Assembly (NCBI GenBank): GCA_034530615.2
Contig: JAVRCV020000033.1
Span: 64,001-128,000 of the forward strand
Length of the DNA: 64,000 bases
Direction: 5' to 3'
Source of the DNA: Aulosira sp. ZfuVER01
GTDB taxonomy: Bacteria; Cyanobacteriota; Cyanobacteriia; Cyanobacteriales; Nostocaceae
Below, one piece after another: positions 1 through 64,000 of the stretch. A program made the position numbers and the translations under genes. The first letter of the stretch is position 1, and each line of letters starts with the position of its first letter. The notes below the pieces were generated by a model. That model had not been told where the DNA came from, did not search any database, and worked only from the letters and a program-made list of their open reading frames with translations.

Positions 1-510
1 CTCGAACAATGATACGCCTGCTAGAGGTTGCACTATCCATCCTCGTTCCTGGCTTAATAGATAAGCCAAAGTCAAAAAATCCCACGGAAAACTCATCCCT
101 GCATGATTCATAGCCACAATAAATGGCCCTGTTTGCGGTAAATTTTCAACTTGGTGCAATTCCCCTTGAAAATAATATTTAACAATAGGAGCAAGAACTT
201 CTTCCCGAAAAGCTAATTGGTACTTTGGATCAAACTCGTCAACTTCTTTTCCTGGAGAACGACACCCAAGACGTAACCAACGAATCAGCAGCGCTAGATA
301 AAATCCCCCAGGTAACAAAAACAATATATATTCCAGCCAATTCCAACCATCTGGATCTGTATGATAATGCTGCCAGTGACGGTTAAATAAAATTAGCCAG
401 CCTGGAGGATACCAGAGACAAAACCAATCAAACCAGCTAAATTTATAGCTATCATTTGATGCTGTTTCTAGGTGAATATTGAATATTTTTTCAGAGCTTT
501 GATTGCCCAC
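1..510 (-). CDS. lysophospholipid/glycerol acyltransferase family protein (partial, runs off window start)
   Basis: Manual translation from GTG at 510 is open to base 1 and contains ENLPQTGPFIVAMNHAGMSFPWD (PlsC-type NH..D block); not in the ORF track. Confidence 0.8.
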   Translation of the reverse strand, partial: MGNQSSEKIFNIHLETASNDSYKFSWFDWFCLWYPPGWLILFNRHWQHYHTDPDGWNWLEYILFLLPGGFYLALLIRWLRLGCRSPGKEVDEFDPKYQLAFREEVLAPIVKYYFQGELHQVENLPQTGPFIVAMNHAGMSFPWDFLTLAYLLSQERGWIVQPLAGVSLFE

Positions 511-565
511 AGTGACTAACTAGGTGAATTATCTAAAAATAGATTAATTTGTTTATTGCCCATTA

Positions 566-653
566 TATAGCAGTAATATTTTATTTGTGAATTTACTCAG
601 AGAGATAGGCTATAAGCTATAGATTTTTTCATAAATCATTTAGGAACACCATA
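566..653. repeat. degenerate MITE-like element related to 30051-30144
   Basis: TATAGCAGT...ATTTGTGAA on the left and TTCATAAATCATTTAGGA on the right form imperfect inverted ends. Confidence 0.35.
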
Positions 654-777
654 TCATCTTTTAAAATTTTTAATTCGCATCCCACTCTAGACATAAGCTT
701 ATAAAATATATTTATTAATTTTATTGATCGGGCAAAAACTAAATTAATGATTTCTTTATCGGGTTCATAACAACTGT

Positions 778-1656
778 ATGTCAAATGACTTGTTTAGAAT
801 TGCAAATACTATACCTGCCTGTGTACCAGGTTGGTCATTAAAAGAGCGAGATGCTCAGTTTATTGAGTTGTTAATGCCTATATGGGAATGGTGTTACCGT
901 TACTACTTTCAAGTAAAAACTGACGGATGGCATTACATACCAACAGAAAGAAAAGTACTACTGGTTGGCTCTCATAATGGTGGAATGGCTTCTCCCGACT
1001 TGATAATGATGATGTACGATTGGTTTTCTAGATTTGGAACTCAGCGTTTGGTCTATGGTTTGATGCATCCTTACGCTTGGCAAGTAAGTCCAAAAATAGG
1101 TGAACTAGCTCAAAAATTAGGAGCCATTGTTGCACATCCAAAAATGGCTAATGCTGCTTTTGATATAGGTGCTAGCGTTCTAGTATATCCAGGAGGACAA
1201 TATGATATGTTTCGTCCTCACAGCCAACGCCATAAAATTAATTTGGCAGGAAATAAGGGCTTTATCAAGCTAGCTTTAAAACAAGAAGTTCCAATTATTC
1301 CTTTGATATCAGTAGGCGCTCATGATACGTTGATAGTTTTATTTGACTGTTATGATTTATTAAAACAATTGCATCATTGGGGATTGCCGTGGTTATATCA
1401 ATTAGACCCAGGAGTCTTTCCAATTTACTTAGGTTTACCTTGGGGCTTGGCTATTGGCCCTTTACCAAATATTCCTCTACCTGTCCCAATTCATACTCGT
1501 GTTTGTCATCCCATTATTTTTGAGCGATATGGCAAGGATGCAGCGAAGGATCGTGACTACGTGAATGCTTGTTATGAATTAGTTCATATACAAATGCAGC
1601 ATGAGCTAGATAAATTAGTGAGAGAGACTCAAAAATCTAATGGTCTGTCCCATTGA
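778..1656 (+). CDS. lysophospholipid acyltransferase family protein
   Basis: LLVGSHNGG, LVYPGG and KGFIKLAL..VPIIP acyltransferase blocks. Confidence 0.85.
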   Translation: MSNDLFRIANTIPACVPGWSLKERDAQFIELLMPIWEWCYRYYFQVKTDGWHYIPTERKVLLVGSHNGGMASPDLIMMMYDWFSRFGTQRLVYGLMHPYAWQVSPKIGELAQKLGAIVAHPKMANAAFDIGASVLVYPGGQYDMFRPHSQRHKINLAGNKGFIKLALKQEVPIIPLISVGAHDTLIVLFDCYDLLKQLHHWGLPWLYQLDPGVFPIYLGLPWGLAIGPLPNIPLPVPIHTRVCHPIIFERYGKDAAKDRDYVNACYELVHIQMQHELDKLVRETQKSNGLSH

Positions 1657-1671
1657 TTTTGATAGGCTGCA

Positions 1672-1704
1672 AGCTCCCCGACTTTTTGAAGAAGTCGGGG
1701 AGCT
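1672..1704. repeat. small palindromic dispersed repeat / terminator-like hairpin
   Basis: AGCTCCCCGAC-N11-GTCGGGGAGCT; near-identical core at 30071-30104. Confidence 0.75.
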
Positions 1705-1854
1705 ATTAGTATAACTGCGATCGCTTTTTCAACAACACAGCCACAAAAGTTATCTGATAACATTTCACACCCATTCTTCTGTTATTTGCATTTCAAAACA
1801 GAAATCTAACGAGCGCGATAATGCTTTATAGTACGATGATATAAGCATGAAAGC

Positions 1855-2709
1855 GTGAATACAAAACTCATCATTTCTCCTCAAGAACTCACGTCTGTGT
1901 TAGCAGAAAATTCATCACAAGCTGTAATTATCGATACGCGGAGTCAAGAAGAGTATGCTATTTCTCATATTCCTCACTCTATCAATATTAGAGATTTTTT
2001 TACCTATATTTTAGAGAATTCATACCCAGCAGGATTAAATAAATTGCAAGAGCATTTTAGTGAAATTCTCAGCAGGGTAGGAATATCTGGTGCAGAATGG
2101 TTAATTGTTTATGAAGACACTTTAAATCGAGGTTACGGTCAATCTTGTCGAGCAGCTTTCTTACTGAAGTATTTGGGTTGCGCTCAGGTATCTATCTTAC
2201 ACGGAGGATATAGAGCATGGCTCAGGGAAGGATTAGCTACTACTAATGAAGTACCATTACGTGAAAGTAGCTTATTTAGATTGCATCCCAACCCTGACAT
2301 GATGGTGACTACCACCGAGATGTTGCAAGCAATTGATAATCCTGCAATTATTAAATTAGATGTGCGCGATCGCGATGAATGGCTGGGATTGAGTTCTTCT
2401 CCATATACTCCTGATTTTTGTCCTCGTAAAGGTAGAATTCCTAATGCTGTGTGGCTAGAATGGCATCGTCTGATGACATCGGATTCGGAAATGCCCATGT
2501 TTCGCTCAAAAGCGGAAATCTTAGAAATTTGTGAATCTGTAGGTATTACTTCCGAATCTATTGTATATATTTACTGTTTTAAAGGTTCTAGGGCAGCGAA
2601 TACTCTGATTGCTCTGCAAATAGCAGGAATTTCCGCTCTTAATTATTTTGGCTCTTGGAATGAATGGTCTCGCAACTTTTCGCTACCGATTGATAGCAGA
2701 GTCATCTGA
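1855..2709 (+). CDS. two-domain rhodanese-like sulfurtransferase
   Basis: IIDTR..EY...HIP; LDVR..GRIPNA; active-site YCFKGSRA; C-terminal YFGSWNEW signature. Confidence 0.9.
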   Translation: MNTKLIISPQELTSVLAENSSQAVIIDTRSQEEYAISHIPHSINIRDFFTYILENSYPAGLNKLQEHFSEILSRVGISGAEWLIVYEDTLNRGYGQSCRAAFLLKYLGCAQVSILHGGYRAWLREGLATTNEVPLRESSLFRLHPNPDMMVTTTEMLQAIDNPAIIKLDVRDRDEWLGLSSSPYTPDFCPRKGRIPNAVWLEWHRLMTSDSEMPMFRSKAEILEICESVGITSESIVYIYCFKGSRAANTLIALQIAGISALNYFGSWNEWSRNFSLPIDSRVI

Positions 2710-2732
2710 AGAAGGCAACCCGAAATGGAGCG

Positions 2733-3533
2733 TTAGCCTTTGAAAAGGATATCGTACAGTGACAGCAAAATCTCCACCACAATGAGAATTACCACATACC
2801 ACTCTACTCGCTGACTACTACTATGCTGCATGAACTCCAGCACTGTTTGCGCAGTTTGGGAAATTAGCTCTAGTTTGCGTTCTAAGGCGTGGTGACGCTC
2901 ACGGATTTCGTATTCATCCTCCAAACGCAGATATAAGTTTTCTAGCTGTGGGTATTCCCACAGCAAGTCCGGCTTATCGATGATCTCTACTCGTCCCACA
3001 ATCTTATGTTGAACTAACAAAGTAGTACCGAGTTGACGCAGTAATTCCCGACTCTGGCGTGTACTTCTGTATTCACTCTGGAGACTAGCTGCAAACGGTT
3101 CAATTTGGTCGAATACAGTAGCTAGGCTAGTTTCATAATGAGATAGCACAACACTCTTAGCGAGAATATCAGCCACTATCTGTAAGCGTTCTACACTAAA
3201 ATCATGTAGCAAAATTTTTCCTTCCTTAACTCTTTCACTTTCCGCAAGTTTGAGCTGAACTTCCACTTCTTCTGTTTCTGGGTCAGCAAAAGAGTCACTA
3301 ACTTGAGAGGATAGTTTATTTAAGAAGGCTACCTTTTCTACAGGCTCAAGGTTAAACAGGACAACTGCACCATAGTCGAGCAGTACCGCACAGCCATGTT
3401 CACCTACTGTAACCATTACTGGCATAGTCGCCAAGCAAACGTAATTCTCCAATGTTTGTAGGTTAATCTTCTTACCAAGGAATAGGGCCTGCGCTCTAAA
3501 GCTATCTCTGTCATTAAAAAGGAGTTTTTGCAT
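2733..3533 (-). CDS. RMD1/DUF155 family protein
   Basis: YGAVVLFN, LAKSVVLSHYE, DKPDLLWE, EDEYEIRER..LERKL and C-terminal EWYVVILI TM helix. Confidence 0.85.
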   Translation of the reverse strand: MQKLLFNDRDSFRAQALFLGKKINLQTLENYVCLATMPVMVTVGEHGCAVLLDYGAVVLFNLEPVEKVAFLNKLSSQVSDSFADPETEEVEVQLKLAESERVKEGKILLHDFSVERLQIVADILAKSVVLSHYETSLATVFDQIEPFAASLQSEYRSTRQSRELLRQLGTTLLVQHKIVGRVEIIDKPDLLWEYPQLENLYLRLEDEYEIRERHHALERKLELISQTAQTVLEFMQHSSSQRVEWYVVILIVVEILLSLYDILFKG

Positions 3534-3688
3534 TGTCGCCCTATGCTATATTCTGCCTGTTAATCTGTGGTGGTAGCGATCGCAATTGATCCAGCATTGT
3601 TGGAAATCACTACAATCTCAGCTTACCAATGAAGAAGCTCCTACAAACAAATTGGAAATAGTACAAAAACGTGCTGATTTAATTTGTC

Positions 3689-3817
3689 TCAATCTGTCGA
3701 TAGTACGTGCAACAAAGTCAAGTTAGCTTGTAAAGCCTTCGCTAAGGCAAGTGCTTCCTCAAAAACACTCCTACGGCTAGTAGATTTGTCTAGTGCAACT
3801 AGTATTTTTTGCAACAT
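3689..3817 (-). pseudogene. universal stress protein (UspA) N-terminal remnant
   Basis: Translates MLQKILVALDKSTSRRSVFEEALALAKALQANLTLLHVLSTD*; typical USP start but only 42 aa. Confidence 0.7.
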
Positions 3818-4035
3818 ATTAGTTTGCCTCCAAACTATTTTGCTCAAGCTTTTAGCTACTGATGACGAGAGCGTTTGCTAATTAGCGATCGCTTTCACTT
3901 ATGTTTATAAGAAAATAATTTGAGGAAGTGGTGAAGGTATGGGGCAAAACCTGAACAAAGGTGGATGACCAAGCACAAAAACGGCGTTGCATCATCTAGA
4001 AATTTTTGTCTCTCAGTAGTTTTGAGTCAGCACAC

Positions 4036-4905
4036 TTAAAGTAGGCTTTGGGTTGCTGCCAATAAATCTTGATGAACCGATGGTGACGCAGCTATTATCA
4101 ATCCAGGCAGACTATAGTCTTGACAAGTATGTAGTGGCGGTAAAGTCGAGCCATCCAAAGTAGTGACAATACAGCCAGCTTCTTTGGCGAGGAAAGCGAG
4201 TGCAGCACCATCAATAAATTTGCCTGATTTGATAACTGCGCCACTCAAATCACCATTGAAAATACCGTTAAGATTAGGAATTTGAATGTCACTAGAGTAA
4301 TCATTTGCGACATCGATGACTTGATATAGTTCTTTGAGCGCAGGTGCTAACGAATCCATTCCCCATCCCAACAATATATAAGGTTCAGGGGATGCCACAC
4401 GCACAGGTGTACAGGCTTCTAAGTTCATCTCCAATATTCCTTGAAAAGCACCTTCACCGCGAAGAGCATAAAAATAAACATTTTCGGCAGGAGTAATTGC
4501 CAGTACTGCTTCAAATTCATCCCGACTGAGAATACTAAGAATAATCTGATAATTAGAATGTCCATCCATGTAAAACTTCGTCCCATCAATTGGGTCAAGG
4601 GTGATTAAATAGTCATGTTCTGTACCCAGTTCAGTAGCACGAAAATATTTAGTATTGCGAGAACTTTCATATTCTTCCCCATAAAAAGGGATTTCTGGGA
4701 AGTTCGCTAGTAATACTACTTCCACCAGATTTTGAATAGCCAAGTCTGCATCAGTCAGTGCCGCCGCAAAAAAGTTTTCGCCTTGTCCTTTGGCGGGAAG
4801 CACAGCAATTTTTGATTGTAGAGAACGGGCATAGGCTGCCGCGACTTTTAAATGCGGAAGTAAAGTCTCCAAAATCAGTCGAGCAGTTGGCGCTGTTGTA
4901 GCCAT
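4036..4905 (-). CDS. inositol monophosphatase family protein
   Basis: LTDADL, YGEE, LDPIDGTKFY motif, D.AA...EAG..VT. Confidence 0.9.
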   Translation of the reverse strand: MATTAPTARLILETLLPHLKVAAAYARSLQSKIAVLPAKGQGENFFAAALTDADLAIQNLVEVVLLANFPEIPFYGEEYESSRNTKYFRATELGTEHDYLITLDPIDGTKFYMDGHSNYQIILSILSRDEFEAVLAITPAENVYFYALRGEGAFQGILEMNLEACTPVRVASPEPYILLGWGMDSLAPALKELYQVIDVANDYSSDIQIPNLNGIFNGDLSGAVIKSGKFIDGAALAFLAKEAGCIVTTLDGSTLPPLHTCQDYSLPGLIIAASPSVHQDLLAATQSLL

Positions 4906-5007
4906 TGCAGTTTACACCCAGATAAAATCACGGCATTCAAATAATACCGTGAACTTGCTACTCAATTACTTTTCCCTAAATTTTTAGGCTCAATAATCTA
5001 GCAAATC

Positions 5008-6273
5008 TTAGTTGTTGGTTTGCGTTAAGCTTTTTAATTTAGAAGCTGTTTCTTCTGGTTTTCCGGCGAGAGGGAATACTAAAACACTCTTAATTGCATC
5101 ATTACCAACTAATTCTGGCAACCGATATAATTGGCGATCGGTAATAGCAACTCCTGCATAATTTTTGGCATAATTTAATTCTTCTTTGAAATTGGCCTCA
5201 TTATAAGCTTGGATAAATACTCGATCCACCTTCCAATTTTGCCAATCAGCCGCGAAATATCTTTTAGCCCAATAAGGATTATGGTGACAAATATCAAAGC
5301 TAACTCGATTGTTAGCTTTTTTCATCCCAGTTATCATTTGTTGTAAAAAGGTAGTTAAGTTAGCAGTGCGGTCAATTTTACCTGGTAATTCTGCATAATA
5401 ACCGAGATAATCATCCCATTGAACTGCATCAATTTTGGGATATTTTTGCACGAACTCTACTAAAATATTTTTAAATAAACTAGCAACTTCAGGAATCTGC
5501 ACATCAAGTACATAATGGTCGATACTTGCGTATGTTTTATCTACTCCAGGAACAATCCATTTCCGAGAAGTTGCTAAATCATAAATGGGGCTATTTTTAT
5601 CTATCTTAATACCCTTCTCAAAATAAGCATGAACTTGCATCCCTTGCTTGTGTGCTTCATCAATCAACCAATCTAACCATTTCTCTTGAAACTGATTTGG
5701 ACAACTTTTGTATCCTAGAGTTTGCTGCATAACGTCACTATTGTACATCGTACAACCATTACCCCACACACCATGAATAATTGTATTAAATCCTTGAGAG
5801 TGATAGTAACGAACTCTCGATCGAATCGTTTGTTCGTCAGCATTATTAGTAACTTGATAGCGACTCAAATAAATTCCTCTAATTATTTTTTTCTCCCAAG
5901 GAGTTTGAGGTAATGATATTTTTTCAGGTGTTATTTTAGGTGTTACTGTTTTCAGCGAATCTTGCTTATTAATAGGAGTAAGTTTTGAATTGCTTGATAA
6001 TGGAGTAGGAATTGAAGAGGTAGGTGTAGGATGTAAAATTGGAATATTTATTGGTTGATTTTTAGGTAAAAGGCTGCTGATATCCAGATTTACCTTATTC
6101 GTAAACCACCAATAACTACCTCCGAAGAACACAATAATTAAAGATATGGGAATATTAGAGCATCCACATCCATTTGGCTGTTTCTTTTGGCTAGGCATAA
6201 TAAAATGATTGATTAGTAATTTTGATATATAAGAATCCGATATAATCGGTTTTGAAAATCTATAATTTTTCAA
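5008..6273 (-). CDS. glycosyl hydrolase-like 10 (DUF187) protein with N-terminal anchor; true start may be MPSQKK at 6198
   Basis: RGIYL, GFNTII, DEAHKQGMQVHAYFE, YPKIDAVQWDDY; TM helix plus P/S/T linker. Confidence 0.75.
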   Translation of the reverse strand: MKNYRFSKPIISDSYISKLLINHFIMPSQKKQPNGCGCSNIPISLIIVFFGGSYWWFTNKVNLDISSLLPKNQPINIPILHPTPTSSIPTPLSSNSKLTPINKQDSLKTVTPKITPEKISLPQTPWEKKIIRGIYLSRYQVTNNADEQTIRSRVRYYHSQGFNTIIHGVWGNGCTMYNSDVMQQTLGYKSCPNQFQEKWLDWLIDEAHKQGMQVHAYFEKGIKIDKNSPIYDLATSRKWIVPGVDKTYASIDHYVLDVQIPEVASLFKNILVEFVQKYPKIDAVQWDDYLGYYAELPGKIDRTANLTTFLQQMITGMKKANNRVSFDICHHNPYWAKRYFAADWQNWKVDRVFIQAYNEANFKEELNYAKNYAGVAITDRQLYRLPELVGNDAIKSVLVFPLAGKPEETASKLKSLTQTNN

Positions 6274-6581
6274 TTACAATCTACTAAAAACTGTAATGAA
6301 AAATCCCCTAAGGGTGAATGACTAATGTAACACACTGTACTAACCCGATAATTGCTTGCGGCTGTCAATCACCTGTAAAGTTTTGTGGCACAAACCAAGA
6401 ACAAAGATCCCCGTCGCTATAATCCAGAACTACGCTTCACAACAAATCATCCTAAAATACGGCTATAAAATTTTTTGCGGTTTTCCCCTACCTGCAATAC
6501 GTTGTAAATTGATGCAGCGTAAAAACTTTTTGTAATACAATAAGCATATATTTGTAGTATACTACTCTTAGTCACAATCAA

Positions 6582-7133
6582 ATGAACGATTCTCGCTTAA
6601 TCAAAATCAGCAAGTTTCTGAGTAAACATCTGCGACATAAACCAGAAGATATTGGCATAAAACTTGCCCCTGGTGGTTGGGTTGCTATTAATGAACTACT
6701 GACTGCTTGTGCTAAAAACAAGTTTCCGATTACCCATGAGGAATTACAGCTAGTAGTAGAATGCAACGATAAACAACGCTTTTCTTTTGATTCTACAGGC
6801 ACTCTGATTCGTGCAAACCAAGGACACAGTGTAGAAGTTGATTTGCAATTAGAACCTGTTGTGCCTCCGGATGTACTTTATCATGGTACAGCCACAAAAT
6901 CTGTAGAGTTAATTTTACAAACCGGACTAAGCAAAATGAATCGACATCATGTGCATTTATCAAAAGATATTGCTACAGCCCAGAATGTGGGTGCAAGGCA
7001 TGGAAAGCCAGTTGTTTTAGTTGTTGATTCTGCGGCAATGCATCAGGCTGGCTACATCTTCTACTGTTCTGATAATAGTGTTTGGTTAGTAGATAATGTC
7101 CCACCTGAGTATTTACAATCTCACAGTAGCTGA
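6582..7133 (+). CDS. kptA: RNA 2'-phosphotransferase (Tpt1/KptA)
   Basis: SKFLSKHLRH, KQRF, IRANQGHS, LYHGT, R.HVHLS, WL...VP motifs. Confidence 0.95.
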   Translation: MNDSRLIKISKFLSKHLRHKPEDIGIKLAPGGWVAINELLTACAKNKFPITHEELQLVVECNDKQRFSFDSTGTLIRANQGHSVEVDLQLEPVVPPDVLYHGTATKSVELILQTGLSKMNRHHVHLSKDIATAQNVGARHGKPVVLVVDSAAMHQAGYIFYCSDNSVWLVDNVPPEYLQSHSS

Positions 7134-7268
7134 ACACACTTTAGCCGCTTGGGGTAGAAGTGCTAGTGCTTTAGTGAATAGCCAGTTCCACTAGTTGGAA
7201 GATTGCGATCTGTTAAATCAACTGTTTTTTCACTGCTCTCTAATGCGAAATTGCAGTTATTGAACATT

Positions 7269-7574
7269 TTAGTTGTCACGAACAATATACTGTTTCGCAG
7301 GTAAATTATCTGCAAGTAGTTCTATCTTTCCCTGAGCAACCAAAGTTTGATAAATTAAAGCTGTAATCTCTCCTCTAGTGGCAGGTTTACTAGGATTAAG
7401 AACTTTGGTATTTGGATAGTTAACCACTATATTTTTTTGGGTTGCCGCTGCTACATCTCCAACTGCATATTGCGGAATTCTATTAGCATCTGCGTGGGTA
7501 TTAGTAAGAATAAATGATGCAGGACGATTAAAATTTGCTGCCACTGTCTTTTGCTGAGTTTTTGAATAACCCAC
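7269..7574 (-). pseudogene. S-layer homology (SLH) protein C-terminal fragment
   Basis: IPQYA..VAAATQKNIVVNYPN..LNP.KPATRGEI.ALIYQTLV is a single SLH repeat with no N-terminal part. Confidence 0.6.
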
Positions 7575-8000
7575 AGCATTAGCTGGTAGAGATTTAGTGG
7601 AGAAATTTCTCCTATAATCAAAAATACTACTACAGGATGATTCTACTTATTACTTTAGATATAGATAATGCAACCTTAATTCAAATTATTAAAATTACAT
7701 TGCTTTATTAATGATTAATTTTTAGGTAATAATATTCAATTTAAGCAATAACAATCTCAAGCTGAGATTGGAGAGAAAAATATAGCGAAGTTCTCCACTA
7801 CTTTTCCACCATTTAGATTTAACATCAGCATCATAAGAGGAAACAACAAAAGAAAACTTGCTTTTATAATCTTTTGTACTAACCAAATTATCAGTTATTT
7901 CACAGCAATAATTGAGTAAAAATACATTTTAAAAAAATATTTCTTTGGGTAGTAGAGTTATCACCTGAAAAAACAAGATGGTTAGCTCTAGGAGGTAAAA

Positions 8001-8414
8001 ATGTGTCAACTCATTATCCAAGTACCGCAAAGAAACGGAAAAGCAGTTATTGATATTGCTAAATCTCATAACGGCTCAAACTTTGCACGCTTTGAAGGTT
8101 ATGTAGACGAAGCGATTGATGTGGTGATGGTTCATATTTCTAATCGAGAAGTCAGGAAAGTTATAGAGGAATTGCAAGACTTGCCCAAAGTACACATTAC
8201 GCTCATACCAACTGGTGCGATCGCTTTGCAACCACCTGCATCCCAAGTACCGCAACAAGTTGTAGATGTAGAGAAACGCAGTCCGATTGAAATTTTTCTT
8301 TCTGGCTTGCAAAGTGTTGGCTCTTGGTGCGGCTTTCTGGATTATGTTGCAGTTGCAGGCTTTGTAGTTTGGATTGGTTTGTATTCTAATACAAGTTACT
8401 TGCTGTCCAAATAA
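8001..8414 (+). pseudogene. truncated DUF389-type membrane protein (N-terminal part)
   Basis: M.QLIIQVP...RSPIEIFLSGLQSVGSW..F...WIGLYSNTSYLL ends abruptly in an STRR-like AAATCT/AAATCC run. Confidence 0.55.
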
Positions 8415-8450
8415 ATCTAAAATCCAAAATTGAATGAGTGAGGAAAGTTA

Positions 8451-9458
8451 ATGAATGCAGAAATCTCCACAGCTTGGGACAAGGTTCAAAGCATGATCGA
8501 CGGTTTCATCGCTTTGCTACCGAACATGGTCTTAGCGTTGATTGTCTTTCTAGTGTTTTTATTTGTTGCCAGCAGAATTAAGGCAATGGTCCAGCGGTTA
8601 ACTCGCAACCGTCGCTACGCTCGGAATCTAGGGTTAGTGTTAGGAAGGTTAGCTCAAGGGGTAATAATTCTGATTGGGTTATTTATTGCCCTTTCCATTG
8701 TGATTCCTACATTTAGGGCTGGTGATTTGGTTCAACTGTTAGGGATTAGTGGTGTAGCAATTGGTTTTGCCTTCCGCGATATTTTGCAAAACTTCTTAGC
8801 TGGGATTTTAATTTTACTCACTGAACCTTTTCAAATTAATGACCAAATAGTATTCAAAAATTTTGAGGGAACTGTAGAAAATATTGAGACACGCGCCACA
8901 ACCATCAGAACCTATGATGGTCGGCGGATTGTGATTCCTAACTCTGAATTATTCACCAATTCTGTGACTGTAAATACTGCCTTTGAAAGCCGTCGCTTAG
9001 AGTATGATGTCGGCATTGGTTATGGTGATGATATCGACCGAGCCAAGCAATTAATCCTCGAAGCAATGCATGGTGTAGATGAAGTGTTGTCAGATCCTGC
9101 ACCTGATGTATTGGTAATGGACTTAGCTGAAAGTACGGTGAATATCCGTGCCCGTTGGTGGATCAAACCACCAAGAAGGGCTGACGATCTAACTTCACGC
9201 GATCGCGTACTCACTGCAATTAAGAAAACCCTCACCGCCAATGGCATAGATTTGCCCTTCCCAACACAACAAATTTTATTTCACGACCAAACCGAAGAGA
9301 CAGATGGCGATCGCTCCTGTCAGCGTGAAGGTTGGCCTGCTGGTAATCGTAAAGTACCAAAACCTCGCCGCATCAGCGATTCTCTGAGGTTTCTGGCGCA
9401 AAAACGTTCCTCTAATGATGGGAATGGCAAAATAGATTCTCAATTTGACGAACAATGA
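8451..9458 (+). CDS. mscS: small-conductance mechanosensitive channel
   Basis: GVAIGFAFRDILQNFLAG, PFQINDQI, EGTVENI..R.T.IRT.DG..IVIPNS. Confidence 0.9.
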   Translation: MNAEISTAWDKVQSMIDGFIALLPNMVLALIVFLVFLFVASRIKAMVQRLTRNRRYARNLGLVLGRLAQGVIILIGLFIALSIVIPTFRAGDLVQLLGISGVAIGFAFRDILQNFLAGILILLTEPFQINDQIVFKNFEGTVENIETRATTIRTYDGRRIVIPNSELFTNSVTVNTAFESRRLEYDVGIGYGDDIDRAKQLILEAMHGVDEVLSDPAPDVLVMDLAESTVNIRARWWIKPPRRADDLTSRDRVLTAIKKTLTANGIDLPFPTQQILFHDQTEETDGDRSCQREGWPAGNRKVPKPRRISDSLRFLAQKRSSNDGNGKIDSQFDEQ

Positions 9459-9711
9459 GAAACGTTAAGTTAAGCAAGCTTTGGGATCGGCTGCACTAAG
9501 CAGACATCAATAGAAAAACAGATGAAAAGTATAACTTGGCGAGGATATCGAGCGATCGCTGGCTTTGATAACTTGATAGGTTGTTATCGGGCGTTGCGAT
9601 CGCTTATTTTTTTTCAAAATTACTTACAAATAGTTATATACATCACTCTGAATACTAAAGCCTTTTTCCTATAAAGCAATATGACCATTATTGCTGTCAC
9701 CAATTATCAAT

Positions 9712-10287
9712 TCAGCTTGCCCATCTTACCAATTGTTGCTCCAAAAGTTGTACAGAACCGATCGCAATTTGAATTAAAGGCCAGCCTACTAAACAGATAA
9801 ATACTGCTTGTTGAGTGGTAATATCTAATCCTTGGCGCACTGCAACAATTACCGCTAATAAACTCCACACCGCCAAGATTAGCTCAATTGGTCGTCCGAG
9901 CAAGGGAATCAGGGTTAAAAAATTCAGTACTTGCGGTGCATAGGCAAAGCCTATGGGAACAAGCAAGTCACCGTAAGTAGGATCAATGGGTTTTAGCCAT
10001 TGCCCAATTTTCCAAATGGTGAATGTCCAAAAATAGTATCCAGCAACAACAGCGATCGCATCAATCAAAATACCTGTTAAAAGTACAAAAATTTTAGCGC
10101 GATTGATTAATAAAATTACGCCACTACCTAGAGCATGAGAAACAGCAGCCAAAATTACAATGCTTAGAGCTAACCTCCGGTTTCGCTTTGTATTATGAGC
10201 ATTTTCATAGAAGTTGCCGTTTAAAGCTAGAGCATACCGAAGTGTACTACACAAACTTGGCTTTGATTTGATTTTATTCGTACTCAT
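9712..10287 (-). CDS. YIP1-like membrane protein
   Basis: About five TM helices; GFAYAPQVL..L; VAVRQGLD. Confidence 0.65.
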   Translation of the reverse strand: MSTNKIKSKPSLCSTLRYALALNGNFYENAHNTKRNRRLALSIVILAAVSHALGSGVILLINRAKIFVLLTGILIDAIAVVAGYYFWTFTIWKIGQWLKPIDPTYGDLLVPIGFAYAPQVLNFLTLIPLLGRPIELILAVWSLLAVIVAVRQGLDITTQQAVFICLVGWPLIQIAIGSVQLLEQQLVRWAS

Positions 10288-10411
10288 TTTTTCTAACTAA
10301 TGAAGGATGACAAATGATCGCCAAAAGCAGGATTTTATAAAATAAGCCATCAAACATTGAAAGCCTTAAGCTCAATAATACTTTACTAACTATATAAAAC
10401 AATAATCTCAA

Positions 10412-11431
10412 ATGCGTAAGATTGGCGGACAAATACTGGTATGGTTGCAAAGTGGAACATTAAAGCTGTTGATTTTAGCGGGTATCATACTTCTAGTATG
10501 GGGAACTATTGCCCCTGTGGGAACTTTAGTATGGTGGTTAAGTCAAAGTTCTGAAAGCTTAGGAATTAAGAAAAACTCAACGAGAAAATTATCTGGGGAT
10601 AACAGTTCTCTGAAAGTTGATAAATCAGAAAATATCGATTGCTATATAGTTTTTTTACCAGGAGTGGGAGATTTTTCCGCCAATGAATTAACTCCAGGTG
10701 AAGAATTTTTTCTTAATAAACTACAGCAAATTCATCGTAATTGTGTAACAGTACGCGATGTTTTTCCTTATTCCGCTGCTAACGAAAGTTTAGGAGGACA
10801 AAGGTTATTAGCACCTCTATGGAGTGCAGCCGAAAATGCAGATGGTTGGTTATCTAATACAGATGTCTTAATTAAAATTCGTAATCTCTGGCGGTTTGCT
10901 ATTTCTACCGATGACCGCTATGGACATATTTATAACTTGGGAATCGCGAATGCCATTGTTAATCGCATGAATGCCGTATATCCTATACCCGAACATCCAA
11001 AACAAAACCTGAAACTGATTTTGTTAGGAACCAGTGGCGGAGTGCAAGTTGCTCTTGGTGCAGCTCCTAATCTTGAGCGGTGGCTAAAAGCACAATTAAT
11101 TGTTGTCTCTATAGGTGGTGATTTTGATGGCGAAAAAGGCTTTGATGCAGTTGAACATGTGTACCAACTTGTAGGACACCGAGATTGGATTGAAGATATC
11201 AGCCAGATTTTATTTGCTTCACGCTGGCCAATTACAGTAGGTTCACCTTTTAATCAAGCTCGTCGTCAAGGACGTTATACAGTTGTGAAGACAGGCCCTC
11301 ATGCTCATAGCGGATCTCAAGGCTATTTTGGTACAAAAAAAATTGGACAAAGCCAAACAACTTATGTTGAATTAACACTCGAGAAAGTGAATCAACTACC
11401 AATTTGGTCTAATCAAAATCAAAGCCAATAG
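10412..11431 (+). CDS. membrane-anchored alpha/beta-hydrolase-like hypothetical protein
   Basis: N-terminal TM, IVFLPG, LLGTSGG nucleophile-elbow-like motif, C-terminal H..YF. Confidence 0.55.
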   Translation: MRKIGGQILVWLQSGTLKLLILAGIILLVWGTIAPVGTLVWWLSQSSESLGIKKNSTRKLSGDNSSLKVDKSENIDCYIVFLPGVGDFSANELTPGEEFFLNKLQQIHRNCVTVRDVFPYSAANESLGGQRLLAPLWSAAENADGWLSNTDVLIKIRNLWRFAISTDDRYGHIYNLGIANAIVNRMNAVYPIPEHPKQNLKLILLGTSGGVQVALGAAPNLERWLKAQLIVVSIGGDFDGEKGFDAVEHVYQLVGHRDWIEDISQILFASRWPITVGSPFNQARRQGRYTVVKTGPHAHSGSQGYFGTKKIGQSQTTYVELTLEKVNQLPIWSNQNQSQ

Positions 11432-11509
11432 TGCTGGTGCTACAAGTATACATCTTATATAAGTTTGAATATCGACAAACTGCAATTGTACTTAGCAAAT
11501 ACGAAATTT

Positions 11510-13255
11510 CTATTTAAAAGCTTGTTGTAATTCCTGAGAATTCAGAGATTTAATTAAACTTAAGGGTAGTGGTTTATGACTAATAGTATTGATATAATCT
11601 GAGTTTAAGTAAGAATTATAGCTTGGCTGTTGAGCCGCATAAGTTTTGAAAAATAGAACGCTTAAAGCGTTGACATAGCTGCGTGCTAATTCAGGACTAG
11701 AACCGATTACTTGTGTCGGAACGGGAACAACTGCATTTGGTGATTCTACGATAGTTGAAAAGTGAGTGCCACCATTTATTAGCACTAAATATTTATTTGG
11801 AGTAGTCAACCAAGTAAATGGTTTAATCTGTTCTGGTAAAGCTGGAGCTACAGTATCATTACTACCAGATACAATCATTACAGGAATTTTAATTTGGCTC
11901 AGACTGGCTTGTCCAAAAATTTGACTATCAACCGGATTAATCGCAATTATCGCCTTCACTCTCGGATCGGATAAATTATATTGACCCTGCGGTAAGCGTA
12001 CAGCCAAGCACTGAAAGAATAGCGAAATATTTAACGTATCTTCTGGGCTTGGACAGTCTTTTTTGAGTTGTGCAAGATTAATCTTTGCACCTGCTAATGC
12101 TAAAGCTGTATAGCCACCATATGACTGTCCAACTACACCAACTTGGTCTAAATTTAAATGTCCCCTAAATGCTGGGTTAGATTGTGATAAACGAGTGAGT
12201 TCATCTAATAAATATTTCACATCTAGAGGTCGGTCAACAAATTCTCTAGGGTTGGTAACTCTATCTGTTATACCTGATAATAATGCTTGCAACTGCTGAG
12301 AATTGCTACCGGGATGTTCGGGAACCGCAACCACAAATCCATAGGAAGCGAGATGTTCAGCCAAATATGCAAAACTTTGTCTATCAGACCCTAATCCATG
12401 CGAAATGACAATCACTGGGGAAGGTGTTTGTGTCATCGGTAGATAAATATCGGCAGGAAAAGTACGACTACGTGATACATCATTGAGCGTGATAGTTTGC
12501 TTTTGCCAAGTAAAACTTCCTGCTTTTCGTATATCTATCAATGGTGCAACCTTCAGTGCAGAGACAGTGGTTGCTTGCTGTTGGGATTGTTGGTTAATTA
12601 GTGCTACTGCTGCCTGAGTTTGATTTACTAAATCTTGTAATGTATCTACAATTTCCAAACTCCGCGCTAAATTAATTGAGATTGAATTTGCCGGAAATTT
12701 TTGTAGTACATCTAAAAGTGTAAAGCCTTTTGGATCTGTTGCGGCTGCTAAAATCAGTGCGGCGCGAATTGCATAGAAGCCAGATAAATGAGATTCTGTC
12801 TGAATAACTTTTCCTAAATTTGTTAACAGTCTCTCACCAATTGGCGTATAAAGAAACTGAGAAACTTCTGTTGCATTTAAAGAAATAGGAGTTACTAAAA
12901 CTTTTCGTAGTTGAGTTAGTTGTTTTTTATTTATAGAATTTGTATAAGTGGATAAATCTTCATCTACTTTACCTGTTTTAGCATAGGTATCAAGTGATTT
13001 AATTGGAATAGACTGCTCTAAAAGACCGTAATAAAAAGTTAGACGCTCTGCACTTAAAGCAGGATGAACAGTTATTATAGGCAGTAAGCTGATACTGAAA
13101 GTTCCCAAAGCTAATTGTATCCAAACTGCTGGTTTTACTACAAAATCGGTAACTCTGCTCCTATTGAAACACTTCTCCCGATTGCATATAGTGAAATATT
13201 TAATAACCTTCCTGAAAGTAACTGTGTTAACCCCGATCAAAGGTGAATTTTTCAT
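11510..13255 (-). CDS. DUF1400 + alpha/beta hydrolase
   Basis: AERL..YG DUF1400 start; VISHGLGS, GQSYGG, GGTHFS. Confidence 0.85.
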   Translation of the reverse strand: MKNSPLIGVNTVTFRKVIKYFTICNREKCFNRSRVTDFVVKPAVWIQLALGTFSISLLPIITVHPALSAERLTFYYGLLEQSIPIKSLDTYAKTGKVDEDLSTYTNSINKKQLTQLRKVLVTPISLNATEVSQFLYTPIGERLLTNLGKVIQTESHLSGFYAIRAALILAAATDPKGFTLLDVLQKFPANSISINLARSLEIVDTLQDLVNQTQAAVALINQQSQQQATTVSALKVAPLIDIRKAGSFTWQKQTITLNDVSRSRTFPADIYLPMTQTPSPVIVISHGLGSDRQSFAYLAEHLASYGFVVAVPEHPGSNSQQLQALLSGITDRVTNPREFVDRPLDVKYLLDELTRLSQSNPAFRGHLNLDQVGVVGQSYGGYTALALAGAKINLAQLKKDCPSPEDTLNISLFFQCLAVRLPQGQYNLSDPRVKAIIAINPVDSQIFGQASLSQIKIPVMIVSGSNDTVAPALPEQIKPFTWLTTPNKYLVLINGGTHFSTIVESPNAVVPVPTQVIGSSPELARSYVNALSVLFFKTYAAQQPSYNSYLNSDYINTISHKPLPLSLIKSLNSQELQQAFK

Positions 13256-13270
13256 AATTATTATTCTGCA

Positions 13271-14059
13271 TTATCTAGTAAAATTCTCAGAAATCAAAAT
13301 TTTGTAAAGATTAACATCGCTTTCTAGCAAACAGGCATGACCACTATCAGGTAAAATTTTGATCTGATGATGAGGAAAAATCTTAGCTAACCGTTGTGCC
13401 TCATCTGCTGAAGGTAAAAGTCGATCGGATTTACTGCCAACTATTAAGACAGGTTGAGTAATTTGAGCTAGTTTTTGCTGGTCAATATCAAACTCTCTCA
13501 TTAAAGATAAACGCTGATTAGCTGTTGCTTTAGGTGCAGAACGGGTAGATTTCAAAAGTTCTTCCTTAGCAGGAGATGAAAGTTTATTTAAATGCGCCAG
13601 AAAAGGTAAAGATATCAAAGAAGAAAATTTGTAAAAGAATTTTGGTGTTAAAGGAAATAAAAGGGAACCTAGCGTTAACCAAGGGACACGAGAAAAAGAA
13701 GAAGCAGAATTAATTAAAATAATTCTTGTAAATAGTTGCGGAAATCTCTCTAAAATTTTCAGAGCCAAACAACCTCCAAATGATTCGCCACAAAGGTAAA
13801 CAGATGAACGTGGTGCTTTTTCTAGTTCTAGCTGAGTTAAAGCAGCTACTCGTTGTGTCATTTCATCCCAACCTTTTAAATCATCTGGTGGAATTACAAA
13901 ACAATGTACATCAAAAGCAGTCTCTAAACCTGCTGTTTGAATATACATCAATTCTTTTCCAGTCTCATCCATTCCAGGAAGAAATACAAATAAGGGATTG
14001 CGAGGATTAGAAGGCTGGATAGCCAAGAAATAAGAATGACCGCAAACTTGAGATTGCAT
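13271..14059 (-). CDS. alpha/beta hydrolase
   Basis: FLPGMD, CGESFGG, D.LLPS, SGHACLLE. Confidence 0.85.
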   Translation of the reverse strand: MQSQVCGHSYFLAIQPSNPRNPLFVFLPGMDETGKELMYIQTAGLETAFDVHCFVIPPDDLKGWDEMTQRVAALTQLELEKAPRSSVYLCGESFGGCLALKILERFPQLFTRIILINSASSFSRVPWLTLGSLLFPLTPKFFYKFSSLISLPFLAHLNKLSSPAKEELLKSTRSAPKATANQRLSLMREFDIDQQKLAQITQPVLIVGSKSDRLLPSADEAQRLAKIFPHHQIKILPDSGHACLLESDVNLYKILISENFTR

Positions 14060-14429
14060 ATCTATAAATTCAAACTAAGACTCAACTAATTCCGAAATAC
14101 TACTATTGTTTTCCTCTAATTTTTCTGTACTGATATAATCACTAGCTGGTTGTAAATATTTTTGATCGCTTTGAGAATTAAAACCTTGATTCCAAGTAGA
14201 TATCAAAAGATCAATTGGGCGCACTATAATTAAATAAACCCCAAACAATAGCTCAAAATACTAAATTTAGTATTGCTTGTAAAATAATTTTTCTTGCTTA
14301 AAAGTTTGAGCAAATAGTAAAAATTTGCGTAGCAATACCAGCTACAACATTTCCAGCGATCAAAATAGTAATTTGTAATGATTTTTTCATCAGAAAACCT
14401 GAAGTTTTTGCAGTACACCCTCCTATGCT

Positions 14430-14477
14430 CAAAATCTTACATCAGCAAGTTACCCAACTTGCTGATGTAAGATTTTG
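14430..14477. terminator. perfect 22-bp inverted repeat, probable terminator of the dehydrogenase gene
   Basis: CAAAATCTTACATCAGCAAGTT-ACCC-AACTTGCTGATGTAAGATTTTG, 28 bp past the 14506 stop. Confidence 0.65.
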
Positions 14478-14505
14478 GATTTATAACACAGTCTTGGGAA
14501 AAAAT

Positions 14506-15735
14506 TTAAACATTAGCTAAAGCGGCTCCAGGTACTAATTCAACTTTCACCCAGCCTGGTTGCCGTTTGTCAAACGCTTTATATGCATCAAGAACTGACA
14601 TTAGCGGTTCGACTTGGGTTAGAACTTTTGTCGGGTCTACTGTGCCATTACGAACTAAATCCACCAAAGTAGGAATATATTTGCGGTGATTACAATTACC
14701 CATATTGATAGTGAGATTTTTGTTCATCGCCATACCAATAGGAAAGAAATTATGGCTGGGTGGGTAAACTCCAATAATCGAAAGTGTACCAGCTTTAGCT
14801 AAAGCTTCAACCGCCCATTCCAAAGCTTGAGAAGGCGCATTACCGGGATGCCAATTGCCATTTTGTGGATTAGTTTTAGGCGCAATTTGTTGTAACTGCT
14901 GCTGAAATTGTTGTGCTTCTTTACGTGCTTTTTCCGCCGCCGGGCCACTGTCAGGCGCATTCGCATCTACACCAACTGCATCAATGGCTCGATCTACACC
15001 AATTCCTCCAGTTAGTTCGTGAATGGCTTCAATTGGATCTTCGGCATTATAATCGATGACTTCTGCACCCAAATCACGCGCCATTTCTAAGCGTGAGGGA
15101 ATTGTATCTACGGCGATAATCCGTCCTGCACCAAATAGCCTAGCACTAACGATCGCAAACTGTCCCACAGGGCCACAACCAAATATAGCTACTGTGTCTC
15201 CTGGTGTAATCTCTGCAATATCAGCTCCAAAGTAAGCCGTCGGGAAGATGTCAGACAACAGAATTGCTTGGTCGTCTGTGACTTCTTTTGGCAGCTTGAC
15301 TAACCCCGCATTGGCATAAGGAATCCGAGCATATTCGGCTTGCAATCCATCAAAGGGGCCTGCTGCTTCCGGCCCGCCAAAAAAAGCTGTCCCAGCGTTA
15401 TGTCCGTGGGGATTAGCATTATCACATTGAGCGTGATAACCTGTGCGACAGTAAGAACAGTAACCACAGGCAATAGTTGAAGGAACGACAACGCGATCGC
15501 CTACTTTAAAATTCCGCACATTGGAACCAATCTCTTCAATAATTCCAACTCCTTCATGTCCTAAAATTGTACCAGGTTTCATTCCTGTGAATGTTCCCCG
15601 AATCATGTGTAAATCTGTGCCACAAATTGCACTAGAAGTCAGCCGAATAATGGCATCTGTTGGCTCTTTAATTTTTGGTTCTGGGACATTATCTAAGCGA
15701 ATATCTCCAATTCTATGAAAGACAACTGCTTTCAT
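14506..15735 (-). CDS. zinc-dependent alcohol/formaldehyde dehydrogenase (MDR family)
   Basis: ICGTDLH, GHEGVG, CGYCSYC..C structural Zn site, GCGPVG. Confidence 0.9.
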   Translation of the reverse strand: MKAVVFHRIGDIRLDNVPEPKIKEPTDAIIRLTSSAICGTDLHMIRGTFTGMKPGTILGHEGVGIIEEIGSNVRNFKVGDRVVVPSTIACGYCSYCRTGYHAQCDNANPHGHNAGTAFFGGPEAAGPFDGLQAEYARIPYANAGLVKLPKEVTDDQAILLSDIFPTAYFGADIAEITPGDTVAIFGCGPVGQFAIVSARLFGAGRIIAVDTIPSRLEMARDLGAEVIDYNAEDPIEAIHELTGGIGVDRAIDAVGVDANAPDSGPAAEKARKEAQQFQQQLQQIAPKTNPQNGNWHPGNAPSQALEWAVEALAKAGTLSIIGVYPPSHNFFPIGMAMNKNLTINMGNCNHRKYIPTLVDLVRNGTVDPTKVLTQVEPLMSVLDAYKAFDKRQPGWVKVELVPGAALANV

Positions 15736-16412
15736 TGTGAATACTCCTAATTCCTGAGTTTACCTTTCGGAAAATAACTGGTATCTGGCGAATTTAGCTA
15801 ATATGAAATCTGCTGAAATATTTATGCCATAGAGATGAAATATTTCTTACCAAAATTAAATTTTTAAATGACTCATTTAGGAAAAGATTGAGTCAGTTTT
15901 GCACTACATGGCATACGTACTTAGAGACTATAGTATCTATATTTCTATAGTTTCTTATCATCCTCTAGGAGGATATAAATTATAGAGACTGTAGATGGTC
16001 AGATCGGGTAGAGAAAAGTTAAGCAATAGTACACTGGTTAACAACATAGCACTTGGCATGACAGGCTTTTCTACAAGAATCTTTGCAACGCCATATACTT
16101 TCGCTACTTCCCTAAGTTGCCAGTTACTAGCAGAAATTCAACAAAAGCAAAAAAAGAATATCTTCTTAAATATCTCTATCTCAAGGAATATTTTATTTCT
16201 AATTAAATTTTTATATTAAAATATCTAGATAAAACATACATATTTGATAAAATTATTTCTAGATAATAAAGTTAAAATAAATTTGTCATATTAGTTTCAT
16301 TGAGCCAACAGCATCTAAGTTAAAATTAAGCAATAACATATCTTTGATTTAGTTAATCAAATTTATTTAGCATTTAAATAGATTAATTTCTCTAAAAGTT
16401 GAGACAGAATAT

Positions 16413-16844
16413 ATGCAAAATATCCACCCGATGTTTGTTCATTTTCCTTTAGCCTTACTTTCTGTAGGCTTACTTTTTGATATTCTTGGTTATTTTCTGA
16501 AAAAGCAATCCTTATCTAGTGCTGGATGGTGGTGTTTTTCTTTAGGTGTTCTATCAGCGATTGTCACGGTATTTACAGGAATGCAAGCCGAACATTCAGT
16601 TAGAGTTACTGGAGAAGCCCATGAAATTTTAGAGAATCACGAACACTTCCAAATAACTTCTACGGTAGTGTTTGTAGTATTGGGGATTTGGCGCAGTATC
16701 ACCAGGGAAGGTATACCAAAATTTGCCATTATTTATTTTGTCATTGCGGCGATCGCAGTCGGTGCAATTTTCTACGGCTCTCACTATGGCGGAGAATTAG
16801 TGTATGAACATGGTGTGGGTACAGCCGTACAGCCGCCTATATAG
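16413..16844 (+). CDS. DUF2231 membrane protein
   Basis: HPMFVHFP start, four TM helices, GGELVYEHGVG end. Confidence 0.8.
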   Translation: MQNIHPMFVHFPLALLSVGLLFDILGYFLKKQSLSSAGWWCFSLGVLSAIVTVFTGMQAEHSVRVTGEAHEILENHEHFQITSTVVFVVLGIWRSITREGIPKFAIIYFVIAAIAVGAIFYGSHYGGELVYEHGVGTAVQPPI

Positions 16845-16871
16845 AGAAGGAACAAAGCAGAAGAAATTTCT

Positions 16872-16983
16872 GGCATTGCTGAATAAAGGGATGAAAATTA
16901 AAAATTTGATTTCTCCAACTCTTGCTCTCTGCGCCTCTGCGCCTCTGCGTGAGACAAAAATCATCCCACCAATAAGCAACGCC
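16872..16983. mobile_element. MITE with GGCRTTGCT termini and 8-bp target duplication
   Basis: Ends GGCATTGCTGAAT..GGGATGA and TCATCCC..TAAGCAACGCC; AAATTTCT at 16864-16871 and 16984-16991; internal CTCTGCGC tandem. Confidence 0.8.
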
Positions 16984-17086
16984 AAATTTCTTTTAACCTA
17001 CTGCCTTGTTCTATACATTTAAACAAGCATTGTTTAGCATCAATGCAATTACATCAAAGAGAGTAACCTTACCTCAAACAGTAGGA

Positions 17087-17527
17087 TTACTCCATACTTG
17101 GTGTCTCGTCAAATTGCACCATCATCAGGACAGCTGGCGCATCACCTACTGTTCCAGACAAATGACCCTTATGCCCATGTGCGTCCTCTTTCGTTCCCTG
17201 ATCTCCGCCAAATGAAATTTCGCCAGGCCCCATCTCTACTCGCTGTCCGTCCATAGTTTCCACAAACCAGTGCCCTGAAAGCGGTACAATCCACTGAGGC
17301 TTCGGGTTTTCATGCCAGTTTCCCACCCATCCTACTGGTAAAACAGTATACGTAATTGTGGCACCAGGCTGCTTCAATTTAGCCAGCCATTGAGGAGAGG
17401 TATCTGGTGCTATACCTTTTTGAATGAAATCCTCAATCTGACGGCGGGACTGGTGACTTACACCGTCTTGATCAGTCCAAACATACCAGTAGTCAATTGT
17501 CGGTTTGCGCGATTGATTATTCTGCAT
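17087..17527 (-). CDS. cupin domain protein (start at MQNNQS preferred)
   Basis: VWTD.DGVSH, WHENPKPQW..PLSG.W.VE..DG, GH.SG cupin motifs; the longer start overlaps the upstream gene. Confidence 0.8.
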   Translation of the reverse strand: MQNNQSRKPTIDYWYVWTDQDGVSHQSRRQIEDFIQKGIAPDTSPQWLAKLKQPGATITYTVLPVGWVGNWHENPKPQWIVPLSGHWFVETMDGQRVEMGPGEISFGGDQGTKEDAHGHKGHLSGTVGDAPAVLMMVQFDETPSME

Positions 17528-17570
17528 AAAAATGCCTCTTTTTGACTGGTGTATTAGCAGGCGATCGCTA

Positions 17571-18044
17571 TTATTGGATAATGCCTGGTTGTACTGGTCT
17601 AACTCTGACTTTACCTGTACAAGCATTAATTGTTTCTGGCAAAGTGAAATGGTGGTAGGCGTTTGGCGGCGTGATTTCAATCTTCACAGAGGTTGGACAA
17701 GACTGACCAACATCTGTAATGTGGTTGTAAGCAATATCGAATGAAGCTTGCCCATTTGGGGCTAAAGTCACTTGTTGTAGAGACTGCTGTTTTGCAGAAT
17801 ATGGGTTTGAGGAACGTATCACTTTCACGCCTTTTAGCGGCTGATTTTTAGAATCTAGCAACTCAAATCCCGGATAACCATAGAGGTTGCAAGGCAATGA
17901 GCTTTTATTAGTAAAAGCATAAATAATGGCAACCTTTCCTGCACCAGCATTTGTAGATACTTTACGTACAGATAATTGTTCAGTTTGGCAACTTGGAGGA
18001 TGAGAAGCAGAGTTAGTTTGAGGGCTAGAACGTTCTGTAGTCAC
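17571..18044 (-). CDS. DUF4232 domain protein, possibly 5'-truncated
   Basis: C...L, FTNKS..PC.LYGYPG, VTLAPNGQASF, C...ITPP; in-frame TGA 15 codons upstream, no signal peptide. Confidence 0.65.
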   Translation of the reverse strand: MTTERSSPQTNSASHPPSCQTEQLSVRKVSTNAGAGKVAIIYAFTNKSSLPCNLYGYPGFELLDSKNQPLKGVKVIRSSNPYSAKQQSLQQVTLAPNGQASFDIAYNHITDVGQSCPTSVKIEITPPNAYHHFTLPETINACTGKVRVRPVQPGIIQ

Positions 18045-18092
18045 TGGCGTTGAATCTGCAAAACATCTAATACCGTTGTGACAATCTCACAA

Positions 18093-20483
18093 CTAATTAA
18101 CTGAAACTGTATAATTACGCTCTTCCCATTTATTACTATCAACCCAGAAAAATGTAAAGCTAACTGTTTGTTGTTGAGCAGATACAGGAATATCAACGAA
18201 ATTCAATCCTAATTTTGTGGCAGTAGAAGGCGTATCTTGTGTAGTTTGCCAGTTATCATCTGACCAGTGCAACTGAAAATATTCTAAAGCTTGAATTCGC
18301 AATGTCTGGTCTTTTTTGACTTGCTTTATTTGGCGGTTAAACTTCCAAATTTCTAATGATTTACACTGCTTTCTTTCACCTAAATATCGATTCGCTACTT
18401 CTGGAATAAAATCAAAAACCTGACCATCATTAGTTGACCGCAGCAGTTTGATATACTCGGCGTGCGCCCACATTAAAGGCATTGCTGAACCTGTGGGTTT
18501 TCCTAAATACATATGAACATCAGGTTTATCGGCTTCATCCCAAACTTGTTCTGGTAGCAAACAAGTTTCTGAAGCAAATCCTTCCATCGCTTTGATATAT
18601 GTTTTGACATCACCACCAGCGGCTAATTCATAGTGTCCTCGTTCTCCTGTTAAAAGAGGCCAAGCACGTCCTTTACCCCAATCAACATAAGGCTCTCCAT
18701 TTTCTTGCTGTCCGTAACCGTCGTGATTGTAACGATGCCAACAAGGCCCGACTGGTGTATCTACTTTTAAGACTGCATCAATTACCTTGACAGAATCAAC
18801 AATAATTGGATCGTTGGGTTTACGAATTCCATAACGCACCAATTGTAAAAACCCGCCATCGACAATTTCTTTTGCAGGAAATTCTGTTGGTTCCCCTGGT
18901 GGCTGGCTAGCGATGAAAATAGTTCCTTGGTTTGGATTTTCGTTAGGTTGAGGATTATTAATCTCTGTAGGAGTAATCCGAATATAATGCCGTTTGATTC
19001 CAGGAACTAGAGTGCCTTCAGTAGTTACTGTCCAGTCTTCAATGTGAGATTCTAAAAAATCTGCGTATTCTTCGATGAATTGCGCTGTTGCTTCATCACC
19101 GATTTCACGCACAAATTGCGCCGCGCAGATTAAGCCAGCAATATTGGCTGCTAGTGTAGAAGGTGAATAACCGCTACATTCCTCCCAGCGTTCTTGTTGG
19201 GTAGCAGGGCCATGACGAATTAAATAACCCGCAGCCCGTAAAATCATGGGATAAATATCAAAGTTTAGTGGTACATTTTCCTGATGTAAAAGCCATGCTA
19301 GAAGAATCGGAAATGCTACTTCATCTAGTTGGATGCCTTTCCAATAGGGTTCGCCATCAACCCAGAAATTTTGCGCAAATCCGCCGTCTTCCTGTTGACT
19401 GGTAGCAAGATAAATCAGCGATCGCACTGCGGTATCAGTTTCCCCAGCGGCCACTAAACCTGCTACACTGCTCACCATATCCCGCGTCCAGACTAGGTGA
19501 TATCCTCCTTGGTCTTGGTCATCTTTAGCTTCACCCCAAGGTATAGCCATAGATGCAATCAAAGCACCAGGATAAGTTTTATCTTCATGCGCCAACAATA
19601 GACTAACGCTGTTGTGATACAACTTTCCTCGATCGTAGGAACTATTTTCTAACGGTTTGATGTCGCTACGCGATCGCTTCCACTGTTCGTTGTATTGCTG
19701 CTTTTGCTGTTCAAAAGGAATATTGAGCGACTGAAACAATGTGGAAATTGCATTGTGCAGTGTTGTACCGAATGCCAATCCTAAAGTAAACTCTTTACTG
19801 GCATTGAGATTTAGTTTTCCAGTCAAAGCCAAGTTGCCATCTAGAGCACGATCGAACTCCCAATCCATCAGAAAATTATCAGCTAAATCTGTCCAGCCAT
19901 CGCTTTGTCCAACATAGCCACAGGAAAGACGAGTAAACGGAACTGTTGCGCCTAGTGCTAACCAAGTTCCTCCTTTTTCTGCTACGAGAATATTTTTTCC
20001 AGCTACTTCTACCGCGTAACCATTATTACCTCTACCGCTAACTTCCAGATGCGGCGCACACAAAGCGTATAGCTGAAGTTGGGAAATAAAATCCCGATCT
20101 CCCGTTAATTTTGTGTGCTGTAAAATACAGGATAAATGCGGATCGGCGATCGCTTCCTTAATCACGGCATAACGCCCTTGGGGATCGGAATTAGTAATGC
20201 GGTATCCTAAGCCATAAGTCCACAGATGTTCTACTTTCGATTCTAAATGGCGTTTCTCTTCGTGGAAAAAGCTTTTGCCATCAGAAATTAGATATTGCAA
20301 ATCCCGAATTTGGGGTCTATCTACTGTAGGATGGTAGACCTCAGTGACAATGCCGTTCCAGACAGTAAACCAAACGCGACTGGAGGTAGAGTAGGCTGTT
20401 CCGACTGCATCTTTATTCGCATGAGTCCATCGCGGATCTATACCTGGTGAGCCAAAAGCCTGTGCTTGACTAAGAATTTTCAT
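18093..20483 (-). CDS. glucoamylase / glucan 1,4-alpha-glucosidase (GH15)
   Basis: APG-type N-terminus, GGYHLVWTRD, QERWEE, RYNHDGYG, GRAWPLLTGERG, LPEQVWD, PLMWAHAEY. Confidence 0.9.
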   Translation of the reverse strand: MKILSQAQAFGSPGIDPRWTHANKDAVGTAYSTSSRVWFTVWNGIVTEVYHPTVDRPQIRDLQYLISDGKSFFHEEKRHLESKVEHLWTYGLGYRITNSDPQGRYAVIKEAIADPHLSCILQHTKLTGDRDFISQLQLYALCAPHLEVSGRGNNGYAVEVAGKNILVAEKGGTWLALGATVPFTRLSCGYVGQSDGWTDLADNFLMDWEFDRALDGNLALTGKLNLNASKEFTLGLAFGTTLHNAISTLFQSLNIPFEQQKQQYNEQWKRSRSDIKPLENSSYDRGKLYHNSVSLLLAHEDKTYPGALIASMAIPWGEAKDDQDQGGYHLVWTRDMVSSVAGLVAAGETDTAVRSLIYLATSQQEDGGFAQNFWVDGEPYWKGIQLDEVAFPILLAWLLHQENVPLNFDIYPMILRAAGYLIRHGPATQQERWEECSGYSPSTLAANIAGLICAAQFVREIGDEATAQFIEEYADFLESHIEDWTVTTEGTLVPGIKRHYIRITPTEINNPQPNENPNQGTIFIASQPPGEPTEFPAKEIVDGGFLQLVRYGIRKPNDPIIVDSVKVIDAVLKVDTPVGPCWHRYNHDGYGQQENGEPYVDWGKGRAWPLLTGERGHYELAAGGDVKTYIKAMEGFASETCLLPEQVWDEADKPDVHMYLGKPTGSAMPLMWAHAEYIKLLRSTNDGQVFDFIPEVANRYLGERKQCKSLEIWKFNRQIKQVKKDQTLRIQALEYFQLHWSDDNWQTTQDTPSTATKLGLNFVDIPVSAQQQTVSFTFFWVDSNKWEERNYTVSVN

Positions 20484-20569
20484 GATTTAGCTTTGAGTAG
20501 CTTTTTGGTTATTTTTTTTGATAACTATTGATAGTTTTTTCAAAAAGTAAGATTGCAAATACAGAGAGT

Positions 20570-21508
20570 TCATGGAGATTTTTGAGAATATTTACAAGTA
20601 GCGGCTAAGGATTTAGCTTCAATAAAAATTTGTTTAATTTCAGGATGTTTTTGGCGTATTTTGGCTTCTAATCTATCTACTGTTAATGCTATTTCTTCAC
20701 CTGTGAGTTTCTTAGAAAATTGAATTTCTAAGTTGAGTAATACTTCCTGAGGAGCAAGCTGCATTGTGAGTACACGTAATACATCTTGGACTCCCGGTTC
20801 GGATTTAGACAGAGAACGAATATTATTTATAGTTTGAGGATTGGCACTTTCACCAACTAATAATCCTTTGCTTTCAATAGCTAGTAATACTGCAACAATG
20901 GCTAAAATAATACCAATAATAATTGAGGCAATACCATCAAAATAAATATTGTTAAATAAATGTCCTAAGAATATTCCTAATAAAGCTACAATCAAACCTA
21001 AAATTGCTGCTGAATCTTCAAATAATACAGTAAATACTGTAGGGTCTTTACTATTTTTAATTGCTTGCCAAAAACTTTGATTGCCTTTTGTGGGCAGAAA
21101 CTCTTTTAAAGCTACAGTCCATGAAGACCCCTCAAATAAAATCGCTACACCCAACACAATATAATTCCACATTGGGTCTTCTAAAGGAGTGGGGTTAATT
21201 ACATGAGTAATTCCTTCATAAATTGACATTCCGCCACCAATGGCAAAGATAAGAATAGCAACAATTAAAGTCCAGAAATAAAGTTCTTGCCCATAACCAA
21301 AGGGATGGCTATCATCTGCTGGCTTTTGGCTCATACGAATTCCCAGCAGCAGTAAAAGTTGGTCGCCAGTATCTACAACCGAATGAATACCTTCAGATAT
21401 CATCGCGGAACTGCCGGTAATGGCTGCGGCGATAAATTTAGTAATAGCGATCGCTAAATTAGCACCCATCGCTGCAAAAATTGTTTTTTTAGAAGAATCA
21501 GTTGCCAT
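20570..21508 (-). CDS. cation diffusion facilitator transporter
   Basis: TGSSAMISEGIHSVVD, HPFGYG.E, FEDSAA, C-terminal dimerisation domain. Confidence 0.9.
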   Translation of the reverse strand: MATDSSKKTIFAAMGANLAIAITKFIAAAITGSSAMISEGIHSVVDTGDQLLLLLGIRMSQKPADDSHPFGYGQELYFWTLIVAILIFAIGGGMSIYEGITHVINPTPLEDPMWNYIVLGVAILFEGSSWTVALKEFLPTKGNQSFWQAIKNSKDPTVFTVLFEDSAAILGLIVALLGIFLGHLFNNIYFDGIASIIIGIILAIVAVLLAIESKGLLVGESANPQTINNIRSLSKSEPGVQDVLRVLTMQLAPQEVLLNLEIQFSKKLTGEEIALTVDRLEAKIRQKHPEIKQIFIEAKSLAATCKYSQKSP

Positions 21509-21603
21509 GATACTAATTCATAATTCGTAATTAAAAAAATCAAATTTAATCTACTAAGTTTATGGATTTGAATTTGTTTTCTATTTTTGGCGAATTTATA
21601 TAG

Positions 21604-23724
21604 CTATTCAGAAACTTGTAGTTCGCCGTCAATATGAGTAACGTCCCATCGGGTTTTTTCTTCCTCCCGCCAAAAACGCAATGATACATTAGCGTCTCCC
21701 ACACTCAGATTTTTCAATTCCAAATCTGGCAAGCACTCTGGTAGATTAGGCTGTACCTTTAACTTTCGTTGTGGTGCATCGGCTTCCAGTCCCAAAATGC
21801 TGCGAATAAGTAAGAAAATTGAACCAGCTGCCCAGGCTTGAGGTATATTGGCATCTGGATATGGAACTGGAAAGTTATCATCTCGGCGTTCAATTCCTGC
21901 AAATAATTCTGGCATTCGCCCAGCCTGAAAATAACTAGCAGCCGCAAAAATACCCTCAGCAATACGGTTAGCTTGTTTGTAGTAGCCGTATCGCTTCAAT
22001 CCTGCGGCAATAATAGAGTTATCGTGTGGCCAAACACTTCCCCTTTGATAACTAATTGGGTTATAAGCTAGATTTTGCGCCGAAAGAGTCCGCACACCCC
22101 AACCACACCACATATCTGGCTGGAAAAGTCGCTCCACAACTTTTTGTGCCCTTTCTTGGGGTACAATACCAGACCATAGTAGATGACCGGGATTTGAAGC
22201 AATTGATTGAATTTGCTGCTTGTTGTTATCTAAGCCAAGACAGTAAAAGCCTTTCTCTTCCATCCAAAAGCGATCGTTAAAACGTTGATAAAGTGCTTTG
22301 GCTTTTTGACGTAGCTTTTTCGCTGTTTCTTGTTCTCCCCACACCTCATAAATAAAAGCTGCTTTTCGCCAAGCATCGTAAACGTAACCTTGTACCTCAC
22401 ACAAAGCTATTGGTGGCTCAACTAACTTACCATTTGGGTAAACCATTGATTCACCCGAATCTTTCCAACCTTGATTGCGTAATCCGTGAGTAGAACGAGT
22501 TAAATACTCAACAAACCCGTCATCATCAAAATCGCCATATTTATCAATCCAAGTTAATGCCTTTTCTAGTGGTGCGCGACATTCATTAAGCATACTCACA
22601 TCGGCGTTCCAGCTATAAGTCTCAGCCAGGGTAACAATCCACAGAATAGTAGTATCTACCGTTCCGTAATAGGGATTGTATGGGAGTTGATTGAGTTTAG
22701 TTAATTCGTCACGCCGCAATTCATGCAGCATCTTGCCAGGTTGAGCATCATGCCAGTCATCTAACTCAGTTGCTTGTAACTGAGCCAACCTTAAAAGCGT
22801 ACCACGAGCAAATTCGTGATAAACCGCCATCGTTTGTAAGCTAGCAATAATTGAGTCACGTCCAAAGACTGCCATAAACCAGGGAATACCCGCAGCCGGC
22901 ATCCAAAATTGATGCCCATTATCTTCTAGCTGAATTCGTAACGCCCCCATATCAACTAGCGCTTGTTGATAAAATCCGCTAATCTCGGCATTAGACGATC
23001 GCAACTTTGTCGCATTAGTCAGAAATTCATCGCTGACCTTTCCGGCTGCTGTTGTATGAGGTACAGCACAAGTTTGTTGCGGTTTGAGAACATCCCCATT
23101 AGCTAAGGCTGTAAAATTGATACAGCTGTGCCATGTTTTGCCAGGATTAATCACAACATTAAACATTAAACGACCGTTGGCATAGCTGGCTTGTGAAGTC
23201 AGGCAAACTGGCTCAGTCATGATGCCTCGGACAAAAGAACTGCTGCGGTATTTGGTAGTGAGTACACCATCTTTCCATACTGTTTCAGTATTACCCCGCG
23301 TTACGATGTTCTTGGCTTTGACTTCAAAGATATCTGCAAAGTCAGAACGAATCGCCAGCATTAATTGAAATTCAACTGGTTCTGAATGATAGTTAGCGAT
23401 TTCGATATCTTCGTGCATCCCTCCTACAATGTCGCGCCGGATGGTTATAAACAAACTGCCGTAAGGGAAATTACCGTTAATAGTAGGAAATACTTGATTA
23501 GTAAATTGATAAAGCGCACTATGATGATTGATATTGCTAGAAGCTAGCAGCAAAAGTCGGTAGCGATTAAGAGAAATTTCGTAGTAAGAAATTAGACGTG
23601 TGTCACGCACAAAAAAGCCTTGCGCTTGATTATCGTCTATGGAACCATCACTAGCTGTTACCAGAAATGAGGAACCATCGTTGATTGTGATTAAACCAGG
23701 GTTGACAGTAACTTGTGTGGGCAT
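21604..23724 (-). CDS. amylo-alpha-1,6-glucosidase / glycogen debranching family protein (start MPTQV; the ORF-track extension is STRR DNA)
   Basis: GFFVRDTR, AAGIPWF..FGRDS, NQGWKDSG, ALCEVQGY, SYQRGSVWPHDN, PELF.G, PQAWAAG. Confidence 0.85.
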   Translation of the reverse strand: MPTQVTVNPGLITINDGSSFLVTASDGSIDDNQAQGFFVRDTRLISYYEISLNRYRLLLLASSNINHHSALYQFTNQVFPTINGNFPYGSLFITIRRDIVGGMHEDIEIANYHSEPVEFQLMLAIRSDFADIFEVKAKNIVTRGNTETVWKDGVLTTKYRSSSFVRGIMTEPVCLTSQASYANGRLMFNVVINPGKTWHSCINFTALANGDVLKPQQTCAVPHTTAAGKVSDEFLTNATKLRSSNAEISGFYQQALVDMGALRIQLEDNGHQFWMPAAGIPWFMAVFGRDSIIASLQTMAVYHEFARGTLLRLAQLQATELDDWHDAQPGKMLHELRRDELTKLNQLPYNPYYGTVDTTILWIVTLAETYSWNADVSMLNECRAPLEKALTWIDKYGDFDDDGFVEYLTRSTHGLRNQGWKDSGESMVYPNGKLVEPPIALCEVQGYVYDAWRKAAFIYEVWGEQETAKKLRQKAKALYQRFNDRFWMEEKGFYCLGLDNNKQQIQSIASNPGHLLWSGIVPQERAQKVVERLFQPDMWCGWGVRTLSAQNLAYNPISYQRGSVWPHDNSIIAAGLKRYGYYKQANRIAEGIFAAASYFQAGRMPELFAGIERRDDNFPVPYPDANIPQAWAAGSIFLLIRSILGLEADAPQRKLKVQPNLPECLPDLELKNLSVGDANVSLRFWREEEKTRWDVTHIDGELQVSE

Positions 23725-23765
23725 AGGGCATAGGGCATAGGGCATTGGGCATAGGGCATTGGGCA
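23719..23765. repeat. STRR-type heptamer tandem repeat (GGGCATW)n
   Basis: gggcata gggcata gggcata gggcatt gggcata gggcatt gggca. Confidence 0.9.
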
Positions 23766-23867
23766 AGTAGTGAACAAAAGGGGAAGAGAGGCACAAAGGT
23801 ACAGGGAGAGTATTTCTGTAATTGTCCTCCTCTGCACCCCTGCTTCCTCTGCTTCCTTGTCCCCCTT

Positions 23868-24680
23868 CTAGCCATTCTCTGTAAAACCTGGATATAAGGT
23901 CATGCCACCATCTACAAATAGGGTTGTACCGTTGACATAATCAGAATCATCCGAAGCCAGCCACACTGCTGCTTTGGCAATGTCTTCTACTTCACCTACT
24001 CGTTTTGCTGGGATCAATTGGAGTAACTTCGCCTCGGCTTGTGGGATATCCCAAGCTGATTTATTTATAGGCGTTTTGATTGCACCAGGGGCAATGCTAT
24101 TAACGCGGATTTTATGAGGGGCAAGTTCTTGGGCAATACTTTGCATCATCATATTGATACCGCCTTTGCTGGCAGCATAATTTACATGACCCGCCCAAGG
24201 AATTACCTGATGTACTGAACTGATACAAATAATTTTGCCTGCGGCACAAGAGATATGAGGTTGCACGCCTCGGCGCAAAAACTCTTTTGCTGCTTCCCTA
24301 GCACACAGAAATTGCCCTGTGAGATTTACCCCAATCACTGCATTCCAATGGTCGAGGCTCATATCTACAAAAGCTGAGTCTTTTTGCATACCTGCATTGT
24401 TCACCAATATGTCAATAGTTCCAAATTGCTGAAGTGTTTGCTTAAACATCTCTTTGACTTGGTCTTCTTGACTAACATCTGCTTGAATAGCAAAAGCTTC
24501 ACCATTGTTGACTTTAATATCATCAACAATTTTTTGGGCTGCTTCAGCTTCAGAATGATAGTTAATAACTACTGCTGCACCAGATGAAGCTAAATTGCGA
24601 GCTATAGCTTCACCAATGCCAGAACTAGCACCTGTTACAAGTGCTTTTTGACCTTTGAGTAAGTAAGGAGAATAGCTCAT
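23868..24680 (-). CDS. glucose 1-dehydrogenase-like SDR
   Basis: TGASSGIG, VNNAG, SSVHQVIPW, YAASKGG, DGGMTLYP typical of glucose dehydrogenases. Confidence 0.85.
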   Translation of the reverse strand: MSYSPYLLKGQKALVTGASSGIGEAIARNLASSGAAVVINYHSEAEAAQKIVDDIKVNNGEAFAIQADVSQEDQVKEMFKQTLQQFGTIDILVNNAGMQKDSAFVDMSLDHWNAVIGVNLTGQFLCAREAAKEFLRRGVQPHISCAAGKIICISSVHQVIPWAGHVNYAASKGGINMMMQSIAQELAPHKIRVNSIAPGAIKTPINKSAWDIPQAEAKLLQLIPAKRVGEVEDIAKAAVWLASDDSDYVNGTTLFVDGGMTLYPGFTENG

Positions 24681-24957
24681 AATGTTTCTTGAAAATATAT
24701 ATAGATTCTTAGTGGTGCTTGTACCAAAAAATATATCTTTTATTAGTTTTTTCTTGTTAAGTATTCATGCATTTAAAAATTTAATAACTGATGTAAAAAC
24801 TGTTGCTATTGATGTATATAACCAAGAAAATACTGCTGAACTTGTGTCAAAAATTACGCGATGTTAATTTGATTTTTGATGACTATTGCTTTGATTCTGG
24901 CATTAATTTAAAGGTTTAATGTGGCGATCGCCTCTAGCCATCGGATGAATAAACACT

Positions 24958-24996
24958 TATATCCCAAGGTCTAGAAGATTTTCATTTAATTTTCAT
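24958..24996 (+). promoter_or_regulatory. composite element: 7-2-7 palindrome + TTTCAT-N5-TTTCAT
   Basis: TATATCC-CA-AGGTCTA, 6 bp, TTTCAT-TTAAT-TTTCAT. Confidence 0.6.
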
Positions 24997-25290
24997 AATT
25001 GTATGGAATCTTTAAAAGATGAAGGTAACAACAGTTGTTTTGCTAACAAAACTTAGATTTTATGAATTTTTTTGTATGTATTTTGTGATAAAAAATATAG
25101 TATTTAACAAAAATAAATAAATTATGATGAGAAATCATCCTTACGATAGTATTTTTTATTCTATTTCTTAGCTAAGAATACTTTTGTGGACAGCAATTTT
25201 CAAAGTTAAAACTCAATAACAAATTTGATTTTGGTCAAAATTAACTGATATTGCAGCTTCTGGTTATTACTAATTACTAAGGAGAAAGCG

Positions 25291-25785
25291 ATGCCTGCTC
25301 TGGCTCTCAATAGCCAAAATCTCCCATACCCCGACCCATTACACCCAATTATTGTCCATTTCGTGATTGCAATGGTGTTTTTCTCATTCGTTTGCGATGT
25401 GGTGGGTTATTTCACTCGCAATACACGTTTGTTTGAGGTCGGTTTCTGGAATATGTTTGTGGCGGCGATCGCAATTTTTGTCGCCATAATTTTGGGACAG
25501 TTTGAAGCCGGTCTAGCACAAACCTATCCAGCAGCCCAGCCCACACTTAATTTTCACACAGTCATGGGTTGGTCACTAGGGGCGATTGTGGCAGCAATTA
25601 CAGCTTGGCGGTTTGTAATTCGCGATCGCAATCCTCTCAAAGTTCCGCCTGCTTACCTGGGTGTGGCAACGTTTTTGATTTGCCTGGTGTTCTTGCAAGT
25701 ATATCTGGGAAGCAAATTATTTTGGGTATACGGCTTCCACGTCGAGCCTGTTGTCCAAGCCATGAAGCAGGGAGTTTCGCCATGA
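25291..25785 (+). CDS. DUF2231 membrane protein (ARTO operon)
   Basis: HPIIVHF, conserved His in TM helices, first gene of the oxidase operon. Confidence 0.85.
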   Translation: MPALALNSQNLPYPDPLHPIIVHFVIAMVFFSFVCDVVGYFTRNTRLFEVGFWNMFVAAIAIFVAIILGQFEAGLAQTYPAAQPTLNFHTVMGWSLGAIVAAITAWRFVIRDRNPLKVPPAYLGVATFLICLVFLQVYLGSKLFWVYGFHVEPVVQAMKQGVSP

Positions 25786-26387
25786 ACTCGCAACTAATTG
25801 ACTCTTTAGGGTTGAAGTTAGGCGCTAACGGACTACCCTACGAAATTCCCATGCACCCACAGTTGGTGCATTTAACATTGGGTTTGTTCATCATCGGTAT
25901 CTTGTTTGATATAGCAGGAGTTATTTTTCTCATTGAAAGACCAATCTTCAAATTTTTGGGTCTTACCGCCATTCGTTCTGGCTTCTTTGATGTTGGTTGG
26001 TACAACCTGCTAGCAGCAGCTATTGTGACATTTTTCACCGTTGCATTCGGTTTTTTCGAGCTACTGCTAGCAAACCCTGCGATCGATCAAAAAAGCGCTT
26101 GGGGATTGAGTCCTGGTTTGACAATGCTTTTGCATGGTTTGGGTGGTGTTTTGTTGCTGGGGATTATTGTCGCCATGACCGTATGGAGAGGTTTGCAACG
26201 CTATCGTTGGCGCAAAGATGCCTCCCGACAGGTGCAGTGGAGTTACTTATTAGCAGGGATTGCAATCATGGGTATTTTGTACGTTCACGGAACTTTAGGA
26301 GCGCAATTAGGAGAGGAGTTTGGCATTCACGTTACAGCAGCTAAGTTAATCCCAGAGGGTACAAACCCAAATTTGCTATTTAAATAA
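25782..26387 (+). CDS. DUF2231 membrane protein (ARTO operon), start MNSQLID
   Basis: ATGA overlap with upstream stop; HPQLVH, HGTLGAQLGEEFGIH. Confidence 0.85.
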   Translation: MNSQLIDSLGLKLGANGLPYEIPMHPQLVHLTLGLFIIGILFDIAGVIFLIERPIFKFLGLTAIRSGFFDVGWYNLLAAAIVTFFTVAFGFFELLLANPAIDQKSAWGLSPGLTMLLHGLGGVLLLGIIVAMTVWRGLQRYRWRKDASRQVQWSYLLAGIAIMGILYVHGTLGAQLGEEFGIHVTAAKLIPEGTNPNLLFK

Positions 26388-26389
26388 TT

Positions 26390-27307
26390 ATGCTGAGATT
26401 TTTGGAGTATTTATTAATAGCTGGTTGTATAGCAGTGCTGCTCGTTATCAGTCATGGAATTGGGCAGTTGGCCTATTCTTGGATGCCACCTGAAGCTACA
26501 GAAGAAGCGCAAAAGGTAGATAGTTTGTTTAGCTTTTTAACTTCAATTGGCGCGTTTATTATTCTTGGGCTTGTGGGCATGATGGTGTACTCGGTAATTT
26601 TTTTTCGTGCCGCCAAATATGACTACAGCGAGGGACACCCATCTAGAGGCGATCTCAGGCTAGAAATCTTATGGACAGCGACTCCAACCGTGCTAGTTTT
26701 ATGGATTGCTTTCCAAGGCTTCAATATTTATCAGCAATTAAATGTTCTGGGTTTGGGGCAAATCGTACATTTGCATTCACCTCTAGAAGAACCAGCCTAT
26801 GCGGTAGCTAGTGCTGACAAACCTAAACCAGCTGCGGAAACTGTTGAGGTTTTTGTCAAGCAGTGGGATTGGACTTTCCGCTATCCCAATAATGTTACTA
26901 GTAATGAATTGCACTTACCTGTAAACCTTCGGACTCGCCTCAATATGCACGCCAAGGACGTACTCCACAGTTTTTATGTCCCTGAGTTCCGCTTACAGCA
27001 ATATATTGTGCCTGGACGGAACATTGACCTTGTAGTTACACCCATTCGCACGGGGGAATACAAGCTCAAAGATGCACTATTTAGCGGTACTTACTTTGCT
27101 TTGATGGATGCCAAAGTCCGCGTTGAATCCCTTGAGCAATATAACCAGTGGTTAACCACAGCAGAAAAAGAACCAACAAGCATCAACAATCAGGCAGTAG
27201 CTGAGTATACCCAACCGCCAAAGACATTGTTTAAGAGTGGCTGGTACACTGTTGCACCTGCTCAAGAAGCGATCGCCAATGAAAGGAAAGTAATGAATGA
27301 CACATGA
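26390..27307 (+). CDS. ctaC: heme-copper oxidase subunit II, ARTO type (no CuA cysteines)
   Basis: LEILWTA.P, QWDWTFRY, DVLHSFYVP; CuA region reads DALFSGTYFALM. Confidence 0.9.
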   Translation: MLRFLEYLLIAGCIAVLLVISHGIGQLAYSWMPPEATEEAQKVDSLFSFLTSIGAFIILGLVGMMVYSVIFFRAAKYDYSEGHPSRGDLRLEILWTATPTVLVLWIAFQGFNIYQQLNVLGLGQIVHLHSPLEEPAYAVASADKPKPAAETVEVFVKQWDWTFRYPNNVTSNELHLPVNLRTRLNMHAKDVLHSFYVPEFRLQQYIVPGRNIDLVVTPIRTGEYKLKDALFSGTYFALMDAKVRVESLEQYNQWLTTAEKEPTSINNQAVAEYTQPPKTLFKSGWYTVAPAQEAIANERKVMNDT

Positions 27308-28973
27308 TTTTAGCGAAAATCTCACCAATGATAGAGAGCCGGAAAACGAGCCTGAGAATAACTGGCGACGATACTTGAGCTTCAGCACCGACCATAAAGC
27401 GATCGGCGTTCAGTACATGGTGATGACTTTCATTTTCTTTTTGGTTGGCGGACTGTTGGCGATGCTCATTCGTGCCGAACTGATTACGCCAGCATCAAAT
27501 GTGGTCGATCGCCCCCTGTACAACGGCTTATTTACATTGCATGGGACAATCATGATTTTTTTATGGATTATCCCATTTAATGCAGGTATCTCTAACTACT
27601 TAGTCCCCTTGATGATTGGCGCGCGGGATATGGCCTTTCCCCTGCTCAACGCCATCTCTTTCTGGATTCTGCCACCAAGCGGTATTTTATTAATATCTAG
27701 CTTCTTACTACCCAATGGTACAGCGCAGTCCGGCTGGTGGTCATATCCACCAATTAGTCTGCAAGTTCCTCCAGGTCAGCCAATTAACGGTGAATTTATT
27801 TGGATTGTAAGTATAGTCCTGATTGGCATCTCTTCAATTATGGGGGCTGTTAATTTTGTGACTACCATCTTTTGGATGCGGGCACCAGGAATGACCTTTT
27901 TTCGGATGCCTGTGTTTGTTTGGTCAGTTCTCAGTGCCCAGTTGTTGCAGCTAATTAATTTGCCTGCCCTCACAGGTGCGTTGATACTATTGTTATTTGA
28001 CCTCAGCTTTGGTACGCCATTCTTCAAACCCTTAGAGAATGGCGACCCGATCATTTACCAGCATCTATTCTGGTTCTACTCCCACCCCGCAGTTTACATT
28101 ATGGCACTACCTGCCTTCGGTATTTTTGCGGAGGTTCTGCCAGCCTTTTCCCGTAATCCCCTATTTGGCTATCGGTCATTAGCTGTTGCTTCTTTAGGTA
28201 TCGCTGTAGTCAGCATTTTCGTGTGGGTGCATCATATGTTCACCAGTGCTACCCCTGGCTGGATGCGGATGTTATTTATGGTGACATCAATGTTAGTTGC
28301 TGTGCCCACTGGTGTTAAGGCATTTGGTTGGACTGCGACAATTTGGAAGAGTAAGCTGCACCTAGAAACACCTATGCTGTTTGCTATGGGAGGTGCTGCC
28401 ATGTTTCTGCTCGGTGGTGTTACTGGGGTGATGCTCGCAGCAGTACCATTTGATATTCACGTCCACAATACCTACTTTATAGTGGGGCACTTCCACTACA
28501 TTGTTTTTAACACCATCACGATGGCAATCTTTGCTGCCATTTACTTTTGGTTTCCGAAGATTACTGGACGAATGTATGCTGAAGGCTGGGGCAAATTACA
28601 TTTCTGGTTAACTTTTATCGGTGCTAACTTGACTTTCTTCCCTATGCTCCCACTAGGTTTACAGGGAATGGTACGCCGAATTTCTTCCTATGACCCACGC
28701 TATCAAGGGTGGAATGTGATTGCTAGTCTAGGAGGATTTTTGTTAGGAGTATCAATACTACCTTTTATTGCCAATATGGTGGTTTCTTGCTTATACGGAC
28801 AGAGAGCAAGTAACAATCCCTGGCTGGCTACAGGGTTGGAATGGACAACCACCTCACCACCACCACAAGATAACTTTGAAGAAATTCCGGTTGTCAAAAG
28901 ACCTCCCTACGATTATGGCGATCCCAAATACTCAGTGATTGAACCTCCCGATTATCATCAGCAAGAACACTAA
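27297..28973 (+). CDS. ctaD: heme-copper oxidase subunit I
   Basis: STDHK, HGTIM, WFYSHPAVY, WVHHMF, GHFHY. Confidence 0.95.
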   Translation: MTHDFSENLTNDREPENEPENNWRRYLSFSTDHKAIGVQYMVMTFIFFLVGGLLAMLIRAELITPASNVVDRPLYNGLFTLHGTIMIFLWIIPFNAGISNYLVPLMIGARDMAFPLLNAISFWILPPSGILLISSFLLPNGTAQSGWWSYPPISLQVPPGQPINGEFIWIVSIVLIGISSIMGAVNFVTTIFWMRAPGMTFFRMPVFVWSVLSAQLLQLINLPALTGALILLLFDLSFGTPFFKPLENGDPIIYQHLFWFYSHPAVYIMALPAFGIFAEVLPAFSRNPLFGYRSLAVASLGIAVVSIFVWVHHMFTSATPGWMRMLFMVTSMLVAVPTGVKAFGWTATIWKSKLHLETPMLFAMGGAAMFLLGGVTGVMLAAVPFDIHVHNTYFIVGHFHYIVFNTITMAIFAAIYFWFPKITGRMYAEGWGKLHFWLTFIGANLTFFPMLPLGLQGMVRRISSYDPRYQGWNVIASLGGFLLGVSILPFIANMVVSCLYGQRASNNPWLATGLEWTTTSPPPQDNFEEIPVVKRPPYDYGDPKYSVIEPPDYHQQEH

Positions 28974-29017
28974 GAAGTCAGTTACCAAGATGGGGGAGAT
29001 GAGGGGAGTTTTTTCAC

Positions 29018-29073
29018 AATGCCCAATGACCAATGACCAATGCCCAATAACAAATGAACAATGACTAATGACA
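29018..29073. repeat. STRR-type heptamer run (AATGACC-like)
   Basis: aatgccc aatgacc aatgacc aatgccc aataaca aatgaac aatgact aatgaca. Confidence 0.85.
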
Positions 29074-29756
29074 AAAATTATGAACCTATGAACCGTGGCG
29101 TTATTCATGTAGATGAAAGTCCTATCCCTTTGGAACGATGGCGACAATACCTACCAAAGTGGCTAAAGCGTTTCCTACCAATTCGTGGTGGACGTTCTGA
29201 AGACCATCATGGTAAGGGGATGTTTGGGTTTACCGTCTTCCTGTTGTCGGAAAGCATAATTTTTTTGAGTTTTTTCTTCACATACATTGCCCTGCGATTG
29301 ACTCACTCAAGAAATTGGCTACCACCAGGTGTTTCGGGGCCGGAATTGTCTACTTTTGTAATTATTAACACTGTAGTTTTACTCTCCAGTAGCTTTGTCA
29401 TTCAACCAGCAGAAAATGCTCTCAAGCATCATCAGTTAAATAAATTTCGCTGGTTATGGCTAATGACGATTTGCATGGGAACCTATTTCTTAATTGGTCA
29501 AGGAATTGAATGGAGTCAACTTGATTTTGGGTTAAGTACGGGACTAGTAGGTTCTACATTTTATCTATTAACAGGTTTCCACGGTTTGCACGTTCTAACA
29601 GGTGTGAGTCTACAGATAATTATGCTGGTTCGCTCTTTTATTAGAGGTAACTACAATAAAGGTCACTTTGGTGTAAGTGCAACCACTTTATTTTGGCACT
29701 TTGTAGACGTAATTTGGGTTTTACTATTCTCACTTCTCTATATTTGGCACACATAA
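29061..29756 (+). CDS. ctaE: heme-copper oxidase subunit III
   Basis: FLLSES, NTVVLLSSS, FYLLTGFHGLHV, FWHFVDVIW. Confidence 0.95.
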   Translation: MTNDKNYEPMNRGVIHVDESPIPLERWRQYLPKWLKRFLPIRGGRSEDHHGKGMFGFTVFLLSESIIFLSFFFTYIALRLTHSRNWLPPGVSGPELSTFVIINTVVLLSSSFVIQPAENALKHHQLNKFRWLWLMTICMGTYFLIGQGIEWSQLDFGLSTGLVGSTFYLLTGFHGLHVLTGVSLQIIMLVRSFIRGNYNKGHFGVSATTLFWHFVDVIWVLLFSLLYIWHT

Positions 29757-29777
29757 AAACATCTTTGGAGTATTTTT

Positions 29778-30023
29778 ATGAATTTATATCTTCAAGACAT
29801 CCCAGCTTCAGATTTGCCTCCAAAAGCAATTCAAGAAACTCCAGCACCAGGCAAAGACCCCTTAATTGCACGTGGTTTACAAAAAGAACAGTACGTTGCT
29901 ATTAGCGTATTGGCGATTATTCTTGTTGCTGCTGTGGGATTTTTTAGCCGCAGAGTTGAATACGCTATTATGTTTGCTTTTGCTCTCAGCATTGTTTTTA
30001 TAGCGTTTGTTTTACTTATTTAG
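29778..30023 (+). CDS. small membrane protein (2 TM)
   Basis: GGAG RBS, two hydrophobic helices, co-oriented after ctaE. Confidence 0.65.
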   Translation: MNLYLQDIPASDLPPKAIQETPAPGKDPLIARGLQKEQYVAISVLAIILVAAVGFFSRRVEYAIMFAFALSIVFIAFVLLI

Positions 30024-30050
30024 ATAAGCCTCGGTCTTATTTTTTAGTTA

Positions 30051-30144
30051 ACTATAGCAGTCATAACAAATAGATCCCCGACTTCTTGAGAAGTCGGGGA
30101 TCTAAGCCTCTCGATATTTGCAAATCAAATAGGATTGCTATAGT
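30051..30144. mobile_element. MITE-like element containing a GATCCCCGAC palindrome
   Basis: ACTATAGCAGTC / GATTGCTATAGT inverted ends (11/12); inner TAGATCCCCGACTTCT..AGAAGTCGGGGATCTA. Confidence 0.7.
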
Positions 30145-30220
30145 GACAACATAATTGCACAACCAAGGGATGAAAATCTTTTATTCCCTGTTCCCTATTC
30201 TCAAGTTAGGAGATATCTGA

Positions 30221-31603
30221 ATGAATAGCCCAGTTTATCAAACTGTGATTGTCGGCGGTGGTTTTACCGGATTATTTACAGCATTACACCTAGCTCACGA
30301 ACACTATCCTCGCTCTGTAATTTTGATTGATAAAAATGAGCGATTTTGTTTTAAGCCTTTACTGTATGAATATTTCGATGGCGAGATGGATAGTGTGCAA
30401 GTAGTACCACGATTTTCGGAATTACTTCGAGGTAGTGGTGTGATTTTTGTTCAGGATTCAGTGCAGTCAATAGACTTGCATCAACGGGAAGTCAAATTAG
30501 CTTCGGGAAACTCCTACAACTACAGTAACTTAGTCTTAGCTTTGGGAAGTGTTACTGGCTATCATCACATTGAAGGTGCTCAAGAAAATGCTTTTCCTTT
30601 CTGGACACAAGCAGATGCGATCGCACTTGACAAACATTTACGCGACTGTTTGCAAAAAGCCTTGCAAACTGAAGATCTAGAACAACGTCGGCAATTACTC
30701 ACAGTAGTTGTGGTTGGTGGTGGTGCTTCCGGTATCGAAATGGCAGCTACCTTGGCTGATTTTTTGCCACATTGGTATAGTGCTTTAGGCGGCAATCAAA
30801 GTGAAATTCGTGTAGTATTGCTCAATCACGGTACAGAAATTCTCGATGGCGATATTAACGATCCACTACGTCCGATCGCTGAACAGGAATTAAAAAAACG
30901 TATTGTTCCGATAGAAATCATTCTTGAAGCAGAAGCAACAGCCGTTCGCCCCACCGCAGTTGAATATAAGTCTGGCGATCGCGTTGAAACACTACCAACT
31001 TACACAACAATCTGGACAGCTGGCACTTCTACTAATCCATTGATTCAAGATTTACCCATTCCTTCAGAACATCGAGATCAACACGATCGCCTCCTCGTCA
31101 CTCCGACGATGCAACTACTCGACTTTCCTGAAGTCTTTGCAGGTGGTGATTGTGCAGCTGTACAAGATACTTCCTTACCACCTACAGCCCAAGTAGCGTA
31201 TCAACAAGGAGCTAATATTGCCACTAATTTGAAAGCGATCGCGCTCGGAGAAGAACCCGAACCGAAGACAGTTAATATCCGGGGAACCCTGTTGAAGTTG
31301 GGGGTAAATGATGCTGCTGCTAACTTGTTCAATGTTTTTGAAGTTGCAGGCGAACCGGCACACTTAATTCGTCAAGGCACTTATTTAACGCTATTACCAA
31401 CGCCAATTCATGACTTCAAAGCCACAACTGAATGGGTAAATGAAGAGATTTTTCACCATCACCTTGATTCTCAAGATGTAGGTAAAAAAGTGGTGCAAGC
31501 GGTGGAATTAGTTGGTGCAGGAATCGTTGGTGTTTTAGTTACGAGAAAATTATTAAAAATGTTGGGTGATGACGATAAAAAAGACGAAGTAATGGAGAGT
31601 TAA
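30221..31603 (+). CDS. type II NAD(P)H:quinone oxidoreductase (NDH-2 family)
   Basis: VIVGGGFTG, FKPLLYE, VVGGGASGIE, VFAGGD, PPTAQVAYQQG. Confidence 0.85.
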   Translation: MNSPVYQTVIVGGGFTGLFTALHLAHEHYPRSVILIDKNERFCFKPLLYEYFDGEMDSVQVVPRFSELLRGSGVIFVQDSVQSIDLHQREVKLASGNSYNYSNLVLALGSVTGYHHIEGAQENAFPFWTQADAIALDKHLRDCLQKALQTEDLEQRRQLLTVVVVGGGASGIEMAATLADFLPHWYSALGGNQSEIRVVLLNHGTEILDGDINDPLRPIAEQELKKRIVPIEIILEAEATAVRPTAVEYKSGDRVETLPTYTTIWTAGTSTNPLIQDLPIPSEHRDQHDRLLVTPTMQLLDFPEVFAGGDCAAVQDTSLPPTAQVAYQQGANIATNLKAIALGEEPEPKTVNIRGTLLKLGVNDAAANLFNVFEVAGEPAHLIRQGTYLTLLPTPIHDFKATTEWVNEEIFHHHLDSQDVGKKVVQAVELVGAGIVGVLVTRKLLKMLGDDDKKDEVMES

Positions 31604-31640
31604 GCTCAATACTCATAAAACATTAACAGTACAGAGGCTA

Positions 31641-32606
31641 TTGAATATGTCTAGCCAAACCGATGTACAGGTACAAAGAATTAGAGCTATTGGATTAACA
31701 GTGACAAACTGCGATCGCTCTTGGCAATTTTATACAAAAGCCCTTGGTTTTGAACTCGTTAGCGATATTACTGTTGAAAGAAAGGATTATAACGAACTGG
31801 AAGGTGTAAGGGGGGCAAAAATTCGCATTATCTCTTTGCGATTAAGAGATGAACTCATTGAATTGATGGAATATCTCAACATTCACTCTCAACCTATACC
31901 CAGCGATTCCCAAAGTAATGACCTGTGGTTTCAACATCTAGCGATTGTGGTGAGTGATATGGATCGCGCCTATTCGCATTTGCGTTCATTTCCAATTGAA
32001 CCAATTTCAGTTGCACCGCAGACAATACCGCCTGGTAATGAAGCATCTGGTGGTGTTCGCGCTTTCAAATTTAAAGACCCTGATGGTCATGATTTAGAGT
32101 TAATTTGGTTTCCACCCAATAAAGGACAAGATAAATGGCATCAAAACAGAGATAGCTTGTTTTTGGGAATAGATCATAGTGCGATCGCTATTTCTAACAC
32201 CGAGCAGAGTCTGCACTTTTACCGCGATCTTCTGGGAATGCAAATCGATAGCCGCAGTCTCAACTGGCGTGCAACCCAAGCGCGTATGGATAATTTACCA
32301 GGAGCAGAAGTTCAAATTACAGGACTGCGACCCGCTCAAGGTGGCGTAGGGATTGAGTTGTTAGACTATCTTGTACCCCCTAAAGGTCGTCCTATACCCA
32401 GTGATTGGAAAAGTTGCGATATTGCAACGGTGCAAGTCCAAATCATCGTTGACGACATCGAGCAGATTGTAGATAAGCTGCGTCAGCACCGAGTTCAGTT
32501 GGTTTCGCCCAAAATTGTGCAGTTTGCAGATAGCTCCCAGCCTTATCAGCAGGGTTGTTTAGTTAAAGATCCAGACGGACATAGCATATTGCTACTTGCC
32601 CAATAG
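31641..32606 (+). CDS. VOC/glyoxalase family protein (two domains)
   Basis: FY..LGF, WFQHLAIVVSD, FKDPDGHDLEL, GIDHSAI, KDPDGH. Confidence 0.85.
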   Translation: MNMSSQTDVQVQRIRAIGLTVTNCDRSWQFYTKALGFELVSDITVERKDYNELEGVRGAKIRIISLRLRDELIELMEYLNIHSQPIPSDSQSNDLWFQHLAIVVSDMDRAYSHLRSFPIEPISVAPQTIPPGNEASGGVRAFKFKDPDGHDLELIWFPPNKGQDKWHQNRDSLFLGIDHSAIAISNTEQSLHFYRDLLGMQIDSRSLNWRATQARMDNLPGAEVQITGLRPAQGGVGIELLDYLVPPKGRPIPSDWKSCDIATVQVQIIVDDIEQIVDKLRQHRVQLVSPKIVQFADSSQPYQQGCLVKDPDGHSILLLAQ

Positions 32607-32723
32607 TAAAACCAGTCTGAGGAGACAGTTATTTTGAGAGGATGCTCAAATTCTTTAGCTTGTTTTTGTATTTCATTGCCAATGCGATCGCAAACTATTT
32701 GCATAAATCAAATTTGCAAAATC

Positions 32724-33104
32724 TTATCCTATCAGGCTGTATGCCAGTCCAAACAGTACAATCAGAGTCACAATTACATAGAAAAAATCTCCTAATCTAA
32801 TAAAAGCTAACAAAGAAAAAGCGACTCGTAAAACTGGAGTCGCAATCAGTAGCAGTAGCCCTAGTTGAATCAGACCTCGGTTACGACCTGATAATATTGA
32901 TGCTTTTAATCCATCGGGAGTGCGAAACTCTGTCGGTTCCCCCCGAAAAAACTGGTAATTGGGAACCTCACCTCCGTGGCGAATTAAGTACAATATTCCA
33001 CCTAATAGAACCAAACTCGTGGCAAGTATCACCCCAATTCTTAAAAAGTTGCCGATAAACTGTTCAAAGCGCCGTTCGGATTTCGTCTGCTTCTTAAAAG
33101 TCAT
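32724..33104 (-). CDS. DUF1634 membrane protein
   Basis: LRIGV, IQLGLLLLIATPVLRV; follows a TauE gene as usual. Confidence 0.85.
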   Translation of the reverse strand: MTFKKQTKSERRFEQFIGNFLRIGVILATSLVLLGGILYLIRHGGEVPNYQFFRGEPTEFRTPDGLKASILSGRNRGLIQLGLLLLIATPVLRVAFSLLAFIRLGDFFYVIVTLIVLFGLAYSLIG

Positions 33105-33105
33105 T

Positions 33106-33942
33106 CTAAAGCCTCCCAGTTAGTCCTTTGTAGATCATTTCCAGGGCTAGCACCAGAATGACACCACTAAAAATATTTCGTAAAAGTGTGACTTTAGCTC
33201 CAATCAATAACCGCGCCCCTAACACAGCACCAAACAGAACTCCTAACATTACTGGCATTGTTAATCCGGGATCGATGTAACCTCGATTAAGGTAAATTCC
33301 AGCACTAGCCGCAGCCGTTACTCCAATCATGAAATTGCTAGTAGTTGTAGAAACTTTGAATGGGATATGCATAACTCGATCCATTGCCAGTACCTTGAGC
33401 GCGCCCGAGCCAATGCCCAGCAAGCCAGAAAGTACACCAGCAGTAAACATTAATCCAAACCCCAAAGGAACACCACGCACGTTGTAAGACTCTTCTCCCG
33501 CTTGAGTTGGATATGTACTATTGAGCTTCAAGCGCGTTGCTAGCGGATCTGGTGGTAAATTATCTATGTTTTCGGAACTTTGCTGACGAGATAAGTAGGC
33601 GCTATAAAGTAAAACAATTCCAAACACAACAGCAATTGTTCCTGTAGAAATCTTCGCTGCTACCATTGCTCCAGCTATTGCACCAAATGTTGTTGCCACT
33701 TCTAAGAACATCCCTAGCCGCAAATTAGTGTAGCCTTCCTTTACGTAAGCGGATGCTGCTCCACTAGATGTAGCAATTACAGATACTAAAGAAGCACCGA
33801 TAGCATAATGAATATCCACTCCACAAACTACAGATAAAAAAGGAACAATTACTACCCCGCCGCCTAAACCTGTCAAAGCTCCTAAAAACCCAGCAACTAA
33901 GGAGCCAAACCATACTAATAGCGAAAAATCTAGAATATTCAA
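33106..33942 (-). CDS. TauE/SafE (TSUP) family transporter
   Basis: GALTGLGGG, AIGASLVSVIATS, SGLLGIGSG, TSNFMIGVT. Confidence 0.9.
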   Translation of the reverse strand: MNILDFSLLVWFGSLVAGFLGALTGLGGGVVIVPFLSVVCGVDIHYAIGASLVSVIATSSGAASAYVKEGYTNLRLGMFLEVATTFGAIAGAMVAAKISTGTIAVVFGIVLLYSAYLSRQQSSENIDNLPPDPLATRLKLNSTYPTQAGEESYNVRGVPLGFGLMFTAGVLSGLLGIGSGALKVLAMDRVMHIPFKVSTTTSNFMIGVTAAASAGIYLNRGYIDPGLTMPVMLGVLFGAVLGARLLIGAKVTLLRNIFSGVILVLALEMIYKGLTGRL

Positions 33943-34396
33943 GGTTAATTCTCCATTATTGGGCTTTATACTTGAAACACAGATTATCTTGTTAGTTATG
34001 AGTTGAGCTTACTTTAGACTTGCTCATTAATCAAAGCAAACACTCTTTATTATCAGAATAATAACAATTTAATAATATTGCATATTTAGTTATTCTAAAA
34101 CTTCTGAGATTAAATCTATTATTTTACACATATTCTATGCCACTTTTTTCAATTTTATACAAGTCATTTAACTACTATAGTTTTATCAATTTACAGTAGT
34201 TCATTAAACAAGACTTCATGCCATAACCTGGTTATAACCCTGTGATAAACACCCTCTAACTTGTGTGTATTTTCTAAACATTTAATTATTAAGAACTGTC
34301 ATACTTTATTCATGAAAATGACAAGTGATTATCAAATACTTTTAATATTCTAGATAAAGTGAATGTTGTAGGCTTGTACAGTAAATCAAAAAAATT

Positions 34397-34777
34397 ATGG
34401 ATAACACTTTACTTTGCCTAATTTTAGGCTTGATAGCAGGAATAGTAAGTGGAATCACCGGAATTGGTGGGGGTATAATTATTTTACCCGCCTTAATTTT
34501 TGTATTTGGTTTTTCTCAACACCAAGCTCAGGGAACTACATTAGCTTTACTTGTTCCTCCTATTGATATCTTGGCTGCATGGACTTATTACAAACAAGGT
34601 TATGTAGACATTAAGATAGCAACATTGCTTTGTATAGGTTTTGTATTAGGTGGGTGGTTTGGAGCAAAAATAGGAACGGGATTATCTAATGTAATTTTGG
34701 CGAGGATTTTTGGAGTCTTATTACTGGTAAGTGCTATCAGAGTCATGTTTATAAATCCAGGCGATGCTAATTTATGA
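34397..34777 (+). CDS. half-size TauE/SafE family protein
   Basis: SGITGIGGGIIILP, QHQAQGTTL, YYKQGYVD. Confidence 0.85.
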   Translation: MDNTLLCLILGLIAGIVSGITGIGGGIIILPALIFVFGFSQHQAQGTTLALLVPPIDILAAWTYYKQGYVDIKIATLLCIGFVLGGWFGAKIGTGLSNVILARIFGVLLLVSAIRVMFINPGDANL

Positions 34778-34791
34778 TTTATTTCTTATAT

Positions 34792-36159
34792 TCAACAGCT
34801 TTCGCTATTATCTTGGGGAATCTTTACTGTGAAAATTGTTCCAATACCTACCTCACTTTTTACATAAATTTCTCCCTGATGTAGTTCAACACATTTTTTC
34901 ACCACAGCTAATCCTAGTCCAGTACCAACAATTTTGCCCACATTTTCTGCTCGATGAAAAGGCTCAAATAAATGTTTCTGAAATTCCTCCGGAATTCCTA
35001 GACCAAAATCTTTAACTTGGAAAATTATTGAGTTTGGTTCACCACTGAGAATTAACAATATATCTGCCTCTTCTGGCGAATATTTTATGGCATTAGAAAG
35101 CAAATTACTAAGAATTGAGTACAGCAAATTTTCATCTAAAGTTGCGTGAGTACAGTTATTTTGACTGATAAATTTAATTGGGTGTTGTGGTTGATTACAA
35201 AACTGAATATCTTCAATTAAGTTTAGACAAAATGCTTCCAAATCTATAATATCTGGATGAAATTCAAGTTTACCAGCTTCTGCCCTAGTTAGAGTCAGAA
35301 TATCTGTCAGCAATTGGTTCATTGATCTAGCTGAAGATTGAATCCGATATAGATTTTTGACTTTCTTTTCTTCTGTCCACTGCTGATTACTCTGAGCTAA
35401 CAATTGAGCCGAACCTAAAATAATACTTAAAGGTGTGCGAAATTCATGGGAAACCATCGAAAAAAAGCGCAGTTTCAGTTCGCTGAGTTCTTTTTCTTGA
35501 GCTAATGTCCGTTGCAAAGCTTCTGCTTGCTGGCGCTTAACCAATTGTTGATAAAGCAAGGCGTAAACAGCCAACAAAATAGCAAAACTCAGCACCGTAC
35601 CCAGGAATTCAATCAACATCCGGTTGTGAATATTTTCCTGAGAATGTTTAACCGAAATTTCTAATAACTCTTCTTCTCTCACTTGCAACTGAGCTAGAGT
35701 TTGCCGAATTTCACCACGAGTTTGGTTAATTTTCGTAGCTTGCAGAGCAACTGTTGATTTGCCTAATTGCTGAAGGTTAAGCGACTCTTGAGAAAATTCC
35801 ACTCTTTGAAAAATTAAGGCTTTTAGTTTTATGAGTTGCTGCTGTTGAGAGGGGTCATCAGCAAGTTGTTTTTGTAACTTTTTGACTTTGGCATTTAAGC
35901 TTTGTATTGCCTGATTGTAACGTTCTAATTCCGATCGCTCTCCAAATAGAATATAGCCTCTACGTCCTGCTTCGGCATCAGTCAAGGTAGCGAAGATATC
36001 AATCAGGCTTTTCATTGCCTCATGTGTGTGCTTCACTTTATTGCTACTTTCAATTAACTGAGTAGCATTTTGGTAAGAAATAAAACTAACTATACCCATT
36101 AATAAGAAAGATAAACCAAAACCAGAGGCAATCCATTTCTTTTCCAATGACCATTTCAT
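34792..36159 (-). CDS. CHASE3 sensor histidine kinase
   Basis: TM-CHASE3 (DAEAGRRGY)-TM; SHEFRTPL; NLLSNAIKYS, D.G.G, GTGLGL. Confidence 0.9.
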   Translation of the reverse strand: MKWSLEKKWIASGFGLSFLLMGIVSFISYQNATQLIESSNKVKHTHEAMKSLIDIFATLTDAEAGRRGYILFGERSELERYNQAIQSLNAKVKKLQKQLADDPSQQQQLIKLKALIFQRVEFSQESLNLQQLGKSTVALQATKINQTRGEIRQTLAQLQVREEELLEISVKHSQENIHNRMLIEFLGTVLSFAILLAVYALLYQQLVKRQQAEALQRTLAQEKELSELKLRFFSMVSHEFRTPLSIILGSAQLLAQSNQQWTEEKKVKNLYRIQSSARSMNQLLTDILTLTRAEAGKLEFHPDIIDLEAFCLNLIEDIQFCNQPQHPIKFISQNNCTHATLDENLLYSILSNLLSNAIKYSPEEADILLILSGEPNSIIFQVKDFGLGIPEEFQKHLFEPFHRAENVGKIVGTGLGLAVVKKCVELHQGEIYVKSEVGIGTIFTVKIPQDNSESC

Positions 36160-36175
36160 AAGACTACCTTTAAAT

Positions 36176-36203
36176 TCCCCGATTTTTACCCGATATTTAC
36201 CCC
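36176..36203 (+). promoter_or_regulatory. 11-bp-period direct repeat triplet A1
   Basis: TCCCCGATTTT TACCCGATATT TACCCC. Confidence 0.7.
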
Positions 36204-36595
36204 TTATCTCTACAAGTTATTGTTAAAATAATAATTGAATTAACCTCTTTTACACTATACATTCTTCAAACTATTTTAATTACTTAGTTTGAAGAATTTT
36301 AATTTTTATATATCTCAACTACAAAGCTTATTATACTATTCAGATTTGATTCATCAACTTACTGATTTGATGCGCTACGGCTAGTACAAGCACGCTAGGT
36401 AAGCGGTAAATGCGTTACTGCGTTAAGCGAACCTTGAAGTAAGTGACTGTCGTTAAGGTTAGCGAAGCAGTAGCAACTTTGTGGAATTCTCTTGTTCGCT
36501 CTTGGCGTTATTTGAGGATAGAGTAATACAGTTATAGAATATTACAGTTTGTAATGTTTTTTTAAATCCCGTGTCTTTAATAGCTATTCAAAAAT

Positions 36596-36628
36596 TACCC
36601 GATTTCTACCCGATTTCTACCCGATTTT
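36596..36628 (+). promoter_or_regulatory. 11-bp-period direct repeat triplet A2
   Basis: TACCCGATTTC TACCCGATTTC TACCCGATTTT. Confidence 0.75.
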
Positions 36629-36700
36629 TTGACATATAAGGTGTAAAGTTCAAAATAGAGAAAAACTCATAAGACGATTGATTTTTTTTGTTACACTTAT

Positions 36701-36925
36701 ATGTCTAATTTTTCAGTTAATATTGCTAACATTGTACTGACTAATGAACAGTATTATAAGCTCAAATTTTATGCAAACAGTCATCATGTATCGCTTCAAA
36801 AATCAATTATATTGCTTATTGATTCTCTGCCTAGACCTTCTAAAAATAGTAAAATTTTAAAAAATAGATATTCAATGTTATCTGCTAGAAACTTTCTGCA
36901 AAGGTTTGATAATATTCAAAATTAG
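36701..36925 (+). CDS. small ribbon-helix-helix-like protein, copy A
   Basis: 39/73 gapless identities with 42151-42372; IVLT.EQY.KL..YA....S....I.LL.D pattern. Confidence 0.7.
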   Translation: MSNFSVNIANIVLTNEQYYKLKFYANSHHVSLQKSIILLIDSLPRPSKNSKILKNRYSMLSARNFLQRFDNIQN

Positions 36926-36927
36926 CT

Positions 36928-38745
36928 ATGCATAAGTTTCCTAGGAGAACAAAATCTAAAATTTCTCATAATACTTTATTCAAAAAGCAGCAAAGTTTTA
37001 GACAATATATAAATAATAGGCTTGCTACTAATACCAAAAATCAAATATCTAACACTAGAAACAGATTATTTGTAGTTTGGTGCATATTAATGTTGGCTGG
37101 GTTAAGAATAGGTATTAATTTGTATCAATTGCAAATTGTGCAGGGAGCAAAGCTCACGAAGAAAGCTAGAGAACAGCAAATGGTAACTTTGCGGCCTTTT
37201 ACACCTCGACGAATGGTTGTAGATCGCAACGATCGTGTCTTAGCTCTTGACAGGATTGTGTATACTCTATACGCCCATCCTCAACTGTTTCAAAAAAAAC
37301 CAGAAGACGTAGCACAACACCTAGCTGTAATACTTAACAAAAATGCTGATGAATTAGTCAAAATATTTCAAGGAAAAAAAAGTGGCATTTTACTTGATGC
37401 TGCTGTGCCAGAAGAAATTGCGACTCAGATATTTGCATTGCATCTTGATGGCTTAGAACTAACTCAAAAATATTTGCGATTTTATCCAGAAGCAGATTTA
37501 ACCGCAGATGTAGTGGGTTACATCAATACAGAACGTCAAGGTCAAGCTGGTGTGGAATACAGCCAAGAAAATTTACTAGCGCGTTCTGCACAAACTGTAA
37601 GACTCAGGCGACAAGGAAACGGAGCATTGCTACCAGATGATGCACCAACAGGATTTCTCAATATTGATGACTTGCGATTACAACTAACAATTGATAGCCG
37701 CATTCAACGGATAGCGCGAGCTGCACTTAAACAGCAAGTAGAAAAGTTTAGGGCGAAACGCGGAGCCGTAATTGTGATGGATGCGTTGGATGGTTCGTTG
37801 CTCGCTTTAGTCTCTGTGCCCAGTTATAACCCTAATGAATATTCTAAAGCTGATATTTCGCTATTTAAAAATTGGACAATAGCAGATCTGTATGAACCAG
37901 GATCGACTTTCAAACCTTTAAATGTGGCGATCGCATTGGAGACTGGTGTAATTAAACCAGACGATATGTTTGACGATCCTGGTTTTATCAGAGTGGGCGA
38001 TCGCACCATTAAAAATGCCGAGCAAAACAGCGATCGCACGATCGATATTGCTCAAATTTTACAACACTCCAGCAATGTTGGCATGGTGAAAATTATGCAG
38101 CGATTGCCAACTTCAATCTATTACCAATGGCTACAACGCTTAGGGCTGGGGCAAACTATCCATACAGATTTGCCATTTGCGGTTAGTAGTCAGCTCAAAA
38201 GTCAAGAAAAATTTATGGCTTCACCCATTGAGAAGGCGACAGCTTCCTTTGGGCAAGGCTTTTCCCTCACAGCACTACAGCTAGTGCAATTGAACGGCGC
38301 TTTAGCTAACGGGGGCAAATTAGTGACACCTCATGTAATTAAAGGATTGATTGATAGCCAAGGACAGATGCATTATTCACCCACTCTCCCAACACCACGC
38401 CAAATTTTCTCACGCATGACAACTCAACAGGTAATTAAAATGATGGAAACTGTAGTAGAACAAGGAACTGGCAAAGCATCAAAGATTTCCGGTTATCGTA
38501 TAGCTGGTAAAACTGGTACAGCGCAAAAAGCCAATTCTAGTGGTGGTTATCAAAAAGGCGCTTATATCACCAGTTTCTTGGGTATATTGCCAGCAGAATC
38601 TCCTCATTATGTAGTTTTAGCACTGGTAGATGAAGCGCAAGGAGCAAATGCTTACGGTGGTACGGTTGCCGCACCAATTGTTAAATCTTTAATCAACGCA
38701 CTGATTCCCCTAGAGCAGATTCCGCCAAGCCAAGGAGCCAAATAA
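36928..38745 (+). CDS. ftsI: class B penicillin-binding protein (FtsI-like)
   Basis: TM, R..VDRN, G..GVE, LTID, YEPGSTFK (SxxK), SSN, GKTGTAQK. Confidence 0.85.
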   Translation: MHKFPRRTKSKISHNTLFKKQQSFRQYINNRLATNTKNQISNTRNRLFVVWCILMLAGLRIGINLYQLQIVQGAKLTKKAREQQMVTLRPFTPRRMVVDRNDRVLALDRIVYTLYAHPQLFQKKPEDVAQHLAVILNKNADELVKIFQGKKSGILLDAAVPEEIATQIFALHLDGLELTQKYLRFYPEADLTADVVGYINTERQGQAGVEYSQENLLARSAQTVRLRRQGNGALLPDDAPTGFLNIDDLRLQLTIDSRIQRIARAALKQQVEKFRAKRGAVIVMDALDGSLLALVSVPSYNPNEYSKADISLFKNWTIADLYEPGSTFKPLNVAIALETGVIKPDDMFDDPGFIRVGDRTIKNAEQNSDRTIDIAQILQHSSNVGMVKIMQRLPTSIYYQWLQRLGLGQTIHTDLPFAVSSQLKSQEKFMASPIEKATASFGQGFSLTALQLVQLNGALANGGKLVTPHVIKGLIDSQGQMHYSPTLPTPRQIFSRMTTQQVIKMMETVVEQGTGKASKISGYRIAGKTGTAQKANSSGGYQKGAYITSFLGILPAESPHYVVLALVDEAQGANAYGGTVAAPIVKSLINALIPLEQIPPSQGAK

Positions 38746-38953
38746 ATATCTGACATTAGGAATATTGCTTTGGCGATCGCTCTTAATTTACCCTAAAACT
38801 TAGGGTGCTAAATTATTTTGTAACGCAACTACCAACAATAGGGAAATTAGAATTTTTCAGAACTAATTCCTGAATTCAATTATTTATAAATCAACTTGGT
38901 ATTCTCCAAGATTTTATTTGAGTTAAACTTACAAGTGAGGAAGTGAAATTACC

Positions 38954-40879
38954 GTGTCTTCATCTAAAACTTTTGATAAGAAACCATCACAAATTCAAAC
39001 TTTACCCAGTACTGAATTTTGGAAAGAAGTTGGTCAAGTAACTGGTGGTACTCTCCTATCAATTATGTTGTTATCAACTGCTGTGATATCTGGAGGATTA
39101 GTTGGTTTAGCCATTAGTTTCCGGGATTTACCAGATGTTAGACAGTTACGAAACTTTTTTCCCGCAGAAACAACTTATATATATGATATTAAAGGCAAGC
39201 TGTTAGCACGCATACACGGTGAAGCTAATCGGCAAGTAGTACCTTTAGATGGAATTTCTCCCAATTTAAAACGAGCTGTATTAGCTAGCGAAGACAGTAA
39301 TTTCTTCGAGCATCACGGTATTAATCCCGTTGGGATTGGACGTGCTGCAATAACTAACTTCGTAGCTGGAGGTGTACGAGAAGGTGGTTCGACAATCACC
39401 ATGCAGTTGGTGAAAAATCTGTTTTTATCCCAGAAGCGTGCTGTTACCCGGAAAATTGCAGAAGCAATATTAGCAATTAGGTTAGAGCAAGTTCTGACTA
39501 AAGACCAAATTTTAGAAATGTACCTCAACCAAGTTTACTGGGGACACAATAATTATGGTGTACAAACGGCAGCACGCACTTACTTTAACAAATCAGCTGC
39601 AAATTTGACTTTGGCTGAATCTGCAATGATGGCGGGATTAATTCCAGCCCCAGAAGAATATAGCCCATTTGTAAACATGAAATTGGCTAAACAAAGACAA
39701 AAAGAAGTACTGGGGCGGATGTTGGAATTAAATTGGATTAGCCAGCAAGAATATAATGATGCTCTCAAACAACAAATCAAACTAGGTAAAATTAAATCAT
39801 TTCAAGGTAGTGCTTTGCCTTATGTTACCAATACCGTAGCTCAGGAAATAATTAAAAAGTTTGGGCGTGAAGCCTTGCTCAAAGCCGGAATGCGGGTACA
39901 AACTACAGTAGACACCAACTTCCAATTGATGGCAGAACAAACTATTAAGAAATGGCATCAAACCCTTGAAAGTGAAGGGATATATAAAAATCAAATGGCT
40001 TTAGTAGCTATCGATCCGCGCACGCATTTTGTCAAAGCACTAGTTGGTGGTATTGATGCCAAAAAGAGCGAATTTAACCGCGCCACTCAAGCACAGCGTC
40101 AGCCTGGATCTTCTTTCAAGCCATTTGTCTACTATACTGCTTTTGCCAGTGGTAAATTCACACCCAATTCAACAATACTAGATACCCCAGTTAGTTATCG
40201 AGATGGTAGCGGTTGGTATTATCCACGCAACTATGATAATAGCTTTATGGGCGCAATATCGATTCGTACTGCCGTTGCTCTGTCTCGTAATATTCCAGCA
40301 ATCAAAATTGGCAAAGCTGTAGGCATGAATAAAGTCATTGAAACTTGCCGTACCCTAGGAATTATGAGTCCAATGGTTCCGGTAAGTTCTCTGCCATTGG
40401 GGGCAATTGGTGTGACACCACTGGAAATGGCTAGTGCTTATGCAACTTTTGCTAATTATGGTTGGCAATCACCAGCGACGATTATTGCCCGTGTGACAGA
40501 TAGTAGTGGTAATGTGTTGCTAGATAATACTCCAAAACCGCAACTAGTTCTTGACCCTTGGGCATCAGCAGCAACTTTAGATGTGATGCAATCGGTAGTG
40601 AATGAAGGAACTGGTAAAGGTGCAGCTATCGGCCGTCCAGTCGCCGGAAAAACCGGTACAACTTCCTCAGAAAAGGATATTTGGTTTATTGGCACTGTAC
40701 CGCAGTTAACGACTGCTATCTGGGTAGGGAGGGACGACAACCGACAATTAGCTCACAGCGCAACAGGTGGTGGTACTGTGGCTCCTGTCTGGCGTGATTT
40801 TATGCAGAAGGCACTCGAGGATGTACCAGTAGAAAGATTTCAGCCACCTTCTAAGTTTTCTCGTCCTAAAGCAGATTGA
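38954..40879 (+). CDS. class A penicillin-binding protein (PBP1A family)
   Basis: EDSNFFEHHG, GGSTITMQL.KN, RK..E transglycosylase; RQPGSSFK, SRN, GKTGT transpeptidase. Confidence 0.92.
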   Translation: MSSSKTFDKKPSQIQTLPSTEFWKEVGQVTGGTLLSIMLLSTAVISGGLVGLAISFRDLPDVRQLRNFFPAETTYIYDIKGKLLARIHGEANRQVVPLDGISPNLKRAVLASEDSNFFEHHGINPVGIGRAAITNFVAGGVREGGSTITMQLVKNLFLSQKRAVTRKIAEAILAIRLEQVLTKDQILEMYLNQVYWGHNNYGVQTAARTYFNKSAANLTLAESAMMAGLIPAPEEYSPFVNMKLAKQRQKEVLGRMLELNWISQQEYNDALKQQIKLGKIKSFQGSALPYVTNTVAQEIIKKFGREALLKAGMRVQTTVDTNFQLMAEQTIKKWHQTLESEGIYKNQMALVAIDPRTHFVKALVGGIDAKKSEFNRATQAQRQPGSSFKPFVYYTAFASGKFTPNSTILDTPVSYRDGSGWYYPRNYDNSFMGAISIRTAVALSRNIPAIKIGKAVGMNKVIETCRTLGIMSPMVPVSSLPLGAIGVTPLEMASAYATFANYGWQSPATIIARVTDSSGNVLLDNTPKPQLVLDPWASAATLDVMQSVVNEGTGKGAAIGRPVAGKTGTTSSEKDIWFIGTVPQLTTAIWVGRDDNRQLAHSATGGGTVAPVWRDFMQKALEDVPVERFQPPSKFSRPKAD

Positions 40880-40920
40880 AAATATTAAGGTGAGATTAGG
40901 TATCAATAAATATTTGAGAA

Positions 40921-41598
40921 ATGAGGATTTTGGTAGTTGAAGATGATGTCCAACTAGCAGAGATGCTAATGGAAGCCCTCACTGACCGTCAATATGTGGT
41001 GGATGTAGCCCAAGACGGTGAAGAAGCATGGGATTTTATCAAGAGCTTGGAATATGACTTAGTGGTGCTAGACATAACCTTACCTAAATTAGACGGTGTT
41101 AGTTTTTGTCAACGCTTGCGATCGCATCACCGGAGTCTGCCTGTCCTCATGTTAACAGCACGCGATACCCTGGCTGACAAAGTTACTGGCTTAGATGCAG
41201 GCGCAGATGACTATATGGTGAAACCTTTTGAAATGCCAGAACTGATGGCTCGCATTCGCGCACTGTTGCGCCGCAATCAAAGCACAGCCTCTTTTCCTGA
41301 CCTCAGTTGGGGCGAGCTACATTTAAATTCCAGCACTTATGAAGTCACCTATGCAGAACATCCCTTACATCTGACACCAAAAGAATTTGCCCTTCTAGAA
41401 CTTATGGTTTCTAGCGGTCGGCGGGTACTCAGTCGCACTGGAATTATTGAGCGCATCTGGTCACTTAATGACCCACCCAGCGAAGAAACGGTGAAATCTC
41501 ACATTAAGAGTCTCAGAAATAAACTCCGAGAAGCAGGCGCTCCTGATGATTTTATTGAAACAGTGCATGGACTGGGCTATCGTTTAAAGCAGCTTTAG
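40921..41598 (+). CDS. OmpR-family response regulator
   Basis: VEDD, LDITLP, GADDY.VKP, LTPKEF, IETVHGLGY. Confidence 0.93.
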   Translation: MRILVVEDDVQLAEMLMEALTDRQYVVDVAQDGEEAWDFIKSLEYDLVVLDITLPKLDGVSFCQRLRSHHRSLPVLMLTARDTLADKVTGLDAGADDYMVKPFEMPELMARIRALLRRNQSTASFPDLSWGELHLNSSTYEVTYAEHPLHLTPKEFALLELMVSSGRRVLSRTGIIERIWSLNDPPSEETVKSHIKSLRNKLREAGAPDDFIETVHGLGYRLKQL

Positions 41599-41603
41599 AG
41601 AAC

Positions 41604-41631
41604 TACCCGATTTCTACCCGATATTTACCCG
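41604..41631 (+). promoter_or_regulatory. 11-bp-period direct repeat triplet B1
   Basis: TACCCGATTTC TACCCGATATT TACCCG. Confidence 0.75.
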
Positions 41632-41816
41632 TTAGCTCCACAATTAATTGTTAAAGTTCTACAAAGAATAACTCCTTTGGAACACCACAATTTCTCCAAA
41701 CATCTTAATTATTTCGTTTGGAGATTTTAATTATTAATAAACAACGCTGAATTATTTAGTGACGGGAAAATCCTTAGTTTTATCACTAACAAACTTAAGG
41801 GTACATCTACACAAAT

Positions 41817-41860
41817 AAAGTCCACCTATCTTTGATATCGTTGGAAGGTAGGTGGACTTT
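41817..41860. terminator. 16-bp stem hairpin followed by a T-run
   Basis: AAAGTCCACCTATCTT-N12-AAGGTAGGTGGACTTT then GTTTTT. Confidence 0.55.
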
Positions 41861-42045
41861 GTTTTTAAGATAGCGACTTTTATACTAAAATTTTAGATTT
41901 TTAATTTAGAATTTGAGATTAATAATTAGCTCATTTCAATGTTTGTTAACTCCTGAAATGCAATAGTTAACAGTCATCAGCCAATAGCAAAAATAAATAT
42001 TTTTTCAAACTTAAATTTCATTTCTAAATTATTGATTTTCATGAA

Positions 42046-42078
42046 TCACCGATTTTTACCCGATTAATACCCGATATT
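42046..42078 (+). promoter_or_regulatory. 11-bp-period direct repeat triplet B2
   Basis: TCACCGATTTT TACCCGATTAA TACCCGATATT. Confidence 0.7.
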
Positions 42079-42150
42079 TTAACTTCTAGGGCGTAACATC
42101 TCAGAAGACCCGCAATTTTGCAACATGGTTTCCATTTTGAGTAAATTCCT

Positions 42151-42372
42151 ATGTCGCAATTTTCAGTAAATATTGCCAATATCGTTCTCACTAGTGAGCA
42201 ATATCTTAAGCTCAGAATTTATGCAGAAACTCGTCAGATATCAGTGCATGAGACGATTAGGTTACTTGTTGATTCTCTGCCAGTACCGTCCAGAGCTAGC
42301 AAAAAAATAGATAAAATCCATCCTTTTTTACTATCTAGAAAACTCCTGCAAACTTTTTTTAATGTTCAGTAA
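42151..42372 (+). CDS. small ribbon-helix-helix-like protein, copy B
   Basis: Paralog of 36701-36925; LTSEQYLKLRIYAETRQISVHETIRLLVDSL. Confidence 0.7.
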   Translation: MSQFSVNIANIVLTSEQYLKLRIYAETRQISVHETIRLLVDSLPVPSRASKKIDKIHPFLLSRKLLQTFFNVQ

Positions 42373-42434
42373 TTGAACTCTGAACGTCAACAGCTAATTA
42401 CCAATCTTTGAATTTTGTAGGTAGGAATTTGGCC

Positions 42435-42996
42435 ATGAATAATCTTGTTCCTCTAAGTTTAGTTGGATCTTTGGAAAATCCTATCCCAGAAACACATTCT
42501 CAACCCACTTATGCATTAATTTCAGTTCATGGAGATCCTACGGCTGAAATTGGTAAAGAAGGAGCAGGTGGACAAAATATCTACGTGCGGGAATTAGGAT
42601 TAGCATTAGCAAAAAAGGGATGTGAGGTTGATATATGTGCATGGTACAACCGGGCTGTTAGTACCTCCAGGTAATCATCACGATCTAACAAGAGCTATTA
42701 GTAATTTGTTAGACAACCCTAATTTAAGGCAATTTTATGGTAATGCTGCATATAGTTGGGTTCAGTCTCATTTTAGCACTCAAGCAGTCACCAACCAAAT
42801 TTACGAACTCTATCAATCACTAACGCTTTCTACGTTCGTCTAAGAAATAATTCAAACTCATAATGTAACGCCGAACTTAGAAAAGCAAATTCAAAATTTG
42901 TTGAAGTCAAAAGCTTTAAAGCCGAGCGAAATTAAAGCTCTAGAGAAATTAGTTGACTCCTTTTCTAATGGTACTGTGCAGTGGGTTAATAGTTAA
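42435..42996 (+). pseudogene. GT4 sucrose-phosphate-synthase-like glycosyltransferase with large internal deletion
   Basis: ALISVHGDP.AEIGKE.AGGQNIYVRELG joined out of frame near 42637 to TGLLVPP...LY; further TAA at 42841 before an open tail to 42996. Confidence 0.8.
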
Positions 42997-43105
42997 TTAA
43001 GAGAGAACGGGGAAATCCGCATAATTCAAATCAAATTTGCTGCCAGCTTATCTATATCGTTGCCTAGGTTGCTGAATTACAAACTTATCTGTATACATCT
43101 GTCTT

Positions 43106-43236
43106 GAAAAGTTTTGCGCCGGGAAACCCGGACGCGCAACGCCAGTTGCTTTAAGTCGGGGAACCCGACGACAGTCGCTTCAAGTCGGCAAAGCCGCCCA
43201 CAGCGCTGTCTCCCCAACGCACTGGCTCAACTTTTC
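43106..43236. repeat. three nested small dispersed repeats
   Basis: Nested stems GAAAAGTT/AACTTTTC, GCCAGT/ACTGGC, GACAG/CTGTC, each with its own short GC hairpin. Confidence 0.7.
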
Positions 43237-43512
43237 GCTGCGTCCATCCTTTTCAATCAGCGGTTAATTATTTCTTGTTCTCACCAATGTAGAAAGTGCT
43301 ATGTAACAGATCGTCTTGATGTTCATGAGGATTTATCATGCTGGAATTAATTTATGAAATTTTAAATAGCGAAGAATGCATTGATTTACGTCAATTTTTA
43401 CACTAACTGCAACAACAAAATAAACAATTTTGAATTGGAGAAATCCCTGTATTTTATCCAGATATGCAGATTTTTTATTATTATCAAACTTGCTAAAGTT
43501 AAGGAATTAAAG

Positions 43513-44283
43513 ATGAAACTACTTCTAGTGATTGACTTAGACAATACTCTGCTTGAAAAAGACCAAGGTACTACGGTTTTAAACCAAAGGTTAGCAGGAT
43601 TCCGCAAGTATATCTATTTGCTCTATGTTACAGATAGCTCTTATACTTCTAGTCGTAAATTTATAGCAAAAGCAAAGCTCTTGAAACCAGATTACTTAAT
43701 TGCTAGTTTAGGTACTGAGATTTATCAACAGGGTTTGATTTTAGAACAGGATTGGGCACATTACATCTCAAAAGACTGGAATAGAGATACAGTTTGGGCA
43801 ATTGCTAGCCAATCTTCGAGATTGAAACTTCGCTCTAAAAGTGAACAAACTCGTTGGAAAATTAGCTTTAAGCTAGATACGGCTGCTGAACTTCATGTTA
43901 TTGATGATTTGCAAGATTTATTAAACTTTGCGGGATTATCGGCTCAGGTTATTTTCAGTAATGGGCGCGATGTTGATATCGTACCCAAAAGCAGTAATAA
44001 AGGTAAAGCTACTGCATATCTGCAACAACTGTTGCAAGTGGAACTAGAAGCAACTATTGTCTGTGGAGGTTCGGGAAATGACATTAGCCTATTTCAACTA
44101 CCATCACCGGGAATTATTGTGAGTAATGCTCAGACACAATTGCTTCAATGGCATTATAAGACGCATTTCCCTTGGCACTATTTAACTCATTACCCTCATG
44201 CTGCTGGTATTCTGGAAGGACTGGTTTATTTTAATATTTTGCCATTCCCTAACAGCTGGCGATCGCAACCCATTTCCAATTAA
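43513..44283 (+). CDS. sucrose-phosphate phosphatase-like HAD-IIB hydrolase (start MKLLLV)
   Basis: DLDNTL, KPDYLI.S.GTEIY, DI.P..SNKG.A, CGGSGND. Confidence 0.8.
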   Translation: MKLLLVIDLDNTLLEKDQGTTVLNQRLAGFRKYIYLLYVTDSSYTSSRKFIAKAKLLKPDYLIASLGTEIYQQGLILEQDWAHYISKDWNRDTVWAIASQSSRLKLRSKSEQTRWKISFKLDTAAELHVIDDLQDLLNFAGLSAQVIFSNGRDVDIVPKSSNKGKATAYLQQLLQVELEATIVCGGSGNDISLFQLPSPGIIVSNAQTQLLQWHYKTHFPWHYLTHYPHAAGILEGLVYFNILPFPNSWRSQPISN

Positions 44284-44305
44284 CTTTGATGATAGGCATA
44301 AATCA

Positions 44306-44340
44306 GCGTAGACACGAAGTGGCTTGTCGTCAGACATCGC
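44306..44340. repeat. small dispersed repeat inserted in a HIP1 site
   Basis: GCG-[27 nt ..GTCGTCAGAC]-ATCGC. Confidence 0.55.
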
Positions 44341-44461
44341 TTATATTACAACTCTTACTGATTCATAGGGTGCATCTTCAAAAGCCTCTGCTAAGTAGCA
44401 GCGTTACTCGTTCTTTGCTTTACAGCCTATATTTCACAACTTCTCAACAGAGGCTATTGGT

Positions 44462-44731
44462 TTAGTAGGCTCTGCGGGTAAAAGTGTAATAAAGCCATAA
44501 ACCAATAATGGCACCAATGATTGAGACGATAATACCGCCAATACTCAATCCTGCTGAGGTAAAGGCTAACGTTCCTGTGGTTAACAAAGTGTATACACTT
44601 CCACCAATGAGCGCACCAATCATTCCCAGGAGTATTGTGCCGAAAATGTTACCCCCTTGATGTCCGGGATAAATCATTTTTGCGATCGCACCTGCAATCA
44701 GTCCTAAAACGATCCAAGCTAGAATATTCAT
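44462..44731 (-). CDS. GlsB/YeaQ/YmgE (transglycosylase-associated) membrane protein
   Basis: MNILAWIVLGLIAGAIAK.IYPG..GG...TILLG.IGA.IGG. Confidence 0.9.
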   Translation of the reverse strand: MNILAWIVLGLIAGAIAKMIYPGHQGGNIFGTILLGMIGALIGGSVYTLLTTGTLAFTSAGLSIGGIIVSIIGAIIGLWLYYTFTRRAY

Positions 44732-45012
44732 AAGTTTTCTCCATTAACAACTTATTTCGTTTAACTCACCGACAATCCAAGTAGAAACTCTGCCTGTGTT
44801 TGTAATCAGGCAAAAATTATTATTTCTCTTGTAGCCGACGAATTCAGCCCGTCCTTTTAGCTATGTATAGAATATTATTTCCGTCAATACGATTTCCACT
44901 ATCTGAAGTAAGAATATCTATCTAATAAACGTCAACAAACCAAAACTGGCTTATTCAGAAATAAGATGAGCTTGCCTCTAATACCAAGATACTTATTTTA
45001 GTGTGAGTATAA

Positions 45013-45084
45013 ATAAAAGCTTGTGCTGATATGTGCCATCGCTGTGCTGAATTTTGTCGGCAAATGTCAATGGCCACTGCATAA
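45013..45084 (+). pseudogene. C-terminal remnant of a Cys-rich four-helix copper-storage (DUF326/Csp-like) protein
   Basis: KACADMCHRCAEFCRQMSMATA*; in-frame stop immediately upstream. Confidence 0.55.
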
Positions 45085-45198
45085 GTCATTGTAAATACTC
45101 GCTGGCTCTTGTAATCTTGTAGTCAGCCAGTGTCGCAGTTTAAAAGTAGGCAGCAGATAAAAACTAACGACTTTTGAAATAGGAAAAGAAGCATTCAA

Positions 45199-45318
45199 TC
45201 ACAGCAGTGCTGTTAAGGGGTTATAAGTCCACTAATTACGCCGGAAATAGTTAGATAACAGCCCAAGAAATAGAACGATCGCACCGATCGCCGTGATTAA
45301 TATATTGAGTTCATCCAA
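45199..45318 (-). pseudogene. N-terminal remnant of a membrane transporter (CPA1 antiporter-like)
   Basis: TTG-start MDELNILITAIGAIVLFLGLLSNYFRRN*WTYNPLTALL*. Confidence 0.4.
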
Positions 45319-45727
45319 AGCTTAGTAACCGATGTTGATACTGATTTTCTCACTGTGCCAATATAAATATATTTATGTGGTTACTATCAAAGACCGCATC
45401 TACCAATAGGAGAATAATCATATTTATCTCTTTGGTTGATACCAGATTTTGATAATTGATGATTATCAGTCAAAAAATGAAAATTTTTAAATAAAATATA
45501 CCAAAATATAAAAAGGCGATCGCTTGTTTTTGTGAAAATATGGTAGTGGGATCGAAAATTCAAGCAAATTAAATATCCAAGAGCACATAACAGACTTTAG
45601 GAGGATGATTATTCAGGCAAAAACAATTAAAAGTGAATGCAAGAAGCTGCAAGCAAGCTGCTATCTACAAATCCCGACTACTTTGACTTTTACAAGCATG
45701 ATTAATCACAATCAGCGATGAGCAAAA

Positions 45728-46750
45728 ATGGCAGATACAGACAATGGTTACTCTCGATTAACTCGTGGCGCACCTTTGGCAGTAATGCTTGCAGCGTCAC
45801 TCTACATCCTGTACCAACTTTTACCAGTATTAGAACTAGTAGCTATTGCCGCATTAATTGCTTTAGTTTTGCGAACAATGTTGCGGTTTTTGCAAAAGCT
45901 GGTTAAATCACAGGATGCTGCCGTTGTGCTATTAATTGGATTGATCCTTGGCTTTGGCCTATTGCTTGCTACGGTAGTGATACCTAACGCTACATTTGAA
46001 GTTCAAAATTTACTAACCACCTTGCCGACTTATCTCAATACATTGACAGGAGATGTTGAGCGACTGCGGCACAAATTTACCTTTGTTCCTGACATTTCCT
46101 TATCACTAATACAATTGCGGAACTTTATCAACCAATTACTAGGGGGAGTACCAGTTTTTTTGGGTCAAGCCTTTAACTTCACACTAGAGTTAGTGGCAAC
46201 AGTAATTCTAGCGCTATACATGGCTTACGATCCTAATTCTTTGGTAAATGGTACTTTACGGTTAGTTCCCCGCCAACATCACCAACGATTCACACGAGTC
46301 CTCAAGGCTTGTCGAACTAGACTACGTGGTTGGATTTTTGGTACAGGAATTGCCATGATATTTCTCGGTGCAGGAGCCGCCCTTGGGCTGTGGATTTTAG
46401 GAATTCCGTCAGCATTTGCCTTTGGTATTATTGCAGGTTTATTCGAGATTATTCCTTACTTTGGTTCGATTGTTGGTACTTTTTTACCTGCATTAGTAGC
46501 ACTGAGCATTTCACCGATAAAGTTAGTATTTGTTCTCATACTATTTTTAGTTCTCAATCAGATAGATGCTCATATTGTTCAACCATTGGTAATGGGACAG
46601 CAAGTTAATATACATCCTGTGATGGTAATTGTGACGTTTCTAGTCATGGGTAAGCTATTTGGATTGATTGGGGTGCTGCTTGCAGTTCCAGCGGCCGCTA
46701 TCATTGTTACGCTAATAGATGAATTCACGCTTCAGCAGTCTGAAACGTAA
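45728..46750 (+). CDS. AI-2E family transporter
   Basis: G.FEIIPYFG, NQID...QPLVMG...IHP, FGLIGVLLAVP. Confidence 0.9.
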   Translation: MADTDNGYSRLTRGAPLAVMLAASLYILYQLLPVLELVAIAALIALVLRTMLRFLQKLVKSQDAAVVLLIGLILGFGLLLATVVIPNATFEVQNLLTTLPTYLNTLTGDVERLRHKFTFVPDISLSLIQLRNFINQLLGGVPVFLGQAFNFTLELVATVILALYMAYDPNSLVNGTLRLVPRQHHQRFTRVLKACRTRLRGWIFGTGIAMIFLGAGAALGLWILGIPSAFAFGIIAGLFEIIPYFGSIVGTFLPALVALSISPIKLVFVLILFLVLNQIDAHIVQPLVMGQQVNIHPVMVIVTFLVMGKLFGLIGVLLAVPAAAIIVTLIDEFTLQQSET

Positions 46751-46773
46751 GTACCTCAAGCATAAGTGATGAT

Positions 46774-47316
46774 TTACCGACCAAATATCAAAGCATCTAA
46801 GGAATAAGCACCAGGGCCTAAAACGGCGATCGCAATCAACATCACGCAGTACATAAATGCCTTTTCCCAGCTTGGTGGTTCACCTTGTCCGTTAGCTCCT
46901 TGATATTGATTTGGCGGAATTAAGTATGGATCTTGAGCTACAAAAGGTTTATTCCCCGCAATGTGTAAATAGATCGCAAAAATCATTGAGCAGAGAATAG
47001 GTAAGGTTCCTAAGAGAGTCAAAAATCCCACAATCAGAAAAATTCCGCCGCCTAACATAGACGCAGCTGAGAAAAAGCATAGAAAGACAGGCATTTTTAG
47101 AGACTCAGCCCACTGTCGGAGATGGGTTATTTTCGGATAGCCGTGTAGGATAAACAACCCGCCAACACTAACTCTTAGTAATAAAAGTGCTAAACCTGGG
47201 AAGTTGTCAGGATACACATTATATATAGCACTCAATAGGTGTGGGCCTATCTGTGGGAAATTAAATGCAGCTAGCAAAAAAGCGATCGCTACACCCAGCG
47301 CAAATTTATAAATCAT
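46774..47316 (-). CDS. DoxX family membrane protein
   Basis: LLLRV.VG.LF..HG..K; GFLT; GPGAYSLD. Confidence 0.85.
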   Translation of the reverse strand: MIYKFALGVAIAFLLAAFNFPQIGPHLLSAIYNVYPDNFPGLALLLLRVSVGGLFILHGYPKITHLRQWAESLKMPVFLCFFSAASMLGGGIFLIVGFLTLLGTLPILCSMIFAIYLHIAGNKPFVAQDPYLIPPNQYQGANGQGEPPSWEKAFMYCVMLIAIAVLGPGAYSLDALIFGR

Positions 47317-48218
47317 AGCTGCACACCACGGGTATTGAGGTTGATAGCATATAAGGATTTGCCTGCTGTAATAAATAGGCGATCGCGTTCCTTACCGCCA
47401 AAAGTCAGATTAGCGCATACTTCCGGTACGAGAATTTTCCCTAAGCGAGTTCCATCAGGAGCGTATACCTGTACGCTATCTTCCGAACTTATAAAAACAT
47501 TGCCATGTTCATCAACCCGAAATCCATCAGGTTGCCCTGGTTCGATAACTGCAAACACCCGTCCGTTTTTTGCCCATTGACCATCCACAACCTCGTAGAC
47601 ACGAACATGATGCGGCCCGCCAGGAATATTAAATGCAGCTGTATCGGAGACATACAGCAGACTTTCATCTGGGCTGAAACACAGCCCATTAGGGCGTACC
47701 ATATCTGTTACTACAGGATAAATCTCACCTGTTGCTGGATCGAAGCGATATACATAACTTCCAGGCTGTTCCTGTTCGCCGCCATAGCCTTGATTTGGTT
47801 CAGCGATCCCATAGGGTGGATCGGTAAACCAAATTGTACCGTCGCGTTTAACTACCAAATCATTGGGACTGTTGAGGCGTTTGCCTTGGTAGCGATCGAC
47901 TAAAACCTTCCATTCACCATTGTGTTCGCGGCGGATAATGGCACGCAACCCAGAGGAACACGCAACCAGACGACCTTCCAAATCTCGGTAATTACCACTT
48001 TGATAATCAGATGGATCGCGTAGGACTGTTACATTCTCAGCGGGACTCCACCGTAATAAGCAGTTGCCGTGGGCATCACTCCATACAACACTATCGTCTT
48101 CACGGATGTAAACAGGGCCTTCACTATGAACTGCACCGTTGGCCAGCTTTTGCAGTGAAGTTACTGGAGGTACAAGAACACGCAGGCGATCGTCATAAAT
48201 TTCAATTGCTTCAGCCAT
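47313..48218 (-). CDS. SMP-30/gluconolactonase family protein
   Basis: SEGPV, LNSPNDLVV, FTDPPYG, PNGL.FSPD, PDGF.VD..G. Confidence 0.92.
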   Translation of the reverse strand: MAEAIEIYDDRLRVLVPPVTSLQKLANGAVHSEGPVYIREDDSVVWSDAHGNCLLRWSPAENVTVLRDPSDYQSGNYRDLEGRLVACSSGLRAIIRREHNGEWKVLVDRYQGKRLNSPNDLVVKRDGTIWFTDPPYGIAEPNQGYGGEQEQPGSYVYRFDPATGEIYPVVTDMVRPNGLCFSPDESLLYVSDTAAFNIPGGPHHVRVYEVVDGQWAKNGRVFAVIEPGQPDGFRVDEHGNVFISSEDSVQVYAPDGTRLGKILVPEVCANLTFGGKERDRLFITAGKSLYAINLNTRGVQL

Positions 48219-48493
48219 AGTAATCTCCTGTTATCTAACTTGGTGGCTGACAAAAAATCGCCAGTTCAAGTCAATAATCAATTGCTGTAAAGCTGCACTA
48301 AATTTTTGTTAACAACTAGATTTTGTATAGATTTAATTCTGATTTTATTGATTTATGTTTACCTCAAACTAAAGAAATAAAATATTCTCATTTTAATATT
48401 TCAATAATTTACAATTAACTAGCTTAATAAAGCCTTAAATCAATTTAGTTCCACTTAAATTCATTGCAATATTTTTCATCATATATGCAAAAA

Positions 48494-48532
48494 ATGAAAT
48501 TAAAATGAAATTCTTTACTAACTTTAGATGAA
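48494..48532 (-). promoter_or_regulatory. composite element: 7-2-7 palindrome + TTTCAT-N5-TTTCAT
   Basis: Minus strand TTCATCT-AA-AGTTAGT, 6 bp, TTTCAT-TTTAA-TTTCAT. Confidence 0.6.
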
Positions 48533-48712
48533 AAAAATCATAATACCTCAGGTAGAAGAATTATTAAAATTAAAGTTTTAGGCTTAAAATAAGAATCTAT
48601 CTTTAGAGCTATTTGACATTTCCAAAACTTCAAAACTAACTCAAAATATTGCTACATTACTTTACAGAAAACAGCAGAGTGAGACTTTTTTACTCGTAAT
48701 AAGTATGAAATT

Positions 48713-50314
48713 ATGACGAGCATCACAGATCGTTACGACATCATTATTATCGGTACAGGCGCAGGTGGCGGGACTTTGGTTCACCGCCTTGCACCTACGG
48801 GTAAAAAAATCCTAGTGCTGGAACGAGGCGACTTTTTACCAAGAGAAAAAGATAACTGGAATCCACAGGAAGTTTATCAAAAACATCGCTATCATACCGA
48901 TGAAGAATGGTATGACAAAGAAGGTAAAGCTTTTAAACCCCAAACAGGTTACTGGGTTGGCGGTAATACTAAACTTTACGGTGCAGCCTTAGTTAGATTA
49001 CGAGAGCGAGATTTTGAAAAGGTAATTCATCAAGATGGGATTTCTCCAGAATGGCCTTTAAAGTATCAAGACTTTGAGCCTTACTACACCCAAGCAGAAA
49101 AGTTGTATGACGTGCATGGAAAGGCAGGGGAAGATCCAACAGAACCGCCTCGTAGCGAGCCATATCCTTATCCGTGTGTGAGTCATGAGCCGGATATGCA
49201 GTCTATTGTTGATGGTATCCGCGAACTGGGGTATTACCCATTTCATCTACCTATAGGATTAAAGTTGAATGAGAGCGATAGCGAAGCGCTGCTGCTTTCA
49301 GCAGATCGCATTAATAGCCCTTGTATTCGCTGCGATACTTTTGACGGCTATCCTTGCTTAGTACACGCCAAAGCCGATGCTGATGTTAACGCTGTTCGTC
49401 CGACTCGTGAAAAGTATGCCAATGTTACCCTCCTCACCAATGCTAAAGTGTTGCGGCTGCATACTAGTGAGTCAGGACGAGAGGTGACGAGGGTAGAAAC
49501 AGAAATTGCTGGGGAACAGCACCACTTTTGGGGCGATATTGTAGTTGTTGCTTGTGGTTCTGTGAACTCAGCCGCTTTGCTGTTACGTTCTGCAAATGAC
49601 AAGCATCCTAATGGATTGGCAAACAGTTCCGATCAAGTAGGGCGAAATTTCATGAAACAGTTGGAAACAGCTATAGTTTCCATCCATTTAGACGTAAATC
49701 ACGCTAAGTTTCAAAAAACCATTGCTGTCAACGATTTTTATTGGGGAGAACCAGATTTTCCCTATCCGATGGGTATGGTGCAGAATACGGGCAATGTGCT
49801 TGCAGATATGATACCCGCCGAGGCTCCGCCACTGATGGCTCCGTTTATCAAGCTAATTCCTCACTTTGAGCGCCATTTGTTAGCCGAACGTTCGGTTGGC
49901 TGGTGGTTACAAACAGAAGATTTACCATATCCAAATAATCGGATTCGTGTGGTAGGGGAGAAGATTCACATTGACTATAGGCCTAATAATATTGAAGCCA
50001 GCGATCGCCTAATTCACCGATGGACATCTGTACTCAAATCAATCCCGCGTTCTGCTAAACACGTCCTGCCATTTAGTATTTATCCCCGCACTCACATACC
50101 AGAACAAGCAGTTGCCCATCAATGCGGTAGTTGTCGATTTGGTACAAATCCCAAAACTTCAGTTCTGGATATTAACTGCCGTACCCATGATGTCGATAAT
50201 CTTTATGTTGTAGATAGTAGTTTCTTTCCGTCAAATTCCGGCGTTAACCCGACGCTGACAATTATGGCCAATGCCTTGCGCGTAGGCGATAGCATAGCTG
50301 AACGATTAAAGTAA
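48713..50314 (+). CDS. GMC oxidoreductase
   Basis: IIIGTGAGGG, VGGNTK.YGA, AHQCGSCRFG, NLYVVD.SFFP, NPTLTI.ANA. Confidence 0.92.
   Translation: MTSITDRYDIIIIGTGAGGGTLVHRLAPTGKKILVLERGDFLPREKDNWNPQEVYQKHRYHTDEEWYDKEGKAFKPQTGYWVGGNTKLYGAALVRLRERDFEKVIHQDGISPEWPLKYQDFEPYYTQAEKLYDVHGKAGEDPTEPPRSEPYPYPCVSHEPDMQSIVDGIRELGYYPFHLPIGLKLNESDSEALLLSADRINSPCIRCDTFDGYPCLVHAKADADVNAVRPTREKYANVTLLTNAKVLRLHTSESGREVTRVETEIAGEQHHFWGDIVVVACGSVNSAALLLRSANDKHPNGLANSSDQVGRNFMKQLETAIVSIHLDVNHAKFQKTIAVNDFYWGEPDFPYPMGMVQNTGNVLADMIPAEAPPLMAPFIKLIPHFERHLLAERSVGWWLQTEDLPYPNNRIRVVGEKIHIDYRPNNIEASDRLIHRWTSVLKSIPRSAKHVLPFSIYPRTHIPEQAVAHQCGSCRFGTNPKTSVLDINCRTHDVDNLYVVDSSFFPSNSGVNPTLTIMANALRVGDSIAERLK
49275..49309. repeat. 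27-bp in-frame insertion in a HIP1 site inside the GMC gene
   Basis: GCGAT-AGCGAAGCGCTGCTGCTTTCAGCA-GATCGC: 35 nt in place of 8. Confidence 0.7.
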
Positions 50315-50320
50315 AAAGCT

Positions 50321-50821
50321 ATGAAAAGAGAGACATCACAGGATTCCTTGATTAGTTTGATATTGCCCATAGCACTCATCTTCGGGCTAGTTCTGCTATT
50401 GAGTTTGAATGTAGGAGGTGGCGGAGAGAGCAGAGAAACTACTCCTTTAGAAATAGGGCTGAAAGTGATTGTCGGTTATTTGGCAGCAGGCACAGAAATT
50501 GCCGCAGCAATTGTGATTGGTGGAGCCGTTATCCGAGGTATTGCTTCCTATTTGCGCTTGTTGTTTTCTCGTTCCAAACAACATTTTGATGCTACCGAAG
50601 GAGTGCGTCTGCAACTGGGGCGAGTCTTAGCATTGGGGTTGGAATTCACTGTTGCTAGCGATATTCTGCGGACAGCCGTAGCACCCACGCGGCAGGATAT
50701 TTTAAATTTAGGAGCGATTGTCTTGCTGCGAACCTTGCTGAATTATTTCTTAGAACGTGAGATTCAACAGGGAGAGCAACGCCGTTTACCAGAGTCGGAA
50801 CTGGACAGGAGTATACGATGA
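50321..50821 (+). CDS. DUF1622 membrane protein
   Basis: RLQLGR.L.LGLEF.VA.DI.RT..P, IVLLRT.L.YFL..EI. Confidence 0.88.
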   Translation: MKRETSQDSLISLILPIALIFGLVLLLSLNVGGGGESRETTPLEIGLKVIVGYLAAGTEIAAAIVIGGAVIRGIASYLRLLFSRSKQHFDATEGVRLQLGRVLALGLEFTVASDILRTAVAPTRQDILNLGAIVLLRTLLNYFLEREIQQGEQRRLPESELDRSIR

Positions 50822-51348
50822 AATCCCATCTTTCCAGCTTAAAACCTTTAGAAGGTGCAAATCGAGCGCTCCGTCGCCGCCTCAATTGGAAAGGTGAGTT
50901 GGCATTAGCTACTGCTCCAACAATAGTCATCTTGAGCGTGTTTGCTCTAGTTGAAGTCTTAACCCGTCAGCGTTTGTTGTTTGCTTCTCTGGCTTCTAGT
51001 GCCTTTCTAATTTATCTAGATCCCCAGCACGGTACAAATACGATGCGAACTCTAGCTATCTCCCAAATGATGGCAGCTGGAATCGGTTTTGTAACATATA
51101 TGCTCTTAGGTTCGGGCTATCTGTCTGGGGGTACTGCAATGATTAGCACAATCGTGCTGATGATCCTCTTAGATGTGATGCATCCTCCCGCCGTTGCTAC
51201 ATCCTTAAGCTTTGCTTTAAAAGCTGGTAATGAAAACAACCTCGTTTTGTTTGGGTTGGCTGTGGGTATCACTGCTCTGTTGGTGGGACTAGAACGCTTT
51301 GCTTTGTGGTTGCTGGTATACCTGAGTCCGAAAAACTCAAAATTTTAA
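50818..51348 (+). CDS. HPP family membrane protein
   Basis: ASLASSAFL, MHPPAVAT. Confidence 0.85.
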   Translation: MKSHLSSLKPLEGANRALRRRLNWKGELALATAPTIVILSVFALVEVLTRQRLLFASLASSAFLIYLDPQHGTNTMRTLAISQMMAAGIGFVTYMLLGSGYLSGGTAMISTIVLMILLDVMHPPAVATSLSFALKAGNENNLVLFGLAVGITALLVGLERFALWLLVYLSPKNSKF

Positions 51349-51362
51349 CTAAGGACAGACAC

Positions 51363-51713
51363 ATGAACAACGAAGAAAACTCTACTTCTAACCAAGAACA
51401 TGAAAATCAAGCGCCATCAAATGCTCATCCGATTGCAACGGGATTGGGCGCAGCCGGAGGTGGAATTGCCGGAGCCGCAATTGGTCGCTCCATTGGTGGT
51501 AAAGTTGGGGCGGCGATAGGTGGGGTTGCAGGTGCGATCGCACTTGGCGTTGCAGCCAATGAACTAGCAGAATACGCTGAAGAATTTATTGAAGAACTCC
51601 AACCGACGGTAGGCTTAGGATTAGGAGCCGATCATAAACCAATTGAACTACCCCGCCATTACACTTGGGAAGAATTACAAGCATTATCAAAACCCCAAAG
51701 TGATAGCAATTAA
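51363..51713 (+). CDS. glycine-zipper protein (start MNNEE)
   Basis: HPIATGLGAAGGGIAGAAIG...GAAIGGVAGA; AAGGA RBS. Confidence 0.75.
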   Translation: MNNEENSTSNQEHENQAPSNAHPIATGLGAAGGGIAGAAIGRSIGGKVGAAIGGVAGAIALGVAANELAEYAEEFIEELQPTVGLGLGADHKPIELPRHYTWEELQALSKPQSDSN

Positions 51714-51746
51714 AAATCCAAAATCTAAAATCCAAAATCTAAAATT
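51712..51746. repeat. STRR heptamer run (AAAATCY)n
   Basis: aaaatcc aaaatct aaaatcc aaaatct aaaatt. Confidence 0.85.
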
Positions 51747-51757
51747 GGTTATTAATC

Positions 51758-52513
51758 ATGTTTCCACTTTGGTTAAAAGCAGGTTTTTGGGGTTTAGTCG
51801 GCGGTTCAGCACTGCTGTTGGGTTCTGCCGTGGGTTACTATGTCAAAATTCCCCAAAGAGCGATTGCCGCAGTTATGGCTTTTGGTGCTGGCGTGTTAAT
51901 TTCTGCCCTAGCCTTTGAATTGATGGATGAAGCTTACAAGCGTGGTGGCTTTGACTCAACAGCGATCGGATTTGTGAGTGGTGCAGTTGTTTACACAGCT
52001 GCCAACTGGTTTCTATCCTATCAAGGTGCAAAGCATCGCAAGCGTTCTGGCGAGCAGCAGCCATCAGAGGAAGAAAATAGTGGTAGTGGACTTGCCATTG
52101 CAGTCGGTGCATTACTCGATGGTATTCCCGAATCTATCGTGATTGGTGTCAGTATGATTGGCGGCGGCATTGTTAGTTGGGTGACAGTGGCGGCGGTTTT
52201 TCTGTCTAACGTTCCCGAAGGACTTTCTAGCGCTGCGGGGATGAAAAAAGCTGGACGTTCAACTGCATATATCTTTGGTGTGTGGGGAGCGATCGCCATC
52301 ATCTCTGGTATAGCTGCACTTCTGGGCTATAGTTTGTTCAGTCACTTCTCACAAGAAGTTATCGCCGCCACTACTGCTGTAGCTGCAGGTGCGATTTTAG
52401 CGATGATTTCAGACACCATGATTCCCGAAGCTTTCGAGCAAGCCCATGATTTTGCTGGGCTAATTGTTGTCTTTGGATTTTTGGCTGCTTTTGTTCTGAG
52501 CAAACTTGCTTGA
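51758..52513 (+). CDS. ZIP (ZupT-like) metal transporter
   Basis: MAFGAGVLISAL..EL, LDGIPES, SNVPEG, MIPEAF. Confidence 0.88.
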   Translation: MFPLWLKAGFWGLVGGSALLLGSAVGYYVKIPQRAIAAVMAFGAGVLISALAFELMDEAYKRGGFDSTAIGFVSGAVVYTAANWFLSYQGAKHRKRSGEQQPSEEENSGSGLAIAVGALLDGIPESIVIGVSMIGGGIVSWVTVAAVFLSNVPEGLSSAAGMKKAGRSTAYIFGVWGAIAIISGIAALLGYSLFSHFSQEVIAATTAVAAGAILAMISDTMIPEAFEQAHDFAGLIVVFGFLAAFVLSKLA

Positions 52514-52658
52514 GAATTAGAGCTTCAACCGTTTGAAGTAAATGGTTAATTTGAGGTGCAACCTGACAAATAAAAGGGAAAGAAAAACCTTTAAAATTCC
52601 AAACAAAATTCACAGTTCAAAATGCTATATCTTGCAGTATTGATACTGTCTTATTGTT

Positions 52659-52697
52659 TCTATCTAAAGTAGAATCAAAATTTCATAGTAATTTCAT
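52659..52697 (+). promoter_or_regulatory. composite element: 7-2-7 palindrome + TTTCAT-N5-TTTCAT
   Basis: TCTATCT-AA-AGTAGAA, 6 bp, TTTCAT-AGTAA-TTTCAT, 48 bp before the regulator ATG. Confidence 0.7.
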
Positions 52698-52745
52698 TTT
52701 TGCGTGAAAGCGTAATAAAAGAAGGCTTTTAGCACTAGGTTCACT

Positions 52746-53477
52746 ATGCGGCTGATATTAGTTGAGGATGAAGCGGATTTAGGCGCAGCAATCAAAGAAG
52801 TCCTGAGTCATGAGGCGTATGTAGTTGATTGGTTTTTAGATGGTACTCAAGCATGGCAATATCTAGAAACTGGCTGGACTGAGTACACCCTAGGGATTTT
52901 TGATTGGATGCTACCTGGAGTTTCCGGGGTAGAGTTGTGTAGATGGTTGCGATCGCGCCAATTAATTCTGCCTGTTTTGATGTTAACTGCAAAAGACCGC
53001 ATGGAAGAGAAAATTATTGGTCTAGATAGCGGTGCAGATGACTATTTAGTTAAACCATTTGATATGGCAGAACTACTAGCAAGATTAAGAGCATTACAAC
53101 GCCGTGCTTCTTATGTAGGCACAACATTTACACCCCAAATTCAACCCCGACGCTTACAAGTAGGTTGTCTGACTCTCAATTACATCACACATGAACTTAC
53201 TCGTCATTATCCTAATGGGGAGAAGCAATTATTATCTTTAACTGCCAAAGAATTCCAATTGTTGGAATATTTCATGCGGCATCCTAACCAAATTATCAGT
53301 CGCGATCGGATTATTAATCAACTTTGGGAAATTGGTGTAGAACCAGTTAGCAATGTAGTAGCTGCACAAATTCGCTTATTAAGACGCAAATTGGGAGAAG
53401 AAGACAGCGAATCTTTGATAGAAACTATTTATGGTGTGGGCTATCGCCTCAATATTCATGCTGCTGATTTTTGTTAA
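52746..53477 (+). CDS. rppA: OmpR-family response regulator, RppA/NrsR/CopR-like
   Basis: VEDEADLG, FDWMLPG, LT.KEFQLLEYFM.HP.QI, SNVVAAQIRLLRRKL. Confidence 0.75.
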   Translation: MRLILVEDEADLGAAIKEVLSHEAYVVDWFLDGTQAWQYLETGWTEYTLGIFDWMLPGVSGVELCRWLRSRQLILPVLMLTAKDRMEEKIIGLDSGADDYLVKPFDMAELLARLRALQRRASYVGTTFTPQIQPRRLQVGCLTLNYITHELTRHYPNGEKQLLSLTAKEFQLLEYFMRHPNQIISRDRIINQLWEIGVEPVSNVVAAQIRLLRRKLGEEDSESLIETIYGVGYRLNIHAADFC

Positions 53478-53512
53478 CTTGACAGCGACACTTGGAACAA
53501 GGTTATAAAAAT

Positions 53513-54841
53513 ATGCAACGCAATCCCATTTTCCATCAGACTCGGTTGCGGCTAGCAGCTTGGTATACCCTCGTGATGGGTGGTATTTTAGGGTTATCTG
53601 GACTGGGCGTGTATAGTGTAGTTGCCCATACCTACTATGAAACCATAGACCAGGGATTGCAATCAGTAGCAAAGGCATTACATCAAAGTATTGAACCTGC
53701 TTGGCAGCAACCTGGACATTTAGAGCAACTTGCGAAAGAACTTTCCTTAGAATTATGTATAACTCAAACAAACTGTTTGCCGAAAACAACTCTTATTAAG
53801 CAACCAATCGCAGAGGCAGCTAATTCAGTTAATTACTATATACGCTTATTGGATAGTTCGGAAAAAATATTTGCTATTGCCGGTATGTCATTTGATAAGT
53901 TACCGATAACCTCACCATCAAAGCGTTGGCAAATCCTTAAAGATTTAGATGGCACTAGATATAGCCAAATTACTTTACCTCTATATACTCACAACCAGCT
54001 TTCGGGTTATTTACAAGTAGCGCGAAGCCTCACCGACTTAGACCAACATCTTACTTATTTAAGATTAACTTTATTGCTGGGATTGCCAATTTCCATGATT
54101 TTTGTTGGTTTGTCAAGTTGGTGGTTGGCAGGAAGGGCAATGCAACCTGTATATCATTCGTATCAACAAATGCAACAATTTACTGCTGATGCTGCCCATG
54201 AGTTCCGCACACCTTTAGCAGCAATGTATTCTACTATTGAAGCTGCTATTAAGTTACAGCAAGAACCAAAATCAAATAGTGGAATTTTAGATGTACTCAA
54301 ACGTCAGAATCGCCGCTTATCTCAATTAGTTGGAGATTTACTGCTATTAACAAGAATAGACCAAAAACAACTAACAGCAGAATATCAACCTTGCTGTTTA
54401 AATGATTTAATTAGTGACTTAATTGAGGAATTAGCGTTTTTAGCTGTAGAGACTCAGGTAAATCTATCTAAGCAGATGCAAGTTGCAAAAAAACTGTATG
54501 TGATGGGAAATGAAGAACAGCTTTATCGCCTAATTTCTAACTTAATTATGAATGCGATTCAAGCAACACCTAGTGGGGGAAAAGTTACAGTTTTTTTAGA
54601 AAATAGCGAGCATTACGCTATTATCAAAGTTCAAGATACTGGAATTGGCATTGCTGTTGAACATCAAGCGCGAATTTTCGATCGCTTCTATCGAGTCGAT
54701 CGCGATCGCTCTCGCACCTCTGGCGGTTCGGGTTTGGGTTTAGCTATAGCTATGGCGATCGCTCAAGCACACAAAGGCAGTATTCACGTTCAAAGTCAAC
54801 CTGGGCTAGGTAGCACATTTACAGTCCGGCTTCCTTTATAA
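53513..54841 (+). CDS. rppB: sensor histidine kinase, RppB/NrsS/CopS-like
   Basis: F.QTRLRLA.WY, QFTADAAHEFRTP, IFDRFYRV..DRSR..GG.GLGL. Confidence 0.75.
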   Translation: MQRNPIFHQTRLRLAAWYTLVMGGILGLSGLGVYSVVAHTYYETIDQGLQSVAKALHQSIEPAWQQPGHLEQLAKELSLELCITQTNCLPKTTLIKQPIAEAANSVNYYIRLLDSSEKIFAIAGMSFDKLPITSPSKRWQILKDLDGTRYSQITLPLYTHNQLSGYLQVARSLTDLDQHLTYLRLTLLLGLPISMIFVGLSSWWLAGRAMQPVYHSYQQMQQFTADAAHEFRTPLAAMYSTIEAAIKLQQEPKSNSGILDVLKRQNRRLSQLVGDLLLLTRIDQKQLTAEYQPCCLNDLISDLIEELAFLAVETQVNLSKQMQVAKKLYVMGNEEQLYRLISNLIMNAIQATPSGGKVTVFLENSEHYAIIKVQDTGIGIAVEHQARIFDRFYRVDRDRSRTSGGSGLGLAIAMAIAQAHKGSIHVQSQPGLGSTFTVRLPL

Positions 54842-55153
54842 TTAGAGATTTGCTTTTTTGAGGTACTGAGCAAAGCAAAACAAATTTTCTAATAATACAT
54901 TTTTACACTATTCATCCAATTCTGAAATTTTTGTTACGCAATTTCTTTGTAATTAACTATAACTTGGGAAAGATGTTTTACAACCAAAAATTTAGTTATG
55001 TTGTGTTGTTATCTAGAAATTTTCCTGACCTCAGCTTGTTTGAACAACAAGCTAGAAAATTACTAATTATTTCTCATATTTGCAATTAGTCATAGCTGAT
55101 GCTACTGACTAAAAATATTCATAAAGTAGCAGACGAGATTGTGAGTAGAAAAG

Positions 55154-57451
55154 ATGAAACAGACACGTGATAGCATTGCTGACATTTGGGGCGATCGCAC
55201 TCCCTATTATGGCGAATGGCCTGTGCGAGTAGATGAACACATTATTGATGAACCCGATCAATGGGTGCAATCTGCCTGCATACTTTGTTCCAATGGTTGC
55301 GGTATGGATATTGGCGTGAAAAACGGCGTAATTGTAGGAGTGCGGGGTCGTGCTGTAGATGCAGTTAACCACGGACGACTCGGCCCCAAAGGATTGCATG
55401 GCTGGGTTGCCAATAATAGTATAGATAGACTTACCCAACCGCTGATTCGTCGTCATGGGCAGCTAGAACCAGCAAGCTGGGACGAGGCGATGAATCTCAT
55501 AGTTCAGCGTTCTCAAGAAATTCGTGACAAATATACGAGTGGGGCGATCGGTTTTTACACCTCTGGACAGTTGTTTATAGAGGAATATTATACATTGGGG
55601 GTAATTGGTAAAGCTGGACTGGGAACGCCACACATGGATGGCAACACGCGCTTGTGTACAGCAACGGCTGCGGCTGCACTTCAAGAAAGTTTTGGCACAG
55701 ATGGTCAACCAGGTTCATACACTAACCTTGATACTACCGAAGCAATTTTTCACGTTGGTCACAATATTGCTTCTCAGCAAACTGTTCTCTGGATGCGAAT
55801 CTTAGATCGTCTTGCTGGCCCCAATCCACCCAAGATAATTGTGATTGACCCGCGTGAAACGCAGACTGCCAAAAAAGCGGACGTACATTTACAACTCAAA
55901 GTTGGCACAAATATCCCCGTGATGAATGGACTGCTAAATTTGATGATTCAAGCAGGAAATATTGACCAAGCTTATATTAATGCCCATACCGTAGGTTTTG
56001 AGAAGTTACAGCAAACTGTCAGTAAGTGGACACCAGAACGGGTGGAACTAGTAGCAGGAGTCGCTGCCAAAAAACTCTACGAAGCCGCAGAGATTTTAGG
56101 AGCGACGAAAACCCTAGTATCTACAGTTCTTCAAGGCGTTTACCAGTCAATGCAAGCAACTGCCGCAGCTTGCCAGGTCAATAACCTCCACCTCATCCGG
56201 GGATTAATTGGTCGTCCAGGCTGTGGTATCTATCAAATGAACGGTCAACCCACCGCTCAAAATACCCGCGAATGTGGTGCTGATGGTGCGCTTCCGGCTT
56301 TTCGCAACTGGGATAACCCAAAACACATTGAAGAATTAGCCAAGTTATGGAATGTGCATCCCGATGTGATTCCCCACTGGTCGCCACCAACCCATGCTAT
56401 GCAAATCTGGCGTTACTGCGAACAAAGTTCAATCAAATTGCTCTGGATTAGTGCCACAAATCCAGCAGTCTCTTTACCAGAATTGGCAAGAGTTCGGCGC
56501 ATTCTGGAGAAAGATGATTTGTTTGTAGTGGTGCAGGATGCCTTCATGACCGAGACAGCAAAATTTGCAGATGTCGTCTTACCTGCGGCAATTTGGGGCG
56601 AAAAAACAGGCTGTTATACTAACGTGGATCGAACAGTGCATATTTCCCATAAAGCTGTTGAACCACCAGGGGAAGCACGCTCTGACTTAGATATTTTTCT
56701 TGATTATGCTCGAAGAATGGATTTTCGCGATCGCGATGGCGCACCATTAATTAATTGGGGTAATTCCGAGGAAGCATTTGAAGCTTGGAAAGAATGCACG
56801 CGCGATCGCCCTTGTGATTACACAGGGTTGAGCTATGCAAAACTCACAGGTGGATCGGGAATTCAATGGCCTTGTAACGAACAGCATCCCGATGGTACTC
56901 CCCACCTTTATACCGATGGTGTATTCAACACTGACCCTGATTATTGTGAAAATTACGGTCACGATCTCGATACTGGTGCTGCTGTGACACCTGAAGAATA
57001 CCGCGCCAATAACCCGGCAGGTAAAGCTGTTTTGAAAGCAGCCGACTACATCCCACCCCACGAACAACCAGATGCCGATTATCCTCTTTGGCTAACAACT
57101 GGGCGGCTAGTCTACCATTTTCATACTCGGACTAAAACAGGGCGATCGCCAGCACTCAATGATGCGGCTCCTGATGCTTACGTGCAAATCTCTAAGGAGG
57201 ATGCAACTAAGTACGGGATTGCTAGTGGCGATCTGGTTGAGGTTGAGTCTCGCCGGGGTAAGGTAGTAGAACCTGCCACGATCGGTGATATCGAACCAGG
57301 GTTAGTGTTTATTCCTTTCCACTATGGTTATTGGGATGAGCCAAATCGAAGTCGTGCAGCCAACGAACTCACAATTACTGAGTGGGACGCAGTGAGCAAA
57401 CAACCCCACTTCAAATACGCAGCAGTTCGCATTCGCAAAGTAGAGGCTTAA
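55154..57451 (+). CDS. bis-MGD molybdoenzyme, nitrate-reductase (NarB/NapA)-like
   Basis: CILCSNGC, NTRLC, GQP, DVVLPAA.WGEK.G..TN, LTTGR..HFHT.TKT, PHFK..AV. Confidence 0.85.
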   Translation: MKQTRDSIADIWGDRTPYYGEWPVRVDEHIIDEPDQWVQSACILCSNGCGMDIGVKNGVIVGVRGRAVDAVNHGRLGPKGLHGWVANNSIDRLTQPLIRRHGQLEPASWDEAMNLIVQRSQEIRDKYTSGAIGFYTSGQLFIEEYYTLGVIGKAGLGTPHMDGNTRLCTATAAAALQESFGTDGQPGSYTNLDTTEAIFHVGHNIASQQTVLWMRILDRLAGPNPPKIIVIDPRETQTAKKADVHLQLKVGTNIPVMNGLLNLMIQAGNIDQAYINAHTVGFEKLQQTVSKWTPERVELVAGVAAKKLYEAAEILGATKTLVSTVLQGVYQSMQATAAACQVNNLHLIRGLIGRPGCGIYQMNGQPTAQNTRECGADGALPAFRNWDNPKHIEELAKLWNVHPDVIPHWSPPTHAMQIWRYCEQSSIKLLWISATNPAVSLPELARVRRILEKDDLFVVVQDAFMTETAKFADVVLPAAIWGEKTGCYTNVDRTVHISHKAVEPPGEARSDLDIFLDYARRMDFRDRDGAPLINWGNSEEAFEAWKECTRDRPCDYTGLSYAKLTGGSGIQWPCNEQHPDGTPHLYTDGVFNTDPDYCENYGHDLDTGAAVTPEEYRANNPAGKAVLKAADYIPPHEQPDADYPLWLTTGRLVYHFHTRTKTGRSPALNDAAPDAYVQISKEDATKYGIASGDLVEVESRRGKVVEPATIGDIEPGLVFIPFHYGYWDEPNRSRAANELTITEWDAVSKQPHFKYAAVRIRKVEA

Positions 57452-57452
57452 T

Positions 57453-57911
57453 ATGCACATCGGAAATTATCTCGGATTGGTTCACCATAGCGAGCAACAA
57501 CTTGCTGATGCTTTGATGACTATTGCCAATCATCATCAAGATGAACCAGACATTGAAGAAATTTGTCAGCTACTTTCATATTGGTCACAGCAGCATCTCC
57601 AAGCACTGAAACCGATGCTTGAACGTTACTCGGAAGAAAAAAGTGAAGAACCAGAAAGATTGACTCAAATCTTGTTTGAAGAACCGAGAAGCGGTAGCCT
57701 AGCACTCTTACGAGATCTACATGATTTGTGGCTACTGGCAAACGAAGTACAACTGTGCTGGATAGTTATTGAACAAGCAGCAAGAGCACTAAGAGACGAA
57801 GAGTTGTTAACAATCTGTAAGCAATGTACCGAACAGACCAAACGCCAGCTTTCTTGGTTGATGCATCGGATTAAACAATCAGCTCCTCAAACACTTGTGG
57901 TTGCTGCTTAA
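57453..57911 (+). CDS. helical ferritin-like hypothetical protein
   Basis: All-helical, His/Glu-rich (E...HH.DEPD; LLRDLHDL; Q.ARALRD.EL); 1 bp after the molybdoenzyme stop. Confidence 0.6.
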   Translation: MHIGNYLGLVHHSEQQLADALMTIANHHQDEPDIEEICQLLSYWSQQHLQALKPMLERYSEEKSEEPERLTQILFEEPRSGSLALLRDLHDLWLLANEVQLCWIVIEQAARALRDEELLTICKQCTEQTKRQLSWLMHRIKQSAPQTLVVAA

Positions 57912-57931
57912 TAGTTTAGGAAAAGTAACCT

Positions 57932-58399
57932 ATGTCAGTAAATTCTGCTCCCAAATTTTTCCAATTTGAAGCTGATTTCGTGGCTTCTCTGCGCTGTATC
58001 CCTATGCAGGTACGCTTTAAATTGGACACCTGCGGCATTAAATTGAAATTGTCTGACTGGCACAAGTTCACTCAAGAGGAACGCCAACAATTAGTAGACA
58101 TACCCTGCTCCACGCAAGCAGAAATTCAAGCATATCGGGAACTGCTTAGAGAACTAGTTGCAGCTTATACCAACGAACTCCCTAAAGATTTGCCTGTCGA
58201 AGCCTATCCCCTTTGGTGTGATGAAACAAGCATACCTCCTAGCGTTCAAGAGAAAATCCTAGGATTAGAAGTAAGTATGAGCCTAGAGCAATGGGCAGCT
58301 TTGTCTTCTTTAGAGCGATTTGTGCTAATTAAACTCAGCCGTCCCAGCCACGAAAATAAAAACTTTTACCCTGCCCTTCAAGAGTTTCATCTTGCCTAA
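57932..58399 (+). CDS. narM: nitrate reductase-associated maturation protein
   Basis: FFQFEADFV.SLRCIPM.VR.KLD.CGIKLKL..W; RF.LIKLSRPSHENKNF. Confidence 0.9.
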   Translation: MSVNSAPKFFQFEADFVASLRCIPMQVRFKLDTCGIKLKLSDWHKFTQEERQQLVDIPCSTQAEIQAYRELLRELVAAYTNELPKDLPVEAYPLWCDETSIPPSVQEKILGLEVSMSLEQWAALSSLERFVLIKLSRPSHENKNFYPALQEFHLA

Positions 58400-58468
58400 A
58401 ACACCCAAATCTTCAGTCAACAGACCTCCCTAACCCTAACTCAGCCACGAAAGTCAATTCTCAAAAAT

Positions 58469-59014
58469 ATGACGAAAGAACAACACAAGCAAACCAATGC
58501 TTCATCAAATCAGCGATCGCCCTCAAAAGTGCCTGACATTATTTGGGCACCATTGACATCTGCGGCATTAATCCTGATTGTAGGGCTTTTAGGGTGGGTA
58601 GCACATCAACCGTGGCTATTTCCGAGTCTGGGGCCAACAGTATTCTTGCAAGCAGAACAACCACAATAACCCACAGCTCGTTTCTATAACGTAGTAGTGG
58701 GACATTTGCACGGATTGATTGCTGGTGTATTAGCAGTTCTATTATTGGGGGCGAACAATGCGCCGTCGGTTTTATTAACAGGCGAACTTACTTTAGTGCG
58801 TGTTTGGGCTGCTGTCTTAGCGATCGCGTTGAATATGCTCTTAGGATTTTTACTCAAAGCTTCTCATCCACCAGCAGCAGCTACTACTCTGTTGTTTGCT
58901 TTGGGAGGTCTTAAACCAACAGTGCATGATGGATTAACCGTCACGATTGGTGTATTAATTATTGCCGTGCTAGGTGAAGGGGTGCGGCGATTTCGACTTG
59001 GACAAATTAAGTAA
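58469..59014 (+). pseudogene. HPP family protein split by a single in-frame TAA (58667-58669)
   Basis: WLFPSLGPTVFL..EQPQ*PTARFYNVVVGH...SHPPAAATT in one frame. Confidence 0.8.
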
Positions 59015-59126
59015 TATTTTCAGTAGCTACTAACAGTAATACTACTGAAGTAGGCTTTAATAATAAGTTTGGCGATCGCTCAAATCATTTAAACCTCGCT
59101 CTTATCTTAAATTTAAATAATTAACA

Positions 59127-59165
59127 TCTATCTTTTGATAGATAGGAATTTCATTTGATTTTCAT
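59127..59165 (+). promoter_or_regulatory. composite element: 7-2-7 palindrome + TTTCAT-N5-TTTCAT
   Basis: TCTATCT-TT-TGATAGA, 6 bp, TTTCAT-TTGAT-TTTCAT. Confidence 0.7.
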
Positions 59166-59250
59166 TTTTTTATGAAACGCTATTGATAGTAGAAAAAACA
59201 TTTTAAGTATTTCTAATACGATCGCTGCTTAAAAGCGATCGCTAAAAATT

Positions 59251-61854
59251 ATGTTAGTGAGGGGAAAAATTCTTTGGTTGAGGCTTTCTCGCCAGATGCT
59301 GCAACCAAGGCGCTTGGCTTTTGTTGAGGCGTGCGTAATTGGTTTAGTTTCTGGGCTGGCGGCAGTTGTGTTAGGACAAGCAGTGGACTGGGCTGGAGCA
59401 TGGCGAGTTCATGTTTCTTACCTTTGGCCTGCCTATTTAGTGTTACCTGCTATTGGACTCTTAGGAGGAGTCTTAGCTGGTTGGCTAGTAGAGCGCTTTG
59501 CACCGGAAGCATCAGGTAGTGGGATGTCGGAAGTGAAGGCGGTACTAGCTCGTGTACCGATGCCTTTGAATTTGCGGATTGCTCTAGTCAAATTGATCGG
59601 TGCCACCTTAGTACTGGGTTCTGGGATACCTTTAGGAAGGGAAGGGCCGACTGTGCAAATTGGGGCGGCTTTAGCCAATCAACTGAGTAATTGGGTGCCG
59701 ACTTCCCCAGAACATCGTCGTCAACTGATCGCCGCCGGAGCCGGAGCAGGGTTAGCCGCAGCTTTTAATGCGCCGATCGCAGGTGTTTTATTTGTAGTGG
59801 AAGAACTACTCCAAGATGTCTCAGGTATTACCCTTGGCACTGCAATTCTGGCTTCTTTTATCGCCTCAGTCATCTCCCGCCTCTATGGCAGTCATAGCCT
59901 CGATCTGAACATAAATTTAGCCGTTACCCATACAACATTCTTTGCGCAGGAAATCCCTTTCTACTTGATTTTGGGAGTGCTGGCTGGGCTACTAGGAATT
60001 ATCTTTAATAAAAGCGCGATCGCTAGTTTGGCACTCAACCGCCGCCTGCTACGCCTGAGTTTACCCTGGCGAATTGGATTTGTTGGGTTAATTACTGGTA
60101 TTGTTATTGCGCTTTTACCTGTAGCCTTTCGCAATCATGCTGGATTGCGAGATATGTTACTGACAGGTACTAGTGATTCAGTGTTGGCTGCGATCGCTTT
60201 TGTTGTCCAATTTAGCCTAATTATTTTAACATACAGTTCTGGCGCACCAGGAGGTTTGTTAGTTCCAACCTTGGTCTTAGGTGCTGCCCTTGGCTACTTA
60301 GTAGGTGCTACGCAAGAGAGTTTGCTAGGAATGAGTGCAGCCACAACCTATGCCCATGTGGGTATGGCGGCATTTTTTAGCGCTGTCTCGAAGGTGCCAA
60401 TTACTGCTGTTGTCATTGTATTTGAGATGACAACAGATTTTAATCTGGTGCTACCGTTAATGATTGTGTCTGTAGTTGCCTATTTAGTTGCAGAAAAAAT
60501 AGACCATAGGTCACTTTACGATTTGCTACTAGAATGGAAAGGCATTCATATAAAAAAAGAACCCGTTGCAGAGGGACTTTTAGCGCAGTTAAGTGCCGCA
60601 GATGTCATGCAGCGCCGTGTCGAAACTCTCTCGAGCAAAATGAGTATTGAGGAGGCAGTACAGGCATTTTCCCATTCTCACCATCGCAATTTCCCGGTTG
60701 TCGAGAATGGCAAACTTGTTGGACTTGTCACTCAAAAAGATTTAGTCAATACTGGCTCACAGCAGTTAGCTCGTGATACACCTATCGATCGGATTATGAC
60801 ACCAGAGCCAGTTACAGTCGGCCCTACAGCTACACTGGCTTATGTGCTGCATTTACTCAATCGTTATAACTTGAGCTGTTTGCCTGTTACAGAAAATCGC
60901 AAACTCATAGGAATTATTACACGCACTGATATTATCCGCGTTGAAGCCGAACGACTCAATGGCAATGTAGACAAAATCGAGCCGACGACGACATTACAAC
61001 CTTCTTATGTAATTTACCAAACTCGCGCTCCTGCTATTAGAAAAGGCAGATTGTTAGTACCATTGTCTCATCCGCAGACAGCCGAGACTTTATTAGAAAT
61101 GGCCGCAGCGATCGCTAAACAGAAAAATTACGAAATCGAATGTCTGCAAGTAATTATCGTGCCACGCGATCGCACTCCCGCGGAAACACCAGTGCAAACT
61201 TACAAAAGTCATCGTCTTTTGCAACAAGCTGTACAGTTAGGAGAAGATTGGCGAATTCCTGTGCATACACAGATTCGGGTTGCCCATGATGTTGCTGGGG
61301 CAATATTAGAGACTGTCAAAGAGCGACATATAGATTTAGTACTGATGGGTTGGAAAGGTAATACTTCCACTCCGGGCAGAGTTTTCAGCCGAGTTGTTGA
61401 TACTGTCATTCGCCAGGCTGCTTGTGATGTTGTGTTAGTGAAATTAAACGATCAAAAAGGTTTTGAGCGTTGGTTACTACCAATGGCAGGTGGCCCCAAC
61501 TCCAGCCAAGCCATTCAGCTATTACCTGCGCTAACTACTCTGAGTTCATCACCTGCTATTAAGCTATATCAGGTTTTTCAACCTACTGAATCTAAACCTG
61601 ACACCACATTGCTTGACAACTGTGTTCGCTTTCTTCAGCCGAGAGTTAGCGGTAAGGTAACTGCTACTCCAGTCTGTGCTAGTTCAGTTCCTGAAGCTGT
61701 CATTGATTGTGCCCAAAAAGACCACAGTGATGTGATTATCTTGGGCGCTAGTCGTGAAAGTCTTCTCAAGCAGGCAATTCACGGCAATATTCCCGAAAAT
61801 ATTTCTCGTAAGAGTAATTGCACAGTTATTTTAGTACGGAGTGCAACAGCATAA
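59251..61854 (+). CDS. ClC chloride/proton antiporter with CBS pair and tandem USP domains
   Basis: GSGMSE, GREGPTVQ, AFNAP.AG.LF..EE, GG...P; CBS repeats; C-terminal USP folds. Confidence 0.92.
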   Translation: MLVRGKILWLRLSRQMLQPRRLAFVEACVIGLVSGLAAVVLGQAVDWAGAWRVHVSYLWPAYLVLPAIGLLGGVLAGWLVERFAPEASGSGMSEVKAVLARVPMPLNLRIALVKLIGATLVLGSGIPLGREGPTVQIGAALANQLSNWVPTSPEHRRQLIAAGAGAGLAAAFNAPIAGVLFVVEELLQDVSGITLGTAILASFIASVISRLYGSHSLDLNINLAVTHTTFFAQEIPFYLILGVLAGLLGIIFNKSAIASLALNRRLLRLSLPWRIGFVGLITGIVIALLPVAFRNHAGLRDMLLTGTSDSVLAAIAFVVQFSLIILTYSSGAPGGLLVPTLVLGAALGYLVGATQESLLGMSAATTYAHVGMAAFFSAVSKVPITAVVIVFEMTTDFNLVLPLMIVSVVAYLVAEKIDHRSLYDLLLEWKGIHIKKEPVAEGLLAQLSAADVMQRRVETLSSKMSIEEAVQAFSHSHHRNFPVVENGKLVGLVTQKDLVNTGSQQLARDTPIDRIMTPEPVTVGPTATLAYVLHLLNRYNLSCLPVTENRKLIGIITRTDIIRVEAERLNGNVDKIEPTTTLQPSYVIYQTRAPAIRKGRLLVPLSHPQTAETLLEMAAAIAKQKNYEIECLQVIIVPRDRTPAETPVQTYKSHRLLQQAVQLGEDWRIPVHTQIRVAHDVAGAILETVKERHIDLVLMGWKGNTSTPGRVFSRVVDTVIRQAACDVVLVKLNDQKGFERWLLPMAGGPNSSQAIQLLPALTTLSSSPAIKLYQVFQPTESKPDTTLLDNCVRFLQPRVSGKVTATPVCASSVPEAVIDCAQKDHSDVIILGASRESLLKQAIHGNIPENISRKSNCTVILVRSATA

Positions 61855-61934
61855 ATGTTTATTATGCAACGCCTATTTAACCAGTCACAATCTAAAAATT
61901 TCTGACAAATAATTTGGCAATCGACAAAATCAAA

Positions 61935-62006
61935 AGCGGGTGATGGGACTCGAACCCACGACGTTCACCTTGGGAAGGTGACATTCTACCACTGAATTAC
62001 ACCCGC
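61935..62006 (-). tRNA. trnG: tRNA-Gly(CCC)
   Basis: GCGGGTGTAATTCAGTGGTAGAATGTCACCTTCCCAAGGTGAACGTCGTGGGTTCGAGTCCCATCACCCGCT; cloverleaf, anticodon CCC, no encoded CCA. Confidence 0.97.
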
Positions 62007-62069
62007 AAATAGCGGCTAGCCACAAGCTATAGCTAGGCGCTATTATACCACAATCTGCCAAGACTGAAT

Positions 62070-64000
62070 TTAAGAAGCAGATTTTTCCCGCTCTGATGGC
62101 AGGCTAATAACTTCATGTTCGCCAGATGAAGGACGGGGTGGTTTTTTGCCGAAGCCGTAGCGCAATGTATTGAGCAGCCAGTTTTGGAAGTTGTCAATAT
62201 AGCTAAATATCACTGGTACAACCACGAGAGTCAGTAGTGTAGAAGTTGTAAAACCACCCATAATCGCAATTCCCATTGGTTGGCGGACTTCTGAACCGAC
62301 ACCAATTCCTAAGGCTAGAGGTAGAGTACCGGCAATTGTAGCTAACGAGGTCATCATAATTGGGCGCAAGCGTGATATACCAGCTTCTATGAGTGCTTGA
62401 CGTTGGCTTTTGCCTTCTTGCATGTTGATGATTGTATAGTCCACTAACAGAATTGAGTTTTTAGTAACAATCCCCAACAGCAGTACAATCCCAATTAAAG
62501 CATAGAGTCCTAAGGGTTTTTGCATTACCATCAAGGCTACAAGTGCGCCGCCTAAACAAAAGGGCAAGGCTGCCATAATCGAGAATGGATGCAGGAAGTT
62601 GTTATATAGCAACACGAGAATTGCATAGATGCACAAAATTGCTAATCCCAAGGCGCTACCAAAACCTCTGAAGATGTCTTGCATAATTTTTGCACCGCCG
62701 GAGGGTTGCTGTACTACTCCTGGGGGCAAGTTTTGCATGATTGGGAGTTTATTGACTGCTTGGACTGCTTCTCCGAGAGCGATACCTTGCAAGTTGGCTT
62801 CTACTGCAACTTGACGGGCGCGATCGTAGCGGTTGATGGTTGCAGGGCCGCTACCAAAGCGGATATCTGCAACGGCGAGGAGGGGAACTAAGCTGCCGTT
62901 TTGACTGGGGACTTGGAGATTTTTAATATTGTTGATGTCTGCACGTGCTCTAGGATCGATTTGTATTCGGATGGGAATTTGCCGATCGCTTAAATTATAT
63001 TTAGCTAAATTCGCATCATTATCACCAATAGTAGCGAGGGAGGCAGTACGCGCGATCGCTTGCACTGTTACACCCAAATCGGCTGCACGTTGCGCATCGG
63101 GAATTACCAGAATTTCTGGTTTCACCAAACTGGCGGTAGAAGAGACTTCCACTAATCCGCTTAAGGTTCGCATCTGCTTTTCTAGTGCCTCAGCAGCTTG
63201 TCTGAGAGCTTCGGGATTTTCACTCCGCAGAACTATTGATAAACCTTTACGGCTATCACCAGGTACTTGACTTTGGAAACTGACTCTCGCTCCTGGTATT
63301 TGCTGGAATAAAGGGCGTATTTGTTCCTCAAACTGTTTTTGCGAAATTTTCCGTTCTTCTTTGGGTTTGAGATTGACAGCGAGGTTAGCTGTATTTAGAT
63401 CTTCAGTAGCTAGCACCTGTTCAACTACAGGGTTTTTTAGGAGGATATTAGTTGTCTGTGTAACTACCTGATTCATGTCTGCCAAGGTGGAACCAGGTGG
63501 AATTTCTATAGCTATGCTGGAAAGACCGTAGTCACCATCATCAACGAAACCCTTGGGAATTAAGGGAACTAGCATCAGACTAGCAATAAAGAAAGCTAGG
63601 GCGATCGCAATTGTTGTTAATCTATGGCGTAATGCCCATTGCAACAGCAATTTATAAGGCTGAAATGTCCGAGGCTTAAGAGTGCTAAGTTTTTTGTTTT
63701 TGTTGTGGCGCGTGGGTATTTTAAATTTAAAATTTGAAAATGGGGTAAATCTAGCCTTTTTCTGTGTATGGTCTTTATCCTTGAGCAAATACGCCCCCAT
63801 CATTGGGGTTACCATCCGAGCGACTAAAGTTGAGAAAATTGTGGAAATAGCAACCGTAAAGCCAAAGGGTTGGAAAAATTGCCCAGGAATACCACCCATA
63901 AAAGCTACGGGCATAAATACAGCAATAATTGTTGCGGAAGAAGCCATTACAGCTAATCCCACTTCTTCGGAAGACTCATAAGCCGCTTGCATAGCTGATT
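62070..64000 (-). CDS. RND efflux permease (AcrB family), C-terminal part
   Basis: IAVFMP, GIVTKNSILLVD, RLRPIMMT, STLLTLVVVP; frame continues beyond the window. Confidence 0.93.
   Translation of the reverse strand, partial: SAMQAAYESSEEVGLAVMASSATIIAVFMPVAFMGGIPGQFFQPFGFTVAISTIFSTLVARMVTPMMGAYLLKDKDHTQKKARFTPFSNFKFKIPTRHNKNKKLSTLKPRTFQPYKLLLQWALRHRLTTIAIALAFFIASLMLVPLIPKGFVDDGDYGLSSIAIEIPPGSTLADMNQVVTQTTNILLKNPVVEQVLATEDLNTANLAVNLKPKEERKISQKQFEEQIRPLFQQIPGARVSFQSQVPGDSRKGLSIVLRSENPEALRQAAEALEKQMRTLSGLVEVSSTASLVKPEILVIPDAQRAADLGVTVQAIARTASLATIGDNDANLAKYNLSDRQIPIRIQIDPRARADINNIKNLQVPSQNGSLVPLLAVADIRFGSGPATINRYDRARQVAVEANLQGIALGEAVQAVNKLPIMQNLPPGVVQQPSGGAKIMQDIFRGFGSALGLAILCIYAILVLLYNNFLHPFSIMAALPFCLGGALVALMVMQKPLGLYALIGIVLLLGIVTKNSILLVDYTIINMQEGKSQRQALIEAGISRLRPIMMTSLATIAGTLPLALGIGVGSEVRQPMGIAIMGGFTTSTLLTLVVVPVIFSYIDNFQNWLLNTLRYGFGKKPPRPSSGEHEVISLPSEREKSAS

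Follow-up and report, generated by a model that had tools for sequence, protein, structure and literature searches.

A candidate CcaR-like regulon with direct-repeat promoters and a candidate inducible Yfr1-like small RNA near wall and sucrose genes

We found four arrays of 11-bp-period direct repeats in the window, the 64,000-nt stretch of DNA that was analysed here (genome total, 8.03 Mb), and each array stands in a fixed register to a -10 hexamer. In our reading, to which we give a probability of about 0.6, an adjacent CcaR-like response regulator would bind the arrays, the first promoter (P1) of each of two cassettes would produce a Yfr1-like RNA, and the second (P2) would drive an operon led by a ribbon-helix-helix (RHH)-like gene. 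The locus would represent a new regulon, of a type already known, that includes a candidate for an inducible Yfr1-like small RNA. The features are listed in Table 1, with coordinates given as positions within the window.

Table 1. Observed and predicted features of the locus
Feature	Position	Strand	Remarks
CHASE3 sensor histidine kinase	34792..36159	-	CHASE3-HisKA-HATPase by Pfam; regulator's partner
Promoter P1-A (predicted)	36176..36229	+	three 11-bp units 36176-36208; TG-n-TAAAAT -10 at 36224-36229; sequence, register test
Candidate small RNA A	36236..36306	+	C/U-rich, unpaired 5' stretch, then hairpin 36261-36297 and a U-rich tail; predicted ends
Promoter P2-A (predicted)	36596..36649	+	three units 36596-36628; TAAAGT -10 at 36644-36649; sequence, register test
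orfA, 74 aa, RHH-like	36701..36925	+	leads predicted orfA-ftsI-pbp1A-regulator unit
Extra ftsI-type class B PBP	36928..38745	+	69% paralogue on contig C49
Extra class A PBP (pbp1A)	38954..40879	+	two paralogues at 81-82%
OmpR/PhoB-family response regulator, close CcaR paralogue	40921..41598	+	REC + Trans_reg_C; putative array binder
Promoter P1-B (predicted)	41604..41657	+	three units 41604-41636; TG-n-TAAAGT -10 at 41652-41657; sequence, register test
Candidate small RNA B	41664..41735	+	Yfr1-like seed in two parts (41671-41676 and 41682-41689), then hairpin 41693-41724 and a U-rich tail; predicted ends
Strong hairpin between RNA B and P2-B	41813..41864	.	-30.8 kcal/mol, z -8.3
Promoter P2-B (predicted)	42046..42099	+	three units 42046-42078; TAACAT -10 at 42094-42099; sequence, register test
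orfB, 73 aa, RHH-like	42151..42372	+	ancestral position, first gene before sucrose-phosphate synthase
Sucrose-phosphate synthase-type pseudogene	42408..42994	+	~880-bp internal deletion at 42634/42637
Sucrose synthase gene-start remnant	43304..43428	+	gene reduced to about 90 bp
Sucrose-phosphate phosphatase	43513..44283	+	Pfam S6PP

A preliminary description of this DNA had reported a duplicated cassette with 420 bp (copy A) and 442 bp (copy B) between array starts, 72 bp from the last array unit to the ATG of a small gene in both copies, and a start of copy B 5 bp past the regulator stop, and all of these distances were reproduced. The 11-bp period of its triple-unit arrays was also evident, but the third unit is often degenerate (A1 TACCCCTTATC, B1 TACCCGTTAGC). 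About 125 bp had been described as alignable; the first 137 bp indeed align (102/139 identical), whereas the middle ~290 bp does not align well, with 143 identities, 134 mismatches and 33 gaps. The alignable part corresponds to a promoter and a conserved hairpin RNA candidate of ~70 nt, which that description had missed, as it had the fixed-register -10 hexamer at each array.

The pattern CCCGAT-N5-CCCGAT has five matches in the genome, all inside the four arrays. A weight matrix built from relatives only, with the -10 left out, gave the window arrays 45-50 bits compared with 15.7 bits for the best site elsewhere in the genome, and a cut-off of 20 bits returned four arrays in the whole genome. 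Since this genome-wide scan for further regulon sites found none besides the four arrays, the regulon here appears to be local. Strong arrays are thus confined to the locus and not randomly scattered, and ordinary tandem repeats were ruled out by uniqueness, orientation and co-occurrence. The array that stands before a GlsB-family gene at loci L016-L019 was not found in the window.

Counted over loci of relatives, which share ancestry and are not independent, the CHASE3 kinase adjoins the regulator in 37/39 loci and in 17/17 of a more distant set. As proposed earlier, the arrays are tied to this kinase and the OmpR-type regulator: they were present at all 19 loci picked by the regulator, the small ORF being intact at five, and they lay within 1.5 kb in 13 of the 17 more distant loci. 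A 19-nt array pattern occurred in 32/34 family genomes with the regulator versus 31/217 other family genomes, and the same pattern read backwards, as a control, matched in about 40/251 genomes. When eight of the outside matches were inspected, five were found to adjoin a regulator orthologue, 70-71% identical, that the E cut-off had missed. The adjacent CcaR-like regulator is the likely binder of the four arrays.

PhoB/OmpR promoters are characterized by direct repeats with a period of 10-11 bp at a fixed distance from the -10. The window shows the same features, namely a regulator with REC and Trans_reg_C domains and 11-bp repeats in fixed register to a -10. In the register test, TANNNT was found at +48 from unit 1 in 80/88 arrays, against 0-13 at the remaining offsets; in a larger set, it occupied this position in 95/109 arrays and stood one unit later in three more. 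Because of this fixed register, each array is likely an activator-dependent promoter, and we infer with considerable confidence that the arrays are bound by the regulator and transcribed from. Regulator dimers, in head-to-tail arrangement, would occupy the 11-bp units from about -60 to about -28, so that the -35 position of each predicted promoter would fall within its array, and the bound regulator would recruit RNA polymerase to a -10 without a good -35. A generic promoter scan called none of the proposed -10 elements as a full sigma-70 promoter. A minus-strand sigma-70-like site (36357-36330) was considered as the kinase promoter and rejected, as it was unconserved in seven relatives.

The array motif, which the preliminary description had not recognised, closely resembles the CcaR G-box. 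The G-box unit, as its sequence is given in PMC8256508, matches the window repeat at 9/11 bases, and both form 11-bp direct repeats; in the CcaS/CcaR system (as outlined in PMC5737509) and in the window, the site lies upstream of a -10 and next to the regulator gene. The window regulator is 59-62% identical to G-box-adjacent regulators (133/225, 140/225). The genome's own G-box was located on contig C36, beside the regulator's closest paralogue (140/225 identical) and a phycobilisome-linker gene. The two systems are similar but not identical: the unit core is ACCCGAT in the window and TTCCGAT/TTACGAT in the G-box, the window arrays have three units, unlike the G-box, and the -10-like hexamer of the G-box promoter sits 2 nt further out. 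A G-box search of the window arrays with up to two mismatches gave no match, and the regulator was not resolved as sister to CcaR in a tree. Furthermore, CcaS is a light-sensing GAF cyanobacteriochrome, whereas the window partner is a CHASE3-HisKA-HATPase kinase, and the window targets would be wall, sucrose and ion genes, in contrast to the phycobilisome linker genes that follow the G-box.

The two hairpins downstream of the P1 promoters folded with z-scores of -4.7 (A) and -3.8 (B), and the conservation of RNA A ended directly past its U-rich tail in eight sequences. In the hairpin alignment, 96.9% of cells were paired and 3/9 pairs were changed on both sides; the covariation exceeded 500/500 shuffles, a result that related sequences can give without structure. 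An RNA model (R1) matched both RNAs in the window and found matches in 13/151 family genomes, 12 of the 13 being regulator-positive. It matched a diverged hairpin type weakly (L064, which was outside the training set, E 0.014) and gave no match to the triple units of L061, L062, L065 and L066. About 25 genomes carry the RNA. Neither hairpin was called a textbook terminator by a generic scan, the loop being long and the U run interrupted, and an Rfam search of 12 kb (34000-46000) returned a single match that was judged to be chance. The locus of a relative was present as contigs in four RNA runs of one study, although contigs cannot show transcript ends. The middle region that holds the strong third hairpin was not retained in every relative. 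Taken from conservation and folding, the hairpin units are probably transcribed as stand-alone small RNAs, and hairpin B may also terminate the regulator mRNA.

Alternatively, the arrays could be regulator-dependent promoters while the hairpin is only the regulator terminator (B) or an operon leader or attenuator that was duplicated along, with no trans-acting RNA. The position of hairpin B, 95 nt past the regulator stop, agrees with this explanation, as do four loci (L036, L038, L047, L055) in which the P1-hairpin unit is the sole array upstream of pbp1A; C/U-rich, anti-Shine-Dalgarno-like stretches also arise easily. A terminator, however, has no need of a strong array and an in-register -10 directly upstream, no co-directional gene lies upstream of copy A, and the unpaired 5' part, conserved between genera, changes place as one unit. 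The unit even survives in G008, where the regulator is absent from the surrounding 15 kb, and we consider this alternative unlikely. The RNA unit is also retained at L036, L037 and L038, where the annotated-size gene that follows is convergent, and stays intact despite a gap of 90-130 bp to the array (L022, L040, L042, L044).

We compared the candidate RNAs with Yfr1 (RF01116), which has a fully conserved 13-nt motif (PMC4734099) and is described in these reports as universal and nearly constitutive (PMC6974561, PMC4734099). Both Yfr1 and the window RNAs carry unpaired ACUCCU and ACACCA blocks 5' of a 3' hairpin, and both are predicted to pair with the ribosome sites of murC, alr and mraY. In contrast, the motif of the window RNAs is split by 2-5 extra bases; the Yfr1 motif lies between two stems, whereas the window RNAs have no 5' hairpin and one, different 3' stem; and they are not beside trxA. 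Their distribution is patchy and they stand behind a putative two-component promoter, unlike Yfr1 as so reported. The RF01116 covariance model gave no match in 34000-46000 at E<=5 and a single match in the genome, on contig C65, which is the genome's own Yfr1; the exact Yfr1 motif occurs twice in the genome, both times outside the window, and model R1 did not match Yfr1. Against the Yfr1 core, the split seed of RNA B scored 20, reached by 0.28% of 20,000 random 45-mers, and the L064 seed scored 28; the RNA A seed scored 12 against Yfr1, no better than background (20% of random 45-mers). Membership of Yfr1 was therefore rejected on the split (B) or diverged (A) motif, the missing RF01116 match and the one stem. 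Another parallel is Yfr10 of marine picocyanobacteria, described in PMC6778093 as dark-induced with an identical Yfr1 motif in its terminal loop: it is a second, condition-dependent RNA with the motif away from the Yfr1 locus, as the window RNAs would be. The window motif is instead inexact, 5' and unpaired, and the RNAs belong to heterocyst-forming genera with a candidate regulator in hand.

Ranked by duplex energies among 5,762 ORFs, the ribosome site of murC, a validated Yfr1 target, was placed 4 by Yfr1, 2 by RNA A and 6 by RNA B, and was ranked as well by 1/22 shuffles of A and 1/22 of B. Six homologues of reported Yfr1 targets, a set chosen from Yfr1's own top list and compared with only 22 shuffles, fell at a mean percentile of 2.6% with A, a level that 0/22 shuffles reached, and at one of 9.1% with B (2/22). 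RNA B ranked mraY 832 and one porin 1392, and porins ranked poorly overall. The start sites of ftsI, the regulator and the kinase ranked 1,100-3,300 and were not targets by this measure. The murC site was as conserved in genomes without the RNA as in those with it, so there was no signal of RNA-murC co-evolution. An action of the P1 RNAs on Yfr1-type wall targets is predicted only tentatively. The RNAs could also be real but serve as Yfr2 sponges or decoys, or act on non-wall targets; Yfr2 is described as pairing with Yfr1-motif RNAs in Prochlorococcus (PMC6778093), and this genome has three Yfr2-like genes. The RNA B-Yfr2 duplexes (-14 to -16.5 kcal/mol) were, however, weaker than both Yfr1-Yfr2 (-21 to -23) and RNA B-murC (-23.3 kcal/mol), and RNA A reached only -12 to -13 with Yfr2, which makes this explanation improbable.

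The small ORFs were, as previously stated, 39/73 identical without gaps, and dN/dS values of 0.34 and 0.20, well away from 1, indicated purifying selection. Their described RHH likeness held up weakly, through a fold list and distant homologues. The structure model (pLDDT 68) contained helices 15-27 and 32-42 as a monomer without a called strand, and a fold search listed almost wholly RHH proteins, with a best Z of 4.1 and an rmsd of 4.1 over 48 residues. Distant homologues matched RHH families below cut-off, Pfam/NCBIfam gave no match for either ORF, and the ESM Atlas gave unnamed clusters only, with weak HicB/NikA/RHH_1 leads. A contig search with a single ORF as query found no loci, and one with the ORF alignment found 11. 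Tolypothrix sp. PCC 7601 has an annotated ORF at 70% identity. The modelled ORF may share a strand-helix-helix N-terminus with RHH proteins (CopG/MetJ/Arc; RHH_1, RHH_10, HicB) but has an extra conserved C-terminal helix and a hydrophobic strand, whose residues we take to be I8, N10 and V12 by the Arc register. Autorepression by these proteins in the CopG/Omega style, with an incidental two-component pair, would fit an array 72 bp before each ORF and the presence in the fold list of Omega, a binder of direct heptad repeats, but is very improbable, as arrays remain at 14/19 loci with a broken or missing ORF (so that the earlier idea of the protein as a necessary circuit part or array binder also failed), occur in G001, G003 and G010, three genomes that gave no match to the ORF when searched in full, and aim straight at the regulator gene in L044, L051, L053 and L069, while the putative strand, in that register, lacks the usual basic DNA contacts.

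As had been noted, the arrays are directed towards sucrose genes and the wall genes ftsI and pbp1A. Sucrose-synthesis-like genes do follow copy B, but the synthase gene is internally deleted and sus is a remnant. The STAS gene and the remainder of sus are absent here and intact in L018, whose intact sucrose-phosphate synthase orthologue matches PDB 6kih Tll1590 (E 3.5e-127) and whose phosphatase orthologue exceeds the TIGR01485 cut-off. In relatives, genes for sucrose-phosphate synthase, PBPs, cation ATPases and a chloride channel lie behind arrays, and judging by these gene types the stimulus would, on balance, be osmotic or desiccation. OrrA is reported to control sucrose synthesis in Anabaena PCC 7120, and sps-sus-spp clusters are reported in Synechococcus PCC 7002 and Microcystis (PMC4390843, PMC9971976). 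Response-regulator control of sucrose genes would be shared with OrrA, and the clustering of sps-sus-spp with the other two, whereas OrrA, in those accounts, is NarL-type and the cluster in the window contains a CHASE3 kinase and an OmpR-type regulator, together with PBPs and candidate RNAs.

In the proposed circuit, an envelope or osmotic cue would be perceived by the CHASE3 kinase, which would phosphorylate the regulator. P1 of each cassette would make a ~70-nt Yfr1-like RNA, P2-A would activate orfA-ftsI-pbp1A, plus the regulator by read-through, and P2-B the operon orfB-sps(-STAS-sus)-spp. The RNAs may base-pair at the ribosome-binding sites of mRNAs for wall-precursor genes (murC and others) and lower their translation. 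The circuit as a whole would couple the remodelling of the wall to sucrose synthesis, with salt or drying stress as the probable trigger. Gene order suggests a simple ancestral form, kinase<>regulator-P1-RNA-P2-orf-sps-spp, in which the space separating kinase from regulator would have taken up pbp1A first and ftsI later, along with a second copy of the P1-RNA-P2-orf cassette. A more speculative and rather doubtful extension is that the CHASE3 pair is the inducible entry of heterocyst formers into the Yfr1 network: under osmotic or drying stress, Yfr1 mimics would shut murC/mraY/alr while the locus's own PBP1A, FtsI and sucrose genes are on, the duplicated seeds fitting AGGAG/AGAGG sites. Among titles and abstract openings, with subscription papers mostly outside, there was no paper on this system; the supplement of PMC12873609, described as covering conserved RNA structures of 202 genomes, might list the hairpin.

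With regard to the CcaS/CcaR optogenetic tool, a CcaR paralogue with a 9/11-similar box is relevant to cross-talk and supplies an orthogonal variant of natural origin. In soil- and mat-dwelling cyanobacteria, for which the reviews consulted describe only the NarL-type OrrA, the locus provides candidates for the sensor, the regulator, the DNA site and the promoter geometry of a second path to wall remodelling and sucrose synthesis. A nearly constitutive Yfr1 leaves the tuning of the wall regulon in filamentous strains a question, and an inducible Yfr1-like RNA would, if true, make that tuning testable.

Sequence analysis revealed four arrays of 11-bp units in the window, two in each of the duplicated cassettes A and B, where the first array precedes a candidate RNA and the second a small ORF. 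The spacings of 420 and 442 bp between the arrays, the 72 bp between each second array and the ATG of its ORF, and the 39/73 identity of the two small proteins, as given in the preliminary description, were all confirmed. The copies could be aligned only over their initial 137 bp, over the second array and over the ORF; the middle was unalignable. The pattern CCCGAT-N5-CCCGAT had five matches in the 8.03 Mb genome, all five inside the four arrays. The genome-wide scan suggested earlier was performed with a weight matrix trained on 30 arrays from relatives and covering the repeats only; it scored the four arrays at 45-50 bits and the best other site at 15.7.

Arrays of 11-bp units identified in the window
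Feature	Position	Strand	Basis
Array, first of copy A	36176	+	sequence
Array, second of copy A	36596	+	sequence
Array, first of copy B	41604	+	sequence
Array, second of copy B	42046	+	sequence

In 80 of 88 arrays, a TANNNT hexamer started 48 bases downstream of the first T of unit 1; other offsets were counted 0-13 times. In an enlarged set, this spacing was present in 95 of 109 arrays, and three more had the hexamer one unit later. With this spacing, unit 3 lies at about -38 to -28, in the place of a -35 element, as in PhoB-type activation. A TG-n extension was found at the first array of each cassette. In relatives, arrays precede genes that include the small ORF, pbp1A, sps (sucrose-phosphate synthase) and, at 4 loci, the regulator itself, as well as GlsB-family genes, P-type cation ATPases, an efflux adaptor and a ClC-CBS-Usp channel; an MscS channel was present within the cluster at loci L023 and L048. 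From these genes, we infer that the stimulus of the circuit is an osmotic, ionic or drying cue; a literature search for the CHASE3 ligand returned nothing for cyanobacteria. At two relatives' loci (L022:9083-9135 and L044:10690-10745), array and RNA candidate were separated by a common inserted element of ~50 bp, perhaps a site for another regulator.

Comparison with relatives revealed a conserved core: the CHASE3 kinase divergent from the OmpR-type regulator, followed by array, array, small ORF, an sps-type glycosyltransferase and sucrose-phosphate phosphatase, with STAS and sucrose synthase (sus) genes in some loci. The simple form was found in Westiellopsis, Pelatocladus and Fischerella records (L030, L032-L034); L022 had pbp1A with its own array between kinase and regulator, and the genus of the window and L027 had ftsI, pbp1A and a second cassette there. 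Since the loci are kin and not independent, the co-occurrence counts are tallies and not tests: the regulator (E<=1e-105) was present in 34 of 251 family genomes, and a 19-nt array pattern in 32 of these 34 compared with 31 of the 217 others, a rate similar to that of a backwards-pattern control (about 40/251 by our count). Eight of the outside matches were inspected; five adjoined a 70-71% regulator orthologue missed by the E cut-off, one, L060 (G008:C258:54023-54159), was an array with RNA candidate beside insertion-sequence-like ORFs and no regulator in 15 kb, one was an isolated array and one had no matrix match. At loci chosen by the regulator alone (L039 left out as a duplicate), arrays were found in 19/19 and an intact small ORF in 5/19. 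In an order-wide sample of 17 loci, 16 of them from other families, the kinase was adjacent in 17/17, arrays lay within 1.5 kb in 13/17 and sps followed the regulator in 2/17.

Each first array was followed by a C/U-rich stretch that is unpaired, then by a hairpin (z -4.7 and -3.8) and a U-rich tail; a generic terminator scan called neither hairpin a terminator. Across loci, 36 such RNA candidates were picked, one of them false. In an alignment of 30 candidates, 96.9% of the cells of a 9-pair stem were paired and three pairs were changed on both sides; one pair was C-G in candidate B, U-G in the relatives' A and U-A in the window's A. The covariation score was matched by 0/500 shuffles, although relatedness of the sequences may inflate such scores. 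Conservation of candidate A stopped immediately past the U-rich tail. A search with a model of the RNA, R1, gave A and B as sole matches in the genome and matched 13 of 151 family genomes, 12 of the 13 regulator-positive. The unit was retained ahead of convergent genes (L036, L037, L038) and where 90-130 bp intervene between array and unit. At L061:7714-8266, L062, L065:6856-7400 and L066, 2-3 tandem array-promoter units lay 3' of the regulator; behind each came an ACAC-rich stretch and then a hairpin of different sequence. These are possibly an expanded small-RNA set; the R1 search of these units gave no match.

The genome's own Yfr1 is on contig C65. Both Yfr1 blocks, ACUCCU and ACACCACA, were present in candidate B, together with 4 additional bases. 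Yfr1-core scores were 20 for B (reached by 0.28% of 20,000 random 45-mers), 28 for L064 and 12, the background level, for A; this comparison is post hoc, since Yfr1 was chosen from recall once the motif was seen. Unlike Yfr1, neither A nor B had the exact 13-nt motif (PMC4734099), nor the 5' stem or the Rfam score. As a second, regulated RNA that carries the Yfr1 motif, Yfr10 is the closest precedent (PMC6778093). In Nostoc PCC 7120, the validated targets of Yfr1 include murC, alr, mraY, porins and Omp85 (PMC6974561). Duplex energies were computed, with accessibility ignored, for 15,474 candidate start regions belonging to 5,762 ORFs; by this measure, murC came fourth for Yfr1, second for A and sixth for B. 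Six Yfr1-target homologues had mean percentiles of 2.6% for A (0/22 shuffles as good) and 9.1% for B (2/22), but the set was taken from Yfr1's own top list, which counts against the test. In a comparison of 25 genomes, the murC site was also unchanged in those that lack the RNA, which counts against targeting. A second exact Yfr1 13-mer was located outside the Yfr1 gene (G000:C60:45939), and hopanoid-pathway gene starts (hpnH and squalene-synthase-like; G000:C51:42645 (-) and C60:52719 (+)) received high ranks with Yfr1 or with the RNA candidates. In other families, arrays at L132:1337 (-) and L134:2229 (+) were followed by a long hairpin containing a GUGAGGAG-like stretch that is the complement of the Yfr1 core.

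The small ORF was present in 9/40 relatives, belongs to a small family of 9 clusters at 50% identity and was repeatedly broken or lost while arrays persisted. Its dN/dS, for which the preliminary description regarded a value near 1 as adverse, was 0.34 for the A-type (15 pairs) and 0.20 for the B-type (36 pairs), with 0.12 over the first 45 codons of the latter. The predicted structure had helices at 15-27 and 32-42 (pLDDT 68); the proteins listed in a fold search were nearly all RHH proteins (Z <=4.1), and distant members matched RHH families below the cut-off. In the Arc register, the putative strand would present I, N and V to DNA, which is atypical. The small ORF is in our reading an accessory gene that leads the predicted operons behind the second arrays; its product may be a co-regulator or a partner of SPS.

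In this strain, the sps gene has lost ~880 bp, sus is lost except for ~90 bp, and the STAS gene is absent from the cluster; other sps-like and sus genes are present elsewhere in the genome. The PBP arm remains intact, as do both ORFs, the four predicted promoters and the two RNA candidates. A repeated element (~40 genomic matches) occupies 43081-43302, at the relatives' STAS position.

The repeat unit agrees at 9/11 bases with the CcaR G-box as quoted in the available part of PMC8256508. A G-box with 2 mismatches was found at C36:117141, between a regulator, taken as CcaR by position, and a phycobilisome-linker gene. This regulator is the closest paralogue of the window regulator (140/225 identical; next, 126). 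In the tree, the window regulator clade had support of 100/99, and its link to the CcaR clade was an open fork. On these grounds, the window regulator probably works in the manner of CcaR but is not CcaR. Four related two-unit sites (TCCCC..GTTC TCCCCGATT) were observed at G000:C56:23139, 28599, 30390 and 31105, no more than 13 kb from a further paralogous regulator (C56:17573-18235); together they probably form a sister regulon that has a box of its own.

A literature search found no description of the kinase-regulator pair, the repeat motif or the RNA, and in the available portions of the sucrose reviews (PMC4390843, PMC9971976) OrrA is the sole regulator named for Nostoc. The regulatory logic is of a known kind; the motif, the sensor, the regulon and a candidate two-component-controlled Yfr1-like RNA are new.
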